64,000 bases of DNA. It comes from Escherichia phage ime. The position numbers were made by a program, and so were the translations under genes. The notes under the pieces are model-generated. The model had not been told where the DNA came from. It ran no database searches and saw only the letters and a list, made by a program, of their open reading frames with translations. The stretch lies in the sequence record MN850576.1. One strand, written 5' to 3'. Of this stretch, positions 1 to 64,000 are shown piece after piece; position 1 is the first letter of the stretch, and each line of letters begins with the position of its first letter.

Positions 1-237
1 ATTGATGGTATGTATTCAATCATTTGCGCTATCCGTGAACGCTTCGGCAACACAAAAACTATCTGGGTGTACACAGGGTATTTGTTTGAAGAAGTCCCCG
101 ATTACATTAAAGATAGTGTTGATTACATTATGGACGGTAAGTACGAAAAAGATAACCCCACCAAAAAACCCTTTAGAGGCAGTGATAACCAAAGAATGTT
201 TAAAAAGGTAGCAGATGGTTGGGTTCAGGTTGACTAA
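1..237 (+). CDS. nrdG: anaerobic ribonucleotide reductase activating protein NrdG, C-terminal fragment (5' end outside window)
   Basis: Frame open to window start; TIWVYTGY...FRGSDNQR tail resembles conserved NrdG C-terminus (E. coli DIWVWTGY...WRGSSNQ, from memory). Confidence 0.7.
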   Translation: MDGMYSIICAIRERFGNTKTIWVYTGYLFEEVPDYIKDSVDYIMDGKYEKDNPTKKPFRGSDNQRMFKKVADGWVQVD

Positions 238-240
238 TCG

Positions 241-270
241 TTGACAAAGCTTTGTTAAGTCGGTTATAAT
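241..270 (+). promoter_or_regulatory. sigma70-like promoter (TTGACA-18nt-TATAAT)
   Basis: TTGACA 241-246, TATAAT 265-270, followed by GAGGAGG RBS and ATG at 300. Confidence 0.5.
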
Positions 271-299
271 TGTCGTAATGAAAGCAGAGGAGGTGCCAA

Positions 300-413
300 A
301 TGGCTAAAAAAGCCTTGAAGAAGGCGTACAAGAAAGAGATTGCGCTTGAGCTTAAGAAAAAACACAAGCGTGAAAAGAAACATCATGAAGATGAAGAGGG
401 GGTGCAACAGTGA
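300..413 (+). CDS. small lysine-rich protein (37 aa), below ORF-track size cutoff
   Basis: ATG at 300 with GAGGAGG 8 nt upstream; stop TGA overlaps GTG start of next ORF. Confidence 0.4.
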   Translation: MAKKALKKAYKKEIALELKKKHKREKKHHEDEEGVQQ

Positions 414-760
414 CACAAGAACGTATCGATTTGGCTAATAAGTTTGTAGATCTCATTTTGCCACGGTTAGTTACTCAACATGCAGATGCTATTTCCACTA
501 ATCTTGATGGCTTACGCCTAATGCTGAATCGCACAGATGACCCTCGTATTCGGGCTGATTTAGAAGCCTCTGCCAACAAACTGGAAAAGTTCTTGCAAGT
601 AGACACGCAAGAAGCCTTGCACAAGATTATGGTGGAAGGTTTCTCTAAAGAATTTACCATTAAAGAGCTTAAGGAGCTGATCCACCAAGAAGAGATGAAT
701 ATTCGAGTTCAGGCTGTTGCAAGCAGCATGGAAGCGGCTATTGAAAAACTGTTGCAGTAA
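410..760 (+). CDS. hypothetical protein
   Basis: ORF track; GTG start overlapping upstream stop (GTGA). Confidence 0.5.
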   Translation: MTQERIDLANKFVDLILPRLVTQHADAISTNLDGLRLMLNRTDDPRIRADLEASANKLEKFLQVDTQEALHKIMVEGFSKEFTIKELKELIHQEEMNIRVQAVASSMEAAIEKLLQ

Positions 761-798
761 AAGTACTTGGCACATCTCAATCTGAAAGGAGTCCCAAC

Positions 799-1587
799 AT
801 GGGTCGAGCTAAAGAAACAAAACGCATGCGTGATGAAGCTAGAGAGGCTCGCAAATCTGATCGCCTGCGTAAGGCTGCTGAGAAATTTGCTGACGAAAGA
901 GAGCACACCGCTCCAGCTCTCCGACCAATGAATAAGAAGCAGCAAAAGTATCTTGATTATCTAGGGTCACGTAAGATTATTATTGTAAACGGTGTGTTTG
1001 GATCCGGTAAGACATTTATGGCATCTGCATATGCAGGTGATCTTCTGCGTAAGAACGAGATTGATAAGATCATTGTTGCACGTCCTTACGTCCAGACAGG
1101 AAAGACTTCAGGATTTAAACCCGGAAATGCAATGCAGAAACTGTGGCCCTATCTTCGAAGCATGATGGACACGATTTGTCGTCGTGTTGGCAAAGGTGCT
1201 TTTGCCGCAATGCTGGGAGACGGTCAGAACAGTCGTATCGAGATTTGTGAAGTTGAAAGCATTCGTGGTCGTAGTTTCGATGAGCGATGCTTTGTCCTGA
1301 TTGACGAGGCACAGCAAACTAACCCTGAAGAAATGTTGTCAATTATCACAAGGATCTCTGATCAAGCCACCCTTGTAATTATGGGTGATAATAGCCAACG
1401 TGACATCCCTGGTAAATCTGGCCTTGCATGGGTGACGGATTTCTTTACTCGTCATCCAGATCCTGAGGTTGGAATGATCAGCTTTGATAGTCCAGACGAT
1501 GTCGTTCGTTCCGGGTTGGGTCGTCAAATCGCACTCAATCTTATTGAGGATCGTGCAAATCATATTTGGACCCCTGTTTCCGAGTAA
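799..1587 (+). CDS. phoH: PhoH-like ATPase
   Basis: Walker A GVFGSGKT, Walker B VLIDEAQ; RBS AAAGGAG upstream of ATG. Confidence 0.8.
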   Translation: MGRAKETKRMRDEAREARKSDRLRKAAEKFADEREHTAPALRPMNKKQQKYLDYLGSRKIIIVNGVFGSGKTFMASAYAGDLLRKNEIDKIIVARPYVQTGKTSGFKPGNAMQKLWPYLRSMMDTICRRVGKGAFAAMLGDGQNSRIEICEVESIRGRSFDERCFVLIDEAQQTNPEEMLSIITRISDQATLVIMGDNSQRDIPGKSGLAWVTDFFTRHPDPEVGMISFDSPDDVVRSGLGRQIALNLIEDRANHIWTPVSE

Positions 1588-1631
1588 TACAGAAGGGTGG
1601 TTATTCCACCCTTAAATATCTAAAACAGTTG

Positions 1632-1660
1632 TTGACAAATAGGCAAGCTTTAGATATTAT
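1632..1660 (+). promoter_or_regulatory. sigma70-like promoter (TTGACA-17-TATTAT)
   Basis: TTGACA 1632-1637, TATTAT 1655-1660. Confidence 0.45.
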
Positions 1661-1688
1661 TATCGGACAAAACAAAGAGAAGGACAGT

Positions 1689-2000
1689 ATGGCTACAATA
1701 CAAGAGAAACTGAATAAAATATACTGCCTATTTGTCTATAACGGTGAGACAATTTTGGCAAATAAAGGATCCAAGAATGTGTGGACCAAGGACAGCGGTG
1801 GTAATATAATCAACTTAGCGTTGCTACGTGAGCGCCGACACAGATTCTTTATCGAGTCTCGAATTATTGAAAGCAGCACTTGCTACAGAACAGGCGATAA
1901 AGTAATTGTTGACAATGATACGTGGTATGTGGTAGATTGGCAATCATTGAGTTGTGATGCTTCTGACAATCGTAAGTACTCCATAGTGATTGCTAAATAA
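1689..2000 (+). CDS. hypothetical protein
   Basis: Internal ATG of track ORF 1566..2000 placed after promoter, with AGAAGGA RBS. Confidence 0.45.
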   Translation: MATIQEKLNKIYCLFVYNGETILANKGSKNVWTKDSGGNIINLALLRERRHRFFIESRIIESSTCYRTGDKVIVDNDTWYVVDWQSLSCDASDNRKYSIVIAK

Positions 2001-2060
2001 AGGTAAATGTGAATCAGGTTTAAATAAATAGCTTTCAACTTCCAATATTAAGGATTTCTC

Positions 2061-3110
2061 ATGAATTTAACACCTCGCAGCACCATGGTACACGGCATGA
2101 AAGAAAAACAGAACGGTTTCGAACCTATGAGTAATAAAATGTTTGGTATGCCGGGCGGTATCATGGAAACATACAGCTACCCAACACCTGTTGTTGACCA
2201 CGTTCTTTATATCGACGATTTGGAGGACCTGCAGGATCATATGTCTCGTCTGCAGACGATCCGTATGGCTCAGCCGGAAGAAAGCATTCGTGTGATCATC
2301 AATAGCCCTGGTGGTTGCGTGCACATTGCAATGGCCTATCTGCAGGCATTCCGCGAGTCTCAGGCAAGCGTTGTTGCACATGCTGAAGGGATGTGCTGCT
2401 CTGCTGGAACAATCTTATGGCTTGGTTGCAAAGAACGTACTGTGGCTCCGGACACAGAATTTATGTTCCACTACTATCAAGGTGGCACTTATGGTAACGG
2501 TGTTAACATGAATACTCAGGTCAGCTACTGGAAAAAACGTTTTGAACACCTGATCGAAAAATACTACGGTGGGGTGCTGACAGAAGATGAGATAGCATCC
2601 ATCACAGCTGGTGGCGAAGTGTGGTTGGACGGAGAAGAGTTGGCAGCACGCACTGGAGCTATTATTCTGGATGAAGGCAACATACAACGCATCCAGAACG
2701 GACAAAAACCGAAAAAGCTTCTGGCAAAAGGTGATGAAGAAGGCGTGTTAGGTGAAGCAGGTCTTCCGGAGATTCATCAGTGCACATCTTTAGATGAGTT
2801 AGTTCATGCTGTTGAATCTGCAAAAGCGGGTGGTTCGAAAGGTGATGTTCACACTGTGTTCCTGAATCTGCAGATGGAAAGTGGCGAGACCGTCCGAATT
2901 GCCCTGGGTGAGATTACTTCAGAAGATCTGCAGAGATTCTCTGTCGTTGAACTTCAGGATATTCTGTCTCAATTGAAGACTACTCTGAACGGCGGTGAAG
3001 AGGTTAAGGTGAAAGATAAGACTCGCAAGCGTCTTGTGGACAATATTATTAAAACAGCAAAAGAGCTCAATGAAAAAATCCTGGGTGCAGGAATTGTCGA
3101 AGAAGCTTAA
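2061..3110 (+). CDS. ClpP-family (S14) serine peptidase with C-terminal extension
   Basis: ClpP-like core INSPGG...AEGMCCSAG...FMFHY. Confidence 0.65.
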   Translation: MNLTPRSTMVHGMKEKQNGFEPMSNKMFGMPGGIMETYSYPTPVVDHVLYIDDLEDLQDHMSRLQTIRMAQPEESIRVIINSPGGCVHIAMAYLQAFRESQASVVAHAEGMCCSAGTILWLGCKERTVAPDTEFMFHYYQGGTYGNGVNMNTQVSYWKKRFEHLIEKYYGGVLTEDEIASITAGGEVWLDGEELAARTGAIILDEGNIQRIQNGQKPKKLLAKGDEEGVLGEAGLPEIHQCTSLDELVHAVESAKAGGSKGDVHTVFLNLQMESGETVRIALGEITSEDLQRFSVVELQDILSQLKTTLNGGEEVKVKDKTRKRLVDNIIKTAKELNEKILGAGIVEEA

Positions 3111-3123
3111 ACATTAATTCTAA

Positions 3124-3146
3124 AGCCCTCTTCGGAGGGCTTTTAT
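3124..3146 (+). terminator. rho-independent terminator
   Basis: AGCCCTC-TTCG-GAGGGCT stem-loop followed by TTTTAT. Confidence 0.6.
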
Positions 3147-3161
3147 GATCTGGAGATTTGC

Positions 3162-3695
3162 ATGACTTGTGCTAGAAAACCTGATGAACAACGTAACGCC
3201 TACGATGAGTATGTGACACCGGAGTGGTGTGCAGAAGGGCTGTATGACCTTATTCCGTTCCCAGAAGACTGGACCTACTTAGAGCCTTGCAGGAATAGTG
3301 CCTCAGGTGTGTTCTACTCCCGTATGCCGTTAGGATCTGCATGGGGAGAAATCCAAGAAGGTGTTGACTATCTGAATACAGAATACAACCATGTTGACTG
3401 TATTATCACCAACCCGCCGTACAGCCTGGCTCGTGAGTTTGTGGACAAGGCGTTGAAAGATGCCGACGTAGTTATTATGCTTTTGCGTCTTAATTTTCTG
3501 GAAAGCAAGGCCAGATTTGAATGGTGGCTTGATAATGCACCTACCACTGTGATCACAATATCTAAGCGTCCGTCATTCCAATCTAATGGTAGAACGGATG
3601 GGCAGGCATATGCATATTTTGTATGGGACAAGAAAAACCGTCTAGACTTGCCGCCATTTATGTGGTTGGCACCACCAGAGGCAGACTTGAAATGA
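3162..3695 (+). CDS. small DNA N6-adenine methyltransferase (phage Dam-like)
   Basis: NPPY catalytic motif (DCIITNPPYS); 177 aa; GGAG RBS. Confidence 0.6.
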   Translation: MTCARKPDEQRNAYDEYVTPEWCAEGLYDLIPFPEDWTYLEPCRNSASGVFYSRMPLGSAWGEIQEGVDYLNTEYNHVDCIITNPPYSLAREFVDKALKDADVVIMLLRLNFLESKARFEWWLDNAPTTVITISKRPSFQSNGRTDGQAYAYFVWDKKNRLDLPPFMWLAPPEADLK

Positions 3696-3976
3696 AAATG
3701 AGTGCTAAGGACAAGTTGCACCAGTTAGCGCTAAAACGTCCTGTAACGCTTCCTGACGAGCTTAACTCTATTTATGATGCGATTGTTGGGGAGATACAAA
3801 ATAAAGCGTTAGCAGGCTTTCTGGGATGTGGATTTTCGATAAATCTCCCATCACACCTCTCAGACTACTTCCCACACATTGTTGGGGATTTGAGGGCAGG
3901 AGGTCTGCAGGTGGATGTTGTTGGCATCTCTCCGGAGAAAAATAACACAGTTGCCTACTTGACAGTGACCTGGTAG
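3692..3976 (+). CDS. hypothetical protein
   Basis: Internal ATG of track ORF 3623..3976; overlaps upstream stop. Confidence 0.4.
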   Translation: MKMSAKDKLHQLALKRPVTLPDELNSIYDAIVGEIQNKALAGFLGCGFSINLPSHLSDYFPHIVGDLRAGGLQVDVVGISPEKNNTVAYLTVTW

Positions 3977-4011
3977 TAGTGTATTTTGTTTTCAACAAGA
4001 GGGGGCCATTT

Positions 4012-4251
4012 ATGTACAAGTCATTCTCAATCTACTCAAGACAGGCGAAACACTACACAGAGATCCTGATCACTCAGAAAAAGTCTGTAGAAGGTGAGTG
4101 GGAGTATCACCATAAAATGTTGCGTCCAGATTGGGTTTTTGATAGACTTATTGCTATGATCCCTCTTGGAGAAGTATACCCTCTGACAGGTCATAGGGAT
4201 GCTTGGGATTTAATTGATTACATAGATTCATTTAAGGAGCCTAGATTATGA
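4012..4251 (+). CDS. hypothetical protein
   Basis: Internal ATG of track ORF 3979..4251 with AGAGGGGG RBS. Confidence 0.4.
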   Translation: MYKSFSIYSRQAKHYTEILITQKKSVEGEWEYHHKMLRPDWVFDRLIAMIPLGEVYPLTGHRDAWDLIDYIDSFKEPRL

Positions 4252-4646
4252 AGATTGAGATTACTAAAGAAGGTAAGAAAGTGTCCGGCAACTATGCAAC
4301 AGTAATTCGGGATTTAATGTTTGAAGCCACCAAGATCGGTACATCTAAAGTTGGTCAAACTGTTAGTGTGAAAAGTAATATCGCCACAGGAGAGAAGGTA
4401 TTCATTGTGGTCAAAGGGCAGGATCCCGTGGAAGGAACAGTGGGCCGAGGTGGCTACCTGTGCATTTCTGAAGAGCCGCGTATGTTAGTGGCTGACGCTA
4501 CTATGGGTGGGAAACGTGTGTGCGAGGCGGATGAGGTAATGATTATCCAACCTGTTGATCCAGATGACCCAGCAACTTGGGTGGTAGGAAATGAAATCTT
4601 CTCTTTAGAAGAGTTATCCTTCCCAGCACCGCGCTCTGTTCAGTAA
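4248..4646 (+). CDS. hypothetical protein
   Basis: ORF track; TAAGGAG RBS; ATGA start/stop overlap. Confidence 0.5.
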   Translation: MKIEITKEGKKVSGNYATVIRDLMFEATKIGTSKVGQTVSVKSNIATGEKVFIVVKGQDPVEGTVGRGGYLCISEEPRMLVADATMGGKRVCEADEVMIIQPVDPDDPATWVVGNEIFSLEELSFPAPRSVQ

Positions 4647-4683
4647 TAATTTATCTTACCAGGGACGGTAGGTAGGAGGTAGC

Positions 4684-4917
4684 ATGAAAGTTAAATTTCT
4701 TACAGATTTAGGGTACCCTTCCTTGGTTGACTGTGTTGGTAAAATTGTGGAAGCAAAACGGCTATCTGCAAACGAGAATGTTGTCCTGGTTAAAGGGAAT
4801 GATTTACTAGCTGCAGGTGCAGAGTCTGGCAGGATCTCTCCTGATTATATGTATTACCTATCTTTAAGTAATCTGCCAGAGCGAGGCGGTAAAGGCCTTG
4901 AAGTTGTGGAGGAGTGA
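4684..4917 (+). CDS. small protein, paralog family A (MKVKxL ... KGxDLxxAGA ... EVVEE)
   Basis: TAGGAGG RBS; shared motifs with 8329, 8546, 10418, 10686 ORFs. Confidence 0.5.
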   Translation: MKVKFLTDLGYPSLVDCVGKIVEAKRLSANENVVLVKGNDLLAAGAESGRISPDYMYYLSLSNLPERGGKGLEVVEE

Positions 4918-4922
4918 CAGGT

Positions 4923-5447
4923 ATGCTTCTGATTAACTGGGAAGACCTCTATGGGGACAAAGACCCTGTTGCGTTTGTTGATCGTAGGTGGAGATATACT
5001 GAAGAACAACTGGCGGCAAAAAATTTAACTGCAAAACGCAGAAAGATCATCCAGTGCAAGTACAAATACGCACAGTTCGCTGCAAAAGTGTCTCCACAAA
5101 TCGAGAGCTTTGTGCTTAAATTGTATGACGAGTACCTCAAATTCAAATTGGATTTTGTGCAGGTGTACCGTGCACAGGTACGACCAGATACCAACATATG
5201 TAGATGGAAGGTTGTTTGTGAAGGTAAAGATTTGCCGCTCAGCTTGACAATTGAGTGGCGTTATGGGTATCATGAGTGTGGTCTGTATGATATTTGGGAT
5301 GTCATTGTAGATCCTGCTAAGCATCTGAACACAGAGGAGCTGGAATATATCAATAAGGTTATTCTCGATATGTTTTTCAGCTACACACATGAAAACTCTG
5401 AGAAAGAACGGGATAATTTTCTTGACACCCTCAGCGACCATTTGTAG
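4923..5447 (+). CDS. hypothetical protein
   Basis: ATG 4923 with GGAGGAG RBS (track ORF begins at GTG 4914). Confidence 0.55.
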   Translation: MLLINWEDLYGDKDPVAFVDRRWRYTEEQLAAKNLTAKRRKIIQCKYKYAQFAAKVSPQIESFVLKLYDEYLKFKLDFVQVYRAQVRPDTNICRWKVVCEGKDLPLSLTIEWRYGYHECGLYDIWDVIVDPAKHLNTEELEYINKVILDMFFSYTHENSEKERDNFLDTLSDHL

Positions 5448-5477
5448 TGTACAATTTAACCTACAAAGGGAGGACCA

Positions 5478-5705
5478 ATGAGTATAAATGTTGTGCTAAT
5501 AGCTTACCTGGTAATGTCCGTTATAACAGCGGTATTCTTGACAGGTGTATGCATCGTGTCCAGACGAAGGGTGAAGTTTGATGATTTTATCACCATCATC
5601 ACTGCTGCACCTTTTTGGCCTGTTGTTATCTTCATCGTAATAATGTGCCTAGTTGATTACTACAAGAATATCAGGAAGGAGAGTAGGGATGGAGACCGCA
5701 CCTAA
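5478..5705 (+). CDS. small membrane protein
   Basis: AAGGGAGG RBS; hydrophobic segments. Confidence 0.5.
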   Translation: MSINVVLIAYLVMSVITAVFLTGVCIVSRRRVKFDDFITIITAAPFWPVVIFIVIMCLVDYYKNIRKESRDGDRT

Positions 5706-5841
5706 AACTATCTATACTGTTCTTAAAGAGATTGCGTTCTACGCAGATCTTAGCCAGGCACCTTTATGGGAAAAGAGCATGTATTTAAAATGGTGCGTTA
5801 ATTTAGGGAGACCTTCCAGTGTTTCAAGCCATGTTTATTGA
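5689..5841 (+). CDS. hypothetical small protein
   Basis: Internal ATG of track ORF 5653..5841 with GGAAGGAG RBS. Confidence 0.3.
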   Translation: METAPKTIYTVLKEIAFYADLSQAPLWEKSMYLKWCVNLGRPSSVSSHVY

Positions 5842-5906
5842 GATGCTATCTGGGATATTGTTACTGGTAGCCATCTTAGGTGGTGCAGTTCTGATGTATA
5901 ACTATC

Positions 5907-6110
5907 TTGAAAAAGGAGACAGCAATGGCAAAAAATAAATCTTTAGAGCAGGCTGAAAACCTTCTCCACGAGCTGGTAAAGGAGTGGAAAGTTGAATACT
6001 CAGATTTTAATGCACGAGAGGGTGAAGATTATTGGCCTACGGAGCGCTCAGAGGGCGAATGGTATCAAGATTTCATAGAGTGGTTATATCAGACGTGCGA
6101 TGAGGGGTGA
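5907..6110 (+). CDS. hypothetical protein
   Basis: AAAAAGGAG RBS. Confidence 0.45.
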   Translation: MKKETAMAKNKSLEQAENLLHELVKEWKVEYSDFNAREGEDYWPTERSEGEWYQDFIEWLYQTCDEG

Positions 6111-6112
6111 CG

Positions 6113-6568
6113 ATGTTTGTTAAATATGTAAAAACGTGCCTCAACAATCTTGGTAGAGAGCATTGGTACACCTTGCTTGAAAAAGGAGAAATTTTAACAA
6201 AATCTGGAAAGATAACTTTAATACCCTTGGACGATAAAGACCCGTCACTACTTATCATAGATGATTACGTTACAGGTGTGTCGTACGAGGTCTCTGTGGA
6301 GAGGTTAATACGCAGATCTGGAGGTCCTTATGACCGAAGAGAGTATGTTTTCGATTCTATTACAGAGAAGGAAGATCCGTCTCTAATGTTTAGGATGGTA
6401 ATCAGGGATATGAAATCATCTATAAATAGGATCGTAAAGGACATTAAGGAACCTTTTAGAGTAAAAGTTAAGAAGTTTTTCGATTCTAAGATTAACATAC
6501 TCGCCGTTGCACTAGGTGTAGTTCAACTTCTGTTAATTTTGCACTATTTTGGACTACTATTTAAGTAG
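6113..6568 (+). CDS. hypothetical protein with C-terminal hydrophobic segment
   Basis: ATG 6113 after GAGGGGTG. Confidence 0.5.
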   Translation: MFVKYVKTCLNNLGREHWYTLLEKGEILTKSGKITLIPLDDKDPSLLIIDDYVTGVSYEVSVERLIRRSGGPYDRREYVFDSITEKEDPSLMFRMVIRDMKSSINRIVKDIKEPFRVKVKKFFDSKINILAVALGVVQLLLILHYFGLLFK

Positions 6569-6630
6569 TGGTTGAGATATGGCACAAAGGATGTGCCATA
6601 GTGAAATAAACTAAGAAAGAGGTAGAGAGA

Positions 6631-6978
6631 ATGCCAAAGATTAAAACGTTATTAATGTGGGTAGCTGTTTTAGCTTTTATAGGGTACTGGACTTGGGAAA
6701 CTGAATTAAAAGATATCGGATATACCAGTCTTGAGAGCAAGGCGTGCATTGGTATAACCGATGCATTCAGGCAAAATGCTATGGATCACGAATGTGTCGA
6801 TGCAGACATAGATGATAAACTGTCTAAGGACAAAGACTTCTACCACGGGTATGCTTTGCTTGACAGTGGGGACACTGTAGAGTTCTGGTCGTGGTTTCGT
6901 GAAGATGGAACAATAAAAACAGCAGTAAAAATCTCCAACAAAGAGTTAATGCTGTTGCAGCAGAAGGAGGTTCAATGA
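6631..6978 (+). CDS. hypothetical protein with N-terminal hydrophobic/signal segment
   Basis: AAGAAAGAGG RBS. Confidence 0.5.
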   Translation: MPKIKTLLMWVAVLAFIGYWTWETELKDIGYTSLESKACIGITDAFRQNAMDHECVDADIDDKLSKDKDFYHGYALLDSGDTVEFWSWFREDGTIKTAVKISNKELMLLQQKEVQ

Positions 6979-7262
6979 TCTGGATATCCTATGCGGATGG
7001 CACCATGCTGTATACTGCGGGTACCCGATACGAAGTTCAGGAGAACGATAAAAAATTTATCGTAAGAACATTTGACAAGGACGACAACCTTTTGCTAGAA
7101 TTGACTTACAAGGTTGGAGAGGTATCCAATATCCAATTGGATTGTGGTCATAAAGATAACCCACTCAAAAAACCTGGAATAGGCAAGGCTTCAGAAGAAC
7201 GTTTGTCTCGTATTGCAGAAAGCGTTTCTACACAAAAATCTAAGAAGGGGACTAGAAAATGA
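6975..7262 (+). CDS. hypothetical protein
   Basis: AGAAGGAGG RBS; ATGA overlap. Confidence 0.5.
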   Translation: MIWISYADGTMLYTAGTRYEVQENDKKFIVRTFDKDDNLLLELTYKVGEVSNIQLDCGHKDNPLKKPGIGKASEERLSRIAESVSTQKSKKGTRK

Positions 7263-7453
7263 AAAACTTACGTTTTAACACTTATTACTACAACACATTG
7301 AATGATTTGTATTATATTGTTCGAAGTAAAAGTCCTGAAACAGTCCTATTCTGCCGCGAACCTTTCAAAGGGGAGGAAGTAGAGTCTGAGATGAATGTTA
7401 GCCAGATCACCTCTTTGTTGCTCTCAGGTGCAATGGAAGAAGCAATATTCTAA
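7259..7453 (+). CDS. hypothetical protein
   Basis: ORF track; overlap coupling. Confidence 0.45.
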   Translation: MKNLRFNTYYYNTLNDLYYIVRSKSPETVLFCREPFKGEEVESEMNVSQITSLLLSGAMEEAIF

Positions 7454-7470
7454 ACCAGGCGGGGGGTTTT

Positions 7471-7656
7471 ATGAAGCACTATTGCCTGTCTGGTAGAATG
7501 GGTGCAGATTGTGATTGGGTTTTCTTAAAACTTGTCAGCATTCGAGAGTTCATCCCAGAGGAAGAGCAAGAAAGCGAGCTGATGTCATGGATCAACCATT
7601 ACGGTAACACTTTTCGGCATGTTAAGGTAGAAGAGTTGCCAAGCGAGGCTGATTGA
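7471..7656 (+). CDS. hypothetical protein
   Basis: ORF track; G-rich RBS. Confidence 0.45.
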   Translation: MKHYCLSGRMGADCDWVFLKLVSIREFIPEEEQESELMSWINHYGNTFRHVKVEELPSEAD

Positions 7657-7658
7657 CT

Positions 7659-7748
7659 ATGATTGCATCAATATTAACGTTTATGGGTGGCGTGGCATTC
7701 GGATTCATTGTTTGCCTGTTTATAGTGATTATGTCTATGCGAGGCTGA
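7659..7748 (+). CDS. small hydrophobic peptide (29 aa), below track cutoff
   Basis: ATG 2 nt after upstream stop; hand-translated MIASILTFMGGVAFGFIVCLFIVIMSMRG. Confidence 0.3.
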   Translation: MIASILTFMGGVAFGFIVCLFIVIMSMRG

Positions 7749-7751
7749 ATT

Positions 7752-8048
7752 ATGAAACTTTTTGAGTGGTTTAAAAAGTTTAAATATAAAGCTGTAGCCA
7801 TCGTGCCGTGGTCCATTCAGTGGGTTGATGAAGGTGGTCTACCGATACCTGGTGACAAAGATACTGGGTACTGGATTATGATGGAGAACGGGTTTGGAAA
7901 GCGAAAGTATACGTGCACAAACTCTACTCGATCTGCACTTAATAGAGTTCCTGGTTACAAACTTATGGTTGTGTGGAAAATGTCAGGCGTGCCTCCAGCC
8001 AATGCTCAATTTCTTACTGACAATCCGACCACGGTAGAGGGAGATTGA
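7752..8048 (+). CDS. hypothetical protein
   Basis: ORF track. Confidence 0.5.
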   Translation: MKLFEWFKKFKYKAVAIVPWSIQWVDEGGLPIPGDKDTGYWIMMENGFGKRKYTCTNSTRSALNRVPGYKLMVVWKMSGVPPANAQFLTDNPTTVEGD

Positions 8049-8050
8049 TA

Positions 8051-8332
8051 ATGAAAAAGATTAACAGTAGTGAAGTAGAGTTTAAACTTGTCGGAAAAGG
8101 CACTTACTGGGAAGTTCGTCAAAAGGTATATTTGTTCGGTATTATTCCCTACTGGTCTAAATTCTACTGGGGAGCTAACGAGTGGGGAAGATACGCCACC
8201 AAATCAATGGCACTTATTGGTATAGCAGAGTACATTGCAGCCCGAGATAGGGTTGGAACCACTTATTACTACACTGCTGACGATATTCGTAACAGTGTTT
8301 ACATCCCACAACCGCCTGAGGGAGACCGTTGA
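8051..8332 (+). CDS. hypothetical protein
   Basis: ATG 8051 (track ORF starts at TTG 8045). Confidence 0.5.
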   Translation: MKKINSSEVEFKLVGKGTYWEVRQKVYLFGIIPYWSKFYWGANEWGRYATKSMALIGIAEYIAARDRVGTTYYYTADDIRNSVYIPQPPEGDR

Positions 8333-8556
8333 TGAAAGTTAAAGTTTTAGATTCAAGCTTCTATATTGGTCAGGAGCCCTTAGTGGGGAAAGTGTTTACC
8401 GCTATCCCTAACGAAGATTATCCTGACCTTTTAAAAATAAAAGGTGCAGATCTTATTTCCGCTGGTGCATCTCAGGACTGCTTTGACAGCCAGTGGACCT
8501 ACAACTTTGCCCTTGGTGAGGATGTAGAGATAGTGGAGGACGAGAATGAAGGTTAA
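8329..8556 (+). CDS. small protein, paralog family A
   Basis: MMKVKVLD...KGADLISAGA motif. Confidence 0.5.
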   Translation: MMKVKVLDSSFYIGQEPLVGKVFTAIPNEDYPDLLKIKGADLISAGASQDCFDSQWTYNFALGEDVEIVEDENEG

Positions 8557-8800
8557 AATTCTTGATTCTAACGTCTACTTGGGACAATCCTTCCTGAAGG
8601 GAAAGGTCGTTCCTGCGGTATACTTTGAAGGGTTGCCGTGGGATGATCCTGTGCGGCAACATCGCAGTTATGTAGGCCACAACGTGGTGTTTATCTTGGG
8701 ATCAGACCTGATCGCTGCTGGTGCACCGGAATATTATTTCGGGGAAGAATCCTATTATGCCTTTGGGGCAGGGTCAGATGCAGAGATTGTAGAGCTGTGA
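8546..8800 (+). CDS. small protein, paralog family A
   Basis: MKVKILD...GSDLIAAGA...EIVEL. Confidence 0.5.
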   Translation: MKVKILDSNVYLGQSFLKGKVVPAVYFEGLPWDDPVRQHRSYVGHNVVFILGSDLIAAGAPEYYFGEESYYAFGAGSDAEIVEL

Positions 8801-8812
8801 TGGGTAACCGTT

Positions 8813-9211
8813 GTGAAAAATAAACTGTTCAAAGTTACAATGAAAATTCGCGGAGCTTGGAGCGTAAAGCAAGGGCGTATCCCAGAATTTGAGAAAGACT
8901 TCTACGTAGTCTCCACCTCGGAGGAGGCTGCATGCTGGCAGGCTGGCTATGCATATGCAAGAACCTGGTACGAAGGATACCAGACTGGTGGCTATGACGG
9001 AGAAATTATCAGCAAGGGTGTAGAAGAAATTAATGTGTTGACAAGTGAAAAAGTTTTTGTTATAGTGCATCCAGATTCCAGAGTGAAGCATTACTGGAAT
9101 GCCAGAACAAAAACTTGGACACCGTTTGCAGATTCTGCTACACCACTTTTAAACCAGAAAGCTCTTGACTCTGTCCCGAGCTATGGGGTTGTTGAAGAAA
9201 AGCTAAACTGA
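8813..9211 (+). CDS. hypothetical protein (paralog of 11018..11413)
   Basis: Shared FVxxHPxSxxxYW...WTP motif. Confidence 0.5.
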   Translation: MKNKLFKVTMKIRGAWSVKQGRIPEFEKDFYVVSTSEEAACWQAGYAYARTWYEGYQTGGYDGEIISKGVEEINVLTSEKVFVIVHPDSRVKHYWNARTKTWTPFADSATPLLNQKALDSVPSYGVVEEKLN

Positions 9212-9228
9212 AACGGTGAGGTACTAAC

Positions 9229-9519
9229 ATGATTGATTTAGTTCTAGACACTGATAACACCGGAGCGTTTAAAAAGGATGGTGTAACAAGCGTTGACCAA
9301 TCATTCCCTGCCAAGATTGACTCAAAATGGACCTACAAGTTTGATGGAGAGATCTTCGCAAATGATGAGAAGGTTGTAGATGCTGCAGCCATTTTGAACG
9401 CTCTAGGGTACGACCCTGTGAATTCTTTGATCAAGGATCCTGTTGAGTTTGCAGAGTATGTTCGAAAAATGGCAGATCTTGCTGTGGATATTTTAAAAAC
9501 TATCGACAACAATCTGTAA
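9229..9519 (+). CDS. hypothetical protein
   Basis: ORF track; GAGG RBS. Confidence 0.5.
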   Translation: MIDLVLDTDNTGAFKKDGVTSVDQSFPAKIDSKWTYKFDGEIFANDEKVVDAAAILNALGYDPVNSLIKDPVEFAEYVRKMADLAVDILKTIDNNL

Positions 9520-9525
9520 AAACTG

Positions 9526-9554
9526 TTGACACAACGCTTCAGATTTAGTATCAT
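9526..9554 (+). promoter_or_regulatory. sigma70-like promoter (TTGACA-17-TATCAT)
   Basis: TTGACA 9526-9531, TATCAT 9549-9554, upstream of HPF gene. Confidence 0.5.
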
Positions 9555-9601
9555 TGTTTTCAAAGAGGGTTTGGTTCCCTCTTCTTTAAAAGGAACACGT
9601 T

Positions 9602-9919
9602 ATGCAAATTGAAATCACTGGCAACGTAGAAATCACTGAAGGTATGGTGTCTTTCATTTCCCACAAAATGTCTAAGCTGGAGCGTTTGCATCCCTCTGCC
9701 AACTATGCACGTGTGAGTGTAAAAGTTGAAAATGATCACCAGGAAGTTATGGCGTTCATTTTTGACAATTCTGGAAAAGAAGTTATTGCCAAAGCTAAAG
9801 GCAGTGATGCTTACGAGGCAACTGACCGTATGGTAGATGTTGCAGCACGTCAACTGGCTAAATGCGGTGGAAAGAAAGGTAAGGGGAAAGGCAAAGTAAA
9901 GATTGACTTTGGAGAATGA
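9602..9919 (+). CDS. hpf: ribosome hibernation promoting factor / RaiA-family protein (short form)
   Basis: MQIEITGNVEITEGM...KLERL...ARQLAK closely parallels E. coli HPF MQLNITGNNVEITEAL...KLEQY...ARQLTK (recalled). Confidence 0.75.
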   Translation: MQIEITGNVEITEGMVSFISHKMSKLERLHPSANYARVSVKVENDHQEVMAFIFDNSGKEVIAKAKGSDAYEATDRMVDVAARQLAKCGGKKGKGKGKVKIDFGE

Positions 9920-9928
9920 GGTGCTACA

Positions 9929-10030
9929 ATGGGTGTGATCAAGAAATTAGTCCCAAATGTAGAGATTGCATGCTTTGAAATTATGTTTGCAATCGCAGTT
10001 GTAGTTAATGTGTTAGGTTACGGCTATTAA
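9929..10030 (+). CDS. small hydrophobic protein (33 aa), below track cutoff
   Basis: ATG 9929 with GGAGAATGAGGTG RBS; hand-translated. Confidence 0.3.
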   Translation: MGVIKKLVPNVEIACFEIMFAIAVVVNVLGYGY

Positions 10031-10056
10031 TATCAAATAATTGAGGAGACCTCTAA

Positions 10057-10326
10057 ATGAAAATTAAATTATTCAAAACTGAGCTGGCAGACAAAAACTG
10101 TGGACTGGTTGAAGGTATGATTGTCGAAGCACAACCAGTTGACTATATGAAGGTGGTTCGTGATGCCCTGGGTGAAGGTTTTGATCTGATGGAGCCAGCT
10201 CTGCGAGAAGATGTTATCGAGATGGCTAAAAAGCACACACCTGAAGGCATGGTGGTGTTTGTTGCACCGGGTAACGGAGAAGAGTTGATTGTAACTCCGG
10301 ATGTGTATGAGATTGTAGAGGAATAA
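10057..10326 (+). CDS. small acidic protein (family A-related, ...EIVEE)
   Basis: GAGGAGA RBS. Confidence 0.5.
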   Translation: MKIKLFKTELADKNCGLVEGMIVEAQPVDYMKVVRDALGEGFDLMEPALREDVIEMAKKHTPEGMVVFVAPGNGEELIVTPDVYEIVEE

Positions 10327-10417
10327 TCCTGCTTGGATTAGCATACTTCCTCGATAAGGAAGGTTTGTAATTATTTGTGGGAAAGGAATCCCAATCTCTT
10401 ACCAGAGGTGATACTAT

Positions 10418-10681
10418 ATGATTGTTTATTTTAAAACTTCAGGTGGATACCCTGATTCTCAAAGCTTGATCGGAAAAACGTGCACAGCATACTCACCTCT
10501 TGATGAGGAGGTAGGCGATATTCTACGAAATATGTATCGGATTGATCCTCAAGAAGCTTTTGATCAAAACCTTGTATTTGTCAAGGGCTCAGACATGAAG
10601 TCTTTGGGAGCATTCCCTGAAGCAGATGATGATGCCGTTTATTCGTTCATGACCCCTTTTGAAGCTATGGTTGTTGGGTGA
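10418..10681 (+). CDS. small protein, paralog family A
   Basis: LVFVKGSDMKSLGA motif. Confidence 0.5.
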   Translation: MIVYFKTSGGYPDSQSLIGKTCTAYSPLDEEVGDILRNMYRIDPQEAFDQNLVFVKGSDMKSLGAFPEADDDAVYSFMTPFEAMVVG

Positions 10682-10685
10682 TAAT

Positions 10686-11018
10686 ATGAAAGTACGCTTT
10701 ATTGGTGAAACAATTCCTGTGCATCTCCGGTCGCCTGAGGATTCTGCAGATCTTGCATCTCAAAAGGCGAGAGGTTATGATAAGAAAGTAACCTCAACTG
10801 ATGTAGTGCTTGAGGCTACTAGTCTACCTGACCCTGCTGCATTCTTTAATCATTATGGGTACTATTTCAGCAATCTGATGAATATCGGTGAGCTTGTGTT
10901 TATTAGTGGTGGAGAGATTGTTAGCAAGCTTGGCGGCGATCCGGATGTCTTTCATGAAACCTGTCCTTTTGCATTTGTGGTAGGTTCAGATGTGGAAGTT
11001 ATTGAGGAGGTGCGGTAA
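10686..11018 (+). CDS. small protein, paralog family A
   Basis: MKVRFIGE...VVGSDVEVIEE; ATG 10686. Confidence 0.5.
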   Translation: MKVRFIGETIPVHLRSPEDSADLASQKARGYDKKVTSTDVVLEATSLPDPAAFFNHYGYYFSNLMNIGELVFISGGEIVSKLGGDPDVFHETCPFAFVVGSDVEVIEEVR

Positions 11019-11413
11019 TGGTAAGCCTATACCGTGTTGAGTATAGCTCAGATACTGTATACAACGTAAGAAGCAAAGATCGCAGCGACAGAGTGCAAGA
11101 AATGTATGTTCTTGCCGACAGTCCGTTATCTGCAGCGTTCAAGGCAGGGGCTCTTGCATCTCGTTGGAAATTTGAAGGCGGATCTTTCTATGAAGAAACC
11201 CTTGAAGATTCTGTTGTTATTTCTTCTGTAGAGGTTTCAGATGACTACGAAGGGAAAAAGTTCGTAATGCGGCACCCACACAGCAACATTGCGTACTACT
11301 GGGATGTTCTGAACAACGAGTGGACCCCAGATCTTCAGAAGGCTACTGTGCTAACACCGTTTTTGGCAGATAAGTTCCCACCAGAAGGTAATTTATCCGC
11401 ACTGTTTCAGTAA
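11018..11413 (+). CDS. hypothetical protein (paralog of 8813..9211)
   Basis: Shared HPxSNIAYYWD...WTP motif. Confidence 0.5.
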   Translation: MVSLYRVEYSSDTVYNVRSKDRSDRVQEMYVLADSPLSAAFKAGALASRWKFEGGSFYEETLEDSVVISSVEVSDDYEGKKFVMRHPHSNIAYYWDVLNNEWTPDLQKATVLTPFLADKFPPEGNLSALFQ

Positions 11414-11492
11414 TTTTCTTGCACACAGGTGTTGACAACGCCAACCCTGTGTGAAATAATACCTTCATCTTAACAAGACAGGAGACCGATTG

Positions 11493-11750
11493 ATGAAGAT
11501 TAAATTGAAAAACCTTGAAACGGCAGAGATTCAGGACGGTGTTGATTTCCGTTCTAAAGATGGTGACATCTTAGAGGTAAATATTCCAACCTACGAGCTG
11601 ATTAAAGGTTTTGGCAACGTTCCGGAAGAGGATATTACAGAAATTCTTATGATGTTGATTCTTGACGGAACTGTGTTTGTAGGTGAAGGTGAGAACGCTA
11701 TTGCAATCCCAGGCCATTTTTATGAAGTAGTTGACGAAGAGGTGCTGTAA
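11493..11750 (+). CDS. small acidic protein (family A-related)
   Basis: ATG 11493 with AGGAGA RBS. Confidence 0.5.
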   Translation: MKIKLKNLETAEIQDGVDFRSKDGDILEVNIPTYELIKGFGNVPEEDITEILMMLILDGTVFVGEGENAIAIPGHFYEVVDEEVL

Positions 11751-12101
11751 ATGAAAGTAGAAATTACCGGTTTTGATGTGAATGTGGTTCCGGAAGATAT
11801 TTTAGCTAAACTTCCAGAAGGTTTTGGTAACGGCGTTGTGGTGGATGCTGTTCCTCCTACCAAAGACATTCTGCTGCAGTATGGTGTAGCAGAGGAAGAT
11901 GTCGATAAAGTTCTTACAATGATGGCAATCGATCGTGTTGTCGTTGTTAAAGGTCTCGATAATTTTGAGAGTGATCCCCTGATTATTCGTGGAGATGACT
12001 ACAAAATCATCGATAATGAAGGCCAAGAGTTCTATGAACCTTGTGCAGAAGATATTCTTAACTTATTACTGGAAGCAGGCACCGAAGAGGAGGACGAATA
12101 A
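11751..12101 (+). CDS. small highly acidic protein
   Basis: ORF track; abutting upstream stop. Confidence 0.5.
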   Translation: MKVEITGFDVNVVPEDILAKLPEGFGNGVVVDAVPPTKDILLQYGVAEEDVDKVLTMMAIDRVVVVKGLDNFESDPLIIRGDDYKIIDNEGQEFYEPCAEDILNLLLEAGTEEEDE

Positions 12102-12430
12102 TGAAGATTGACCCGTTACTGAAGGCTCGTGCAGAAAAAGCGTACACTATTAAGCTGACTAATCTGGTTCCTACTTGTCATCCGGATGTAGGTTGGCCCG
12201 AAGGTCTGGTAGAGGGAACTGTAACAGCTGCATACCTTCCTAACATCAAGTACCTTATGGAGATCTTAGAGATGGATGAGGAAACTGCAGAACAGTTCCA
12301 GTTAGATATGAAACAGAGTGGGACTCTGGTTATTCACGGGTGGTATAATACTAAAGATGCAGAAGACCCTCTGGTAACTTCTAATCTGGCATATGAAATC
12401 TTAGGGCCTTTGAACCTGGAGGAAGACTAA
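12101..12430 (+). CDS. small acidic protein
   Basis: ORF track; TAATG overlap. Confidence 0.5.
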   Translation: MKIDPLLKARAEKAYTIKLTNLVPTCHPDVGWPEGLVEGTVTAAYLPNIKYLMEILEMDEETAEQFQLDMKQSGTLVIHGWYNTKDAEDPLVTSNLAYEILGPLNLEED

Positions 12431-12717
12431 TGAAAGATCTGGTTAAGATTAAGATTAAAGATACCAATGGAGAACTCAGCCATTTTGGAATTAATGATGG
12501 TGACGAGCTGATCGCACACCTGCCTACTAAGGAGGTTGTAAGCAAAGCAGTTGCCGGAGAAGAAGCTGCAATGCAGGCTGCAGGTGTGGATGAAAACTAT
12601 GTAGCTATGTGCATGTGCCGAGATCAGGTTGTTCTGTATAAAGCGTATCGACCAAACGGAGCCACGGAGTGGCTTGTATTCCGACCCGAAGGATATGAAA
12701 TCTTAGAGGCACTATGA
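12430..12717 (+). CDS. hypothetical protein
   Basis: ORF track; TAATG overlap. Confidence 0.5.
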   Translation: MKDLVKIKIKDTNGELSHFGINDGDELIAHLPTKEVVSKAVAGEEAAMQAAGVDENYVAMCMCRDQVVLYKAYRPNGATEWLVFRPEGYEILEAL

Positions 12718-12806
12718 TAAATCTTGCCAAGGTTGCAACGGCACTGTTAATTATTTGCTGGTCTGTAACCTTAACACTGTGTCTTGTATTTCAGTGAGGT
12801 GCTTGT

Positions 12807-13070
12807 ATGAACATCCTGATGTGGGTTATAGCAGTGGCGTTTGTTGCATGTTTTTGCTGCTGGGTTGCGGTGAGGATTTCTGTAGCTACCCTTCGGAAGT
12901 TGGGGTTCTCAGAATGGGATATTAATATCCTTTCTTTTCGCAATGAAACAATCTCAGCCGCCCTGCTTTGTAAGAAATTCAAGTGGGAACCTTGTGAGGT
13001 CATGAGCTATCTAAGAACAGGCGATATCCCTGAAAGATTTAAAAAAGTTCTTGACGGCAAGGATAAATGA
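12807..13070 (+). CDS. small membrane protein
   Basis: ORF track; hydrophobic N-terminus. Confidence 0.45.
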   Translation: MNILMWVIAVAFVACFCCWVAVRISVATLRKLGFSEWDINILSFRNETISAALLCKKFKWEPCEVMSYLRTGDIPERFKKVLDGKDK

Positions 13071-13225
13071 CAGTATAGTGACTAACAAGAGGTGAGGAGT
13101 GACTGATTTTACTGAAGCTTTAATGATGGCCTTGTCTGTTTTAGCGCTATCGGTGTGTTTTGGGGCGTTATTCACATCTCTGGTTAAAGTTTTACATACA
13201 GTATTATTACCCAAGGAGCGCAGTA

Positions 13226-13477
13226 ATGACGAAGATTGACTTGAATGCTGGCGACCATGTTGTTGTCAAATGCATCGGAGATTATCTTGGATTCACAATC
13301 GGTAATACTTACGAGGCGGTAGTGGCGAAGGTTTATCATGATAAAGTCCTCAGTCTTGTATTTGACTGCGATGATGATGGAGATGACCGATACGTCTGTG
13401 AGGTGCTGGCACGAGACGACAGTGAAGACCAGAAATTCTTGGTTATTGAACTGAACGGTATTTTTGTAGAACGTTAA
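13226..13477 (+). CDS. hypothetical protein
   Basis: ATG 13226 with CAAGGAG RBS. Confidence 0.45.
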   Translation: MTKIDLNAGDHVVVKCIGDYLGFTIGNTYEAVVAKVYHDKVLSLVFDCDDDGDDRYVCEVLARDDSEDQKFLVIELNGIFVER

Positions 13478-13505
13478 TTTAAAACAACATAAGGGGACTC
13501 TTACT

Positions 13506-13811
13506 ATGGCTAAATCTAAAGTTGAACTGTTCACCTCTCTTCCTTCTGACACTGCAGAGCGTGATCGCCTTCGCAAGACAATCGAAGAACTGGTGGAACT
13601 CCAACTTCAGATTAAAGATCTGAAAGATGCCATTAAGGATATCATTCTCGTTGAGAAGCAGGATCACCTGTATTCTCCTAAATTCATCAAATCTCTGGTG
13701 GCTACCGAGTTCGATATTCGCTATGAGGCTGAAAAACGTCGAGCTAAAATCGAAGAAGAGGTTGAGCACATGTCCGAGGCAGACATTCTGTTCAAACGCT
13801 CTGTAGAATAA
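13506..13811 (+). CDS. hypothetical coiled-coil protein
   Basis: TAAGGGGA RBS. Confidence 0.5.
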   Translation: MAKSKVELFTSLPSDTAERDRLRKTIEELVELQLQIKDLKDAIKDIILVEKQDHLYSPKFIKSLVATEFDIRYEAEKRRAKIEEEVEHMSEADILFKRSVE

Positions 13812-13820
13812 TGACAAAAA

Positions 13821-13845
13821 GAGGGGCCCAAGCCCCTCTTTTTAC
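13821..13845 (+). terminator. rho-independent terminator
   Basis: GAGGGGC-CCAA-GCCCCTC followed by TTTTT. Confidence 0.6.
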
Positions 13846-13866
13846 TATCTATGAAGGAGATTTGAG

Positions 13867-14199
13867 ATGGGTATACCGATCACTGTAAAAGAATTGAATG
13901 AACGTGATGCAGGTGGTCTATGGCCTGCACGAAAAATACGCTGCATCCGTATGAAAGAGAACCTTGAGCATCTTGAGCAACAGAAACGGATTGAGGTTGG
14001 TGATATTTTCGAAGTATTTTATTCTGATCGCCGTAACTGGGAAACCATTCAACCTTCCGGTTTTGTTCTTGCTAAGCTTGACACTGGAGAAGTGATTGTT
14101 CCTGGGTTGGATATTGTCTTCGAAATTATCCAGGAGTGGGATCCGGACAAGATTAGATACGAAGAGCTATTCGGTGAAGGTATTATCAAACCTGTGTGA
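13867..14199 (+). CDS. hypothetical protein
   Basis: AAGGAGA RBS. Confidence 0.5.
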   Translation: MGIPITVKELNERDAGGLWPARKIRCIRMKENLEHLEQQKRIEVGDIFEVFYSDRRNWETIQPSGFVLAKLDTGEVIVPGLDIVFEIIQEWDPDKIRYEELFGEGIIKPV

Positions 14200-14207
14200 G
14201 GTGGATT

Positions 14208-14507
14208 ATGTCTACAAAGGCGGCTAAATACTCCTACATGCCATCAACCTCTGCAGAGGTAGACTTTAGTTTCGATGTGTTTCCACTGTTTGAGGTGGTT
14301 CTGGCATACCCAACAATACTATCTACTCCTGAATCACTTGTGCCTGTTAAGTTGCAGAACGCTATGCATTCCATGCACTACAACAACAAATGTAGGCACA
14401 GATGGTGTCAGGACGAGGAAAAAGATTTGGATAGTTTGAGAGATTTTGACAGTCACCTTTTGACACCTTTCAGCTACTCCAACCTTGATAAGCCCTCGTG
14501 GGTATAG
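14208..14507 (+). CDS. hypothetical protein
   Basis: ATG 14208 after GAGGTGG. Confidence 0.45.
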   Translation: MSTKAAKYSYMPSTSAEVDFSFDVFPLFEVVLAYPTILSTPESLVPVKLQNAMHSMHYNNKCRHRWCQDEEKDLDSLRDFDSHLLTPFSYSNLDKPSWV

Positions 14508-14531
14508 CAAAATATCAAATTTAAGACACCT

Positions 14532-14558
14532 AGGACGCTCTGTGGCGTCCTTTTCTTT
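14532..14558 (+). terminator. rho-independent terminator
   Basis: AGGACGC-TCTGTG-GCGTCCT followed by TTTCTTT. Confidence 0.6.
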
Positions 14559-14720
14559 ATCTGGTGCACGATTGCATACCTTGGGCAGTTAATCTCATTA
14601 CAGAGCGTTTAAGAGCTCCCTACAAACAACTCCATATTTCGAGCGTAGCGAGAACGCACGTCCGTTTTGACCCAAATCACCATACGCTCGGATTTTAACC
14701 AAACCCTCGCGGCGTTTCTG

Positions 14721-14749
14721 TTGACACATTACCGATCCAGTGATAGTAT
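14721..14749 (+). promoter_or_regulatory. sigma70-like promoter (TTGACA-17-TAGTAT)
   Basis: Consensus -35 and near-consensus -10. Confidence 0.5.
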
Positions 14750-14867
14750 CCACACATAGTTTGTAGAATATGGAGTACACAATGAGAACATTGTCCGAAG
14801 TTTTAGTGGTGATCCTGATGATCATTACGTCCATAGCGGCTGTTGCCGGAATACTCACGGGTGGAAC

Positions 14868-15080
14868 ATGATAAACACACATGCATCTGAAGAGACATCC
14901 AAAGGAGTGACTATATGTCCCTTGGCTGAGCCAGTGAAAGAGGAAAACTTAGATTCTGAAGATTCTCCATCTTCGCTCCAGGTAGATCCTGAGGCTGATG
15001 ACCTAACGTGGGAAGACATCGTAGATATCTGGTTCTCTATTATGCCTGAGCACGAAGAGTTCAGGGGTGGTAGACTATGA
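14868..15080 (+). CDS. small highly acidic protein
   Basis: ORF track; D/E-rich; start context weak. Confidence 0.35.
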   Translation: MINTHASEETSKGVTICPLAEPVKEENLDSEDSPSSLQVDPEADDLTWEDIVDIWFSIMPEHEEFRGGRL

Positions 15081-15201
15081 AGCACCGAGCCCACACAGGT
15101 TCCTCATGCTAAAGCATGGCCTGAAGAGGCAAACGTGCATAATTCCTGTGCATCGGAACGTATAAAACCCTGTTCACACTCTCATTTCCAGAGGAGATTT
15201 C

Positions 15202-15417
15202 ATGAAGATAGAAATATTTGGTGGAGCTGACAACACTCGTGGCCTGATTTACCTTGAATTCGATGAATCATACCTGCCAGAGGTGTTAAATATGGACTCT
15301 GTTGCTGATGCTTTGGGAGTAAGTCCTAAAGATCTCTACTCTGGTGCTGAGATTGATGGTTGGGAGGAGACCATGAACATTGATTTCAGTGAAGTAGGTG
15401 ATGAACCACTGGACTGA
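15202..15417 (+). CDS. small acidic protein (family A-related)
   Basis: GAGGAGA RBS. Confidence 0.5.
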   Translation: MKIEIFGGADNTRGLIYLEFDESYLPEVLNMDSVADALGVSPKDLYSGAEIDGWEETMNIDFSEVGDEPLD

Positions 15418-15546
15418 CACACAATTAGCTGCCAGGCTAAAGTGCTGGAAGCGCACCTATAACACATCTTTCAACTAAATTTCCTACCACCACAATCACT
15501 TACCTCCCACACATGACTGTTTGCTTGTTTAGTGAGCAGTCATGCC

Positions 15547-15574
15547 TTGACATTCTTGCCTATCCTGATAAAAT
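15547..15574 (+). promoter_or_regulatory. sigma70-like promoter reading into ORF-free region
   Basis: TTGACA 15547-15552, TAAAAT 15569-15574; no ORF of 60 aa or more for ~2 kb downstream. Confidence 0.4.
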
Positions 15575-16992
15575 TAAGTTCTTCTCTTTTCTTTTACCGA
15601 GTAATTCGGGTTTTCTGTTCTCTTCGGTTTGAAGGGGTATGGAGATACACCTGAGTGAACAGGGTGAACAACCGAACCATTGGCTATGGCATTAGCATGG
15701 CGAAGCGGACGGGTGACGAAAGAGGGGCCGGAGGACACCAGTCACTGCCATATGGTATATGGGTGATAACCTGAAGAGTCTGAATAAGTGTTTAAGTACC
15801 AGTCAGAGGAAAAGGTGAATGGTAGCCGAAGGGGGAGGGGGGTTTCTTGTATCTTTAATTTGTATATTATGTATACACTTGTAAACCAATCTCATCTGAA
15901 TCTGTTTACCACACAAAGCGGATAGAGACAAATATCACCTATTAAACTTGAATTATTTATAGAAAATACCACAACACCACTTAAGTCTTTGATTTTACAC
16001 ACAAATCCTACAGATATTCAACCTCCATATTTAACATACTTGTAACATATTCCATACTCTACCTGTCTGATCAATCTACCCAACCACATCCTTCATATTT
16101 TCCCTGTCTGTACCACCCCTGCCCCGCCGGGAGTCCCGTCATATCTGGCTTTCCAGTAAATAGCACACCCACAAATATCATTGCCTGAAGAGGGTTTCAT
16201 CCCATAATACATGCCTTACCTGAAGAGCGCTTCATACACCACGTAAATTTTTTAATTGACCTGCAATTTTCCCGTCATGACCCCCCCCCTGCCCCGCCGG
16301 AGAGGTTGGCTTTTCCCACACAGACCTGAAGAGTCAGCCAGAAATATCTGAACAGGTCCAGTTCTGCCTTGTCATGAGCCGTAGCGACTGGAGTGCTGCC
16401 AGGCGGACGGAATGGGAATACTTCTCATTCTTATAATAATTCTCAAATATCGAGGCAGTGAGGCAAATTAATAGGTGAGGCCGTTCACACAGTGGCACAA
16501 CATTTGCAATCTATTTTGTGAGGGTGAATGAGAATACCTATCATTGTGAGAACCTTTATCATTACGGGCAATTTAACATAATACCCATTATGCGCACCAC
16601 TGGCGATACATACAGGGATTGATACCATGAGTTACAGTTTACGCATATAACAATCATATTTCTTACTATTTGTGTGGGATATAGTTAGCAACCAATAGAT
16701 TAGATATTGACCTACAGACTTCCAACCGTCTAGACGTCTAAACGCCCACACACCAAGGGTTATACATACATTACTGAATGTAAACAGGGCCGCAAAAATG
16801 CTACCATACCAGTTTGTAAATTTTTCATGCAGCACTTGACAAAGAGGAGAAAAACTTGTCTGACATAATGTGACCTAACTGACACAACATGACACTTTTA
16901 CACACCTATTAGTTTACACACTGGATTGTTTACATTCCTGATTGTTCACATGCTAACCATTTACATGATTGACTGTTTACACACCGATAATC

Positions 16993-17244
16993 AGCCATGC
17001 CATTCGTTTGCATGACAATAATTATACATGACAATAATCGCACTGATTATAATTAGCATGACATAATATAAAAGCAGGGCAACTATTAGCAGATCTATAG
17101 TTGCCTTGCTTGTTATGTCATGATTAACTAAATACAAGGCAACTATGATCTGATTAATAGTTTGCAGACAAACTATCACGGGGGTGATGGTTACTGCTTT
17201 TATATTATGTCGCGACTCCGTCGCGCCATGCCATTCGTTTGCAT
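16993..17244. repeat. 20-bp direct repeats (GCCATGCCATTCGTTTGCAT) flanking nested inverted repeats; candidate ori/pac
   Basis: Direct repeats at ~16993-17012 and 17225-17244; inverted-repeat arms 17060-17077/17194-17211; palindrome GGCAACTAT-N10-ATAGTTGCC 17078-17105; ATAGTTTG-CAGA-CAAACTAT 17157-17176. Confidence 0.6.
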
Positions 17245-17859
17245 AGTTGCCTTATTGTTACAGATAAAATAATTGTATTGTTAATTATTTCTTATCTTTC
17301 TATTAGTCATCTAATGATTTCAGTTAATATAGTAACGTACAGTAAACATTAGACGACTAAAGATTTCTCTGCTTATGGTAACCTAACGTGACAATTCCAG
17401 ACTGTTTACGAAAAATGTTGACACCTGGGCCGATTTATGTTATGCAGTTTACACGAATAATTATTTTATGCAGGTATTGACTATTCCGTTATTCTATGGT
17501 TGGAATAAATGCTTAGCAGGCTATAGAATGGCGAGCGTACGTAAATTCTGAGATCTGGCGGCTATAGTTATACTCGATTTTTCACGTAGAAAACGCTTTT
17601 GTAGCTATGTAAGTGTATGACTTATAAAGATTTTTAGTTGTTGACAAGATATTGGAGATGTGCATCAGATTAAATTTTGTGCAATAGCTACATTACGTGC
17701 ACTTTTGGAAGAAAAAACGTGTAAAAATGGCCCTGCTACCACACAATGAAAGATTATGCAATAGTTATTTTATATGTATATTTGTACAGTGTGTGGGATT
17801 AATGGCTAGTCAATTATTCCACTTGCCAGGTAGGGCCGTTTATGGTAGGAGAAGAGCAG

Positions 17860-17888
17860 ACAAAAAGAAAGGGGCCTTTAAGCCCCTT
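17860..17888 (-). terminator. rho-independent terminator (minus strand)
   Basis: GGGGC stem-loop; on minus strand followed by TTCTTTTTGT. Confidence 0.55.
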
Positions 17889-17906
17889 GATAATTCAGTT
17901 AAGAAA

Positions 17907-18326
17907 TTATAATGATTCGTATATTTCAAAAATCCGATTTGCCAGGTCGTTACGGTAGCGGAATTTTTCATCACGCTTGATCATTAAATCCTTATAGCCG
18001 TACTCTTTAAGCACTTCATTAACTTTATGGCGGCATACCTGCATATTATCTTGAGCGTCACCAATAAACTTGTTGCTGTGGTGCATTGCTTTAATTTCTT
18101 CTTCCAGGACCAGGGCAACTACCCGGACCGGATCAAGCTGGTAGGCGGTAACATCCATGCGGCATTGTAGACGGCTTTTAACGTCTGCCACCGGATATAC
18201 TGCAACCTCTTCCCCGTCAACATTAACAATAACTAGTTTACCATCGATTTCGAATCCTTTCGCCGCCGGACCGTGACAAAAAGCGTTATCAAAGCTATAT
18301 GCCGGATTATCAGATTTAATGTTCAT
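17907..18326 (-). CDS. hypothetical protein
   Basis: ORF track. Confidence 0.5.
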   Translation of the reverse strand: MNIKSDNPAYSFDNAFCHGPAAKGFEIDGKLVIVNVDGEEVAVYPVADVKSRLQCRMDVTAYQLDPVRVVALVLEEEIKAMHHSNKFIGDAQDNMQVCRHKVNEVLKEYGYKDLMIKRDEKFRYRNDLANRIFEIYESL

Positions 18327-18433
18327 GGTGTTTTTACCTCTTAGTTAATTTTCTTACAACTTCCCTTCAAAAAGAATATAGCAAAACTGCCGATCCCTGT
18401 CAACCAAGGATAGCATAATTTTTATGTGATCAA

Positions 18434-18449
18434 GGGGCTTTATTGCCCC
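18434..18449 (-). promoter_or_regulatory. GC-rich intergenic hairpin (GGGGC-N6-GCCCC)
   Basis: Palindrome seen in sequence. Confidence 0.4.
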
Positions 18450-18469
18450 TGACCATGTAACTTGTTGTA

Positions 18470-18733
18470 TTATTTGTTGCTCATCCAGTTTTCCCAAGCT
18501 GCCTGATAATCTGCCTCACTACGGCGGATCTCTTCTTGTTCTTCACGCCGGATCTCTTCTTCCAGGTACCCCAGTATATCGGCTTTTTTGGTCTGGCGTA
18601 ACATCCAATCATCTTTTTTACGAGTAAAGATCTTATAAGCTTTCTCGCAAACCTCTTTTTTGCTACCTTTCTGGACTTCAAGAATTCTGTAGGCCATGTA
18701 CTGAACTAATTTAAGCTGATCCAGACGTTTCAT
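18470..18733 (-). CDS. hypothetical protein
   Basis: ORF track. Confidence 0.45.
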   Translation of the reverse strand: MKRLDQLKLVQYMAYRILEVQKGSKKEVCEKAYKIFTRKKDDWMLRQTKKADILGYLEEEIRREEQEEIRRSEADYQAAWENWMSNK

Positions 18734-18810
18734 GATGTTTCCTCTTTATGTGGTTCGTTTTGATTAGTTGATAATACAGCAGTTCGCAGATCAGTCTTTA
18801 GCAATTCATG

Positions 18811-19029
18811 CTATTTACTCACAACGGTGTCGAAAACAAATTTTTCTTTATTGTCTAAACTCACGTATCCGATTCGACCACGCAAGCCGCAAGTAGTGCC
18901 GTACTCGTAACCATTAAGGCCTTTAACCTTCCAATCCGTACCCATTAAAACCGCATTATATTCCTGACCAACTACAAAAGCGCCCCCAGTCGATTCAATG
19001 CAAACAACTTTAATTTTACGGGTTGTCAT
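18811..19029 (-). CDS. hypothetical protein
   Basis: ORF track. Confidence 0.45.
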   Translation of the reverse strand: MTTRKIKVVCIESTGGAFVVGQEYNAVLMGTDWKVKGLNGYEYGTTCGLRGRIGYVSLDNKEKFVFDTVVSK

Positions 19030-19089
19030 TTTCTTTCTCTCTTTGTGTGGTTCTGATTAGTGGACCTTTTGGCCCGTGTCATTATCTTA

Positions 19090-19362
19090 TTACTTGCGGC
19101 GGCAGAATTCAAGCGTTTTTAATTGATAATCTTCCTCAGCCTGGAGTACTACCGCCTCGATCATTTCGTTGGCATTGTTAAAGCCATAACCTTTAGCGAA
19201 CTCATCCGCGCCACCTTCGTGATCATGTTCTGCGTTCATCGCTTCCACAAAATGGAATTCCAAATTGTTGAGGTAGGGGCTTGATGTGCCGTCTTCTTTT
19301 TCGATGAGATCCCAAATAGCATTAAAACGTGATTCGACTTCTTGATTAATCCAGCTTGACAT
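19090..19362 (-). CDS. hypothetical acidic protein
   Basis: ORF track. Confidence 0.5.
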   Translation of the reverse strand: MSSWINQEVESRFNAIWDLIEKEDGTSSPYLNNLEFHFVEAMNAEHDHEGGADEFAKGYGFNNANEMIEAVVLQAEEDYQLKTLEFCRRK

Positions 19363-19391
19363 AGTGTTTTCCTCTCTCCTGGTTATTGTGT

Positions 19392-19405
19392 GGGCACTTT
19401 TGCCC
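19392..19405 (-). promoter_or_regulatory. GC-rich 5' UTR hairpin (GGGCA-CTTT-TGCCC)
   Basis: ~30 nt upstream of start at 19362. Confidence 0.4.
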
Positions 19406-19573
19406 CTTCAAGATAAATGTTACCCCACCCCATGGCAGATGTCAACGGTTTTTATAGTTCTTATATGACAGGCAGGCCCGGTGATTGTCTCCACCCGTCG
19501 CCAGGTGCCTGCCGTGAAACAAGTATAACAAAAAACAGGACCATTGCAAGCCCTGTTTTGTAGTTTATAAGGA

Positions 19574-19765
19574 TTATATTTTTTCGCCTATGTAGTCCGG
19601 TCGGTTTTTCTCTGTCATGCGCTTGAGCAATTCTTGCATGTTGCTTATGGCTTGCAGTGTATCCCCTTCCAGACTTGAATCAACATAATCAGGATCGTCT
19701 ATAACCTTTCTATGATTATGATAACGCAGTACCGCCAATACCTTTCTAACTTGTTCGATATTCAT
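19574..19765 (-). CDS. hypothetical protein
   Basis: ORF track. Confidence 0.4.
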   Translation of the reverse strand: MNIEQVRKVLAVLRYHNHRKVIDDPDYVDSSLEGDTLQAISNMQELLKRMTEKNRPDYIGEKI

Positions 19766-19777
19766 TTTTATCGCTCT

Positions 19778-19912
19778 TTAAAACAAGGTGCCAACCGTTC
19801 CCAATAGATCACTGACTACCAGGACAATACTGATCAGCACATACCTAACCATAAGGGGAAAGAGCGCCAGCGATCCAGCCACAATCCCCAAGGTGATGAT
19901 TATCTTTCTCAT
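19778..19912 (-). CDS. small hydrophobic protein (44 aa), below track cutoff
   Basis: ATG 2 nt after upstream stop; hand-translated, stop verified. Confidence 0.3.
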   Translation of the reverse strand: MRKIIITLGIVAGSLALFPLMVRYVLISIVLVVSDLLGTVGTLF

Positions 19913-19914
19913 GG

Positions 19915-20199
19915 TTAACGGTTTACGTAAGCTTTACCGTTTACGGTGATGGGCAGGTCTTCCAGGTCTGGATCTTCCTTAAGGTCGCGAGCAAGCTCAC
20001 CGCACCGGATACCCTCGAATCCGTAGTACTCTGTTGTGCCGTCATTAAAAGTTTTAGCGGCAAGGCATAAGCGATAAGTAACCCCGATTTGATTGACGGC
20101 ATGGATATCCGTTAGATTAACCTCTTTTGCCAGCTCTTTAGCCATTACAGGCGCATTAAGTCCAACAACCAGGGCAACTACTGCGATCATCTTTTTCAT
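19915..20199 (-). CDS. secreted/periplasmic small protein (signal peptide)
   Basis: MKKMIAVVALVVGLNAPVMA N-terminus. Confidence 0.5.
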   Translation of the reverse strand: MKKMIAVVALVVGLNAPVMAKELAKEVNLTDIHAVNQIGVTYRLCLAAKTFNDGTTEYYGFEGIRCGELARDLKEDPDLEDLPITVNGKAYVNR

Positions 20200-20290
20200 T
20201 GTGTCTAGCCTCTTTCTGCTACGTTTAAGGCGGCGGTAACCGCCTGTTTATGATTTATTGGTTAATTTTCAGGTATCGCTATAAATTAAA

Positions 20291-20515
20291 CTATGCTGTA
20301 CGCTCAACTATAACAACGGTTTGAGGGATCTCACCTTCTACCACTATCAAGGCCTTTTTCTGCGTGATGGATATCTTTACCCGTTGCAGCGTGGCGGTGA
20401 AGTCTTTCATTTCGTCACGTGGTGTTTTAGTGCAATGCCAGATCTCAGGCTTACCTATTTGCAAGCCGCGTAAAAATTCTGTTTTACCTGTCTTATTCGT
20501 GATCATTTGATTCAC
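20291..20515 (-). CDS. hypothetical protein
   Basis: ORF track. Confidence 0.45.
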   Translation of the reverse strand: MNQMITNKTGKTEFLRGLQIGKPEIWHCTKTPRDEMKDFTATLQRVKISITQKKALIVVEGEIPQTVVIVERTA

Positions 20516-20516
20516 C

Positions 20517-20720
20517 TTAACCGATACCGTGGGAAGATAGGATCATGTTAGCCATAGTTGCAACCACTCCAACCGATAATGCCAGGCCAACTACTACAAC
20601 CGTGAAAATTTTCTCTAACATGATTCTACCCTCATTAATGGGCGTTGCCTTATTGCCCCGCCCTACGAAATACAGTCTATCAAGTAATAAACTATTGTCA
20701 AGATTTATTTTACTTCCCAA
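20517..20720 (-). CDS. small membrane protein
   Basis: ORF track; hydrophobic C-terminus. Confidence 0.4.
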   Translation of the reverse strand: MGSKINLDNSLLLDRLYFVGRGNKATPINEGRIMLEKIFTVVVVGLALSVGVVATMANMILSSHGIG

Positions 20721-20842
20721 ACGGAAAATTCACTACCTGGCGGAATCATCTTTTTAATCTTGTTTGCTGCTGCTACCAGATCCACGGCTTGTACTGTAAT
20801 AATATAACCAATTGTCGAGGCTGTTGCGTTGAAAGTTTTCAT
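20705..20842 (-). CDS. small protein (45 aa), below track cutoff
   Basis: ATG with GAGGGTAA RBS; hand-translated, stop verified. Confidence 0.3.
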   Translation of the reverse strand: MKTFNATASTIGYIITVQAVDLVAAANKIKKMIPPGSEFSVWEVK

Positions 20843-20861
20843 TAAATTACCCTCATTAATG

Positions 20862-20878
20862 GCGGGAAGTATTCCCGC
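20862..20878 (-). promoter_or_regulatory. 5' UTR hairpin (GCGGGAA-GTA-TTCCCGC)
   Basis: Perfect palindrome between candidate promoter (~20891-20919) and start at 20842. Confidence 0.45.
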
Positions 20879-20924
20879 GCTATGTAGTACACTTTACCAG
20901 ATTGTTGACTGTTGTCAAACTATT

Positions 20925-21104
20925 TTAACGATAATCATCATATGCTTTATTGACCTGGCGAATATAACATTCAAAAGCTAAATCAATAGATTTATATTCA
21001 CGGATATATTCACCATAGGAAACCACATACATTTCTATAGCTTCCTCATATGCGAGGAGAATAGAATCTAAGCCTACGATCTCAGTCTTTGCAATAATAG
21101 CCAT
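20925..21104 (-). CDS. hypothetical small protein (59 aa)
   Basis: ATG with AAAGAGGATAAAAATC upstream; hand-translated, stop verified. Confidence 0.4.
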   Translation of the reverse strand: MAIIAKTEIVGLDSILLAYEEAIEMYVVSYGEYIREYKSIDLAFECYIRQVNKAYDDYR

Positions 21105-21129
21105 GATTTTTATCCTCTTTGTGGTTGGT

Positions 21130-21144
21130 GGGGCTTGTTGCCCC
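21130..21144 (-). promoter_or_regulatory. 5' UTR hairpin (GGGGC-TTGTT-GCCCC)
   Basis: ~25 nt upstream of start at 21104. Confidence 0.45.
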
Positions 21145-21179
21145 CTTTGATTTATATTCTACAGTCTTATAAGGTCATG

Positions 21180-21389
21180 TCAACTATTTTCAAAAAATTT
21201 TTCTGCTGTAATATTTTTCCCGGTAGGGTTCGCTACTTTCAAAATTTTATCATGCACTGGACGCCCAAAAGAATAATCGCCGTCAGGCTGTACTATTACA
21301 GCCGCATAGGGTACGCCTTTTTCGTTTTTGCTGACAAAATAGATCACGTTGCCATTAATAGCCTCGGCGCGTTTAATTTGTTCCATCAT
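21180..21389 (-). CDS. hypothetical protein
   Basis: ORF track; AAGAGAGG RBS. Confidence 0.45.
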   Translation of the reverse strand: MMEQIKRAEAINGNVIYFVSKNEKGVPYAAVIVQPDGDYSFGRPVHDKILKVANPTGKNITAEKFFENS

Positions 21390-21421
21390 GATGATTTGCC
21401 TCTCTTTATTTTCATAATTGG

Positions 21422-21438
21422 GGGGCCTTTTCGGCCCC
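21422..21438 (-). promoter_or_regulatory. 5' UTR hairpin (GGGGCC-TTTTC-GGCCCC), followed by GCCCCGCCAGGTT motif
   Basis: ~33 nt upstream of start at 21389. Confidence 0.45.
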
Positions 21439-21445
21439 GCCAGGT

Positions 21446-21730
21446 TTATTTATTGATAGCGTGCAGCGGGAAAGGTACGCCAGGTTGATAGATAACTTTT
21501 ACAACCTCATCAGAGCAAAAGAAATTACAAAATTCACCCTGGTAAGCCTCATCCTCTTTTAATTCTTCATCAACATACTGGAAAAAGTAGTCAATGCTTG
21601 GATAATCCTGACCGGGATTATATTCAACCATGGTTAATAACAATTCTTGATCATTCCGTATGATATGCATACCAGCTTTTAAGTATTTGGCTTCCATTTC
21701 TACTACATCGCCAACGGTAACAATAGCCAT
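21446..21730 (-). CDS. hypothetical protein
   Basis: ORF track. Confidence 0.5.
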   Translation of the reverse strand: MAIVTVGDVVEMEAKYLKAGMHIIRNDQELLLTMVEYNPGQDYPSIDYFFQYVDEELKEDEAYQGEFCNFFCSDEVVKVIYQPGVPFPLHAINK

Positions 21731-21939
21731 GGTTTTAACTCCTATCTATCCGGTTAATGATTGGAGGCCTCACCGCCCCCCCCCGACACCCTTTATTATC
21801 CATATTGTAGGACTTGATGCAAGTACTTCTTTAAAAATTTTTTAAGCGCCTTGGGGGCCGCTGTAACGCCAAAATAATAAAGGCTATGCAACCGCATAGC
21901 CTTTATGTGATTATATCGCTGCAGGCCCTGCCAGGGGCC

Positions 21940-22290
21940 TTATTTTGCATTCTTTCCTATATTGCCGCTACGGTACCAGCGTTTACGGTGAAAATGGTAA
22001 TAATCACCATCGGCATTAAACATCAGATGATTTTCAATAACCAGCTTACGAAGGTGGGCCGGATCTTGTTCCATTCTTGCCAGATTCTGGCGGCTGTTAC
22101 GTAAGCGGATAAATTCTATATTCAGGCCGTTGATTGCAGCATGGATGTCAAAGTAACCACCTTTGAGACGTTCACGCATGGCGTTAAGCTCAACACAATA
22201 TACAGATTTCTCACAAATCAAGGTATTAGCCAGGGCGCGGACCTGGGCAAGGGGGTTAAGCTCATTAAGGTAATATAGTTTTACTTTCAT
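21940..22290 (-). CDS. hypothetical protein
   Basis: ORF track. Confidence 0.5.
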   Translation of the reverse strand: MKVKLYYLNELNPLAQVRALANTLICEKSVYCVELNAMRERLKGGYFDIHAAINGLNIEFIRLRNSRQNLARMEQDPAHLRKLVIENHLMFNADGDYYHFHRKRWYRSGNIGKNAK

Positions 22291-22307
22291 AAAATCACCT
22301 GCTGAAA

Positions 22308-22628
22308 TTAGTTTGAGAAAACATCGTTCACAATAGCGATCACAATGCCGCCCACCTTGTCACGGTCAACAATGCACAAATCACCATAAATCATGTGGTA
22401 GTCTGGATGATCTTTGACGGAATAGTCGATAAGTGTTTTCTTGTCATCCAGCTTACTAACTTCCATTCTCATAACGATATGAGAATCATCAAAGGCATTA
22501 TTCCGAAAAGTCATAACCTGACCGCCAGGGCACCCGGTGATTTCCACCTCCACGCCGTCTACGATCTGACCATCAAAGAAATAAAGATTATTAGCCTGGA
22601 TAAACATGATCATTACTCCTTTTTGCAC
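22308..22628 (-). CDS. hypothetical protein
   Basis: ORF track; start may be an internal Met. Confidence 0.5.
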   Translation of the reverse strand: MQKGVMIMFIQANNLYFFDGQIVDGVEVEITGCPGGQVMTFRNNAFDDSHIVMRMEVSKLDDKKTLIDYSVKDHPDYHMIYGDLCIVDRDKVGGIVIAIVNDVFSN

Positions 22629-22651
22629 TGATTATTTTAACAGGGTTTAAA

Positions 22652-22696
22652 TTTACTTTATTGATGGCCCTGGAGTCAAGGCCATCTAAAAATAAA
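22652..22696 (-). promoter_or_regulatory. 45-bp repeat copy 1: candidate promoter with palindromic operator over -35
   Basis: Identical to 26367-26411; contains GATGGCC-N10-GGCCATC with TTGACT on the minus strand. Confidence 0.45.
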
Positions 22697-22698
22697 TT

Positions 22699-22899
22699 TT
22701 ACAGGCCTACAATCTCTTTAATTCGTTTTACTGCTGCCTCAGCGCCTTGAGGGTAAAAATTATGGTAACCAATCACGCGAGTGATACTAATCGCCGTTTG
22801 ATGATCTTCATAATCACCTTTAAAGATTTCTTGACCGTCAATCAGCACGGCAATTTTTTCTTCTTTTTTGAAGTTAATAACGCGGATATTGTTGCTCAT
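22699..22899 (-). CDS. hypothetical protein
   Basis: ORF track. Confidence 0.45.
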   Translation of the reverse strand: MSNNIRVINFKKEEKIAVLIDGQEIFKGDYEDHQTAISITRVIGYHNFYPQGAEAAVKRIKEIVGL

Positions 22900-22933
22900 T
22901 TTGTTTCTCCTTTTGGAACTTTGTCTATGCGGT

Positions 22934-22948
22934 GGGGAGTGTCTCCCC
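22934..22948 (-). promoter_or_regulatory. 5' UTR hairpin (GGGGAG-TGT-CTCCCC)
   Basis: ~35 nt upstream of start at 22899. Confidence 0.45.
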
Positions 22949-22995
22949 GTTGATTGTTATTATCCATATTCTGGATCGGATTGCAACACTCAGGG

Positions 22996-23036
22996 AGAAA
23001 AAAATTTGAAAAGTTAGGCCCCCATGATCGGGGGCC
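22996..23036 (-). terminator. rho-independent terminator (minus strand)
   Basis: GGCCCCC-N6-GGGGGCC hairpin followed on minus strand by TTTTTTTCTC. Confidence 0.5.
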
Positions 23037-23040
23037 GTTC

Positions 23041-23160
23041 TTAGTTACTTACAGCGATAAAGTACATCCCTACGCCTAGCAATATTTCAAGGGCGATAAT
23101 CTCAAGCCATACCATAACGCGGCGCACCTTATCGGTGCATGGCTTATCCTTGGTTGTCAT
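23041..23160 (-). CDS. small protein (39 aa) with hydrophobic C-terminus, below track cutoff
   Basis: ATG with GGAAAGGGGGAGACG RBS; hand-translated. Confidence 0.3.
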   Translation of the reverse strand: MTTKDKPCTDKVRRVMVWLEIIALEILLGVGMYFIAVSN

Positions 23161-23269
23161 CGTCTCCCCCTTTCCTTCTGGTAGTAGTGACGCGATCTAC
23201 AATGGCCCCCAGGAGTCCTATCACGACACACACCACAAGAAAAATTATCTCCGCTGTTGTTCGATCCAT
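23144..23269 (-). CDS. small membrane peptide
   Basis: Internal ATG of track ORF 23144..23329 with GAGGA RBS. Confidence 0.3.
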   Translation of the reverse strand: MDRTTAEIIFLVVCVVIGLLGAIVDRVTTTRRKGGDDDNQG

Positions 23270-23379
23270 TGTTATAAAATTCCTCAAGATCAGGCCTGAA
23301 AATAAAGCGTTCGTTATTGAATCCGTCACGCCAGGCGGCTGGCTTCAAATCTCCACTAAAGGGATTAATTAACGTGGCA

Positions 23380-23751
23380 TTATTTAAACGGTTGGCCCAC
23401 ATATTTTCTATTCCTCTCAAATAGGCGATCCGCCTCAGTTAAACAAATCTCATGGGCGTGATCTCTGGTTTTAGCTTCATCGAAAACCTGTTGTGCAAGG
23501 CTGCAACGTAGGGAGACTGGAAGATCACTATAATAGGCGTTGACAAACGTTTGAGCGTCGTACAGGTCTGAAAATACTTTACCCTTTCTATTATTCCCCT
23601 TGTCAACAATTGCAAGGATAACCAATACAATAGTTGCAACCACCCCCAGGAAAATAGATATAATAAACCATAAAAAGGCGGATCTTCCCATCTTGCCAGC
23701 GATCCAGGCGTTAAACAAGGCAACCAATACAGCCAAAATAATAAATTCCAT
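23380..23751 (-). CDS. membrane protein
   Basis: ATG 23751 with AAAAGAGG RBS; two predicted TM segments. Confidence 0.5.
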   Translation of the reverse strand: MEFIILAVLVALFNAWIAGKMGRSAFLWFIISIFLGVVATIVLVILAIVDKGNNRKGKVFSDLYDAQTFVNAYYSDLPVSLRCSLAQQVFDEAKTRDHAHEICLTEADRLFERNRKYVGQPFK

Positions 23752-23815
23752 TCTATGTACCTCTTTTACAGTTCTGATTAACAATAAGGCGGCAAATATG
23801 CCGCCTGCTACCTGA

Positions 23816-24196
23816 TTAAAAATTATCGCCGTAAATCTTTCCGCTTTCTACCCATACCACCACGCGAGGCATACTATCCCACACGTCTTGTTTTAGATTG
23901 AGCGCGTGCAATTCTTCGGTGGTGCTCATACCGGGCACGGGCTGATTGTATACTGCAAAACGACCGCCTGCATAATCATAGGCCAGGGTTAAATCACACT
24001 GGATCATCTTTTTGATCATGGCATTAAGCATGGCGTTAGCCGCATATTGATCACGTTTTAAAGGCAACTCTTTGATTAGTTTGCGATAGTTTTCGATATG
24101 GTCGCACACTGTTTCACGAGGAAGATCTTTCATATCTTCACGGAATGTAACCAGGTTAAACATAACGGTGTCAATAGCCTTGGTAGTGTTTTTCAT
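23816..24196 (-). CDS. hypothetical protein
   Basis: ORF track; AGAGGATAA RBS. Confidence 0.5.
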   Translation of the reverse strand: MKNTTKAIDTVMFNLVTFREDMKDLPRETVCDHIENYRKLIKELPLKRDQYAANAMLNAMIKKMIQCDLTLAYDYAGGRFAVYNQPVPGMSTTEELHALNLKQDVWDSMPRVVVWVESGKIYGDNF

Positions 24197-24221
24197 GATG
24201 TTATCCTCTTTGTTTTGTGTT

Positions 24222-24240
24222 GGGGCAAACGTCTTGCCCC
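24222..24240 (-). promoter_or_regulatory. 5' UTR hairpin (GGGGCAA-ACGTC-TTGCCCC)
   Basis: ~25 nt upstream of start at 24196. Confidence 0.45.
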
Positions 24241-24286
24241 CTTGAGTTTTAATATAGCAGGTTTTTAGGTTATTGCAACACTTTAT

Positions 24287-24910
24287 TTATGAAAAAGTCA
24301 TCTCACCATATTCATCGACATCAAACCGCCAATCATTGGCCTCGATAAGGCCGATCAGGTTTTCTGCGGTGAACTGTTCTAGATAGGCCTCCTCCAGGTC
24401 TACGTAAACCTTGCGGGATAGCTCCCGTACCGTCTCGGTGATCAGTTCTTCCAGGTCTTCCACTTTGTTTTCTTGTTTGGCGGTCAGATCTAGCCAAGTG
24501 GTATCAATGTACCCGCTTACAGTGTTTTCATGGCTGTAATGGCTGTACTTGTCGCGTTCAACACTGGCTGATAACTCGCCATCGTGCATTGTGCCGAACA
24601 AGTGACGAATTGATCGGAACTTGGTCAGGGCCTTTACTTTACGCAAAAATTTTTCTAAATCCACGTTTTCAGCACTGATTGACGCGCCGTCACCCTGGCA
24701 CCAAAAGCCTGACCAATGTACTTCGGTATCTTCAAGGCCATACTCTGGAAAAACATATTCTTTATAGTATTCAATTACACTTTCTGCAAAAAAGTTATCC
24801 CCGCTGTGTTCTTCTCTTTCGCGGACCATTTCAACGGCTTTTTCTTTTTGTTCGTCGGTCAGCACGTCGAAAGATAAATTGTAACCTGCGGTAATGTTAA
24901 CGGTGGTCAT
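24287..24910 (-). CDS. hypothetical protein (207 aa)
   Basis: ORF track; RBS AGGAGAAAA. Confidence 0.55.
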   Translation of the reverse strand: MTTVNITAGYNLSFDVLTDEQKEKAVEMVREREEHSGDNFFAESVIEYYKEYVFPEYGLEDTEVHWSGFWCQGDGASISAENVDLEKFLRKVKALTKFRSIRHLFGTMHDGELSASVERDKYSHYSHENTVSGYIDTTWLDLTAKQENKVEDLEELITETVRELSRKVYVDLEEAYLEQFTAENLIGLIEANDWRFDVDEYGEMTFS

Positions 24911-24938
24911 GATATTTTCTCCTATTTTCTTTGTTAGT

Positions 24939-24957
24939 GGCGGGAAGTTTTCCCGCC
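24939..24957 (-). promoter_or_regulatory. 5' UTR hairpin (GGCGGGAA-GTT-TTCCCGCC)
   Basis: Perfect 8-bp-arm palindrome between candidate promoter (-35 at 24990-24995) and start at 24910. Confidence 0.5.
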
Positions 24958-24984
24958 TGTGTGTTTAAGTATACTTATTGAGGC

Positions 24985-25245
24985 TTACTTGTCAACACTA
25001 TTTTTTAAATTATTGTGGCGCAAAATGTTTAAAATCTCCTCAACGTCATCAACACGGCGGCAATTTTTAAACGCTACCAATTGCCCCATGATTTTAATCA
25101 CTGGGCGGCCTTGCCAGTGCCCCTGAAGAAAGCGCGCCCTGACTTTATCGGTGGAACTATCACGCCACCAAATAGCCTTGTTGTTGCAGTAGTAAAAATT
25201 ATTCAGGATAACATCAACTTTATCAAAATTTTTTAATTTACGCAT
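24985..25245 (-). CDS. hypothetical protein
   Basis: ORF track. Confidence 0.45.
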   Translation of the reverse strand: MRKLKNFDKVDVILNNFYYCNNKAIWWRDSSTDKVRARFLQGHWQGRPVIKIMGQLVAFKNCRRVDDVEEILNILRHNNLKNSVDK

Positions 25246-25435
25246 GGCGTTTACTCCTTTCTCTCTTTGATGTGGTTAGTATAGCTAACCTGTTGACGAT
25301 GTCAATGATATTTTTAACGCCATGAAACGGCCCTGGGCGATGTTTTCAGGTTAAGGGGGGCGATTGCATAGGTGGGGGCCTTTTTGGCGCTTACAGGGCC
25401 AACCAGGGGCGCTATTCGTAGGATAGAAATAAAAA

Positions 25436-25455
25436 GCCCCGCACAATGGCGGGGC
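25436..25455 (-). terminator. rho-independent terminator (possibly bidirectional)
   Basis: GCCCCGC-ACAATG-GCGGGGC flanked by A-run and T-run. Confidence 0.5.
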
Positions 25456-25463
25456 GTTGGTTG

Positions 25464-25661
25464 TTATTTGTCTTTATGGCGGTATCGTTCTGCCTGTCGT
25501 TCACGTTCCAAAAGTAGGCCGGGCAATTTACGATCATAATGATTACGCCAGATCTTCCCAAACCTTTTTGGCTTATTCAGTTTATTGTTACGCTGGCGGC
25601 GTTCTGGCAGCTCTTCGGAATCATGAGGGCGCTTTACAATTTTCTCGAAATTAATTTTCAT
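25464..25661 (-). CDS. small highly basic protein
   Basis: ATG 25661 with AAGGGGGG RBS; K/R-rich. Confidence 0.45.
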   Translation of the reverse strand: MKINFEKIVKRPHDSEELPERRQRNNKLNKPKRFGKIWRNHYDRKLPGLLLERERQAERYRHKDK

Positions 25662-26004
25662 ATATTCCCCCCTTGCTAACTTCAATATTGGCCTGAATAG
25701 CCCGGATACGGCGCTTTATAACTTCCTGATCTGTGTGGTCGTATCCCCAAAAGTCTACAATTTTTGCGCCCCCCGCCTTCAGGCGGTATAGTGTTTCCTG
25801 CATTTTGTAAGCCGGGATCGGTCGCGGTGTTACTTGGTCACCTTCTTTATTTTTATACTTTATAATATAATCTTCGTTATCGTTGAATGCCCAAAATGGA
25901 TATTCTGCAAGGGCGGTACTTCCTCTTTCCTTTTTATCCTGGATCTTATTTACAATTAAAGCCGTAGCAATAGCGCCAATAATAAAACTTGCCCCGCTGA
26001 TCAT
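25651..26004 (-). CDS. membrane-anchored protein
   Basis: ORF track; N-terminal TM. Confidence 0.5.
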   Translation of the reverse strand: MISGASFIIGAIATALIVNKIQDKKERGSTALAEYPFWAFNDNEDYIIKYKNKEGDQVTPRPIPAYKMQETLYRLKAGGAKIVDFWGYDHTDQEVIKRRIRAIQANIEVSKGGIYEN

Positions 26005-26077
26005 GTACTTTCTCCTTTCATGGTGTTAATAAATTATCTTTATAGATGGCCCTGCAACCAGGACCACCGAAAAATAA

Positions 26078-26323
26078 CTATTTCACAATGCCTACAAAAC
26101 AGATCCCGCCTTCACCTATATAAGCAATATCGGTCACTTTATAACTTGTCAAGATCTGCTTATTTAGTTCATTAATAAAATCGGTCATTGCGTTGGTGTA
26201 GTTGTCTTCCGTGTCTAAGGCATAATCCCAGGTGTACACCTTTTTACGTCCGAAGCCTTTTACCATGATACGGGCGCTTTTGGTGTTGGTAGGGGCATAA
26301 TATTTGGTGATTAGTGCTGCCAT
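26078..26323 (-). CDS. hypothetical protein
   Basis: ORF track. Confidence 0.45.
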   Translation of the reverse strand: MAALITKYYAPTNTKSARIMVKGFGRKKVYTWDYALDTEDNYTNAMTDFINELNKQILTSYKVTDIAYIGEGGICFVGIVK

Positions 26324-26366
26324 GGTTTTAACTCCTATGCATTAGTTCAGTGTTAACAGTATAAAG

Positions 26367-26411
26367 TTTACTTTATTGATGGCCCTGGAGTCAAGGCCAT
26401 CTAAAAATAAA
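26367..26411 (-). promoter_or_regulatory. 45-bp repeat copy 2: candidate promoter with palindromic operator
   Basis: Identical to 22652-22696. Confidence 0.45.
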
Positions 26412-26412
26412 C

Positions 26413-26808
26413 TCAATAAGTTTTTAGTACTTTCCCGTCCAATCTGTCAAGCTGGATCTCGATAGCTGCAGAAAACCTATTGTAAACCACATCGCCCAGG
26501 GAGTCCAGCCAATCTATGACGTTATATACCTGCTCTTTATTCTTGCAAGTCCGGATCCGTTTCATTACGTAAGACGGATCAATATTAGCGCTCTCGTTGT
26601 TGTGGTCCTGCGCCTGGCCTGCTGCGCTAGTTATAGATTTTACAACCACCTGAAAGGGCTTTAAGGTGCCTTTTGCGTTCATCTCACGCGCTTTTGCGGC
26701 GCGGTTGTTATATGTTACACAACGGCGGCAAATGTTGACCAAATGCATATCAATAATTTTTTCATCGTTTGCCAGTTCGTTCATGATGCGGCGTACGTTC
26801 TTATTCAT
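26413..26808 (-). CDS. hypothetical protein
   Basis: ORF track. Confidence 0.5.
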   Translation of the reverse strand: MNKNVRRIMNELANDEKIIDMHLVNICRRCVTYNNRAAKAREMNAKGTLKPFQVVVKSITSAAGQAQDHNNESANIDPSYVMKRIRTCKNKEQVYNVIDWLDSLGDVVYNRFSAAIEIQLDRLDGKVLKTY

Positions 26809-26827
26809 GATCTTTTTCCTTTGTGCT

Positions 26828-26846
26828 GGCGGGAAACATTCCCGCC
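26828..26846 (-). promoter_or_regulatory. 5' UTR hairpin (GGCGGGAA-ACA-TTCCCGCC)
   Basis: Same arms as 24939-24957; ~20 nt upstream of start at 26808. Confidence 0.5.
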
Positions 26847-26890
26847 TTTTGTGTCTAGTTTACTTAAATTTTGCAGCGTGTCAATGATTT

Positions 26891-27289
26891 TTATTCGTGG
26901 GCGCATGTTACAATGTGTTTTTTATAGCCCAGGTGGTCAGCAAGTGCCGACAAAAACTCTTCTTCGTAGATCCAGCCGTCGGCAGTGATCCCCATAGCAT
27001 TTAATGCGCTCTCAAGTGCTGCGTTAGCTTTATCGTAACCGTGACCGCTCGCCTTGCCGCCAGTATAACCGTACTTATTGTTCTTGTTGTCGTGAATCCA
27101 AAACACGCAGTAGTGAGTGTTCCCGCTGGCGGCGGCATAATACCGGATCTCAGCTACTTCGTGCAAATTATTGTCATCGTCCAGGCCCACCAGATTATAA
27201 GCCTTGTAAAATCCACGATCACGGCGGCAGTTCTTGACATCAGAAAAAGAAAAGTCCGCATTATCAAAATTAAAGGTGGTGGTTTTCAT
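26891..27289 (-). CDS. hypothetical protein
   Basis: ORF track. Confidence 0.5.
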   Translation of the reverse strand: MKTTTFNFDNADFSFSDVKNCRRDRGFYKAYNLVGLDDDNNLHEVAEIRYYAAASGNTHYCVFWIHDNKNNKYGYTGGKASGHGYDKANAALESALNAMGITADGWIYEEEFLSALADHLGYKKHIVTCAHE

Positions 27290-27353
27290 GATTTTATCCT
27301 CTTAGTGTCTTTTGTGCTTTTAGTGTATTTGGTGTCGGACTATATGTCAATAC

Positions 27354-27551
27354 TTATTTTTTATTAAACCAGTGGTTGATCTGTCCTTTTGTCAGGGCGC
27401 AACGATTAAGCTGTTGCCGGGTATAGCTCTGACCGCGACGGAATTTATAAAGGCCTTGCCCGTTGTTGATGGTTACGTCCACCTGGCAAACCATTTGATC
27501 GGTGACCACCTGGCGAGTGTTGCGACGTACTTTGATCCCGTATGCGTTCAT
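27354..27551 (-). CDS. small basic protein
   Basis: ATG 27551 with AAAGAGGATAA RBS. Confidence 0.45.
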   Translation of the reverse strand: MNAYGIKVRRNTRQVVTDQMVCQVDVTINNGQGLYKFRRGQSYTRQQLNRCALTKGQINHWFNKK

Positions 27552-27647
27552 AAATTTATCCTCTTTACTGGTTAGTGCGGTGTTGTTCACCTTGTAGGGT
27601 AATAATACCATGATTAACCTTGTTGTCAACGATTATTTTAAATTATT

Positions 27648-27773
27648 TTTATGATAGAATCCACCTGCCGCCCCCGCCAGGTTAACCACCATTTTTTCGT
27701 ACTCTTCTTTATGTTCCCGCGCTTCTGTATCATTAATCACTACATTTCCCAGGTGAGTAGCATTACCTTTCAT
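27648..27773 (-). CDS. small protein (41 aa), below track cutoff
   Basis: ATG with GAAGAGGAGG RBS; hand-translated; overlaps GCCCCGCCAGG motif. Confidence 0.25.
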
Positions 27774-28030
27774 TTTTGTACCTCCTCTTCAATTGTTTAC
27801 CCTACAGCATGGGCCTACCAGGTTTGCAAGATTTCACCCTCTCCCACCTGGTCAGTTAGGTCCTGCCAGGCTGGCCCCGCCAGGTTGCAACGGTTAGCGC
27901 ATCAGGTTAGAAAAATTTTTTGAAAAGGTGTTGACAGCGGCCCCGCCAGGGGGCACAATATACCTATCGAAAGGACGGCAGGCACCGGTGACGGTGGAGA
28001 CAACCACCGGGGATGGGCGCTGCATAAAAT

Positions 28031-28053
28031 GAGAACGGTTATCATTATCATTT
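28031..28053. promoter_or_regulatory. Fur-box-like sequence A
   Basis: GAGAACGGTTATCATTATCATTT; about 15/19 match to GATAATGATAATCATTATC by eye. Confidence 0.3.
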
Positions 28054-28165
28054 AAAAATTTATGCAAAAAATCCTTGCCTTCTTTGTCCTGTGTGATACT
28101 ATAATAACAAGCCGGGGCAACAGGGGCCGGGAGACAATCACCGGGCCTGCCCGTTATTCTGCAAA

Positions 28166-28184
28166 CGAGAATGATTATCATTCA
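28166..28184. promoter_or_regulatory. Fur-box-like palindrome B
   Basis: GAGAATGATTATCATTC; core AATGATTATCATT versus consensus AATGATAATCATT. Confidence 0.35.
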
Positions 28185-28300
28185 AAATTCTAAATGAGAA
28201 CTCCTCGCATTTAATAAATTTAATTAGCATGCTAATTACCCTCCGTAACAATTTCCTATAAAACAGTATCCCATAAAATATTCCCATATAGAAATTTTAA

Positions 28301-28482
28301 AAATCCATTTCTGAAAACGAAAAATCGATTTCGTCCCCAAAAATTTCAGGTCGAGAGCTGGAACGATTTCCAGAAAATCCGATTCAGAAAACGAAAAACA
28401 GATCGAGTACTTGGAAATTTATCGAGAAAAATTTTCAGAAAATTCAATCTTTGAAACGAAAAACAGATCGAGTACTTGGAAA
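28301..28482. repeat. degenerate tandem iterons (~65-75 bp period), AT-rich
   Basis: GAAAACGAAAAACAGATCGAGTACTTGGAAA twice (28385/28451) plus variant at 28311; AAATCCATTT motif recurs to 28760. Confidence 0.5.
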
Positions 28483-28787
28483 GCTGTACCGCAACTTCAA
28501 GATAGTGGCTGGATTATTGCCATAAAAGGCCAAGGGCGAGTGGGAAAGTTCTGGTAGAAGGATGTGAGCATGTGTGGGAAAATCTATAATGGTGGCCTGG
28601 AATATGGTGCAAACGATAGGATGAGTTATTCAGCTTGTCGCGCCTACTCTGAAAAATCCATTTTAGTTTTCGATCCATTTTCTGATTTTCTAAGAATTTT
28701 AAAATATCCAGCCCGGTGAAATATCAAAAGGAGGAAATCCATTTTAGAAATCCCCCTTATACTTGATATGCCAGGAATTTTCAAGTA

Positions 28788-29117
28788 TCAGTTGTCTTTG
28801 TTTTTAGGTTTGTACATGCGCAGAGGTATGGTCTTTGTAACATTCCATTTCCTCAACCCTTCCCAGCTCCAGTTGTGGGCGTGGTATCCGGTTATGCATG
28901 CACTACTGGAGTGATCGTAAGCATAAGAGAACGCTAAGCGCACCAGGTGGGGCCAGTCCTTCCATGGTTGTGGACCGTAAGCTTTTCTCCAACACCGACA
29001 CAAACTAAATGTCTCAAGGATAGGAAGGATAACAAACCCATACACTGTCACCAAAATAGTCAGTGCAATGATTGTCAGGAACACATACCCTGCAGTTGAA
29101 ATGATGATCTCTGTCAT
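28788..29117 (-). CDS. membrane protein
   Basis: ORF track; hydrophobic N-terminal half. Confidence 0.45.
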   Translation of the reverse strand: MTEIIISTAGYVFLTIIALTILVTVYGFVILPILETFSLCRCWRKAYGPQPWKDWPHLVRLAFSYAYDHSSSACITGYHAHNWSWEGLRKWNVTKTIPLRMYKPKNKDN

Positions 29118-29317
29118 TTGTCGTCCCCTTTCTTACGGATATAGATGTGAGAACCTGCCTGTATATAAATTTCTCGACCATCTTCTGCGAAGATGTGGAA
29201 TACACGGTCACCTTCGTACTCAATACGAGATATCTTCATAATGGTCTTTCCACCTGGGATACGGATCTCGTCCCCCACAGCGATGTTCCATGCAGATTTA
29301 AGCTTAAACATCTGCAC
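29114..29317 (-). CDS. hypothetical protein
   Basis: ORF track. Confidence 0.45.
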   Translation of the reverse strand: MQMFKLKSAWNIAVGDEIRIPGGKTIMKISRIEYEGDRVFHIFAEDGREIYIQAGSHIYIRKKGDDK

Positions 29318-29549
29318 CCTCCTTTGGGAACTTGAACTCTGGCATAGCCATATACGCTACAACAGGGTTGTGATCAAAGTAGAACTGACCGTTAATTATC
29401 CCGGTTTTACTCACATAGTTACCAGATCCTGCAAGAACAACCTCGCAAGCTCCGAAATCTACATTGCCATCCTCATCAGCCATGGCTACGATATACTTTC
29501 CTAGAGGCATGTTTTTAACGCCGTCTACAAATGTCCACCCTTTGTTCAT
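29304..29549 (-). CDS. hypothetical protein
   Basis: ORF track. Confidence 0.45.
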   Translation of the reverse strand: MNKGWTFVDGVKNMPLGKYIVAMADEDGNVDFGACEVVLAGSGNYVSKTGIINGQFYFDHNPVVAYMAMPEFKFPKEGADV

Positions 29550-29569
29550 ACTTTATCTCCTGCACTTTT

Positions 29570-29902
29570 TTAAGGTAACCAGTAAACAATCTCGCCTTTC
29601 AGCTTCATGTCGTTTCCAACATAAATTTCCCAGCCATCCATCTTAGCAACTGTAGGCCCAAAGTCATCCGCACCCCTTACCTCTTTCCAGGCTCCGTAGT
29701 CAGGTTGCCAGATATAGAATCCACCTTCTTTGTCCCATGCTCCGTACACTACGTTTAACAGGTTTCCCATTGCAACAATGGTGGGCCGTGGGAATAATAC
29801 ATCTACAGATGCGCCACAATTTCGGGTATCTTTTAAGTTGCAATCCCAAAAGATGTCTGCCAGTGTGGCGGCGATAGCTTTACGTCTTTCCAATGTTACC
29901 AT
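29570..29902 (-). CDS. hypothetical protein
   Basis: ORF track. Confidence 0.5.
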   Translation of the reverse strand: MVTLERRKAIAATLADIFWDCNLKDTRNCGASVDVLFPRPTIVAMGNLLNVVYGAWDKEGGFYIWQPDYGAWKEVRGADDFGPTVAKMDGWEIYVGNDMKLKGEIVYWLP

Positions 29903-29912
29903 GGCACGATAC

Positions 29913-30104
29913 TCACTTGTTGTTAATAAGTTCTAAAACTTTCTGTCTTACTTTGTCAAGGTCTGTTGATTCAAAAACTGTGCGATATCCCCAACTTTGC
30001 CCATAGGAGTGACTGCAATCCCCGTAGCACCATTGCTCAATTTGATAGTATTCAAGGAACGGGTGCTGTCTAACTATGATACCATCCCGGTTAAAAATTA
30101 CCAT
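29913..30104 (-). CDS. hypothetical protein
   Basis: ORF track. Confidence 0.4.
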   Translation of the reverse strand: MVIFNRDGIIVRQHPFLEYYQIEQWCYGDCSHSYGQSWGYRTVFESTDLDKVRQKVLELINNK

Positions 30105-30167
30105 AATACATCGCTCTCTGTTAGTTTATGCGTATATTATACACTGCAGTTTTCAGATGTCAACCTC

Positions 30168-30419
30168 TTACAGATTGCTCCAGTACAATCGGCATTTACA
30201 TTTTTGGCAATGAGGTTCTTTTATGTAATAACCGTCAGTCTTTGGAACACTTTTTGGTGCAGTTTTAATATTGTACCTGGTAAAACATCGGAAGCAGGTT
30301 ACCTCTCCGATCTGTTGATCGTTAATCCACTCGCCAGAGTGAAGCTCTTTCTTGTTTCTCATAATTCTCTTCAAAATCCTCTGCAATCTTATACCAAAAT
30401 CTCCAGCCAGAAAGCACAC
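30168..30419 (-). CDS. Cys-rich zinc-ribbon-like small protein
   Basis: CFRCF...CQKCKC cysteine pairs. Confidence 0.45.
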   Translation of the reverse strand: MCFLAGDFGIRLQRILKRIMRNKKELHSGEWINDQQIGEVTCFRCFTRYNIKTAPKSVPKTDGYYIKEPHCQKCKCRLYWSNL

Positions 30420-30613
30420 GGGAACACTTTGAGGATTGAATCTTTACTTGGCTCGGAAGTTCTTTTTCCGTATGGTAGGTAGAAATACCCTCCTGCAGAT
30501 TCGAATATAGCTCCTTCGGTTGTATCTACCACAGCAAGAATTAAGATTTTAGTCTCCACAGTGCTCCCCTCTCTTAGTTGTTGTGGTGACTATACCATCT
30601 CAAAAACCAGCTG

Positions 30614-31111
30614 TCAACACTTTTTGTACTCCACCACGATAATATCCATATCAAAAGTGGCAAGGTTAATAACGTCCTCTACGTGCTCCCACTTCAAACC
30701 GCCTATGCCGCACCCGATCTTAGGGATGTAGAATGGTAAAGTCGATCCACTGAATACCTCATTGACTAGCTCAAAGCCTTTCAGGATTGAGAAATATTCA
30801 GCATTAGGTCCTGGGTAGAACTGAGTATACAGATTGATTCCGTAGACAATACCTCTCGGAGATAAGTGCTCCCATCGGGAGAACGCACCCAGTTTACTTA
30901 GGCAACCATGTCTGGTCTCTTTGTCAGCTGCCAATGCTTGAGGGAACTCACGGGTAATCTGTTTTGCTATCCCCTTGCCCATTGTGTGGAAGCAGTTACA
31001 ACCGTGGATCAGGTGACCAGCACCACTCTTAAAAAGGGAGATTAAATCTCCCTCTACAGTATCAATAATCACGGTATGCCAGCTCCTCTTCCACAATTTC
31101 AAAAAACTCAT
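30614..31111 (-). CDS. macro-domain protein (ADP-ribose binding/hydrolase family)
   Basis: HGCNCFHTMGKGIA and IPKIGCGIGG motifs; start set at internal Met, uncertain (track ORF extends to 31171). Confidence 0.55.
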   Translation of the reverse strand: MSFLKLWKRSWHTVIIDTVEGDLISLFKSGAGHLIHGCNCFHTMGKGIAKQITREFPQALAADKETRHGCLSKLGAFSRWEHLSPRGIVYGINLYTQFYPGPNAEYFSILKGFELVNEVFSGSTLPFYIPKIGCGIGGLKWEHVEDVINLATFDMDIIVVEYKKC

Positions 31112-31487
31112 CCCAACCTTGTGGCATATTTGAGTTGCCGAAGTGGCTTTCATAGTAAAGGTTCTCACCACTTGGGAGATAGAAATCTGTTACCTCGTAG
31201 AGTCCACAATCGTCGCACTCACCTTCTTCGAACTTGGCCTCAACCTTAATACCTAGGAAGGTGAAAAGTTTATGGATATCTTCAGTTTCGAACTCCCAGC
31301 AGATATTGTTTTCCGCATCGGTGTAGAACTGGATCAGCAGACCATTATCCAGTTTACCAAAATATTCTGTGAAGTAACTACCTTCCCAGAAATCTTTATG
31401 ACAAATAATATCCATGCGCTTGCCCATGATAAAGGTGTGGGCGTTTTGGGCATCGTCACGAATCAGTTTTGGCATTTCATAGATCAT
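31062..31487 (-). CDS. hypothetical protein
   Basis: ORF track. Confidence 0.5.
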   Translation of the reverse strand: MIYEMPKLIRDDAQNAHTFIMGKRMDIICHKDFWEGSYFTEYFGKLDNGLLIQFYTDAENNICWEFETEDIHKLFTFLGIKVEAKFEEGECDDCGLYEVTDFYLPSGENLYYESHFGNSNMPQGWDEFFEIVEEELAYRDY

Positions 31488-31555
31488 CTTAGTTCTCCGG
31501 GTTCAACAGGTGGTGGTGCTACAGGAAGATCATAAAACATAGCTATCACAGTCTC

Positions 31556-31753
31556 TTACACAGGAATTGCTTCAAACAGGCCGTTATCTATACCGTCCTT
31601 CAGATAGAGATTATATTCTATGTCGGTATCTGTATAAAGGGCAGCATCCAGCATTCTATCTGTGAGTCCATCCATTGGGTGGAGAAACCACCACCCACGC
31701 CAGTCAAAGTAACAGCCTGGTGCATCTTCTCTTACACGGATTCGATAAATCAT
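31556..31753 (-). CDS. hypothetical protein
   Basis: ORF track. Confidence 0.4.
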   Translation of the reverse strand: MIYRIRVREDAPGCYFDWRGWWFLHPMDGLTDRMLDAALYTDTDIEYNLYLKDGIDNGLFEAIPV

Positions 31754-31849
31754 GGGCAGTGGCCTCCTGTTAGTTATACATCCCAGTTTTCTTCGTTCAT
31801 CACGTCCTCCCGTTCTATGAAGTTATAATTGCACACCTTTCCACCTGTG

Positions 31850-32266
31850 TCAACAGAAAACTTCAACAAATTCTTCCACAGTTTTAATGTCGTGTGAAAA
31901 AGGTTTACGGCTATAACGGGCAATAGCACTATCAACCACCGCCCGGTACTCCAAATCTTCAGAATATTTCATGAAGCATTGCAGCGTCTCTGGGCAGATA
32001 GCTAAATAGCTCCACCACCCCTCTTCAGATTGGTAGTCGAATCCCATACTCTCCAACCATGAAGCATATACGCCTGCACCCTCAAGCCAGTGAGTATTTT
32101 CATCCAGAAACTTGTTAATAGACATGTGAGCTTCTAAGCATTTATCCAGCTCTTTTCCGTTAACCAGCCACGCACTGACCGTGGCGCATCCAAAGTCTAC
32201 AGATTGAGTTGACAGGTTGTATTGGTCATAGTTCTCAGGTTTAACAATGATATCTTCTAATGTCAT
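31850..32266 (-). CDS. hypothetical protein
   Basis: ORF track. Confidence 0.5.
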   Translation of the reverse strand: MTLEDIIVKPENYDQYNLSTQSVDFGCATVSAWLVNGKELDKCLEAHMSINKFLDENTHWLEGAGVYASWLESMGFDYQSEEGWWSYLAICPETLQCFMKYSEDLEYRAVVDSAIARYSRKPFSHDIKTVEEFVEVFC

Positions 32267-32328
32267 TTTTCAGATCTCCTTATACAAAAATGCCCCACCC
32301 TTTCGGGCAGGGCTATGTTAACTAGATG

Positions 32329-33555
32329 TTAGAATGGGATGTCATCATCAAAGGCGTACTGTGCTGGATTCTGATCCATCGGGTCATCTTCCTCGTCATT
32401 TACAGGAGGAGCGTCTACAGTATTTTGCTGTGAAGCAGCTTCCTGTTTGGCAGCTTGAGGTTCTTGATGGTCAGTGGACCCAGCACCGTTCTTGATCCAA
32501 TCGTACAACGGCTCAGCCAGATTAGTCAAGACATCTTTTGCTTCTGCAGTAATTGCCGCTGCAAAATCATCAACTTTCGTTTTCTTGTCAATACGGCGAC
32601 AAGCGTTCAACACCGCATTACCGACACTGGCACCTACTTCATCTTCAGTTCGGTTGGTGGCTTGAGCATACTCTTTCTTAAGCTCAATAGTGACTACGTG
32701 CAGTGTTTTAGCCACACCTAGTGGGTCGTCTACCTTAAACCCGCGATCCAGGATGATTTGCAACGCATTGATGCTATGTCCCGTCTCCACACCAATAGGG
32801 TCGTAAGAGGATTTACGCTTGCCACCAGAGCCTTGAGTGCCGTTCTCTGCCTTAGGTGGATAGGCTTTGAAACCACTGATAATGTTTCCGGTGTCTTTGT
32901 CAACAATGGCTGCAACACGACCACCTACCACCAGGTCTTTAAGCTGCTCATCAGTAACAACCATGGCACCTTCGCCAATCTTGTGGTCATTAACAGTAAC
33001 CACGTTGCCAACAATCTGAGTCACATCGCCATAGATGCGTAAAACGTCCTGATTGGCATTCTGCTGAGGTTTCTGCTTCTGGCCTTGTGATTGTGCACCT
33101 TGTTGCTGTTTTTGCTGCTGAGTCGCTGCTGGAGCCTCTCCTGCACCCAGCTTGACCATCTTAGCCAGTGAGCCTTTGTAATAGGTCTTACCGTTATGCT
33201 CGTTTGCCTTCAAAGGGATATTTACGATCCATCCCGGCGTTACGGTTTCCCACTTGTCATCAATCTTAACAGAGACAGAGTCTTGATGACCAGGTTTAAG
33301 CAGCTTATCACCCATACTGATCCAAACTTCTTCACCACCTTGAAGCAGGTTATCAGAGGAATCCAGTTCAGAAATCAGTAAAGAGATGGTGTGGCTGGAT
33401 TCAATTTTCTTACCTTGCCACACAGTGGTTTTAATACCTGTTGTAGGATCAGCACCTTTGATAGGTTTGATGCTGACACGTTTAATCATGCCGTGAGCCA
33501 GTAAAACAGTTTCACGCGGATTCATCGGGTTAGCGAATTGTTGAATAACGCTCAT
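32329..33555 (-). CDS. putative ssDNA-binding/replisome protein with host-SSB-like acidic C-terminal tail
   Basis: C-terminus ...AFDDDIPF matches the E. coli SSB tail; Q-rich linker. Confidence 0.55.
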   Translation of the reverse strand: MSVIQQFANPMNPRETVLLAHGMIKRVSIKPIKGADPTTGIKTTVWQGKKIESSHTISLLISELDSSDNLLQGGEEVWISMGDKLLKPGHQDSVSVKIDDKWETVTPGWIVNIPLKANEHNGKTYYKGSLAKMVKLGAGEAPAATQQQKQQQGAQSQGQKQKPQQNANQDVLRIYGDVTQIVGNVVTVNDHKIGEGAMVVTDEQLKDLVVGGRVAAIVDKDTGNIISGFKAYPPKAENGTQGSGGKRKSSYDPIGVETGHSINALQIILDRGFKVDDPLGVAKTLHVVTIELKKEYAQATNRTEDEVGASVGNAVLNACRRIDKKTKVDDFAAAITAEAKDVLTNLAEPLYDWIKNGAGSTDHQEPQAAKQEAASQQNTVDAPPVNDEEDDPMDQNPAQYAFDDDIPF

Positions 33556-33920
33556 TATTTGTCTCCTTGTTCTTCGTTAGTGTTTGCCGTGTGTGCAAAC
33601 CCTGCTTGAATTAATTTGTCCTGAACTTGAGCCAACAGGCCCATTGCAAAACTTGTGGTCCCAGAGAGGGCCATCAACATATCTCGTTGTTGAGCTACCC
33701 AACCTAAGGCATAGTCCAAACGACGATATTTTTCTTCTTCACGCAGAGCCTGAAATAATTGTTCAGCCTCCGGTTGTTGTGTGAGCTCCTGAAGTCTTCC
33801 CATGAAAGAAGAAAGCACTAGCAAAAGAGACACTTGATCTTTACTTAACCCTAAGAAAAATTCTTGAGGTTGTTCTTGCTCGTTCATCGCAACCGACGCT
33901 TGATCGTTCATTTGTTCCAT
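33555..33920 (-). CDS. hypothetical protein
   Basis: ORF track; ATGA overlap with downstream gene. Confidence 0.5.
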   Translation of the reverse strand: MEQMNDQASVAMNEQEQPQEFFLGLSKDQVSLLLVLSSFMGRLQELTQQPEAEQLFQALREEEKYRRLDYALGWVAQQRDMLMALSGTTSFAMGLLAQVQDKLIQAGFAHTANTNEEQGDK

Positions 33921-34003
33921 TATGGAATCTCCGATTTTATTTGAACAACATAGAAGGAGACACTATTTTAGCATCCCCTTCTGTAAATTACAATAGATAT
34001 TTG

Positions 34004-34249
34004 TTAGCCAATCACTTCAAAAGTTCCCCAATTCCCGTCCAGCAGGCAGGTGATCGGATCCCCATCGTCGTCAAAGATTTCAAAGTTTTCAGCATCCAGG
34101 ATGTGGCCCTCGAACACAATACTTTCGTCGCCACCACCAGAAATAACAGCGTATTCCTTACCTTGAGTCAAGTTTTGACACCCTTTGCCACCAAAACCTA
34201 CTTCAACACAACGTACTTTCTGTCCTGCGCGAGCAACTACTCCAGTCAT
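34004..34249 (-). CDS. hypothetical protein
   Basis: ORF track. Confidence 0.45.
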   Translation of the reverse strand: MTGVVARAGQKVRCVEVGFGGKGCQNLTQGKEYAVISGGGDESIVFEGHILDAENFEIFDDDGDPITCLLDGNWGTFEVIG

Positions 34250-34266
34250 CTTAAGGTCTCCTGATA

Positions 34267-34587
34267 TTAATCGTCAAGTTCAAAATAGATTTTAACAGCT
34301 TCATCAAAGATTGGAATCCCGATGTTGTTGATAAGCTGCCAAACTACCATATCTTTACCTGGGTCTGGGAGAATGTCAACCTTTCTCCATGCGCTGTATA
34401 TCCAGTTCGGACCACCTTCTGCACTAACTGGCAGATTTTCACCAGCCTCCTGCAGATACTTATACAGCAAAAGATATTCTGGATACTCTAGAACACTGTC
34501 CTCTGTAGTATATAGCAGTTCACGGTATACTTTTAAGAACCCTGCGGGGGTGATGTTTTCAGTCTTCATTTGCTGCTTCTCCTGCAT
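34267..34587 (-). CDS. hypothetical protein
   Basis: ORF track. Confidence 0.5.
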   Translation of the reverse strand: MQEKQQMKTENITPAGFLKVYRELLYTTEDSVLEYPEYLLLYKYLQEAGENLPVSAEGGPNWIYSAWRKVDILPDPGKDMVVWQLINNIGIPIFDEAVKIYFELDD

Positions 34588-34948
34588 TCATCAGATCTGC
34601 CATAGCGTCACCCACGAAGAGAACAACCACATCGTTGATCGCGTCAGCATCATCTTTGTTGACGTTGCTGAATTTAGGACACACAGCAATGATCATATAG
34701 ACACCGTTACCAACCTGGACTGTCCGTGTGGTGCACATCATGGCGGTATTTGTGCCTTCTTTGAAGGCGAAGCCTTGAAGACGCTCCTCTAAAGTGTTAC
34801 CGGTAGATTTCAGAAGCGCCAGCTCGTCCAAGGCATAGATGATATCTCCGGAAGTTAGTGTTGCCTTGCCATCAGACACCATAATCACTCCATCAGCACC
34901 GTCAAGCTTAGAGGCTTCAAAGATATCAATATCCCAAATATTTTTCAT
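34559..34948 (-). CDS. hypothetical protein
   Basis: ORF track. Confidence 0.5.
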   Translation of the reverse strand: MKNIWDIDIFEASKLDGADGVIMVSDGKATLTSGDIIYALDELALLKSTGNTLEERLQGFAFKEGTNTAMMCTTRTVQVGNGVYMIIAVCPKFSNVNKDDADAINDVVVLFVGDAMADLMNAGEAANED

Positions 34949-35220
34949 TACGCTTCCTCGTCGTCTAAGTAATCATCAAGAGAGGTGAAGATTTCACCGA
35001 AGTATTCTAAGATTTCTAGCTCACGTGTGGTGCAGCAAACATAATCGCCTTGGTCGTCCTTAATAGTGGCCTCTTTACCCAGAACATGCACTTCAAATTC
35101 ATCGTTCAGCAGGACGGCCCCTGTGTAAACTTTGTCAGCTGTGCAGTCCCGAAAAGCAGAGTCCTTTTCCAGATAGTCTGGCTTAACCTTGGCTTTAATT
35201 CGTTGATATTGTTTGGTCAT
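34948..35220 (-). CDS. small protein, paralog of 35284..35538 (AF[RK]DCT motif)
   Basis: ATG 35220 with AAAGGGGA RBS; start chosen by paralog alignment. Confidence 0.45.
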   Translation of the reverse strand: MTKQYQRIKAKVKPDYLEKDSAFRDCTADKVYTGAVLLNDEFEVHVLGKEATIKDDQGDYVCCTTRELEILEYFGEIFTSLDDYLDDEEA

Positions 35221-35251
35221 TGCTGTGGTCCCCTTTCGTTTTGATAGGGCC

Positions 35252-35280
35252 ATTATATTAGGCCCTATCACTGTTGTCAA
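35252..35280 (-). promoter_or_regulatory. sigma70-like promoter (minus strand; TTGACA-17-TATAAT)
   Basis: Plus-strand TGTCAA 35275-35280 and ATTATA 35252-35257; -10 sits in loop of TAGGGCC/GGCCCTA inverted repeat. Confidence 0.5.
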
Positions 35281-35283
35281 GTA

Positions 35284-35538
35284 TTAATGTTCAGGTTTTA
35301 CAAAAACTACTTCATTAACAGTGCACCAGACAGAGTCTCCTTCGTCATCTTTAAAGGTAAGGCACTGTGCTGAGTTTTCCAGCTCATCAATCTCTTCTTG
35401 TGATAAAGGGGCCCCTTCTTCCAGAAGGGCTTTTACCAGAGGGTTCTCACAAAACTCTGCTTCATAAATTGCACCGACTGTGCAATCTTTAAAAGCTCGG
35501 TCATTTGCAACGCATTCTGGCTTCAAAGTAATTTTCAT
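35284..35538 (-). CDS. small protein, paralog of 34948..35220
   Basis: AAGGAGA RBS. Confidence 0.5.
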   Translation of the reverse strand: MKITLKPECVANDRAFKDCTVGAIYEAEFCENPLVKALLEEGAPLSQEEIDELENSAQCLTFKDDEGDSVWCTVNEVVFVKPEH

Positions 35539-35614
35539 CTTGGCAGTCTCCTTAGTTATTTAAAAATCAACGCTCTGTTTGTGTGAAGCATCTTATATCT
35601 AATCTTACTTCTTG

Positions 35615-35986
35615 TCAATGGCTATTTTCAATCATCCACACAGGGTCGAGGTAAATTTGTTGACGTCTTGCCCAATGACAAACTTCATTGTACATCTGAA
35701 TCTCTTTGTCTGTCAATTCACGAATAGGCTCATCTATACCCTCATTTTTGTGGTAATCCCATTCTGCGTCTATCTCCCACAGCCATGACTTGTTGTCACC
35801 ACGCTTACGCACACAGAAGTCACCAGGGCGGCCTGCCAATGCATTTAAGAACTCGTTCTCCGCTCGCTCCTGGAGAATACTAAGGAGCAAAACGTTGGAA
35901 CATGACCGTAAAATATGCTTCAGCTCGCAGTCATCGATCTCAACTTCGATACGTTGTTTGACTGTGTGAGTACCTTTTACTAACAT
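35615..35986 (-). CDS. hypothetical protein
   Basis: ATG 35986 with GAGGAGG RBS. Confidence 0.5.
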   Translation of the reverse strand: MLVKGTHTVKQRIEVEIDDCELKHILRSCSNVLLLSILQERAENEFLNALAGRPGDFCVRKRGDNKSWLWEIDAEWDYHKNEGIDEPIRELTDKEIQMYNEVCHWARRQQIYLDPVWMIENSH

Positions 35987-35996
35987 TCTACCTCCT

Positions 35997-36191
35997 CTAT
36001 ACAAACTCTGCAAGGGTTGTGTCGCTCATTGCACTGTGATAAATAGAATACCCTAACCCGTTAGAGTGCAAAAACCATGGCGTGCCGAAATTATCTTTCA
36101 CGTAGACATCGCCGTTGCTTGTAAATGGCCAATATTCTTCACCAAGGGTGAAATACCTACTCATACCCTCAGCCAGATACTTTACTTTCAT
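35997..36191 (-). CDS. hypothetical protein
   Basis: ORF track. Confidence 0.4.
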   Translation of the reverse strand: MKVKYLAEGMSRYFTLGEEYWPFTSNGDVYVKDNFGTPWFLHSNGLGYSIYHSAMSDTTLAEFV

Positions 36192-36415
36192 AGGTCCTCT
36201 TCAACAGCTACAAACTTGGCAAGCAGGGTGGTTCCGTAGATATGATACTCACCGTTTGCCAGATGGGAGATAAACCAGGCAACCCCTTCCTCGTCTTTAA
36301 TCATTTTATTTGCACGAGCTTTATCGTAATAAACCTCGTAGGTCTTTCCTTCTTTAAAGAATGACAGGTCTGTCATCTTTTCTTCTACAAAGGTAGCTTT
36401 AACCAAAGTCGTCAT
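36188..36415 (-). CDS. hypothetical protein
   Basis: ORF track; ATGA overlap. Confidence 0.45.
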   Translation of the reverse strand: MTTLVKATFVEEKMTDLSFFKEGKTYEVYYDKARANKMIKDEEGVAWFISHLANGEYHIYGTTLLAKFVAVEEDL

Positions 36416-36696
36416 TGATCAGTCTCCTTCTTGTTAAGTCTGAATACTGCAATAATAGCATTCCCAAGGTGCAGTGTCAAATCATTTCCAAGATACCACA
36501 GCATCCCACGGTCATCTTTAATGAAAGGGTAACAATCTGGTGCCTTCCAGACATTGTACACTTTGCCAACCTGAAAGAAATCAGGCCCTGTCGGGATTTT
36601 GGTGCCAGGCCACACTTGAGATACCTGAACACACTCCACCTGCATAATAACAGGAATAGTCATGGATGTAAATGTTTTTGTTGGTTCTACTACCAT
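36412..36696 (-). CDS. hypothetical protein
   Basis: ATG 36696 with AAAGAGGAGA RBS (track ORF extends to 36786). Confidence 0.45.
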   Translation of the reverse strand: MVVEPTKTFTSMTIPVIMQVECVQVSQVWPGTKIPTGPDFFQVGKVYNVWKAPDCYPFIKDDRGMLWYLGNDLTLHLGNAIIAVFRLNKKETDQ

Positions 36697-36745
36697 AAAA
36701 GTCTCCTCTTTGCTCAACAACACTTCCATGTGTTGATAGTTTACA

Positions 36746-37099
36746 TTAGTGACAATCACCCCAATTACGACCACACAAGTATTCACCTGTGATCTGGAAC
36801 GGGACTCCCATCATTTTAGAAGCTTGCCAGAAGCAATGCACCACCATTTCACCCACAGGGCTCCAGATAAGTTCAAGCTTTCCGTCATCGTTCAGGATAG
36901 GATCGTACACCGTGTTTCCGTCTCTGTCAACCACTTCGTTTCCGTTTTCATCCTTGCGTGCCTTTTTGTACTTATGACCGTCAAACACATGAAGTTTGGC
37001 CTCCTGCTCTGCCTTAAATGCTTCCAATTCTTCAATTGTGTCGAAGGTGTACACAGTCTTATACTTAGGCGTGTCAGGGACCTGAAGTTGGTACTCATC
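36746..37099 (-). CDS. DNA polymerase (family A) C-terminal segment: putative exon 2 or C-terminal fragment
   Basis: Begins DEYQLQV directly after a TTG pseudo-start and ends ...NWGDCH like the conserved Pol A C-terminal His; no independent RBS. Confidence 0.55.
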   Translation of the reverse strand, partial: DEYQLQVPDTPKYKTVYTFDTIEELEAFKAEQEAKLHVFDGHKYKKARKDENGNEVVDRDGNTVYDPILNDDGKLELIWSPVGEMVVHCFWQASKMMGVPFQITGEYLCGRNWGDCH

Positions 37100-38001
37100 C
37101 AATAGTTCAGGTAGGTCGTTAAGCTACCCCGCACCATTACGTGCACAGCCATACGGTTTCCTGTATGGATCGGACTATCTCACTACCTTGTTACCAAGGC
37201 ACCTCTCATTTCGACCGCACTTGCTGGCCTACTCTACTCGCTTCTTCACACCAAACTATGTTGGAGCTATGCTTTCGATAGTCTCTGAACGTTACTACCA
37301 GGTGTAGTTTTTAGAGATATGTTTCCACTGTCTTCTTTGCTTTATGGCTCTGACCGTCTCATAAGGATACCCAAGATCCCTAATCTCACATTGTCGTAGA
37401 CCACTCTGCAACAGTTCACAAATCTCCATTACCTCATCCTCGGTCAGCACAGCGTTGGCATTATACTCACCGACTGGCCTTACTCTGAGCTCATTATCGT
37501 AGGCGTGTTTGATATTTTCACCGGGGGTAGTCCATTCCAGGTTCCAGTATGCATTGTTGTACTTATTTCCATCCTTATGGTTCACCCATGTGAGCTTTTC
37601 AGGATCAGGGTTCGGTACAAAGCATTCAGCAACCAAGTGGTGGACACCTTTTGTGCACTGCCTTCCATCGATGAGCATGGTTACGCAAAGGTAACCTCTA
37701 CCATTATCAAAACAAAACATTGTTGTATGATCACGTTTCGATAAAGGTATTGTTCCATCATCAAACACGATATACCCGTGATAATCAGCTGATCTAGCCA
37801 TTTTAACTACACCCCTTTAGTCTTCGCTGCGGATTAGCATATTGAGTTTTTACCATGTTTAGGTGTAAAAGTCAACTTAGCCTTCCCGTCAATTAAAGAG
37901 GTTTTCGACGTGCATCACTGCACGAAGCCACAATGTTATTTATGGTAATAAATAATACGACGAACACCTTCATCGTACCACCCACGCTTCACCATTTGGT
38001 G
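37100..38001 (-). mobile_element. ~900-bp insertion in DNA polymerase gene (putative group I intron carrying an HNH homing endonuclease gene)
   Basis: Interrupts Pol A at motif C (H|DE); stop-rich flanks of 134 and 193 nt around the HNH ORF; last nucleotide G before exon 2. Confidence 0.45.
37295..37801 (-). CDS. HNH homing endonuclease
   Basis: HHLVAECFVPNP...VNHKDGNKYNNAYWNLEWTTPGEN HNH signature. Confidence 0.75.
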   Translation of the reverse strand: MARSADYHGYIVFDDGTIPLSKRDHTTMFCFDNGRGYLCVTMLIDGRQCTKGVHHLVAECFVPNPDPEKLTWVNHKDGNKYNNAYWNLEWTTPGENIKHAYDNELRVRPVGEYNANAVLTEDEVMEICELLQSGLRQCEIRDLGYPYETVRAIKQRRQWKHISKNYTW

Positions 38002-40365
38002 GTGCATGAGTATCCCAACTAAGTCACACAACGATGCACCACCATTTTGTTGGTATGCATTAAGTAAAGAGTGTTTAGATCGGGTCCAGATAGCATGACC
38101 ATCAAAAGAGTAGATAAACTTCTTACCCGTTGCTTCCCAGAATTTCTCCAGATCCTCTTTACGCCCTTTAAGACCAGGGTTGGCATCCCAAAGCGCATCG
38201 ATTACCCTTTGCCCCAACTCTGGGGAGATATCCAGCATGTCTGCAACTTTATCTTTTTGTGCCCCATACATAACCCCGTACGTGATAGGTTTACCGTCGT
38301 TACGAGACACCTCTCTACCTGCTACTTTCGTATATGCCTCAGCATTGTTTTGGTGGGCATCCCCGTTACTTACAACATCGTAATACAGGCCGTTGTCGAA
38401 CTCAAAGGCACCCCAAGCCCCGATAAGCTGCTCTAAGTTGGACCCGTCAATACCGATCTCAAAGTATCCTGGAGGAACACCCCACAGACTGCGCATCTCT
38501 TTACCCATAACCACTTTAGGAGATGGTTTAGGCATGTTTGCACAAATACTGTGTTTCTGTCGGGAAGTGTTTGTTAATCCAGAGCTTTTAGCAGGAAGCT
38601 TATGGTCAATCTTCAAACGTGGGTGATTAAGAAGACCAGTATCAACCTTATCCTCCTTGATTGGATCAAGGACCGATCTGCGGTTTCGCAATGATAACCA
38701 CAAGACGATATCTTTAGCCATCTCTCCGTTCAATTTTTCAAGATTCGGACATAGGTGTCCAAACGTATCTTTCAGTTGCGGAGAAGTAATAAGTGCCCTG
38801 GCTTTTCTGCGTATTTTCCCGAACACTTCCTTTTTAATCCTTTCGGAGTTAGGAAAGCTTCGGAACTTGTGCACTGTTGTCTGAAACTTAGCATCAGTTT
38901 TGTTCCAGAAGTTGATAATTAGGTCACAATACTCTGACTCTAAAAGCTCGTCCATGTATGCATATACTCGTGCATCAACATCTGCATCAGGTAGAGCTTT
39001 CTTCTTGCTGTCCTTAGTTACATCCTTAGTTCTCCACATTGTCGGAAGCCAACCAGCACTGATCAGGTATCGCTTAATGTCGTCCTGGTTGCTGATTTTC
39101 ATAGGTATCTTGCAGTCAGGCATTCGCTTCTGCTGCAGATCACTTATTGCCTGATCCATCAGCTCTTTAGGTAAAGGTTGTGGTGTGGAGGTGCCCTTAA
39201 TATAACCTCTCAAGAAATCAGCCATCTTGTCGGGGTCTTTGCAGCCCATCTCTTCGCACCATTTTATCCCCATCTTGCTGACATCTCCTGTGGAGGTAAA
39301 TGCTCGCTTAGGCGGGGCTTTGAATTCTAAAGCGCTCATGTCTACAGGATAGCCAAGCTTATCTTTTAACCATTTCCAACCATTATTGGAGATTGTCCCA
39401 TCTTGGTTAAACGGCTTTTCAGGGAACTTGGGCCGCTGAGACATTGACAACTCTTTTAAAGGAAGTTGAGGTTCAACACGATCAGCGATCTCTTTCATCC
39501 ACGCATCGCAACGGTCACGTAAAGCAATAGCTCCATCTATGTCGAAGTATACACCCTGACGGGCCTGCAGCTCCATCAGGAAGTGCTGCAGCATGCCTCG
39601 ACGTAATGCGTTCTTCCAGGTGATCTTCTTGAACCCTTTCGGCTTCTCTTTGGCTGGATCGTACATAAAGTTCTGCATGTCAGATTTGCCGTAGAATACA
39701 CCTTTTGATTCCGCTACCAGCTCTTTCCAGAGCAGCTCCTGGATGATAACGTCCTCGAATACACGATCCACATACTTCCACAACGGAAGATCGCGCCAGT
39801 CATCAATTTGAACTTTCTGGTTACCAAGGGCGTAGCCCCATGCCATAAGGCCGTGAGGACCAACAGGCTGCATTTTCTTAGTAACCGGGTTGAATACAGA
39901 GTCCGGACAACCTTTTGGTAAAGGGCGATCAGGCCACAAGATTCTGCTCATCGCCAACGTATCAAACAGGTTAACCTGGTGGTCGTTGATAGTCCCCATG
40001 CATTTAGGATCACGGAACATATCAAAATGAATACCGGATAATCTTTCCATCAGCATAAAGTCATAACTGTAGCAGTTATGGCAGTTCAAAGCTGTTGGTG
40101 ACCAGTCGGAATTGCCTGTAAGCCAACCTTCCAACTCCGAAAAATCTGCTATGCGAACTTCAAAATCTTTATGAAGAGTTTTCTTTGCCAGAATAAAGTT
40201 CTTAGCCTTCTCTATATCCTCTTCGGAGTAGTGTGTGCGGTCATTTAGAGGAAGGAACAGCATAAAACGGTTCTTATTCAGCTCTTTAAACAGGCCGCAG
40301 TGATAATAAAGATCTGGATCTTCCAGCAAACCGGATGACTCAAAGTCGAACGACCACATGCTCAT
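38002..40365 (-). CDS. DNA polymerase, family A (exon 1: 3'-5' exonuclease domain and polymerase motifs A and B)
   Basis: Exo I FDFES; motif A IDGSNLEQL; motif B KPITYGVMYG; frame reads ...GILMH then runs on 21 codons into the insertion to stop at 37936; TAAGGAGA RBS. Confidence 0.8.
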
Positions 40366-40423
40366 ATACAGTTCTCCTTAAAGGGGAGGCGGTTGTACTA
40401 CCCCTCCCACTCTTTGTTAAACA

Positions 40424-42502
40424 TTAAAAAGGTGTTTCATCATCCTCAAAACCAGGGACCGGATCAGAGGATGGATCATCGTATTGGAGGTCTTCCTGCG
40501 TGTCAATAGGCTTGACAGTGGGTGTTACAACCTTATCAGCCACAACCTTGCCCATAGGTGTTTCTACAACTGCATGCTCCTGATCCTCAAACATAGCCTG
40601 AGGTCTCCAAACAACCTCCCCACCTTCTCCGTCTGTAAACATCTGCATTTCTTTGTCCCAGTACCAATTACTGGCATCATGGAACTTACCTGTATGCGGA
40701 TCCATAACTAAAGTGTCAGCAATACCTAAAGTTTTTGCTGGACGGTTTTTAAGACCTACCAGACGGACACGTCCACGAGAACGATCCACCATTTCTTCGG
40801 CCTCGACACCTATGACTACCCAACTCAACTGTTCAAGCCCAGCCGATCCTCGCAAATTCTCTTTTCGCACAGGATACCAGAAAGGTAATGGGTTACCATC
40901 CTTGTCCTTAGGGGGCACAATCTCTGTACGTTTGAGGTGAGCGATCACCAAGATAAACACGTTAAACTGCTTACAAAACGCAGCCAGTTGGGTCATAGCC
41001 ATGTCCAGTTCTTTTCGCTCATCCTTAACATTAAGCCCTGAAATTACCATGGACAGGTGATCCAGCACAATATAACGACAATGGTACAGGCAAACCATTT
41101 GCTTAAGCTTGGTAATCAACTCGTCCACTGGAATAGACCCGAAATGTTTGAACACTTTGATTTTTCCAGCTTTTGCCCATGATTGGTGAATCTCTGCGTG
41201 TTCTTGATCAGTTAAAAACTGGCTAGGATCTTCAACAAACTCTTTAACATCAAACCCTAACTGGTTTGCATACAAGGAGTTAATTGCTTCCTCTGGGTCC
41301 TCCTCAAGATGGATCATACATAGACGATCATCCTCTTCATAGTCATCAGCCTTCGGGCATGTTGGGTCCATTAGGTATCTTGCAATACAATGTTCCAGTT
41401 TTTTAGCTACGGTTGTTTTACCGCCACCTGATGGGCCTGTAAGCATTACAAGTGTCCCCTTGTGCAAGCCTTTTAACATTTTTTGCAGTTTTGGGAACTC
41501 TGCACTGATATCTACCCCGTTGGAAGTCTTTTTCCGCAAAGACTCGATAGAGAAGTCTTCTAAGTCCGACACAGCATCAGGCACGTATTTAACAGGATGC
41601 CGGAACATGTTGACAATATCTTCCAGCTTTTTAGCCTTCAGCATGTCACGGATATCTTTTACCCCGTCAGGGTCATTTACTTCACCAGGGTATTCTACGT
41701 GGTAAACGTTATCAGCCATCAAAAATGCTGCGATATTGTGCGTGGCCTCAACACCTTTAATGACGTGTTTTTGCTTCTCTACCTCGTTGGCTGCATCGTT
41801 ATCCATTGCCAGCACAACTGTTCCATAGCTACGGATAAACTTCTCATTGTTTGCAAAAGTATCTACTGCGTTTGCACATCCACAGTTAATTCCAACAAAA
41901 GGTAGGCAGGGTTTTCCTGCCAGATCACCACCGTTGATAACTGCATCGATCCCGTCCTGGACCTCTTTAGCCCACTGTTTCACCTTTGCCGGGGCTTTAG
42001 CATTGGTGAGAATCCCTTTTACTTGTATCTGATATGCAGCCTGCCATGCTGCAATAACATCGCCTTCCCCCTCACAAACGTTAATCTGCTTACGGTTGTT
42101 AGAAGATGCACACAGCTTTTGCCCAAACATTTGGGAGTTAGCCTTTACGATCCCAACCGTCGTAAAGTGCCCACGTTGCTCTTTGGGGATCGTCCAGTCA
42201 CGCTTTTTGAAACCGGACAGATTCCCGTAGCGGTCGTAATATGGGAAATATGTTGCAGTAACTGTCACACCGTCTTCTTGGGACAATGCTGATCGCACAC
42301 CAAAATATTGTGCAGCCATCAGACCGATATTTTGTTGTGGGACAGGGACAATTTTAGTATTTTCTAAAACAGTCTCTACAGTTTCAACTTCTTTTTCATC
42401 ACGATAGTCTCGTTTCACACTTCCCCCACTTTTATACTTAGTTGCTTTCGGGTTTGGCTCACCGAAACGGTTGTATGCAGATGCCATAAATTTACTTCCC
42501 AT
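40424..42502 (-). CDS. bifunctional primase-helicase (T7 gp4-like: TOPRIM primase plus DnaB-family helicase)
   Basis: TOPRIM-like CEGEGD/AMDNDAANE; Walker A GPSGGGKT; acidic C-terminus ...FEDDETPF. Confidence 0.85.
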   Translation of the reverse strand: MGSKFMASAYNRFGEPNPKATKYKSGGSVKRDYRDEKEVETVETVLENTKIVPVPQQNIGLMAAQYFGVRSALSQEDGVTVTATYFPYYDRYGNLSGFKKRDWTIPKEQRGHFTTVGIVKANSQMFGQKLCASSNNRKQINVCEGEGDVIAAWQAAYQIQVKGILTNAKAPAKVKQWAKEVQDGIDAVINGGDLAGKPCLPFVGINCGCANAVDTFANNEKFIRSYGTVVLAMDNDAANEVEKQKHVIKGVEATHNIAAFLMADNVYHVEYPGEVNDPDGVKDIRDMLKAKKLEDIVNMFRHPVKYVPDAVSDLEDFSIESLRKKTSNGVDISAEFPKLQKMLKGLHKGTLVMLTGPSGGGKTTVAKKLEHCIARYLMDPTCPKADDYEEDDRLCMIHLEEDPEEAINSLYANQLGFDVKEFVEDPSQFLTDQEHAEIHQSWAKAGKIKVFKHFGSIPVDELITKLKQMVCLYHCRYIVLDHLSMVISGLNVKDERKELDMAMTQLAAFCKQFNVFILVIAHLKRTEIVPPKDKDGNPLPFWYPVRKENLRGSAGLEQLSWVVIGVEAEEMVDRSRGRVRLVGLKNRPAKTLGIADTLVMDPHTGKFHDASNWYWDKEMQMFTDGEGGEVVWRPQAMFEDQEHAVVETPMGKVVADKVVTPTVKPIDTQEDLQYDDPSSDPVPGFEDDETPF

Positions 42503-43286
42503 TAATTCTGCTCCTTACTACAGGCTCGTTTGCTAAGAATACGGCTTTTGCCCAGCCACGTGGTGTGAGGCTTCGGATCATCTTCGTTCTTGCACTCTTC
42601 CCACCCAGCTTGGCGTGTTGCATGGAATACCCGCTAACCGCGTCAACTATTTGCGGGACAGGTTTTGTGGCCGGGATTATAAATCCATTACCTATCCAGC
42701 CGCAAGTTATTTTTGGATAGGCATCACGTGGAGCTATAAATTCAGGAAACCAGGGGTTTACATCATCCTCCGGTAAATACCCGCCATAGTCAGAAGGATG
42801 AAAACGGTAATCAGGTTTGCGCCACAGTGTGGACATAACACCAACAGGATTCTCTACATGCCACGGGCAATCGTAAATCTCTCCCAGCTCTTCCGCAACC
42901 CGAGCATCCTTTACAGCATTAATTTGGATCAAAGGATCCTTAGCCAGCTTTTTCTTAAAATGTGCAGCACCTGATACCGCTAAATGCGTGCACGGAGGAA
43001 ATGCAAGAATAAAGTCTGGAGCTGGATACATGCAAAAAGTTTCCTGAGGGAACCATGGGTCAATCCAATAATCCACATAGTGAATGTTAGGATGATCGGT
43101 TATCACCTCTGCATAACTGCCGTGGTCAGCACCTTCTGCATTAAAGCACAGGCACAGGTACCCAGCTTTTGCCCAGTCAATAACTGCACCACCAGACCCG
43201 TCAAATAGACTCCACACAACACCTTTGTGGTAGTGTTCTTTGTAGATGAATTTCAATTTGCTGTCTCCTAATGCAAAAAGCCCCAC
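42492..43286 (-). CDS. DNA cytosine-5 methyltransferase-like protein (atypical)
   Basis: Motif I LFDGSGG, motif IV AFPPCT (PCQ-like, Q to T), motif VI ENPVG; overlaps primase-helicase start by 11 nt. Confidence 0.55.
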   Translation of the reverse strand: MGLFALGDSKLKFIYKEHYHKGVVWSLFDGSGGAVIDWAKAGYLCLCFNAEGADHGSYAEVITDHPNIHYVDYWIDPWFPQETFCMYPAPDFILAFPPCTHLAVSGAAHFKKKLAKDPLIQINAVKDARVAEELGEIYDCPWHVENPVGVMSTLWRKPDYRFHPSDYGGYLPEDDVNPWFPEFIAPRDAYPKITCGWIGNGFIIPATKPVPQIVDAVSGYSMQHAKLGGKSARTKMIRSLTPRGWAKAVFLANEPVVRSRINGK

Positions 43287-43307
43287 CCTTTCGGGCAGGG
43301 CCTAGTG

Positions 43308-43790
43308 TTAAACCCGGATACCTATTGTATACTCGGTGGATACCAATGTCAAATCTAAATTTAAAATTTCTTGCATCTCATAATATGCGTCCAGGGTTAG
43401 ATACATTTCCCCATCCTTTTCTACATACTTGTCCAAGTGCTTGAGGCATTTCGGATAACTATCAAGTGCAGCTTTCAGGCACTCAAACTCTGTGCTGTTG
43501 ATGAATCCTTCCATCTTGGCTACCCGTTCTGGGGTAATGATAGCACTGTAGTGAGATTTAGCTTCCTGAATGCAATGGGTCCAAGCATCAACCTTCTCTT
43601 CGAAAAGTCCAAAGAACTTCTTTTTGGTGAGCTTCAGATTCTTTAAGTGCTTAAGCACTCGGTTGCCGATTACAGCCACATCACGAAACTTAAGGATCAC
43701 CTTGTCGATATCCTCGCGGCCTATTTTCACAAAGCAGGCTTCGCACATTTCAGGGGCTGCGTAACCTACTTTCCACATAAAATCTGACAT
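43308..43790 (-). CDS. hypothetical protein
   Basis: ORF track. Confidence 0.5.
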   Translation of the reverse strand: MSDFMWKVGYAAPEMCEACFVKIGREDIDKVILKFRDVAVIGNRVLKHLKNLKLTKKKFFGLFEEKVDAWTHCIQEAKSHYSAIITPERVAKMEGFINSTEFECLKAALDSYPKCLKHLDKYVEKDGEMYLTLDAYYEMQEILNLDLTLVSTEYTIGIRV

Positions 43791-43802
43791 ACCGCCTTCT
43801 CC

Positions 43803-44198
43803 TTATTCCTTAAAAGCTATGATATCATAGGAACTTGCAGATGATTCTGGTGAAGAATGACTCCAGTCCAGGTCATCAGAATAGTCAGCGTACTGTGCAC
43901 CACTACGTAGTTTATATTTTACCCACTTACCTGGTGCAGGGTTTTCACCACCTTCCCATACTTCCCAGCCTTCTGGCAGGCCGTCCTGGGGATAGTCATC
44001 CACCTCACTAATAATCTTAGGGTTTGGCACCAAGATCCCTGCAGGCTCTTCCTTCCGGATAAGTGTCCACACAACGTAGGTGTCTGAGCAGGCGCATGAT
44101 AGCAAAGTATATCCACTATTCAGAACTTCTGCAAGCTCTTTTTCAGCATCTTCCAATTTGGTTAAGTGGTATTGGATAATCTTCACACCTGTAATCAT
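43803..44198 (-). CDS. hypothetical protein
   Basis: ORF track. Confidence 0.5.
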   Translation of the reverse strand: MITGVKIIQYHLTKLEDAEKELAEVLNSGYTLLSCACSDTYVVWTLIRKEEPAGILVPNPKIISEVDDYPQDGLPEGWEVWEGGENPAPGKWVKYKLRSGAQYADYSDDLDWSHSSPESSASSYDIIAFKE

Positions 44199-44503
44199 CA
44201 GAAACCTCCCACTTCTTCAGCAAATGCAGCTGCTGTCGTCGCTGCATCCAGATAGGACTCTAGTTCACGGGCTGCACGTTTGTAAATTGAGTGGCGCATA
44301 TCGTTTGGCAGTTGGTGGAAGTCCACCTCTTCACCGTTGTGGTAAACATGCACATCGGTGATTTGTCTAAATCCGTAACAGTCAACATCAGAATCCCGGC
44401 ACTCCGGATCTGGCAACTGAACAACTGCCTGAGCTTCCACAGTAAACATATCGTCAAGTTCGAAATCGATTTCAAAAGTGTATGGTTTATAACGTTTCAT
44501 CAT
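44198..44503 (-). CDS. hypothetical protein
   Basis: ORF track. Confidence 0.5.
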   Translation of the reverse strand: MMKRYKPYTFEIDFELDDMFTVEAQAVVQLPDPECRDSDVDCYGFRQITDVHVYHNGEEVDFHQLPNDMRHSIYKRAARELESYLDAATTAAAFAEEVGGF

Positions 44504-44516
44504 TTGATTGTACTCT

Positions 44517-45842
44517 TTATTGATCAGAATTATCTTTCGTAATTAAGGTCTGGGTAAGTTTGTAATAGCGGAAGCCACCGCCACCTTGCCAGCTTGCAGA
44601 CTTAGAAATACCACCTTGATCTTCACCATCAATCACTTTTTGCAAGCGAGGGATAATATGGGTATGACAATGATCACCCAGTTCGATCAAGATCCAACGT
44701 CTTTTCATCTTGTGGGCTACAGCAGCAGTAGTTCCCGAACCGCCGAATGAATCCAATACCAAATCACCTTCTCGCGTACACATTTCGAGAATCCGCTTCA
44801 AAAGCGCTTCTGGTTTTTTTCCATTTTTGAAACTAACGCCGCCTTCATTTGCTATTCCATTCCAACTAATGTCTGTCCAAACATCAGTTATTAGTTCCGC
44901 AGGTTGCATCTCACCGTCAATTTCCAAAAGCCTGTTGGAGTAAAAGACCATTTGCCTACCATTTGCGATATAAAATCCTTCAACATCCTCATTCGGATGT
45001 GCATAAACCTTATCCCTATCTTTCTTTGACTTCTCGATAGTTTCTTTTCTCTTTATTTTAGCGCCACCACCAATTGCAACAGATTGAAATACACGTTCTG
45101 CATTATCAATTGCGAATTGTGCTAATTCATCATCGAATGTGTCAGGCAGTTTTTTCTTAGCTTCTTTTGCATCTTTATAGCCATTGGCCTTTGCAAACGC
45201 ATCGGCAATACCGCACCACGTCCAATTTTTATAATGGTCATCCGGGTTTAATAGGTATTTGTTATATCCTGTATCATACCCTTTAGGTATATAGATTTTG
45301 TTAAGCGGTTTCTGGGTGCGATCTTTTGCATATACAAGCAAAAAGTTTGCTGTGGAGAAAACTGTGGCTCCTGTTGCCTTAAATCCCGAAGGGGAATTTG
45401 TGGTCATCGATATGGTATTTAACTGATTTGCACGACCAAAAATCTCGTCCATCAAAACTTTTAAATACGCCATTTCGCAATCATCTAAGTGAACGAATAT
45501 TACCCCATCATCACTTAGAAGATTACGAATTATTTCTAACCTATCCCTCATTAAGCCCAGCCAAATGGAATGCTCAAGGCTATCATCGTAGTGCTCAAAA
45601 GCCCTTCCAGTATTGAATGGTGGGTCTATGTAAACACATTTCACTTTGCCTGCATACTCTTGCTCTAGCGCCTTCAATGCTAATAAGTTATCTCCAAAAA
45701 TCAGTTTATTATCAAAAATATCGTTTTCGGTCACTTTCTGGCTGTGGTAAGACTTGCTAGAATCTTCTAACAAAATGTGCGGCTCTAACTTTTTGCGCTC
45801 GTTTTTACCTATCCAGGTTAGTTCTAATTTGGTTTTACTCAT
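44517..45842 (-). CDS. DNA methyltransferase, beta-class (N6-adenine or N4-cytosine)
   Basis: Motif IV VYIDPPF N-terminal, motif I FGGSGTT C-terminal. Confidence 0.7.
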   Translation of the reverse strand: MSKTKLELTWIGKNERKKLEPHILLEDSSKSYHSQKVTENDIFDNKLIFGDNLLALKALEQEYAGKVKCVYIDPPFNTGRAFEHYDDSLEHSIWLGLMRDRLEIIRNLLSDDGVIFVHLDDCEMAYLKVLMDEIFGRANQLNTISMTTNSPSGFKATGATVFSTANFLLVYAKDRTQKPLNKIYIPKGYDTGYNKYLLNPDDHYKNWTWCGIADAFAKANGYKDAKEAKKKLPDTFDDELAQFAIDNAERVFQSVAIGGGAKIKRKETIEKSKKDRDKVYAHPNEDVEGFYIANGRQMVFYSNRLLEIDGEMQPAELITDVWTDISWNGIANEGGVSFKNGKKPEALLKRILEMCTREGDLVLDSFGGSGTTAAVAHKMKRRWILIELGDHCHTHIIPRLQKVIDGEDQGGISKSASWQGGGGFRYYKLTQTLITKDNSDQ

Positions 45843-45903
45843 CGTTTGGTGCTCTCCTTAGTTTTTGTGGGGAGGAGTGCCTCCCCTTTATACTCACATC
45901 TTA

Positions 45904-46245
45904 CTACTCAAGGTCTTCAGAGTCAAGCTCAAAAAGAATCAAACTGTGCATACCTGCAGAGAGATTAACACACCCTGCAACAATAAGGGTTTGATAGTAA
46001 GGTTCAGCACCCTCAATGTCTTCGTTAAAATCCACAACAAGGTAGTCACCTTTGTTAAAGGTGTATTTGTCCGATGTAAACGCAAAACCTGCCCAGTCCC
46101 CTACTGCAGGATCTTTATCAGTCACCTTTGTTAGCAGTAGATCTTTTTCACGAGATCTTTTAGTAAAATCGTGAATCACAACATCCTTCTCTTCAGGAGT
46201 CGGATTGCCACACACGTAGTTAACGATATTTCTCCACAAACTCAT
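45904..46245 (-). CDS. hypothetical protein
   Basis: ORF track; ATGA overlap. Confidence 0.5.
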   Translation of the reverse strand: MSLWRNIVNYVCGNPTPEEKDVVIHDFTKRSREKDLLLTKVTDKDPAVGDWAGFAFTSDKYTFNKGDYLVVDFNEDIEGAEPYYQTLIVAGCVNLSAGMHSLILFELDSEDLE

Positions 46246-47612
46246 ACGTCCCCCTCTTCTGCTCTGGTTTCAAAATCTTTCCTGACAATTTTGTCTAAGT
46301 CAGGGAATGTTGTATTGTAAAACTCTACTACTCGCGGGTCAACAATAATGTCAACTTCTCTTAGGGGACGCAACAAGTTTATTCCTTGTATTGTCTTAAC
46401 TCTACTCAAAGCGACATACGTCATCCCAGGAGAGAAAGCTCCGTTCTTTCCAAGGTCTAGGTTGTAACAATCTAGCGTAAGTCCTTGACTTTTATGAGAT
46501 GTTACGGCGTACCCAGATTTCAGAGGAAGTTGCTTGTATGACCCAATCACTACCCTCTCTATAAACTTCTCCATCTTCCTTTCTGCAATGTTGTATCTCT
46601 GAGAGGGCTTATACTCGTTATTCTCCCACAACCTCTGCTCTATGTCAACCTGTGTTCCATCTTCAAGCTCTACCACCACCGCCTTGTTCTTAAATTTAAC
46701 AATTGTGGCACGTGTTCCGTTAACATAATAAGGTACTTTGTGCGTCGGGTCAACATCGTTGGCGGTTATCATAACTTTCATGCCAATTTTCAACTTCATC
46801 TCCTGCTCAACTGGCAGGGTGGAGGGAAACTTACCCTTCATTTCACCAGTGTATACCTTCTCTGGGGCGTTGATGGCATCATAGAACCTTCTGTTTACTT
46901 CCTCTGCTTGTTTGTTGGTGGCGCAAATTGTGAGAGCATCTGTTGGTACACCACCTTTGTAACAGCGAGCATTAAGTTCTGCTACAACCTCTTTTATGCG
47001 ACGACCCTCACGAACACAGTTGAGCATTGTGGCAAATCGAATAGACTCCTGTCGGAACTGATCTATTAGGGCTATGTTGTGGAGGTCAAGCTCTTTCCAA
47101 GATTCGGTGTAGCAACACAGGTCCGTATGGTAGAAGTTGAAGTAGGCTTCCTTCTCCATAGAAGAGACAACAGGAGGTGCCTGGTAAAAATCGCCAAACA
47201 ATATGACCTGTATGCCTCCGAAAGGTTTGTCATTTTTTCGAAGGAAGCGGAGTTTCCTATCCATCTCTATAAACTTATCAGCACGGATCATAGAGATTTC
47301 ATCGATAATTAGGATGGTAAATGCCTTGCTTTTCAAAGGCTTTGCTGTTTTTGCCCTTATTGCGGTCCAGTCCGACTCCATGCTCACACCTGCTGCAAGA
47401 TCGAATGTTCGGTGTGCTGTTGCTCCATTAACGTTTAAAGCGGCTACCCCTGTCGGGGCAACCGTTATGCAAGAGTCTCCATACATTGACTGGATCATGT
47501 TGATGAGATACGTCTTCCCACAACCTGCAGGTCCTGAAACGAAGACATTCTCACCACTCATGATTGCAATGAGGGCAGCATCTGTGCCTACGTCATACTG
47601 CCCTTTTTCCAT
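46242..47612 (-). CDS. SF1 DNA helicase (Dda/RecD/Pif1-like)
   Basis: Walker A GPAGCGKT; Walker B IIDEISM; YVALSRV motif. Confidence 0.75.
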   Translation of the reverse strand: MEKGQYDVGTDAALIAIMSGENVFVSGPAGCGKTYLINMIQSMYGDSCITVAPTGVAALNVNGATAHRTFDLAAGVSMESDWTAIRAKTAKPLKSKAFTILIIDEISMIRADKFIEMDRKLRFLRKNDKPFGGIQVILFGDFYQAPPVVSSMEKEAYFNFYHTDLCCYTESWKELDLHNIALIDQFRQESIRFATMLNCVREGRRIKEVVAELNARCYKGGVPTDALTICATNKQAEEVNRRFYDAINAPEKVYTGEMKGKFPSTLPVEQEMKLKIGMKVMITANDVDPTHKVPYYVNGTRATIVKFKNKAVVVELEDGTQVDIEQRLWENNEYKPSQRYNIAERKMEKFIERVVIGSYKQLPLKSGYAVTSHKSQGLTLDCYNLDLGKNGAFSPGMTYVALSRVKTIQGINLLRPLREVDIIVDPRVVEFYNTTFPDLDKIVRKDFETRAEEGDV

Positions 47613-48817
47613 TACGCCTCCTCGTAGATAATGTCGATGATGTTACCATCACGGTCAACTACGTATTCAATCGGATCGCCATCTTTGCGTGATTCCGGTG
47701 CTGCTACGATTTCGTAGCGGCATGCACGGCACTTAGCACTGTTGTGTTGGTATGGCACACTAACCACATCCGCAGGGTCAACCATAACCATCATTATAGT
47801 GCCATAGCCCGCTGCATACTCTTTGCTGGCGCAGTGCAGGCCATAAGAACACGCAGCTTCCGGATCATCTTCTACAAAGTTACGAGGCATGGACACAAAA
47901 GCACCCTGGTATTGTGGAACTTTACCGCTGTGCCAATCCACCCACCTGCTCCCGTTAAACTGAACCCCCTTATAGCAAATGATTCGACCATCTTCTGCAA
48001 CCTGGATGTCATTAGCCTGCATGAAATCGTAGAGCATGTTCACAGATTTTGCAGACGGGTTGCGTAGCAGACGGACAAGGAATTTAACATATCGGTCGTC
48101 CAGTGTTCCATCTACATAATCTTCCTCAATTTTCTTTGCAATGGTGGATCGCATCTCTACACCGTAGTAGTAGAGCTTACCATCTTTCATGATCAGGTTG
48201 TCTGCAAGTGTGGTGAACTCATTCTTGCGTTCCAGCCAGACAAGGATTTCACCAATTGCCTCATCATATTCCTGAACAGAAATATGGTCGAAGACTTTCT
48301 GGTAAACTTCCTCACTTTCGCTGCGGCGAATTTCAAAAATGCCTTCGTTGCAGGTGATCTGGAGGAGTTCCCCGCAAATAACTACCAAAGGCTCGATGCT
48401 TCGAGACTGTTGCTGAGACACACTGCTCACCACTTCCAGCACCGGATCTTTGACTTCTACTAAAGGTTCTTCTGACTTGATTGCTACCCCAGTGACCCCC
48501 GCACCGTGAACAACACACAGTGGGTATACCACGCCCCAACGTTTAACGGAACCTTCACCTGAATCTAAGATCATGGCGTACTTACCGTTGTCTTCCAGTC
48601 CGTAGCGGAATAAACGGGCCTCTTCGCGGGTTTCAAAATCCTCACGGGTATAGCAGACACTGTCTCGGTCAGGATCAAACAGCTCTGGGGCACCTACTGC
48701 CAGTGTCCATGTTGTAGTACCTTTCTCAATAGCACATGTGAAACCCTTCTTCTCAAGTTCTGCACGGCGGTCGCGTGCTTCTTTACGAGTTTTGAAATGT
48801 TCGTAGATGAAAATCAT
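47612..48817 (-). CDS. rIIB-like protein (tentative)
   Basis: Immediately downstream of GHKL rIIA-like gene; C-terminal motifs recalled as rIIB-like. Confidence 0.4.
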   Translation of the reverse strand: MIFIYEHFKTRKEARDRRAELEKKGFTCAIEKGTTTWTLAVGAPELFDPDRDSVCYTREDFETREEARLFRYGLEDNGKYAMILDSGEGSVKRWGVVYPLCVVHGAGVTGVAIKSEEPLVEVKDPVLEVVSSVSQQQSRSIEPLVVICGELLQITCNEGIFEIRRSESEEVYQKVFDHISVQEYDEAIGEILVWLERKNEFTTLADNLIMKDGKLYYYGVEMRSTIAKKIEEDYVDGTLDDRYVKFLVRLLRNPSAKSVNMLYDFMQANDIQVAEDGRIICYKGVQFNGSRWVDWHSGKVPQYQGAFVSMPRNFVEDDPEAACSYGLHCASKEYAAGYGTIMMVMVDPADVVSVPYQHNSAKCRACRYEIVAAPESRKDGDPIEYVVDRDGNIIDIIYEEA

Positions 48818-48827
48818 AGCTGTCTCC

Positions 48828-50810
48828 TTATTTGGTGTTATTCTTTGCGTCGATCAGTTCACGGTATTCAATCATAGCAGGAGTGTCCCAATATTTCAAG
48901 CCCACATGCTTCAAAAGTGGATATTTCTTTTCCAATCTTGCAATATAGGCCTTCCCGCACTTGACTCGGTTGGCGATTAAGATTTTGGCACGATGATTTA
49001 GCTCACTGTGCTTCCACGCGGTGTTACCTTCCCACTTGTGGAAATGTGGCCGATAATTTCCAAAATCTTGCATGGGGATAATTTTCCCTAATTGTCTATA
49101 CAGGCTGTCATATGAAGTTTCATTTGCTGCGCGAGTCAGTAAGAATTTCCAGGCGTCCTCTTTCAACAAATGTTCCACATTTTTCTCTGTAACATACTGG
49201 CAATCAGGATCAGTCCAAAGCAGACGAGATTCTGATACCAGGTACAGATCTTCCCCTTCAGGAATCTGGAGTGCCGCACGCACACGGTCATAATTTTGCT
49301 GGTAGATGTTACTTAGCTGTCCCAGCCAACAACTTCCACGTTGGATATCACCCTCATAAGGAATGCAGTGCTTAATCTTCTTGAACTCTGCCTTAGTAAT
49401 ACGTTCACGACGGAAGTAACCATCCTTCTCAAGCTTTTTAACCCAATAACCTGGCTCGTAATGAGTTTTTGTTTCACCTTTCTTCGCAGGTCGGCGAGGG
49501 AGCTCTGATAACAATTTGACAGTATCTGCAAAGAACGGATGGTGTGCCGCCTCTTTAAACTCTTTCACCAGATCCGTGTTCCGGCAATAGAAAACGTTGC
49601 GTCCGGTGATTTCGCTTAAGTAGTTACACTTATTTCGGTTATATTTACCATCTCCGTCGTTAAATACAAGGTATACACCTCGTAAGAACTCCGACTTTCC
49701 GTAACGAGCATAGCCTATGCGGTCTTTATTTAAGCCGCCAGCGAAAATTTCACAATCGCCTAAGTCGCCAAGCCCTGTTTCTTCCCAACGGTTCCACATA
49801 AAGTTTTTGCCGAAGATGTGTCCGAACACTCCACTATTCTTCATCATTTCACGTGCTTCTGCGGAGGTTTTTGCCGTCTCCAGTTCTGCAATAACTTCTG
49901 CCCCGCGAAGACGTATACCTTCTTTGACAAAGGCCTCCAGGCGATCCTGGAATCCACCGTCGTCATGGCCCTCTATGGTCCATTCACGCCCAGGGTTAAT
50001 ATTGCAATCCCCAATAGGAATTTCCACGCAGATTGCAGGGTAATCGGTCAATGTCTCCAGGAACTTGGAGCGGTAAGGTTGGTGACCCATCACAACACGG
50101 CTCTCATCAGAACTGGTATAACCTTTCAGGATGGTCATTTTCCAGCCATCCTTCTCGTAATGATACTGTGCCTCAACCTTGTCACCTTCTAACATCTTAC
50201 TGGTCATAGGATCGGTGACGATGAACGGAAACTTCGCATAGCGTAAGCACGATGCAATAGCAGTGCGATATTTCAGGACATGCTCTTTCTTAACATGGAA
50301 CTGAACTTTTACCCCGTTGTGCTCTTCAGTCTTCCGCTCACGGATCTTGGTAACGTTTGGGATACCCTGATCCAAGAACAATAGATATGTGCTTTCAACA
50401 CCATTGTGCACACTGATAACATCGAAAGTGTCCACCATACTGAACGGAGCCTTTGAACCAACACCTTTATTACCTACCAGAGCGTTGCTGTTGCGCTTGG
50501 TTGACTCCCCGAGATTCATGAAAGTGTTGCGGACCATCTCTTCTGACATGCCCAATCCAACGTCCTGCACAAAGAAGTATGGTTCAAGGTCTGTAGGAGA
50601 GTGAATGATGATCGGTACATCACCCCGTCCAGACTCAACATGGGAGTCCACAGCATTGAAGATTGGTTCACGGCAGCTTGCCAGCACCTTATCTTCGTAA
50701 ATCCCTTTAATGATTAGCCCAAAAGTCTCTTTGTTCAGAGAAATTGAGCCCCTGGTGACCTCCATATTTCCGGTCAGCACTGCTTTAGTTTCATTACTGT
50801 TTACAATCAT
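48828..50810 (-). CDS. rIIA-like protein with N-terminal GHKL (histidine-kinase-like) ATPase domain
   Basis: N-box FNAVDSHVE, D-box QDVGLGMS, G-box GNKGVGSKAPFS; AAGGAGCG RBS. Confidence 0.6.
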   Translation of the reverse strand: MIVNSNETKAVLTGNMEVTRGSISLNKETFGLIIKGIYEDKVLASCREPIFNAVDSHVESGRGDVPIIIHSPTDLEPYFFVQDVGLGMSEEMVRNTFMNLGESTKRNSNALVGNKGVGSKAPFSMVDTFDVISVHNGVESTYLLFLDQGIPNVTKIRERKTEEHNGVKVQFHVKKEHVLKYRTAIASCLRYAKFPFIVTDPMTSKMLEGDKVEAQYHYEKDGWKMTILKGYTSSDESRVVMGHQPYRSKFLETLTDYPAICVEIPIGDCNINPGREWTIEGHDDGGFQDRLEAFVKEGIRLRGAEVIAELETAKTSAEAREMMKNSGVFGHIFGKNFMWNRWEETGLGDLGDCEIFAGGLNKDRIGYARYGKSEFLRGVYLVFNDGDGKYNRNKCNYLSEITGRNVFYCRNTDLVKEFKEAAHHPFFADTVKLLSELPRRPAKKGETKTHYEPGYWVKKLEKDGYFRRERITKAEFKKIKHCIPYEGDIQRGSCWLGQLSNIYQQNYDRVRAALQIPEGEDLYLVSESRLLWTDPDCQYVTEKNVEHLLKEDAWKFLLTRAANETSYDSLYRQLGKIIPMQDFGNYRPHFHKWEGNTAWKHSELNHRAKILIANRVKCGKAYIARLEKKYPLLKHVGLKYWDTPAMIEYRELIDAKNNTK

Positions 50811-51307
50811 TTATTGCGCTCCTTGTAGTAGATATGGCTCCCGAATTGAGCTGTCCTCTGCATCTTTTTTGCCCATTTCGGTCGTACTTTGGTTGTATGG
50901 TAGTGTGTTGCTCCACCTGTTATGTCCATAGCCATGTATGCAACATGGTTGTTATTATAGACCTTTAGAAGCATCTTTGCAAGACTTTTAGCGTGATCCC
51001 ATGAATCTTTTTCTGTCACCTTAAAAGTTTTGCCGTGGTTTGTCCACGAAAACTGGTTAGGTTGGTAGACAATCTTTCTTATAGTGTCTGGGTATTTAGG
51101 GTGGGATTTCCTGTTTAGTGTGGCAAACCCAGATGCCAGCATACCCATCGTGCCATCTCCTCTAGCTTCCCTGTAGATATTGCATGCCAGAATGTTTTCC
51201 TTAGTATCTGATGGCTTGCAAGTATGATATACTTTTTGTTTTTGTGCTGCAACAACAGGCAGCGATAAAAGTGCGCTCAAAATAATAGCAAAGATCTTAA
51301 TTTTCAC
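50807..51307 (-). CDS. SleB-type cell wall hydrolase with signal peptide
   Basis: NIYREARGDG...YQPNQFSWT motif; hydrophobic N-terminus; GTG start with GGAG RBS. Confidence 0.7.
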   Translation of the reverse strand: MKIKIFAIILSALLSLPVVAAQKQKVYHTCKPSDTKENILACNIYREARGDGTMGMLASGFATLNRKSHPKYPDTIRKIVYQPNQFSWTNHGKTFKVTEKDSWDHAKSLAKMLLKVYNNNHVAYMAMDITGGATHYHTTKVRPKWAKKMQRTAQFGSHIYYKERNK

Positions 51308-51319
51308 AATGACTCCAAA

Positions 51320-51343
51320 TAGAAAATCCCCGCCGAAGCGGGG
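51320..51343 (-). terminator. rho-independent terminator (minus strand)
   Basis: CCCCGC-CGAA-GCGGGG hairpin followed on minus strand by ATTTTCTATTT. Confidence 0.5.
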
Positions 51344-51356
51344 GAGGTCTTAGAAA

Positions 51357-51737
51357 TTAATCGTAGTGTGCCAAAATCTCTCCATCGTTGCAAGTTCCCT
51401 CTACAAAGTTATGAAGATTCATGCACTCATCTTGATAGAAGAATTTACCGCTTTTCAGCCGTAGGCCAAACAACTCCGCATCTCCACGATGGCAAGCCTC
51501 TACAAGTTCATAGATTTCATACGGCAACTCTCCGTCGTCATGGAAGAATCCAGCCTTATCGTTGACATAAATGAAGAAATAATCACTGCTATCGCAAGCG
51601 TCCAATATTTTAAACCAGACTTCATCTACATCTTTTTCTCGGATATCGATCACGCAAGTGGAGCTGCATTCGTACTCCTTCTCCGGCTCCTCGGTCAATA
51701 CCACCAGGTAGTTTCCCCGCTTACCTACTTTAGCCAT
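51357..51737 (-). CDS. hypothetical protein
   Basis: ATG 51737 with AAGGGGGG RBS. Confidence 0.5.
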   Translation of the reverse strand: MAKVGKRGNYLVVLTEEPEKEYECSSTCVIDIREKDVDEVWFKILDACDSSDYFFIYVNDKAGFFHDDGELPYEIYELVEACHRGDAELFGLRLKSGKFFYQDECMNLHNFVEGTCNDGEILAHYD

Positions 51738-51747
51738 ACAACCCCCC

Positions 51748-52932
51748 TTAAGCTTTAGCCAAAATGGCGCTAAACTCTTCACCAAACTCTTTTACAATCT
51801 TCATCAGGTTTGGGTATGCTTTGATCAGCTGAGCAACAATCTTGTCACGCCCTTTACCGATAAGCAAGGCATTTCCTAAGGCATTAGGTTTCATCATCGC
51901 CATAAAGACTGAGAATACAAAATCTCGGTTCTCGTCCTTGAAGTTTTCCCAAAGGAAATCGAGGAAGTTTGCCACGCAGCTGACAAGATCTTCGTCTGAG
52001 ATACTTGCATTTTCCATCATATTGCGAATAGCGATACAACCTTCAGATCCAAGAATCCACAAAATGTCTGGCTGCTTAGGACCTACGTATTCTTTGCAGC
52101 CACCTGCCATAATCCGACCGATTTCCGGTAAATTACGTTTCTTGGTGTGGTAAGTCCAGATCTCTACCGCTGCAGTGTGACCAATAGCACCTTGTAGAAG
52201 AACACGGGCCATAGCGTCAGAAATAATACCGCTGTCAAAATCGTGCAAGATGTCAGATGCAGCAACCCAAGATCGTGGTGTGGCAAAAGATGGACAATTA
52301 ATCTCAGCCATAGCCTCATAATTATCAATAGCTGATGGAACTCTTTTCAGATACCCAATTACAGAGGAGTGAACCCCGTTGAGGAATGCGTAGTCCTCAA
52401 TAAACACCTCTGCATTGCTTGTAACCTCTACAATGATAAAACGGTTAGCCAGAGGGGCTTCGAGCGCCGAAAGAACCGCACCATCTGTAGAACGGTTACC
52501 CGCAGCCACAAAAACAGAACCCTTAGGGAATGCATAGGTGCCGCACTTGTGGTCAAGCATAATTTGCATTGCAACCTTTTGCAGGTAGTTATCTGCATGA
52601 GTGAGCTCATCCAGAAAGATAATTCCGCTCCAGTCAGGATCCGCAGGCCAAAATTCTGGAATTGCAAACACTGTACGTGTAGTTCCATCCGCTTCTACAG
52701 GGATAGGTAGCCCAGATAAGTCGGCAGGATCTTTATCTGACAGTCGCACGTCAACAAGGTTGTCATCTCGCTCACCGAACATATTATCAGCGATCTGCTT
52801 CATCACCTGGCTTTTACCCACACCCATTGGTCCCAAAATTAGGACAGATCGGCTATGACGTTGGGCAAACTGAATAATAGCTGGCAACTCACGGACAGTG
52901 ATTTGACCACTTTCGAATACGTTTCTTGACAT
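51748..52932 (-). CDS. AAA+ ATPase, MoxR-like
   Basis: Walker A GPMGVGKS, Walker B IIFLDEL. Confidence 0.7.
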   Translation of the reverse strand: MSRNVFESGQITVRELPAIIQFAQRHSRSVLILGPMGVGKSQVMKQIADNMFGERDDNLVDVRLSDKDPADLSGLPIPVEADGTTRTVFAIPEFWPADPDWSGIIFLDELTHADNYLQKVAMQIMLDHKCGTYAFPKGSVFVAAGNRSTDGAVLSALEAPLANRFIIVEVTSNAEVFIEDYAFLNGVHSSVIGYLKRVPSAIDNYEAMAEINCPSFATPRSWVAASDILHDFDSGIISDAMARVLLQGAIGHTAAVEIWTYHTKKRNLPEIGRIMAGGCKEYVGPKQPDILWILGSEGCIAIRNMMENASISDEDLVSCVANFLDFLWENFKDENRDFVFSVFMAMMKPNALGNALLIGKGRDKIVAQLIKAYPNLMKIVKEFGEEFSAILAKA

Positions 52933-53201
52933 TAGTAAAAGTCCTCTACTTGTGTGTAAGTGTTTTCAAAGTTTTCCAAAACAGATATCACATCGAATCT
53001 GTCAATATCATACGTGACTCTCCAGTTGTACGCAACCCTTTCTGCTGTTGCCTCTTCTGGCGCTAGTCGTCTGCTGGCATAAAAGAGTGTTGGAGTACAC
53101 TTTCTTGCTTGCCCTCTAACTTTCCCATAATAATATCTGTGAATATCTTTGTCAAAATTTAACTCTTTTTCTGCACGAAGTTCATATTGCTGGTATAACA
53201 T
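52932..53201 (-). CDS. hypothetical protein
   Basis: ORF track. Confidence 0.45.
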   Translation of the reverse strand: MLYQQYELRAEKELNFDKDIHRYYYGKVRGQARKCTPTLFYASRRLAPEEATAERVAYNWRVTYDIDRFDVISVLENFENTYTQVEDFY

Positions 53202-53245
53202 CTCTACTACTCCTTAAGCAGCATCCTTGCCGCCATTCCTGCCCA

Positions 53246-53626
53246 CTAAAATGCAGTCCGAATCCAGACAAGGTTCTTATCTGCCCAATCATAGAGGCAA
53301 GTCATTGCACTATTGAATTGCTCACACGGAGGATAATCTTCTTCCATCTGGCGCATAGCAGAGCCTTGTGGGTAAAGCTCCCGTGCTGCAAACCACGCGT
53401 CGTAGTCATCAACGGTGTCGAAGTAGTATACAACATCCTCTAACTCAGGATCGAACTTTGAACTATCAGGATCCAGTTGTTCAGGGAACTTGGAGCGTAA
53501 CTTGCCAGCCACAATACTTGCCAACTCGCTAACATGCTTATTGTCCCACTCCACTAGCTTCCCGTCTTCAGTGATGCGTCCTAACCACTGATCATGAAGG
53601 TCAACTGTTGTCTTCCACTGAGCCAT
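53246..53626 (-). CDS. hypothetical protein
   Basis: ORF track. Confidence 0.5.
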   Translation of the reverse strand: MAQWKTTVDLHDQWLGRITEDGKLVEWDNKHVSELASIVAGKLRSKFPEQLDPDSSKFDPELEDVVYYFDTVDDYDAWFAARELYPQGSAMRQMEEDYPPCEQFNSAMTCLYDWADKNLVWIRTAF

Positions 53627-53628
53627 TA

Positions 53629-53889
53629 TCAGTCCACCTCTTCTTCTCGTTGTAGTTCAAGATACCCGTAGGTCTGGACATCTTGAAGGGTGTGGAACTC
53701 CCCCCCCTCTGCCGCTAAGGCACGAACAACTTGGCACAAAACCTTATGAGGAACTTCATCCAAACCTAGATTCAGTGCAGGAAACACCTTATCTAAGTCA
53801 ACAAAATAAACGAACTGTAGCTCACCAGCTTCAAAAGGTGTATCTTCAATAAACATCTTCTCGGCATTAGTCAAGATCTGCACTTTCAT
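53629..53889 (-). CDS. hypothetical protein
   Basis: ORF track. Confidence 0.45.
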   Translation of the reverse strand: MKVQILTNAEKMFIEDTPFEAGELQFVYFVDLDKVFPALNLGLDEVPHKVLCQVVRALAAEGGEFHTLQDVQTYGYLELQREEEVD

Positions 53890-54245
53890 TATTCTACCTC
53901 CTCTTCTTTTTCTTCGGCATTAGTTTCATGGCTACCCCACTCGGGAGTTTCCACCTCGATAGTAAACTCACGCACTACACGGTAATTGCCCATGAAGCGC
54001 TCTACTTCGTCAAGGCTTATGGAGAGGCCATTGGCAACCAGGTCTGCAGCACCCTCTTCTACCAGGTAGTCCAGATTGGCTTCCAGAGCCTCAGGTTCAA
54101 ACCCTGTCAATGCAATCAGATAACCTTCCCCTTCATCAGGGAGGACAATACAGCCCAATTGATTTTCTTTAAAAAGGCAGTGACCATCATTATTGATTGG
54201 GTGTTCATTGCAGTAAATAGCTGCACGATAAGTAACTTTAGACAT
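53889..54245 (-). CDS. hypothetical acidic protein starting MSKVTYRA
   Basis: ATG 54245 with TAAGGAGA RBS; first 8 codons lie in the 29-bp inverted repeat. Confidence 0.5.
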   Translation of the reverse strand: MSKVTYRAAIYCNEHPINNDGHCLFKENQLGCIVLPDEGEGYLIALTGFEPEALEANLDYLVEEGAADLVANGLSISLDEVERFMGNYRVVREFTIEVETPEWGSHETNAEEKEEEVE

Positions 54246-54250
54246 CGGTA
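54222..54250. repeat. 29-bp inverted repeat, copy A
   Basis: Reverse complement identical to 56085-56113 (TACCGATGTCTAAAGTTACTTATCGTGCA). Confidence 0.7.
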
Positions 54251-54258
54251 AGGTCTCC

Positions 54259-54537
54259 TTAGGCAATTGTCGTTTTACATTCTTGAAATTTTAACACAAG
54301 ACGGTGATTGTGTCTAGTGTCTAAAAAGATTTTTTCAACCATCAGGCACACGGTATAACCGTCAATCTTGTTGACAACAAAATCTCCAGGATGAGGGAGG
54401 ATGTCTCCCGGATTGGGGAAACATAGTCCACTCAGAAAGGCATCGTCAGTGGTGGACTTAATAGATTTCCACACACTGTCTGCCTGAACATGTTCACCGA
54501 CGTAATATACATTACCACATGCCTTCATCATAGTCAA
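54259..54537 (-). CDS. hypothetical protein
   Basis: ORF track. Confidence 0.45.
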   Translation of the reverse strand: MTMMKACGNVYYVGEHVQADSVWKSIKSTTDDAFLSGLCFPNPGDILPHPGDFVVNKIDGYTVCLMVEKIFLDTRHNHRLVLKFQECKTTIA

Positions 54538-55433
54538 ACCCTCGCATAAATTAAACTTGTATCAGTATACTTCTTTAATGGGTAAATATCCTGTCCATAG
54601 ATGCAATCATTAAACACCTCATCTACCCAAAGGCTACACTTATATCCCATCATTTCTAAAACACCCATCTCTTCTTCGGTAAACTTATCACCGCTCTTGC
54701 AAGATGTCAATACCTCATTCTGAACTCTTGCTACCTCGAAGCGGTTATTGGCAATATCGCTATTGGCGATCAAATACTCACCTAGAGGGTGTGCGGCATT
54801 AAAGATGCACAGTGGACGGCTGACGTAATAGTCTCCAGGTGTATAAAAATTGTTGAGGTCTTTCACTAGAACATTCTTATCAGTCACTTCATTTATAACA
54901 TCATGCATATCGCACATCTTTATATGTTTGAGGATTCCATCCCCCATCACAAAATAAAAACTTGCTGAGACACTTTCGGCATAGATCTTACTAGATCCGT
55001 TGTAGTTGTATTTTACTCGGATGCTAACGGGGGTTTTTCCTGTCGCGTTAGCCATCATCCAAAGAAATGGCAGCTCATACTTCTCCTCTGAGGAAACAAA
55101 AGGTGAGGTAGCCAGAGATCGAAAACCTCCAGAGAAGTTGAAAGTTACAGAACCGCTCCGGCGGTATGATACCGCGTATTCTACTTTTATATCGACATAC
55201 CCATTGGAATAGGTGTGTCCTTCATTATCTAAATATGTCCACTTATCAGACCCAGATACCAATCTACGCTCAATAACCTTCATCACTATAGGAATTAATG
55301 GGTTGGTACAAACCGCTTTTGAAGTAGCTTTATCATCTAAAGCCTCGTAAATTGCAGAAAGGATGTCCCCAGCTGAAAGATTGGTTGTTATGTCCTGTTT
55401 CCACCGCGTACTAAAACTGTTAAGATTTGCCAT
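54534..55433 (-). CDS. hypothetical protein (299 aa)
   Basis: ORF track; first gene of leftward block. Confidence 0.55.
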   Translation of the reverse strand: MANLNSFSTRWKQDITTNLSAGDILSAIYEALDDKATSKAVCTNPLIPIVMKVIERRLVSGSDKWTYLDNEGHTYSNGYVDIKVEYAVSYRRSGSVTFNFSGGFRSLATSPFVSSEEKYELPFLWMMANATGKTPVSIRVKYNYNGSSKIYAESVSASFYFVMGDGILKHIKMCDMHDVINEVTDKNVLVKDLNNFYTPGDYYVSRPLCIFNAAHPLGEYLIANSDIANNRFEVARVQNEVLTSCKSGDKFTEEEMGVLEMMGYKCSLWVDEVFNDCIYGQDIYPLKKYTDTSLIYARV

Positions 55434-55515
55434 AAGTAAGTGCTCCTATGTTAGTTTTCTTTCGAATGGGTGCACTATATTGTGGAGTTAGAGTAAAGTC
55501 AACACGTTTTTGATG

Positions 55516-55544
55516 TTGACATCTGTTGAGACAATTGATACGAT
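55516..55544 (+). promoter_or_regulatory. sigma70-like promoter (TTGACA-17-TACGAT)
   Basis: Divergent from leftward block. Confidence 0.5.
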
Positions 55545-55575
55545 TTCTTCACTTACAGAGCACGAGAGACGACTC

Positions 55576-56553
55576 ATGAATCTTGAAAAATATTATACAC
55601 CAGAAGAGTTAGAGCGCTTGCTCAAAAAATATAGACGCAAACAGAATAACGCACGGAAACGAGATATAGAGTTCGACCTGTCATGGGAAGAATACCTCCT
55701 ATTTGGTAAAAAACTTTTAGGAGATGGAGTATGCGACTATACCCTTATACCTTTTGACATGCACACAGATGAAAACGGGCTGGGGAATCCTTTCTACCCA
55801 TCTCTGGAGCGGATAGATGATGAAGGTCCTTATGCGGTTGATAACTGTTGTGTGGTGGGATTGAGATGCAACTCTCTAAAGGACTGTCTGGTAGATAAAA
55901 AGACTGCAGTCTTGATTAAAGACGAAACTGATCGAAAAATTGTCCAGCAGATGATGCTCCACCTGAGCGAAGAGCGTATGGAGAAATTGAAAGGTGATTA
56001 TACTTTTGAAGATTTCATCTTGCAATATGGAACGGAAGAGGATAAACTAGCACTCTTTGACGAAGAAGAGGAGGAAGATATGCTACCGATGTCTAAAGTT
56101 ACTTATCGTGCACCCAAGAAGCACATTTCCGACATTGTAAACGAGCCTATCACAGAAGAGATTGAAGAAATGACGCAACAGGTGCATGAAGAGGAAAAAG
56201 AGACTCAGGAGGTCGAAGAGGAGCTTACAGAAGAGGTTCCTGCACTACCTGATGATGTTGAGATTGCCAAAGCTTACACTTTCTATTGTCAAACGTTCTA
56301 CGATGTAGGTATGAAAGTTGATCTGTCGTTCAGCCAATTTAAGAGTTCGTATATTCGCAAATGCTGTGCTTTAACTGGTGAACGTCTTGGAGCTGGACTT
56401 AAACCCCTGTTGGTGACCGACTGGAATAAAGGTTTCACTAAAGGAAACTTTATGGTAGTATCTCCAATTATGGAGAAAGCTATGACAGATCTTATGAAGA
56501 CCACCCGCATGACAATGACCGAGTTGGCAGGTATTTTCAAACACGTTAAATAA
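55576..56553 (+). CDS. hypothetical protein (325 aa) with possible internal start at 56091
   Basis: ATG 55576 downstream of promoter; in-frame internal GAGGAGG RBS plus ATG at 56091 inside 29-bp repeat. Confidence 0.5.
   Translation: MNLEKYYTPEELERLLKKYRRKQNNARKRDIEFDLSWEEYLLFGKKLLGDGVCDYTLIPFDMHTDENGLGNPFYPSLERIDDEGPYAVDNCCVVGLRCNSLKDCLVDKKTAVLIKDETDRKIVQQMMLHLSEERMEKLKGDYTFEDFILQYGTEEDKLALFDEEEEEDMLPMSKVTYRAPKKHISDIVNEPITEEIEEMTQQVHEEEKETQEVEEELTEEVPALPDDVEIAKAYTFYCQTFYDVGMKVDLSFSQFKSSYIRKCCALTGERLGAGLKPLLVTDWNKGFTKGNFMVVSPIMEKAMTDLMKTTRMTMTELAGIFKHVK
56085..56113. repeat. 29-bp inverted repeat, copy B
   Basis: Identical to reverse complement of 54222-54250. Confidence 0.7.
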
Positions 56554-56565
56554 TGACAGGGGCCA

Positions 56566-58047
56566 ATGGCCCCTTCTGGAGTTTTAATGGATAGTAGAAG
56601 TTCAGAAATCATTGCCTCGCAGAAAGATGATGCCCTGAGAATGTTGCAGGCTGCACGTATGTATCTCCTTGAAAAGCTGCCGTTTTATGGCACACTACTG
56701 TCAGGGTTGCAGTTCGTAGAAAACCACACATGGTGCTCCACCATGGCAACCGACCATAAACGCATCTATTACAGTCCTGAGTTCATTATGGGATTGGCTG
56801 ATGAACGCAAGGCTATTCTTAAGGCTTCTCTAACTGACGAGCAGTTTGAGATGGCTGAAGTTTTCTATTCCCCAAAATCTGTGAAAGAGGTGGCCTTCCT
56901 TCTGTCACATGAGGTGGGGCATATTATCTGTGATCACCTAGTCCGTGGTAAAAGCTTTGAGCCGGAACTGTTCAATATTGCTTGTGATCACGTTATCAAC
57001 ACAGGCCTTGTGGTTGACTTTAGCAAACCTCCTTGTGTTTTCTTCCCGAAGGGGAAAAGCACTACGTTCATGAAAGGTAAGCCTTTTGGCTTCTTAGCCA
57101 GCTGCTACTGCGACATGAAGTTTCATGGATGGATTGCTGAGAACGTTTATGCAGTTCTTGATAAGCAAAGAGATCAGAATAACGGTAAAAGTAAGAACGG
57201 TAAAGGTGAGAACTCTCAAAGTGATAAGCGACAAACCGATGATCACATGAGTGGGAACGGTGGCACCAGTGATAATCTTGGAAAGGCTATGAGGTATGAT
57301 CAGCCACAACCTGTAATCAGCCAATCTGATAAAGATCAGGCCATGCAGGACTCTGGTGATATGCTGGAGGCAGCAATGCAAGCGTCCGGAGGCCGTTGCC
57401 CTGAGGCGGTGCGTGAGTTTGTCAAGAACAGAGGTAAGCCTGTAATCAACTATATAGACATCATTAAGCAACGTATGTTGTCTAAAAGAAAGGCCGAACT
57501 GACCTACAGAAAACCTGGTCGCCGATCTGGGTCTTTGACCAGCACAATGCGAAAAGTTGGGGCTATAAACAAGAACCAGCACGTTATTGTTCCTGGTCGT
57601 AATCCGGAAAACACTATAGATATTGTGGTGGCTTTAGACGTTTCTGGCTCGATCTCTCAAAGAACTTTAAAGAAAATGTTCAATGAAATCACCGGATTGT
57701 GCAATCTGTATAAAGAGTTTAAGGTTACAATGTTCTGTTGGTCAACTGAGGTTGGAGAGGTTAAAGTATACACTCGCGGCAACATAGACGAGATGGTCAA
57801 CTATGAGGTCCACTCAACATGGGGCACAACAGCTGCTTGCGTGTTCGAGTATCTGGATGCCAACATACCTAATGCAAAAGATGTCATCGTCCTGACCGAC
57901 CTATACTTTGAGCATAACTTTGAACAAAAGGTTGTTGACAACAAGTGGAAAAAGTACGATACTCTATGGGTCCTCACTGAGGGGTATAATAAAAATTATA
58001 TCCCGAGCTTTGGGAAAACTGTGGAATTAATCGAGTACGCTAAGTAA
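56566..58047 (+). CDS. VWA-domain protein with N-terminal HExxH metallopeptidase-like domain
   Basis: HEVGH; MIDAS-like DVSGS; alternative start ATG 56587. Confidence 0.7.
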   Translation: MAPSGVLMDSRSSEIIASQKDDALRMLQAARMYLLEKLPFYGTLLSGLQFVENHTWCSTMATDHKRIYYSPEFIMGLADERKAILKASLTDEQFEMAEVFYSPKSVKEVAFLLSHEVGHIICDHLVRGKSFEPELFNIACDHVINTGLVVDFSKPPCVFFPKGKSTTFMKGKPFGFLASCYCDMKFHGWIAENVYAVLDKQRDQNNGKSKNGKGENSQSDKRQTDDHMSGNGGTSDNLGKAMRYDQPQPVISQSDKDQAMQDSGDMLEAAMQASGGRCPEAVREFVKNRGKPVINYIDIIKQRMLSKRKAELTYRKPGRRSGSLTSTMRKVGAINKNQHVIVPGRNPENTIDIVVALDVSGSISQRTLKKMFNEITGLCNLYKEFKVTMFCWSTEVGEVKVYTRGNIDEMVNYEVHSTWGTTAACVFEYLDANIPNAKDVIVLTDLYFEHNFEQKVVDNKWKKYDTLWVLTEGYNKNYIPSFGKTVELIEYAK

Positions 58048-58062
58048 GAGAGGAGGTTATTT

Positions 58063-58326
58063 ATGGCAACAGAGTTAAAATTTGCATCAAACCGTAAAAC
58101 TAAGAAGTATCTGTCCTCAGTAGCTCCAGGCACTGTGGTGATGTTTGTTGATGAACTTGGGGATGTGAATACAGCACTTGTTGTAAAATCACATCCTGCA
58201 AACATATATGTTGGGGTATTTGACCTGTTCAGAAAGGTGTTTGTAGAACTGCCTCACAGTTTGGTTGTTACAGAAATGGATGCCTGCATAGAAATTCTTG
58301 GCGAAGTTATGGTGGAGGAACAATAA
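58063..58326 (+). CDS. small protein, tandem paralog 1 of 4
   Basis: GAGAGGAGG RBS. Confidence 0.5.
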   Translation: MATELKFASNRKTKKYLSSVAPGTVVMFVDELGDVNTALVVKSHPANIYVGVFDLFRKVFVELPHSLVVTEMDACIEILGEVMVEEQ

Positions 58327-58589
58327 TGGCTACCAGCATTGTATTCAATTCTAAGGTGAAGAACAAAAAGCGTGCAGACAGTTTTCCGTGTGGGACCGTG
58401 GTAAGTTGCGACGGAGACGGCATTCAAAACATAGTTATGATTGTCAAAACAGGAGAACATTGTGTGTGGGGGTTCGATTTAGAAAATAATGAGTTGTACG
58501 ATCTGCCGCCAAACATGAAAGTTACAGAGCTTGACACCAAAATTACCATCCTTGGAGAGACAAGCTATTCAAAAGAAGGAGGAGAATAA
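58326..58589 (+). CDS. small protein, tandem paralog 2 of 4
   Basis: TAATG overlap. Confidence 0.5.
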   Translation: MATSIVFNSKVKNKKRADSFPCGTVVSCDGDGIQNIVMIVKTGEHCVWGFDLENNELYDLPPNMKVTELDTKITILGETSYSKEGGE

Positions 58590-58852
58590 TGACCACAAAA
58601 ATCACTATCGCAGAACCGAAAGCTAACACTCAGCCTATCGAAAAGTTTAAGTGCGGTGAGGTGGTAACATTCACACCAGATAATGAAGATGCTAAGATTT
58701 TCGCAATGGTCACAGCTGAGTGGATGTGTGACAACACCACACAGGTTCTGCGTTTTGACACCTATCTTACCGATGAAATCAGGAACGACAAGATTGTGAC
58801 TGGTGTGGATACTGAGATTGTTTTCTACAAGAGCTTTTTAGAGGGTTTCTGA
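58589..58852 (+). CDS. small protein, tandem paralog 3 of 4
   Basis: TAATG overlap. Confidence 0.5.
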   Translation: MTTKITIAEPKANTQPIEKFKCGEVVTFTPDNEDAKIFAMVTAEWMCDNTTQVLRFDTYLTDEIRNDKIVTGVDTEIVFYKSFLEGF

Positions 58853-58853
58853 T

Positions 58854-59087
58854 ATGGCAAAAATTAGAAAATTATCTAGCAATCAGGTTGTGAAAGACTT
58901 CGAATCTGGAGAGATTCTTTATGTTCGTGATGCAGATGACGAAGGTGAAGATCTCGTTATGTTGGTGGGGCACGCTGAGGACGGATGCATCCAAGCTGTT
59001 TTTCTTGAAACAGCTATGGTGCACTGGATAGAGCTGGACCTGAAAGCACGAAAACCTAAAGCAGAAATCCTGATTTACGAAGATTAA
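58854..59087 (+). CDS. small protein, tandem paralog 4 of 4
   Basis: ORF track. Confidence 0.5.
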   Translation: MAKIRKLSSNQVVKDFESGEILYVRDADDEGEDLVMLVGHAEDGCIQAVFLETAMVHWIELDLKARKPKAEILIYED

Positions 59088-59103
59088 CAAAAAGGAGATA
59101 GCC

Positions 59104-59553
59104 GTGTTGAGCAAACGTGAATGCGACAGCATTAGCCTGAATTCTTATAAGAAACAATGGTTTGGGGTGGAAGTTTGCCGACTGCGGCTAGGCTCCTACC
59201 TGAACTTCGTTTATTATGAGAGTGACAGTCGTATCGTTTCTTATGAAGTGTTCTACACTAAGAACACATTCGAACTGCGCCGTAAAGTAGATGGCGGGAG
59301 AACTACCACCCAGAATAATTGGGAAACTATTCTGCCTCCAGATGTTATAGGAAGTCCCCTGAATGTATCTGAAGATGAAAATCTTATGGTTCATGCTATG
59401 ATGGGACTTGACAGCTTAGAGCTGGCAATCTATGATATGTCCATCGAAGCAGTTAAGCTGGACTACATCGAAAACACTTTAGAGGAAGGTATCAAGAAGT
59501 TTCTCAGTGAGAAATTAAAAGACCACTTTCATAAGGAGCTATATCTGTTATGA
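59104..59553 (+). CDS. hypothetical protein
   Basis: GTG start with AAAAAGGAGA RBS. Confidence 0.5.
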   Translation: MLSKRECDSISLNSYKKQWFGVEVCRLRLGSYLNFVYYESDSRIVSYEVFYTKNTFELRRKVDGGRTTTQNNWETILPPDVIGSPLNVSEDENLMVHAMMGLDSLELAIYDMSIEAVKLDYIENTLEEGIKKFLSEKLKDHFHKELYLL

Positions 59554-59795
59554 AGACCCGTAAAGAACGTAACAAAATTTTACCTGGAGCTCTCGAACAC
59601 CTGATGAAGTGCAGATCTATTTGGCACTCTGCCAAGGAAGGGCAGAAGGTGGTTGTGGTTAGTGACAATACCAACCCGTTTGGAGATTATACCACCATGA
59701 TGGCTCCATATGTCCGTGATGGCGTTGTAGAAGTGGTCCCTTACAACGGTTTGCATGAACGGCACTTTGAAAGCACTTTGCTAGTGGAGCTATAG
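59550..59795 (+). CDS. hypothetical protein
   Basis: ORF track; ATGA overlap. Confidence 0.45.
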   Translation: MKTRKERNKILPGALEHLMKCRSIWHSAKEGQKVVVVSDNTNPFGDYTTMMAPYVRDGVVEVVPYNGLHERHFESTLLVEL

Positions 59796-59797
59796 TC

Positions 59798-60364
59798 ATG
59801 GCGGTCAATGTGGCTTACAACACAGGAAAGCTTGACAGAGACATTGGGTGTCTTGTCCTTTCAGATACAGAAGAGTATTGGGGTTATGGGTTGCTGTCAG
59901 ACCCACACCCGAGCAACCTTGTATCAACAGTGCTATACCGCTACGACCCTGTGCCAACGGTACACGACAGAGACATTCACGACCTTCGGATCAAGTGTCT
60001 GGAAGATCTGCTGAACAATGGTTGCAACGATCTGCGGGTAGCCAAGGAGAAGCTTACAAACATTCACAAAGAGGAAGTGATGAGTACCCTCAGTAAAAGA
60101 TCAGTGCACAAAAAGATGATGCTGAACTTTGCAATGGGTATCTACATGGATGGGTATAAGGGAGGGGATCCGATCCTCAAGCTTCGCTGCCCGACACTGT
60201 GGGAAAGAGTGGTTGACAGTAAGGACGGTACTGCCCTGCTCGAACTCCACACTGCAGGTTGGATTTGGCGGTATGTAGACGGATACCCTCTGTGGGCATG
60301 TGGACCTGGGGAATTTGTTGACAGACCTAGCGCGGTGGTGGACTTACTATTGCAGTTTGAATAA
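59798..60364 (+). CDS. hypothetical protein
   Basis: ORF track. Confidence 0.5.
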   Translation: MAVNVAYNTGKLDRDIGCLVLSDTEEYWGYGLLSDPHPSNLVSTVLYRYDPVPTVHDRDIHDLRIKCLEDLLNNGCNDLRVAKEKLTNIHKEEVMSTLSKRSVHKKMMLNFAMGIYMDGYKGGDPILKLRCPTLWERVVDSKDGTALLELHTAGWIWRYVDGYPLWACGPGEFVDRPSAVVDLLLQFE

Positions 60365-60421
60365 AAAGGTGAGTTATAAGGTATTCATACACCTACCAAC
60401 AATACAACAGGAGAGACTAAG

Positions 60422-60697
60422 ATGACGAAAGAAGAGGCCGACGTATTAGATTTTGCACTAGAGGCTACGCAGGAGGCTTTGGTGTTAGCTTGGAAAATGA
60501 ACCAGCGTGCTGCAGAATGCAACCGCCGCATCAATGAGATCTTGGGCATGTCTATGTATGATTTCACCATGCATGCCGGAGAGATTCCTGAATTAACTGC
60601 CGAGATGAATGATCTTGACGATAAAATTAATATCATTCTGAAGACAGCAGAAACAACTCACCAAACCGCCCGTAAATTTATCAACGAGAAGGTGTGA
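60422..60697 (+). CDS. hypothetical protein
   Basis: ORF track; GGAGAGA RBS. Confidence 0.45.
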   Translation: MTKEEADVLDFALEATQEALVLAWKMNQRAAECNRRINEILGMSMYDFTMHAGEIPELTAEMNDLDDKINIILKTAETTHQTARKFINEKV

Positions 60698-61164
60698 ATA
60701 TGGACTACAGCTACTGCGGGGAAGAAGTCCCTTTTAATTACAGCAATCTTACCACGAGCAATCCATATGAGACTCGCCACGGCACGCACATCATTGCCAT
60801 CGACTTTGATGGAACGTTTAATGCGAGCCCTTTCATCTTCTCCAGCCTGATCAGGGATCTGAAGAAGGAGGGGTGGACAGTCTACCTTGTGACTTTCCGA
60901 TTCATTACTCAAGACAATGTAGACATTGAGTATTGGCGCAAGGAGCTCGATGTTGGTGTGTTCTACACAGGTGGTGTTCAGAAGGCAGCCTACCTGGCGC
61001 AGTTTGATATCTACCCAGATATCTGGATTGATGATTCTCCGGCATGTATTCCGGCTAAGAATCAGTTAGAGTTTGCAATGAAGGAGATTGAGTATAAGTC
61101 TGAGGCTAAGCGGAACGGATGGCCCTTTATTATTGAAGATTACCCAGATCCTGAACCGGAGTAA
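60694..61164 (+). CDS. HAD-superfamily hydrolase-like protein
   Basis: HAD motif I IAIDFDGTF. Confidence 0.55.
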   Translation: MNMDYSYCGEEVPFNYSNLTTSNPYETRHGTHIIAIDFDGTFNASPFIFSSLIRDLKKEGWTVYLVTFRFITQDNVDIEYWRKELDVGVFYTGGVQKAAYLAQFDIYPDIWIDDSPACIPAKNQLEFAMKEIEYKSEAKRNGWPFIIEDYPDPEPE

Positions 61165-61169
61165 GAGCC

Positions 61170-61340
61170 ATGAGGCGAAGATATCATTACCTGATGTGGA
61201 AGTTATATCAAAATGCTGCCAAAGCCTATCATATCATGTTTGGCAATGACGATCACTACATCATGTTACATCTCACCGCTATTGAGCATCACAATGAGTG
61301 GATTCATGCAATCGTGGCAGGTGATAAAGACTTTAAGTAA
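61170..61340 (+). CDS. small protein (56 aa), below track cutoff
   Basis: ATG with GGAG 8 nt upstream; hand-translated. Confidence 0.35.
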   Translation: MRRRYHYLMWKLYQNAAKAYHIMFGNDDHYIMLHLTAIEHHNEWIHAIVAGDKDFK

Positions 61341-61390
61341 AGTATACCTCAAAAACGTATAGTGCGGCTTTCTAGACGGAGACTGATTAA

Positions 61391-61771
61391 ATGTGCAAGT
61401 GTAAATCCTATAATTGGAAAGTGAAAGGTGCCAAGCATCCAAATGTTATCGTTGATGTGCCTAAAAATCTTCGTGACGGCAAAAAACGTGTGTGCCTTGA
61501 TAAGTGTATGGCTAAGCCTATCATGAGTTTGTGGGCAGCAGGTTTGAAAACGCTAAACTGCTGCTGTGGTCATAACAAAGATATTCCAAGCATCATTATC
61601 CCAGAAGATGCAGATCCTAAAGCTTATGCCAAAATACTGACCCGCTATCCCAGCACCTTCCTGATCGGAAAATGGTGTCACGATGAACTCCAATGGTGGA
61701 TAGCCTATGGTAGTATAGGCACTACTTTTGGCTTCCCAGCTTTGTCAGAGCGCTATGTCAAAGTGCCATAA
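61391..61771 (+). CDS. Cys-rich hypothetical protein
   Basis: ORF track. Confidence 0.5.
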   Translation: MCKCKSYNWKVKGAKHPNVIVDVPKNLRDGKKRVCLDKCMAKPIMSLWAAGLKTLNCCCGHNKDIPSIIIPEDADPKAYAKILTRYPSTFLIGKWCHDELQWWIAYGSIGTTFGFPALSERYVKVP

Positions 61772-61875
61772 TAGAATTTAAGGCCTCAAACGAGGCCTGT
61801 GCCTTCATAAATTTCTCCACCCTGTGCGATTGCCTTCCTGAATAAAATACCCTCTCAGATCTCTTAAAATTAAGC

Positions 61876-61904
61876 TTGACACCACCACCAGATCTATATA
61901 TAAT
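61876..61904 (+). promoter_or_regulatory. sigma70-like promoter (TTGACA-17-TATAAT)
   Basis: Consensus hexamers. Confidence 0.55.
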
Positions 61905-61932
61905 TCTCACCAACCAAACAGAGGAGATCGTC

Positions 61933-62340
61933 ATGGATAATCTTGCAGATGTAAATGTCGAAATTGTTAAACTAAAGTTCTTGGGCTTTCGAGACCCTTA
62001 TTCTTTAACAGCCATACTAATGGATACTCACTTCACACCAGGTAAAGAGTACACTGCCTTCCGTTATATTTGCGGAGATCACGAATCAGCTTACAGTGTG
62101 AATACAAACCTCGGCGAGGGATATTTCATCAGAGATATCACAGATCACTTGTGGGGTATGTGGGAGTTGGTGGAGGAAGAGAATAAATCCCTTCCTAAAG
62201 AGATTTGGGTGCACACCTTCCACACAGGTAAGTTTGGAGGTACGGAACATAAGTCTATCCACTATGATGAAGAAAGTGCCATCAAACAACAAGCTGTGCT
62301 TGGTGGATCTATAGAAAAATTTGTTAAATGCGAGGACTGA
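61933..62340 (+). CDS. hypothetical protein
   Basis: ATG 61933 with AGAGGAGA RBS. Confidence 0.5.
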   Translation: MDNLADVNVEIVKLKFLGFRDPYSLTAILMDTHFTPGKEYTAFRYICGDHESAYSVNTNLGEGYFIRDITDHLWGMWELVEEENKSLPKEIWVHTFHTGKFGGTEHKSIHYDEESAIKQQAVLGGSIEKFVKCED

Positions 62341-62343
62341 GAA

Positions 62344-62544
62344 ATGGCTGATTTTTGTAAAGATTGCTCTGAAGAGTTGTTTGGCTTTGACTGCAAAGAT
62401 TTGGAAGGTCTGATCACTGAGGATCAGTGGAAGGAAGGCTATGCAGCACCTGTTATTTGTGAAGGTTGTGGCTATACCTATGTTGACCATAAAGGTAAGC
62501 GCGTCAAGCCGTCTGAAGATGGGGCATGTTGGGAGTATTACTAA
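62344..62544 (+). CDS. Cys-rich zinc-ribbon-like small protein
   Basis: CKDC...CEGCG cysteine pairs. Confidence 0.45.
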   Translation: MADFCKDCSEELFGFDCKDLEGLITEDQWKEGYAAPVICEGCGYTYVDHKGKRVKPSEDGACWEYY

Positions 62545-62548
62545 CTAT

Positions 62549-62580
62549 AAAAAGAAAGGGGCCGTTTGGCCCCTTTTTAT
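62549..62580. terminator. bidirectional rho-independent terminator
   Basis: GGGGCC-GTTT-GGCCCC flanked by A-run and T-run, between convergent genes. Confidence 0.6.
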
Positions 62581-62591
62581 TTACCACCTTG

Positions 62592-64000
62592 TTAACGAGA
62601 AAAGGTTGCGTAGGCTTCTAGACGATACTGCTGGTCACCAGGGAACATAACACCTATAGAGGCTGTCCCTAGAATCCTGCCTTCCTTTCCAGACTCCATT
62701 CTGAACCCTACCCATCCTGAACTCCTTGCAGCCTCGATGTTGTCGCTATACCCGAAAGTGGCAAGATCGTCAACACCAGCCCCAAACAGCAACTGAAGCT
62801 GACTTCTCGGAAGCCCTATAATTTCAGGAATATACGCACCAAAGTACACCATCTGCCCTACCTTAGGACCGCTGCCGTACTCCATCGGTTTGCTTGTAGA
62901 GAAAGTCTTCATACCAGAAGTACCTGCCGGATTAGGGTATGCCCCGTTTGTTGCTGTACCTATCCACATTCTCCACTGTGGTGCCATCTGTTTGACAGTA
63001 AAAGATGTTGAAGACGTTTTGCGCCCTGCATCATCTGTAACTACAAACTTTATGGTGACATTCCCAGTAGCTTTAAATGTTACCAGTCCTGTGGTGGCAT
63101 CCACTGTTGCAATGTTGGTATTACTACTTTCCCAAGTCTTTCTAATCCCGGATACGTTGGAAGGGGTAATAGAAGGTTCCTGCATCTGCAGTTTACCACC
63201 CACAATCCCTATGCCGTTGCCCGGATTATACAGCACACCAACCTCGTCTATAATGTTCCCTGCTTTGAGACTATACTTCCTTGAGAAGTTGTAGGTTCCG
63301 TTATAAGTGTGTGTCCCTGAGAAGGTGACATCTGCCTTCCCGTAAGAGATGCAAACCAAAGCATACTTCCTGTCAGGCAACGTTTCTCCAGTCTCTGGGT
63401 GAGTTTTACCTACCTGGAACACACTCGGGTCAGTAGAGTCGTGACTATCACTAACGGAGCTTGGACCGCCCATCAACTGTGACAAACAATTCCTTACCCA
63501 TGTCCAGTTATTATCGCTGGAGAAGTCCACAGTCAAATCAAACACAACCCACTCATTTGGCTTCCACACAGGTGTTGTAATGGACTTGCCTACACCACCT
63601 CCTTGGAGTGTTGCCGACTGTTCGGTGATCAGGGCCGTATAGGCCAGAGTTCCTAAACTCAGAGTCTGGCTTGCTGTCCTCACTACCTTAGAATCAGCAT
63701 CTGTGAAGTTGTTGATGATTTGGAATGTGCCATAAGTGTTTTTACAGGTAATTCTGGCGTTCAGCGTGTCAATCTTCCTCACATCTGCCATAGCAGTGTT
63801 AGACACAGAGAAGTCAGAAGCTTTAGCTGAGTTTGCCGCAACAGCAGGATCAACGTTAAGAGTTGCGTTGAACTGACAGGCAGGGGTAACCAGCAGCTTG
63901 TTATCACCTATTTGCTTCCATGAAATACTTTGGACAGGTAGATTCCATTTAATACCTGAGAAAACTTTAGCAACCCTTGGCCCCAAAGCTCCAGTCCTGT
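62592..64000 (-). CDS. virion structural protein with bacterial Ig-like (Big_2-type) domain; 5' end outside window
   Basis: TNIATVDATTGLVTFKATGNVTIKFVVTDDAG Ig-like segment; frame open to window end. Confidence 0.6.
   Translation of the reverse strand, partial: RTGALGPRVAKVFSGIKWNLPVQSISWKQIGDNKLLVTPACQFNATLNVDPAVAANSAKASDFSVSNTAMADVRKIDTLNARITCKNTYGTFQIINNFTDADSKVVRTASQTLSLGTLAYTALITEQSATLQGGGVGKSITTPVWKPNEWVVFDLTVDFSSDNNWTWVRNCLSQLMGGPSSVSDSHDSTDPSVFQVGKTHPETGETLPDRKYALVCISYGKADVTFSGTHTYNGTYNFSRKYSLKAGNIIDEVGVLYNPGNGIGIVGGKLQMQEPSITPSNVSGIRKTWESSNTNIATVDATTGLVTFKATGNVTIKFVVTDDAGRKTSSTSFTVKQMAPQWRMWIGTATNGAYPNPAGTSGMKTFSTSKPMEYGSGPKVGQMVYFGAYIPEIIGLPRSQLQLLFGAGVDDLATFGYSDNIEAARSSGWVGFRMESGKEGRILGTASIGVMFPGDQQYRLEAYATFSR

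Follow-up and report, generated by a model that had tools for sequence, protein, structure and literature searches.

A perfect 29-bp inverted repeat in an rV5-like coliphage as the probable footprint of one templated mutation

The locus described here raised the question of how the start of one early phage gene came to be repeated, on the opposite strand, inside the coding sequence of another early gene about 1.8 kb away, and whether such a pair was a device of the phage or a trace of a past mutation. The window, by which the whole analysed stretch of 64 kb is meant, came from an rV5-like coliphage of the genus Vequintavirus and was 99.8% identical to the phages pangalan and Murica.

The repeat arms and the genes that carry them

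The repeat was found as TACCGATGTCTAAAGTTACTTATCGTGCA, a 29-nt exact match at 56084-56112 on the plus strand, with its reverse complement at 54222-54250 on the minus strand. The same pair was recovered by a repeat search, which placed the arms 1833 nt apart. No further copies with up to three mismatches were present in the 64 kb, and the pair was the sole long perfect repeat in the entire window. None of 100 dinucleotide shuffles gave any match, and by inference about 1e-8 such pairs would be expected in 64 kb. The perfect inverted repeat reported in a preliminary description of the locus was real and far above chance; its coordinates were correct for the left arm, and those of the right arm, given as 56085-56113, were one base off. 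The features of the locus were as follows:

53889..54245, minus strand: 118-aa gene, homologue of Murica gp008 (PHROG 12908), third gene of the leftward early operon
54222..54250, minus strand: left arm (donor, ancestral), exact match; it covers the ATG of the 118-aa gene with 5 nt of the 5' leader before it and codons 2-8 (SKVTYRA) after it
54254..54261, minus strand: Shine-Dalgarno sequence TAAGGAGA belonging to the 118-aa gene, with the end of the GGAG core 9 nt upstream of the ATG; a ribosome-binding site is annotated at the same position in Murica
54259..55433, minus strand: two leftward genes in the bracketed segment, of 299 aa (PHROG 12338) and 90 aa (PHROG 12847)
55502-55474, minus strand (TTGACT-17-TATAGT), and 55516-55544, plus strand (TTGACA-17-TACGAT): divergent sigma70-type early promoters inside the bracketed segment (PMC3606486)
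55576..56553, plus strand: 325-aa early gene, homologue of rV5 gp11: N-terminal domain resembling Srd and endonuclease VII, then a variable acidic linker (roughly aa 160-225), then a C-terminal domain that is conserved
56068..56082, plus strand: GAGGAGG (56068-56074, Glu codons) followed by the in-frame ATG 56080 (M169), Shine-Dalgarno-like and older than the patch
56084..56112, plus strand: right arm (recipient, derived), a probable templated patch at codons L170-A179 (..LPMSKVTYRA..) of the Srd-like gene, in the linker that separates its two domains

It was confirmed by translation that each copy held an ATG followed by the codons for SKVTYRA. The left ATG (54245..54243) began the leftward gene 53889..54245 and was annotated so in Murica, Gotham and other genomes, and the right copy was in frame within the rightward 325-aa ORF, where it occupied codons 172-179. 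Both sigma70-like promoters were situated between the arms, in agreement with the earlier statement that the bracketed 1.8 kb held the divergent promoters. The 299-aa protein encoded in this segment has been annotated by others as a 'putative alpha 1-3 fucosyltransferase'.

The rV5 gp11 protein was described as a probable Srd homologue and proposed to be the product of an early gene behind a sigma70 promoter (PMC3606486). The 325-aa protein of the window matched PHROG 3118, 4592, 1400 and 1035, and the PHROG annotations of its N-terminal domain were Srd anti-sigma factor, sigma70 decoy and endonuclease VII. By these annotations the domain was similar to T4 Srd ('similarity with rpoD', a decoy of host sigma70) and to endonuclease-VII-like phage proteins, and the 325-aa gene was an early one preceded by a sigma70 promoter, in line with the proposal for rV5 gp11 (PMC3606486). 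Unlike T4 Srd, gp11 possessed a long acidic linker and an additional C-terminal domain that is conserved, and its Srd-like role is a predicted one. Pfam returned no match for this protein or for those of 118, 90 and 299 aa. No paralogy was detectable between the two domains of the 325-aa protein (E=1.2), and the 118-aa protein showed no similarity to its C-terminal half outside the 8 common residues. The alignments of homologues revealed conserved domains on either side of a linker with indels, which varied in both sequence and length. An AF2 model built from an alignment of 8 sequences was poor (overall pLDDT 48.8), and within it the pLDDT was lowest in the linker, which is consistent with a linker that may be disordered.

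Two origins had been offered earlier for the copy within the 325-aa ORF, namely an internal start and a module fusion. The fusion was contradicted by the homologues, since every full-length one down to 55% identity was a single two-domain ORF, and the repeat was located in the variable linker and not at a gene boundary; the short homologue matches were frameshifted or truncated copies. The two-domain gene was ancestral, hence no module fusion had taken place. An internal start brought in by the repeat was not supported either, as both linker ATGs (M169 and M172) and the upstream GGAGG of the Glu codons already existed in Vequintavirus genomes without the repeat. The combination of GGAGG/GAGGA with an ATG was also seen in ancestral-type genomes, and M169 was kept in homologues at 62-68% identity and lost in P0019 and P0020, two more distant ones. 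As for the Shine-Dalgarno sequences claimed upstream of each copy, that of the left copy was in place, with the end of its GGAG core 9 nt before the ATG. The GAGGAGG of the right copy was present but lay 14 nt from the repeat's ATG 56089 and 5 nt from the in-frame ATG 56080; judged by these distances, it appears to be spaced for ATG 56080 and not for the ATG of the repeat. No transcriptomic, Ribo-seq or N-terminomics data for rV5-like phages were found in the literature.

Distribution, polarity and drift of the arms

The gp008 start, which forms the left arm, was present in 20 of the 20 fetched Vequintavirus loci, with lineage-specific point variants. It was rejected as a conserved regulatory element, as FV3 carried three synonymous changes there. 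The right arm was found in 27 GenBank records, which corresponded to 25 phages, all of the Murica type, among about 115 sampled relatives. About 90 other GenBank relatives carried the ancestral linker MQDFKNFMADRAAN, which was 12 nt longer. The ancestral state was read from 12 fetched examples, taken from a set of 119 matching records, as ..GAT ATG TCA CC(A/G) ATG CAG GAy TTT AAA AAy TTy ATG GCT rAT CGT G(C/G)A GCC AAC.., and outgroups at 62-68% protein identity (L005-L008, P0015 and P0016) aligned with it (AQELREFMEKRAE). The linker of the more distant P0019 and P0020 (55-58%) was unrelated in sequence. Six relatives were retrieved from IMG/VR and the right arm was in none of them. An exact-pattern scan of metagenomes yielded one contig, with both arms at the parental spacing and strands, and the same kind of scan of genome collections yielded none.

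The derived sequence agreed at 29 of 29 positions with the reverse complement of the left arm in that genome. Based on the comparison of these genomes, the left arm was shown to be ancestral and the right arm derived; the opposite polarity, with the right arm as the donor, was contradicted by the outgroups. The sampled genomes included neither an intermediate nor a close ancestral-type sister.

Further, the two arms differed from each other in 5 of the 25 carrier phages. The longest common run between them was 27 bp in nomine, A51.2 and PMBT16, 24 bp in ECP32 and 13 bp in Alma. The right copy itself was identical in 26 of the 27 carrier records, and one database protein had a K->E change within it. 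Concerted evolution of the arms was contradicted by the discordant pairs, and the alignments of the carriers showed the arms to be drifting independently, their identity apparently not being maintained. The same G>T was observed in the right arm of ECP32 and in the left arm of Alma, which could hint at occasional exchange between arms. In ECP32, the patch was carried on a central segment of about 340 nt within a divergent gp11 gene, and from this mosaic it was concluded that the patch spreads by recombination.

A templated origin for the right arm

It was proposed that a single templated mutation, in the common ancestor from which the Murica-like Vequintavirus subgroup descends, left the inverted repeat behind, and this explanation was regarded as highly probable. 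The ancestral gp11 linker contained two short inverted matches to the gp008 start, ACC(G/A)ATG (7 nt) and ATCGTG(C)AGC (6-10 nt), a chance resemblance to a site 1.8 kb away on the opposite strand. A 3' DNA end within gp11's linker, arising in replication or from resection at a break, would have paired with the gp008 site via the first match, about 15-22 nt would have been copied there (TCTAAAGTTACTT..), and the end would have returned via the second match. The frame-preserving exchange seen between the genomes, of the 27 nt between the matches for 15 nt of the gp008 start with the loss of four codons, would thereby be accounted for. Vertical inheritance, together with homologous recombination between relatives during co-infection, would then have spread the patch. 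It may have been tolerated because the site was a putatively disordered, indel-tolerant acidic linker.

The sequences required for this course were present in ancestral-type genomes, for example in O157 typing phage 5, where ACCGATG and ATCGTGCAGC occurred at both sites. Within 3 kb, inverted matches of the bipartite 7+6 nt kind abounded, with 3943 counted in the window and about 3150 in shuffles, therefore the substrate needed nothing special. The right arm matched the gp008-start allele of the window's own lineage at 29 of 29 positions, and the alleles of FV3, ECP26 and slur16 at 27-28 of 29. The change was confined to a single block, in which 27 nt were replaced with 15 nt of donor sequence, and 2-3 flanking substitutions went beyond what the donor could account for. 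These bases beside the tract (T>C at 56083, G>C at 56113 and C>G at 56118) were unlike the donor and every sampled ancestral allele, which counts against the proposed explanation. Divergence from every sampled ancestral allele reached 13-18% over the 100 nt downstream of the patch and only 3-11%, mostly 4-7%, upstream of it; the downstream flanking differences were explicable by this local divergence.

Mutations by template switching between imperfect inverted repeats form a well-established class, and perfect inverted copies are their product (PMC7202029, PMC7954356, PMC8604942). The class comprises the quasipalindrome and short-range template-switch events of the Ripley model, the E. coli reporters of the Lovett laboratory and the four-point model of Loytynoja and Goldman (PMC7202029, PMC7954356, PMC8604942), in which, as proposed here, one multi-nucleotide event makes an imperfect inverted repeat perfect. 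The donor likewise stays unchanged, microhomology is found at both switch points, a cluster of substitutions is accompanied by an indel, and an in-frame coding change is possible. However, the templates of the classical events lie tens to about 100 nt away (not more than 100 nt was required in PMC7954356), and the strict definition of a quasipalindrome asks for a template within about 100 nt and hairpin-capable arms, whereas the present arms, at 1833 nt from each other, could form no simple hairpin between the sites. The event would therefore have been either a long-range variant of the class or one of repair synthesis or ectopic conversion. It also differed from the class in that it affected a lytic phage genome and put the start codon region of another gene into a protein linker, and its mechanism is inferred from comparative data alone.

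Ectopic short-patch gene conversion and microhomology-mediated templated repair (SDSA- or MMBIR-like) similarly leave a short non-reciprocal tract that is bounded by microhomology, with the donor unchanged, and they fit kilobase distances and the recombination-dependent replication typical of large lytic phages. In contrast to canonical homologous gene conversion, the prior homology amounted here to only 7 + 6-10 nt, which is far too short, and the break is hypothetical. The enzymology may have been either a replicative template switch or microhomology-primed repair synthesis or a short gene-conversion patch. On the assumption of neutrality, the repeat was most likely a recent and neutral mutational scar.

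Competing explanations and meaning of the repeat

It had also been claimed that homologous inversion would swap the upstream context of the two MSKVTYRA-initiated bodies. The geometry of this claim was upheld: the arms shared the codon phase, so inversion products would be in frame, and the promoter context would be swapped. The switch itself was not supported, as the recombinant junction was absent from the records and no serine invertase homologue was matched in the window. An invertible segment, in which the arms would recombine in a homologous or site-specific manner and flip the 1.8-kb promoter-bearing segment, was judged very unlikely, even though the arms formed a perfect inverted pair of 29 bp in one codon phase, leaving both recombinant ORFs in frame, and the divergent promoters were positioned between them. 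Its products would be a gp11-N::gp008 fusion and a free gp11 C-domain, and the early promoters would be swapped between the MoxR-ATPase and the VWA/metallopeptidase arms. A length of 29 bp is about the minimum for exchange mediated by RecA or a phage recombinase. None of 117 matching phage records had the recombinant junction as one contiguous stretch, the best coverage (59%) being that of one parental context. The 23 derived-type records among the matches listed each aligned collinearly as one piece, ECP32 was annotated in the parental order, and the lone metagenome contig had the parental spacing and strands. The inverted orientation was in no deposited genome, and all fetched loci, which were consensus assemblies, were parental. 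No protein of the length of the fusion occurred among 21 clusters from a database of 5.8 billion proteins. Moreover, the right arm was missing from most of the genus, the arms differed in one fifth of the carriers, and the 29-mer, as read from its sequence, had no dyad-symmetric half-sites. A tblastn search of the 64-kb window with the serine invertases Gin and Hin as queries gave nothing better than E=1.5, and neither Pfam nor PHROG assigned a recombinase domain to the genes within or beside the segment. Known invertible coding segments (the Mu G segment with Gin, the P1 C segment with Cin, Salmonella Hin and the R64 shufflon) likewise have inverted repeats inside coding sequence in the same phase and link a fixed N-terminal part to one or another C-terminal body, as inversion would do here. 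Unlike in those systems, no invertase gene, enhancer or dyad-symmetric crossover site was found, the repeat was not conserved in the genus, and a single orientation was seen in all deposited genomes. A rare but biologically used homologous inversion in Murica-type populations, that is, a recent recombinase-independent 'proto-shufflon', was considered very unlikely as well.

It is also improbable that the patch was retained as a second gp008 translation-initiation region in the gp11 mRNA, where either a C-terminal product would be initiated efficiently from it or one trans-acting factor (a translational repressor or an sRNA) would control both mRNAs through it. The same sense sequence surrounds the ATG in both mRNAs, GAGGAGG lies upstream of the right copy, and this copy is unchanged in nearly all carrier records. 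The derived state also turned TATGTC into TATGCT, which gave a weak TTGACG-16-TATGCT promoter-like match at 56057-56084. However, the carriers, leaving aside the mosaic ECP32, shared no less than about 97.7% identity across the 3-kb region, therefore the conservation of the right copy was uninformative. The Shine-Dalgarno-like sequence and both ATGs were older than the patch, the 14-nt spacing to ATG 56089 was poor, and gp008's own Shine-Dalgarno sequence remained outside the copied part. Most of the genus lacked the right copy, the arms diverged freely, and promoter-like matches numbered 8 versus 6.2 expected by chance. Quite unlikely, too, is the import of a Murica-type linker from an unsampled relative by recombination, with the identity to the gp008 start having arisen in that donor lineage. 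The linker of the derived clade was indeed a distinct allele, given the divergence of 13-18% downstream of the patch, and ECP32 demonstrated that such central segments move by recombination. This explanation merely transfers the same templated event to a close relative, and is a variant of the preferred one; the 29/29 identity to the gp008 allele of the same lineage means that the donor was a near relative with the same gene pair. Chance resemblance or an assembly artefact had a negligible probability and was refuted by the shuffles (0/100, with about 1e-8 pairs expected in 64 kb) together with the independent sequencing of 25 phages and one metagenome contig that carried the repeat.

With the templated mutation as the preferred explanation, the 325-aa Srd-like gene is to be annotated as one ancestral two-domain ORF in which the repeat marks no module boundary. 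The repeat can be used as a lineage marker for Murica-type vequintaviruses, and such patches can reach other genomes by recombination, as in ECP32. If the proto-shufflon were true, a minority isomer would carry the gp11-N::gp008 fusion and the free gp11 C-domain, with the early promoters exchanged. The locus provides a clean natural example in which the ancestral and derived states were both sampled and in which a probable microhomology-primed templated mutation moved eight codons and a start-codon region from one gene into the linker of another, 1.8 kb away on the opposite strand. A perfect inverted repeat that gives 'identical gene starts', however striking, can be a mutational scar and not a regulatory device.

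The inverted repeat and its locus

The perfect 29-bp inverted repeat was confirmed by an exact match of both copies: the 29-mer TACCGATGTCTAAAGTTACTTATCGTGCA was found at 56084-56112 (+) and its reverse complement at 54222-54250 (-). The preliminary description had located the left arm correctly and placed the right arm one base too high. No match was obtained in 100 shuffled sequences, no further copies with up to 3 mismatches were present in the 64 kb, and the pair was the sole long perfect repeat of the window. The repeat is real and non-random.

Features of the locus (window coordinates, strand)
54245..54243 (-): ATG of the 118-aa gene gp008, followed in the left copy by codons 2-8
54254-54261 (-): TAAGGAGA, upstream of the gp008 ATG
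55502-55474 (-): predicted sigma70-type promoter TTGACT-17-TATAGT, between gp010 and gp011, divergent from the next
55516-55544 (+): predicted sigma70-type promoter TTGACA-17-TACGAT, between gp010 and gp011
56068-56074 (+): GAGGAGG, built of Glu codons
56084-56112 (+): right copy, in frame within the 325-aa ORF (..EEEEEDMLPMSKVTYRAPKKH..)

The region 53600-56600 shared 99.8% identity with Escherichia phages pangalan and Murica; phage records matching it numbered 119, almost all from rV5-like Vequintavirus. In Murica numbering, the leftward operon comprises gp010 (299 aa), gp009 (90 aa), gp008 (118 aa), gp007, gp006, gp005 and gp004, a MoxR-type ATPase; the rightward operon comprises gp011 (325 aa, here gp11) and then gp012, a DUF2201 metallopeptidase/VWA protein. 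At 54288-54316 (-), the 3'-terminal part of the 90-aa gene holds a promoter-like motif, TAGACA-17-TAAAAT with extended -10 TG, about 40 nt ahead of the gp008 start codon; by its sequence this motif could provide gp008 with its own transcript.

The gp11 protein was matched over its full length by phrog_3118, and its N-terminal part by phrog_4592 'decoy of host sigma70', phrog_1400 'Srd anti-sigma factor' and phrog_1035 'endonuclease VII', in line with PMC3606486, where rV5 gp11 is described as a probable Srd homologue. The labels of its gene (55576-56553) differed by record ('anti-sigma factor', 'HNH endonuclease', 'anti-termination protein', 'type II restriction endonuclease'), and some records also labelled the DUF2201/VWA protein (56587-58047) 'HNH endonuclease' or 'anti-sigma factor'. 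The gp11 start was annotated inconsistently, giving 325 or 346 aa; the longer version begins shortly before the predicted promoter 55516-55544 and its first codons run through that promoter, which favours the 325-aa start. In phage Alma (vB_Eco_Alma, OV101294.1) the gp11 ORF was broken after 93 nt, the locus lacked 1 nt compared with relatives and the sole gp11 annotation was a 264-aa 3' ORF; the interruption reflects a frameshift or else a sequencing error.

Other repetition was also observed in the window. An AT-rich, apparently non-coding stretch at 28287-28482 held a 57-nt unit in three degenerate copies, spaced 74 and 65 nt and 61-82% identical (best-conserved core ..GAAAACGAAAAA(C/T)(A/C)GAT..). 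This stretch may be the box drawn as 'non-coding' in the paper on the rV5 genome, or may serve as an origin or in regulation. Recurring intergenic-looking elements of 27-48 nt (22649-22696, 26031-26078 and 26364-26411; 32287/43275; 17862/62549) each held a GC-rich stem-loop, e.g., GATGGCCCTGGAGTCAAGGCCATC, and by sequence look like shared terminator cassettes.

Polarity of the arms and origin of the right arm

Both sites were read in 20 related Vequintavirus loci (GenBank and IMG/VR) and 4 more distant IMG/VR loci. The gp008 start, i.e., the left arm, was found in every Vequintavirus fetched, with ordinary lineage-specific point variants (e.g., FV3 ATGTCCAAAGTCACT.., ECP26 TATCAATG, slur16 AAAGCTACT, nomine TTGCCGATG). 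The right arm, scored as an end-to-end match of at least 97.5% identity to a 121-nt query across it, was restricted to the Murica-type subgroup (27 records, 25 phages). All other relatives had a linker 12 nt longer, GATATGTCACC(A/G)ATGCAGGAyTTTAAAAAyTTyATGGCTrATCGTG(C/G)AGCCAACAAr, encoding DMSPMQDFKNFMA(D/N)R(A/G)ANKH. Outgroups at 62-68% protein identity carried (Y/P)MTPAQELREF(M/I)(E/D)KR(A/T)EKH, alignable with the long version; hence the long linker is ancestral and the repeat-bearing one derived. The right arm matched the gp008 start of its own lineage at 29/29 positions and those of other lineages at 27-28/29, which identifies the left arm as the donor and a close relative or the same genome as its source.

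The 3-kb region was matched by 16 Campylobacter-named GenBank records (MG0656xx, e.g., the UNVERIFIED A140), which are rV5-like coliphage genomes; C12, C2 and A140-type, the three listed individually, showed about 92-99.5% identity, and the host attribution of the 16 records is probably wrong.

In ancestral-type genomes the gp008 start and the gp11 linker already had two short inverted matches in common, as seen in O157 typing phage 5:

gp008, sense strand: ..CTT ACCGATG TCTAAAGTTACTT ATCGTGCAGC TATT..
gp11 linker: ..GTC ACCGATG CAGGATTTTAAAAATTTCATGGCTG ATCGTGCAGC CAAC..

The derived linker retained both matches with gp008 sequence in between, a single block of 25-27 nt having given way to 13-15 nt (net -12 nt, frame intact). 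Such a replacement flanked by two short matches is the pattern expected of a double template switch, or of microhomology-primed copying off an ectopic template, either of which would have produced the right arm. Imperfect inverted repeats are known to become perfect by templated copying (PMC7202029, PMC7954356, PMC8604942), although the 1.8 kb between the arms is unusual for this class. Bipartite inverted 7+6 nt matches within 3 kb numbered 3943 in the window versus about 3150 in shuffles; being ubiquitous, they make the substrate nothing special. Judged from sequence, a replicative switch, break-repair synthesis and a very short conversion patch are all candidate routes. The donor does not account for three flanking substitutions (T>C 56083, G>C 56113, C>G 56118); these may be ordinary later changes, since divergence from every sampled ancestral allele was 13-18% in the 100 nt downstream and 3-11% upstream. 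We consider it highly probable that a single recent templated patch copied the gp008 start into the gp11 linker in an ancestor of the Murica-type phages.

Inversion, module fusion and internal initiation

Homologous inversion between the arms had been predicted to swap the upstream context of the two gene bodies; a role of the repeat as a switch was not supported. Of the 117 records matched by a chimeric query for the inverted junction, none had it contiguous, and coverage reached 59% at most, representing one parental context. The 23 derived-type records listed (the carrier inoa was not listed individually) aligned with the 3-kb query as a single collinear piece, parental contexts were found in 11/11 fetched carrier loci, the ECP32 annotation had the parental gene order, and a lone metagenome contig carried both arms at parental spacing and strands. 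No fusion-length protein was found in the protein search, and no Gin/Hin-like invertase within the 64-kb window when Gin and Hin served as queries. A rare homologous inversion in phage populations would be compatible with consensus genomes. A module fusion was not supported by the homologues, since each full-length one, down to 55% identity, was a single ORF with both domains, and shorter database matches were frameshifted or truncated copies. No paralogy was detectable between the N- and C-terminal domains of gp11, and gp008 shared nothing with gp11 beyond the 8 residues.

For an internal start, the Shine-Dalgarno-like sequence and in-frame ATGs are indeed present, but they were not created by the repeat: both linker ATGs and the upstream GGAGG/GAGGA occur in genomes without the patch and therefore predate it. 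GAGGAGG lies 14 nt from the repeat ATG (56089) and 5 nt from the other in-frame ATG (56080), which by its position would be the better candidate if any internal initiation takes place. M169, the residue encoded at ATG 56080, was kept in homologues of 62-68% identity and absent from those of 55-58%. In the derived linker TATGTC became TATGCT, giving a weak sigma70-like TTGACG-16-TATGCT at 56057-56084 (+), with 4 nt between its end and the right-copy ATG; promoter matches at this consensus level numbered 8 in the region versus 6.2 expected.

Probable tolerance and later fate of the patch

The patch lies in an acidic stretch between the two conserved gp11 domains; homologues differ there in sequence and by several indels. 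An AlphaFold model, poor elsewhere too, gave this stretch its lowest confidence and predicted hardly any secondary structure in it. The 4-codon change was likely tolerated there. The arms differed in 5 of the 25 carriers: nomine, A51.2 and PMBT16 (longest common run 27 bp), ECP32 (24 bp) and Alma (13 bp). One database protein had MSEVTYRA in the right copy; these differences argue against both concerted evolution and selection for a perfect repeat. ECP32 in its right arm (window equivalent 56089-1) and Alma in its left arm (54246) had an identical G>T (TACCGATG -> TACCTATG) that neither partner arm shared; it could reflect parallel mutation, or past inter-arm exchange followed by reassortment. 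In ECP32 the patch sat on a central segment of about 340 nt in an otherwise divergent gp11, so it has spread by ordinary homologous recombination among vequintaviruses.

The repeat is best explained as a neutral scar and lineage marker rather than as a switch, the junction of a fusion or a second, dedicated initiation region. The patch represents a well-polarised, unusually long-range new example of an already known mutation type.
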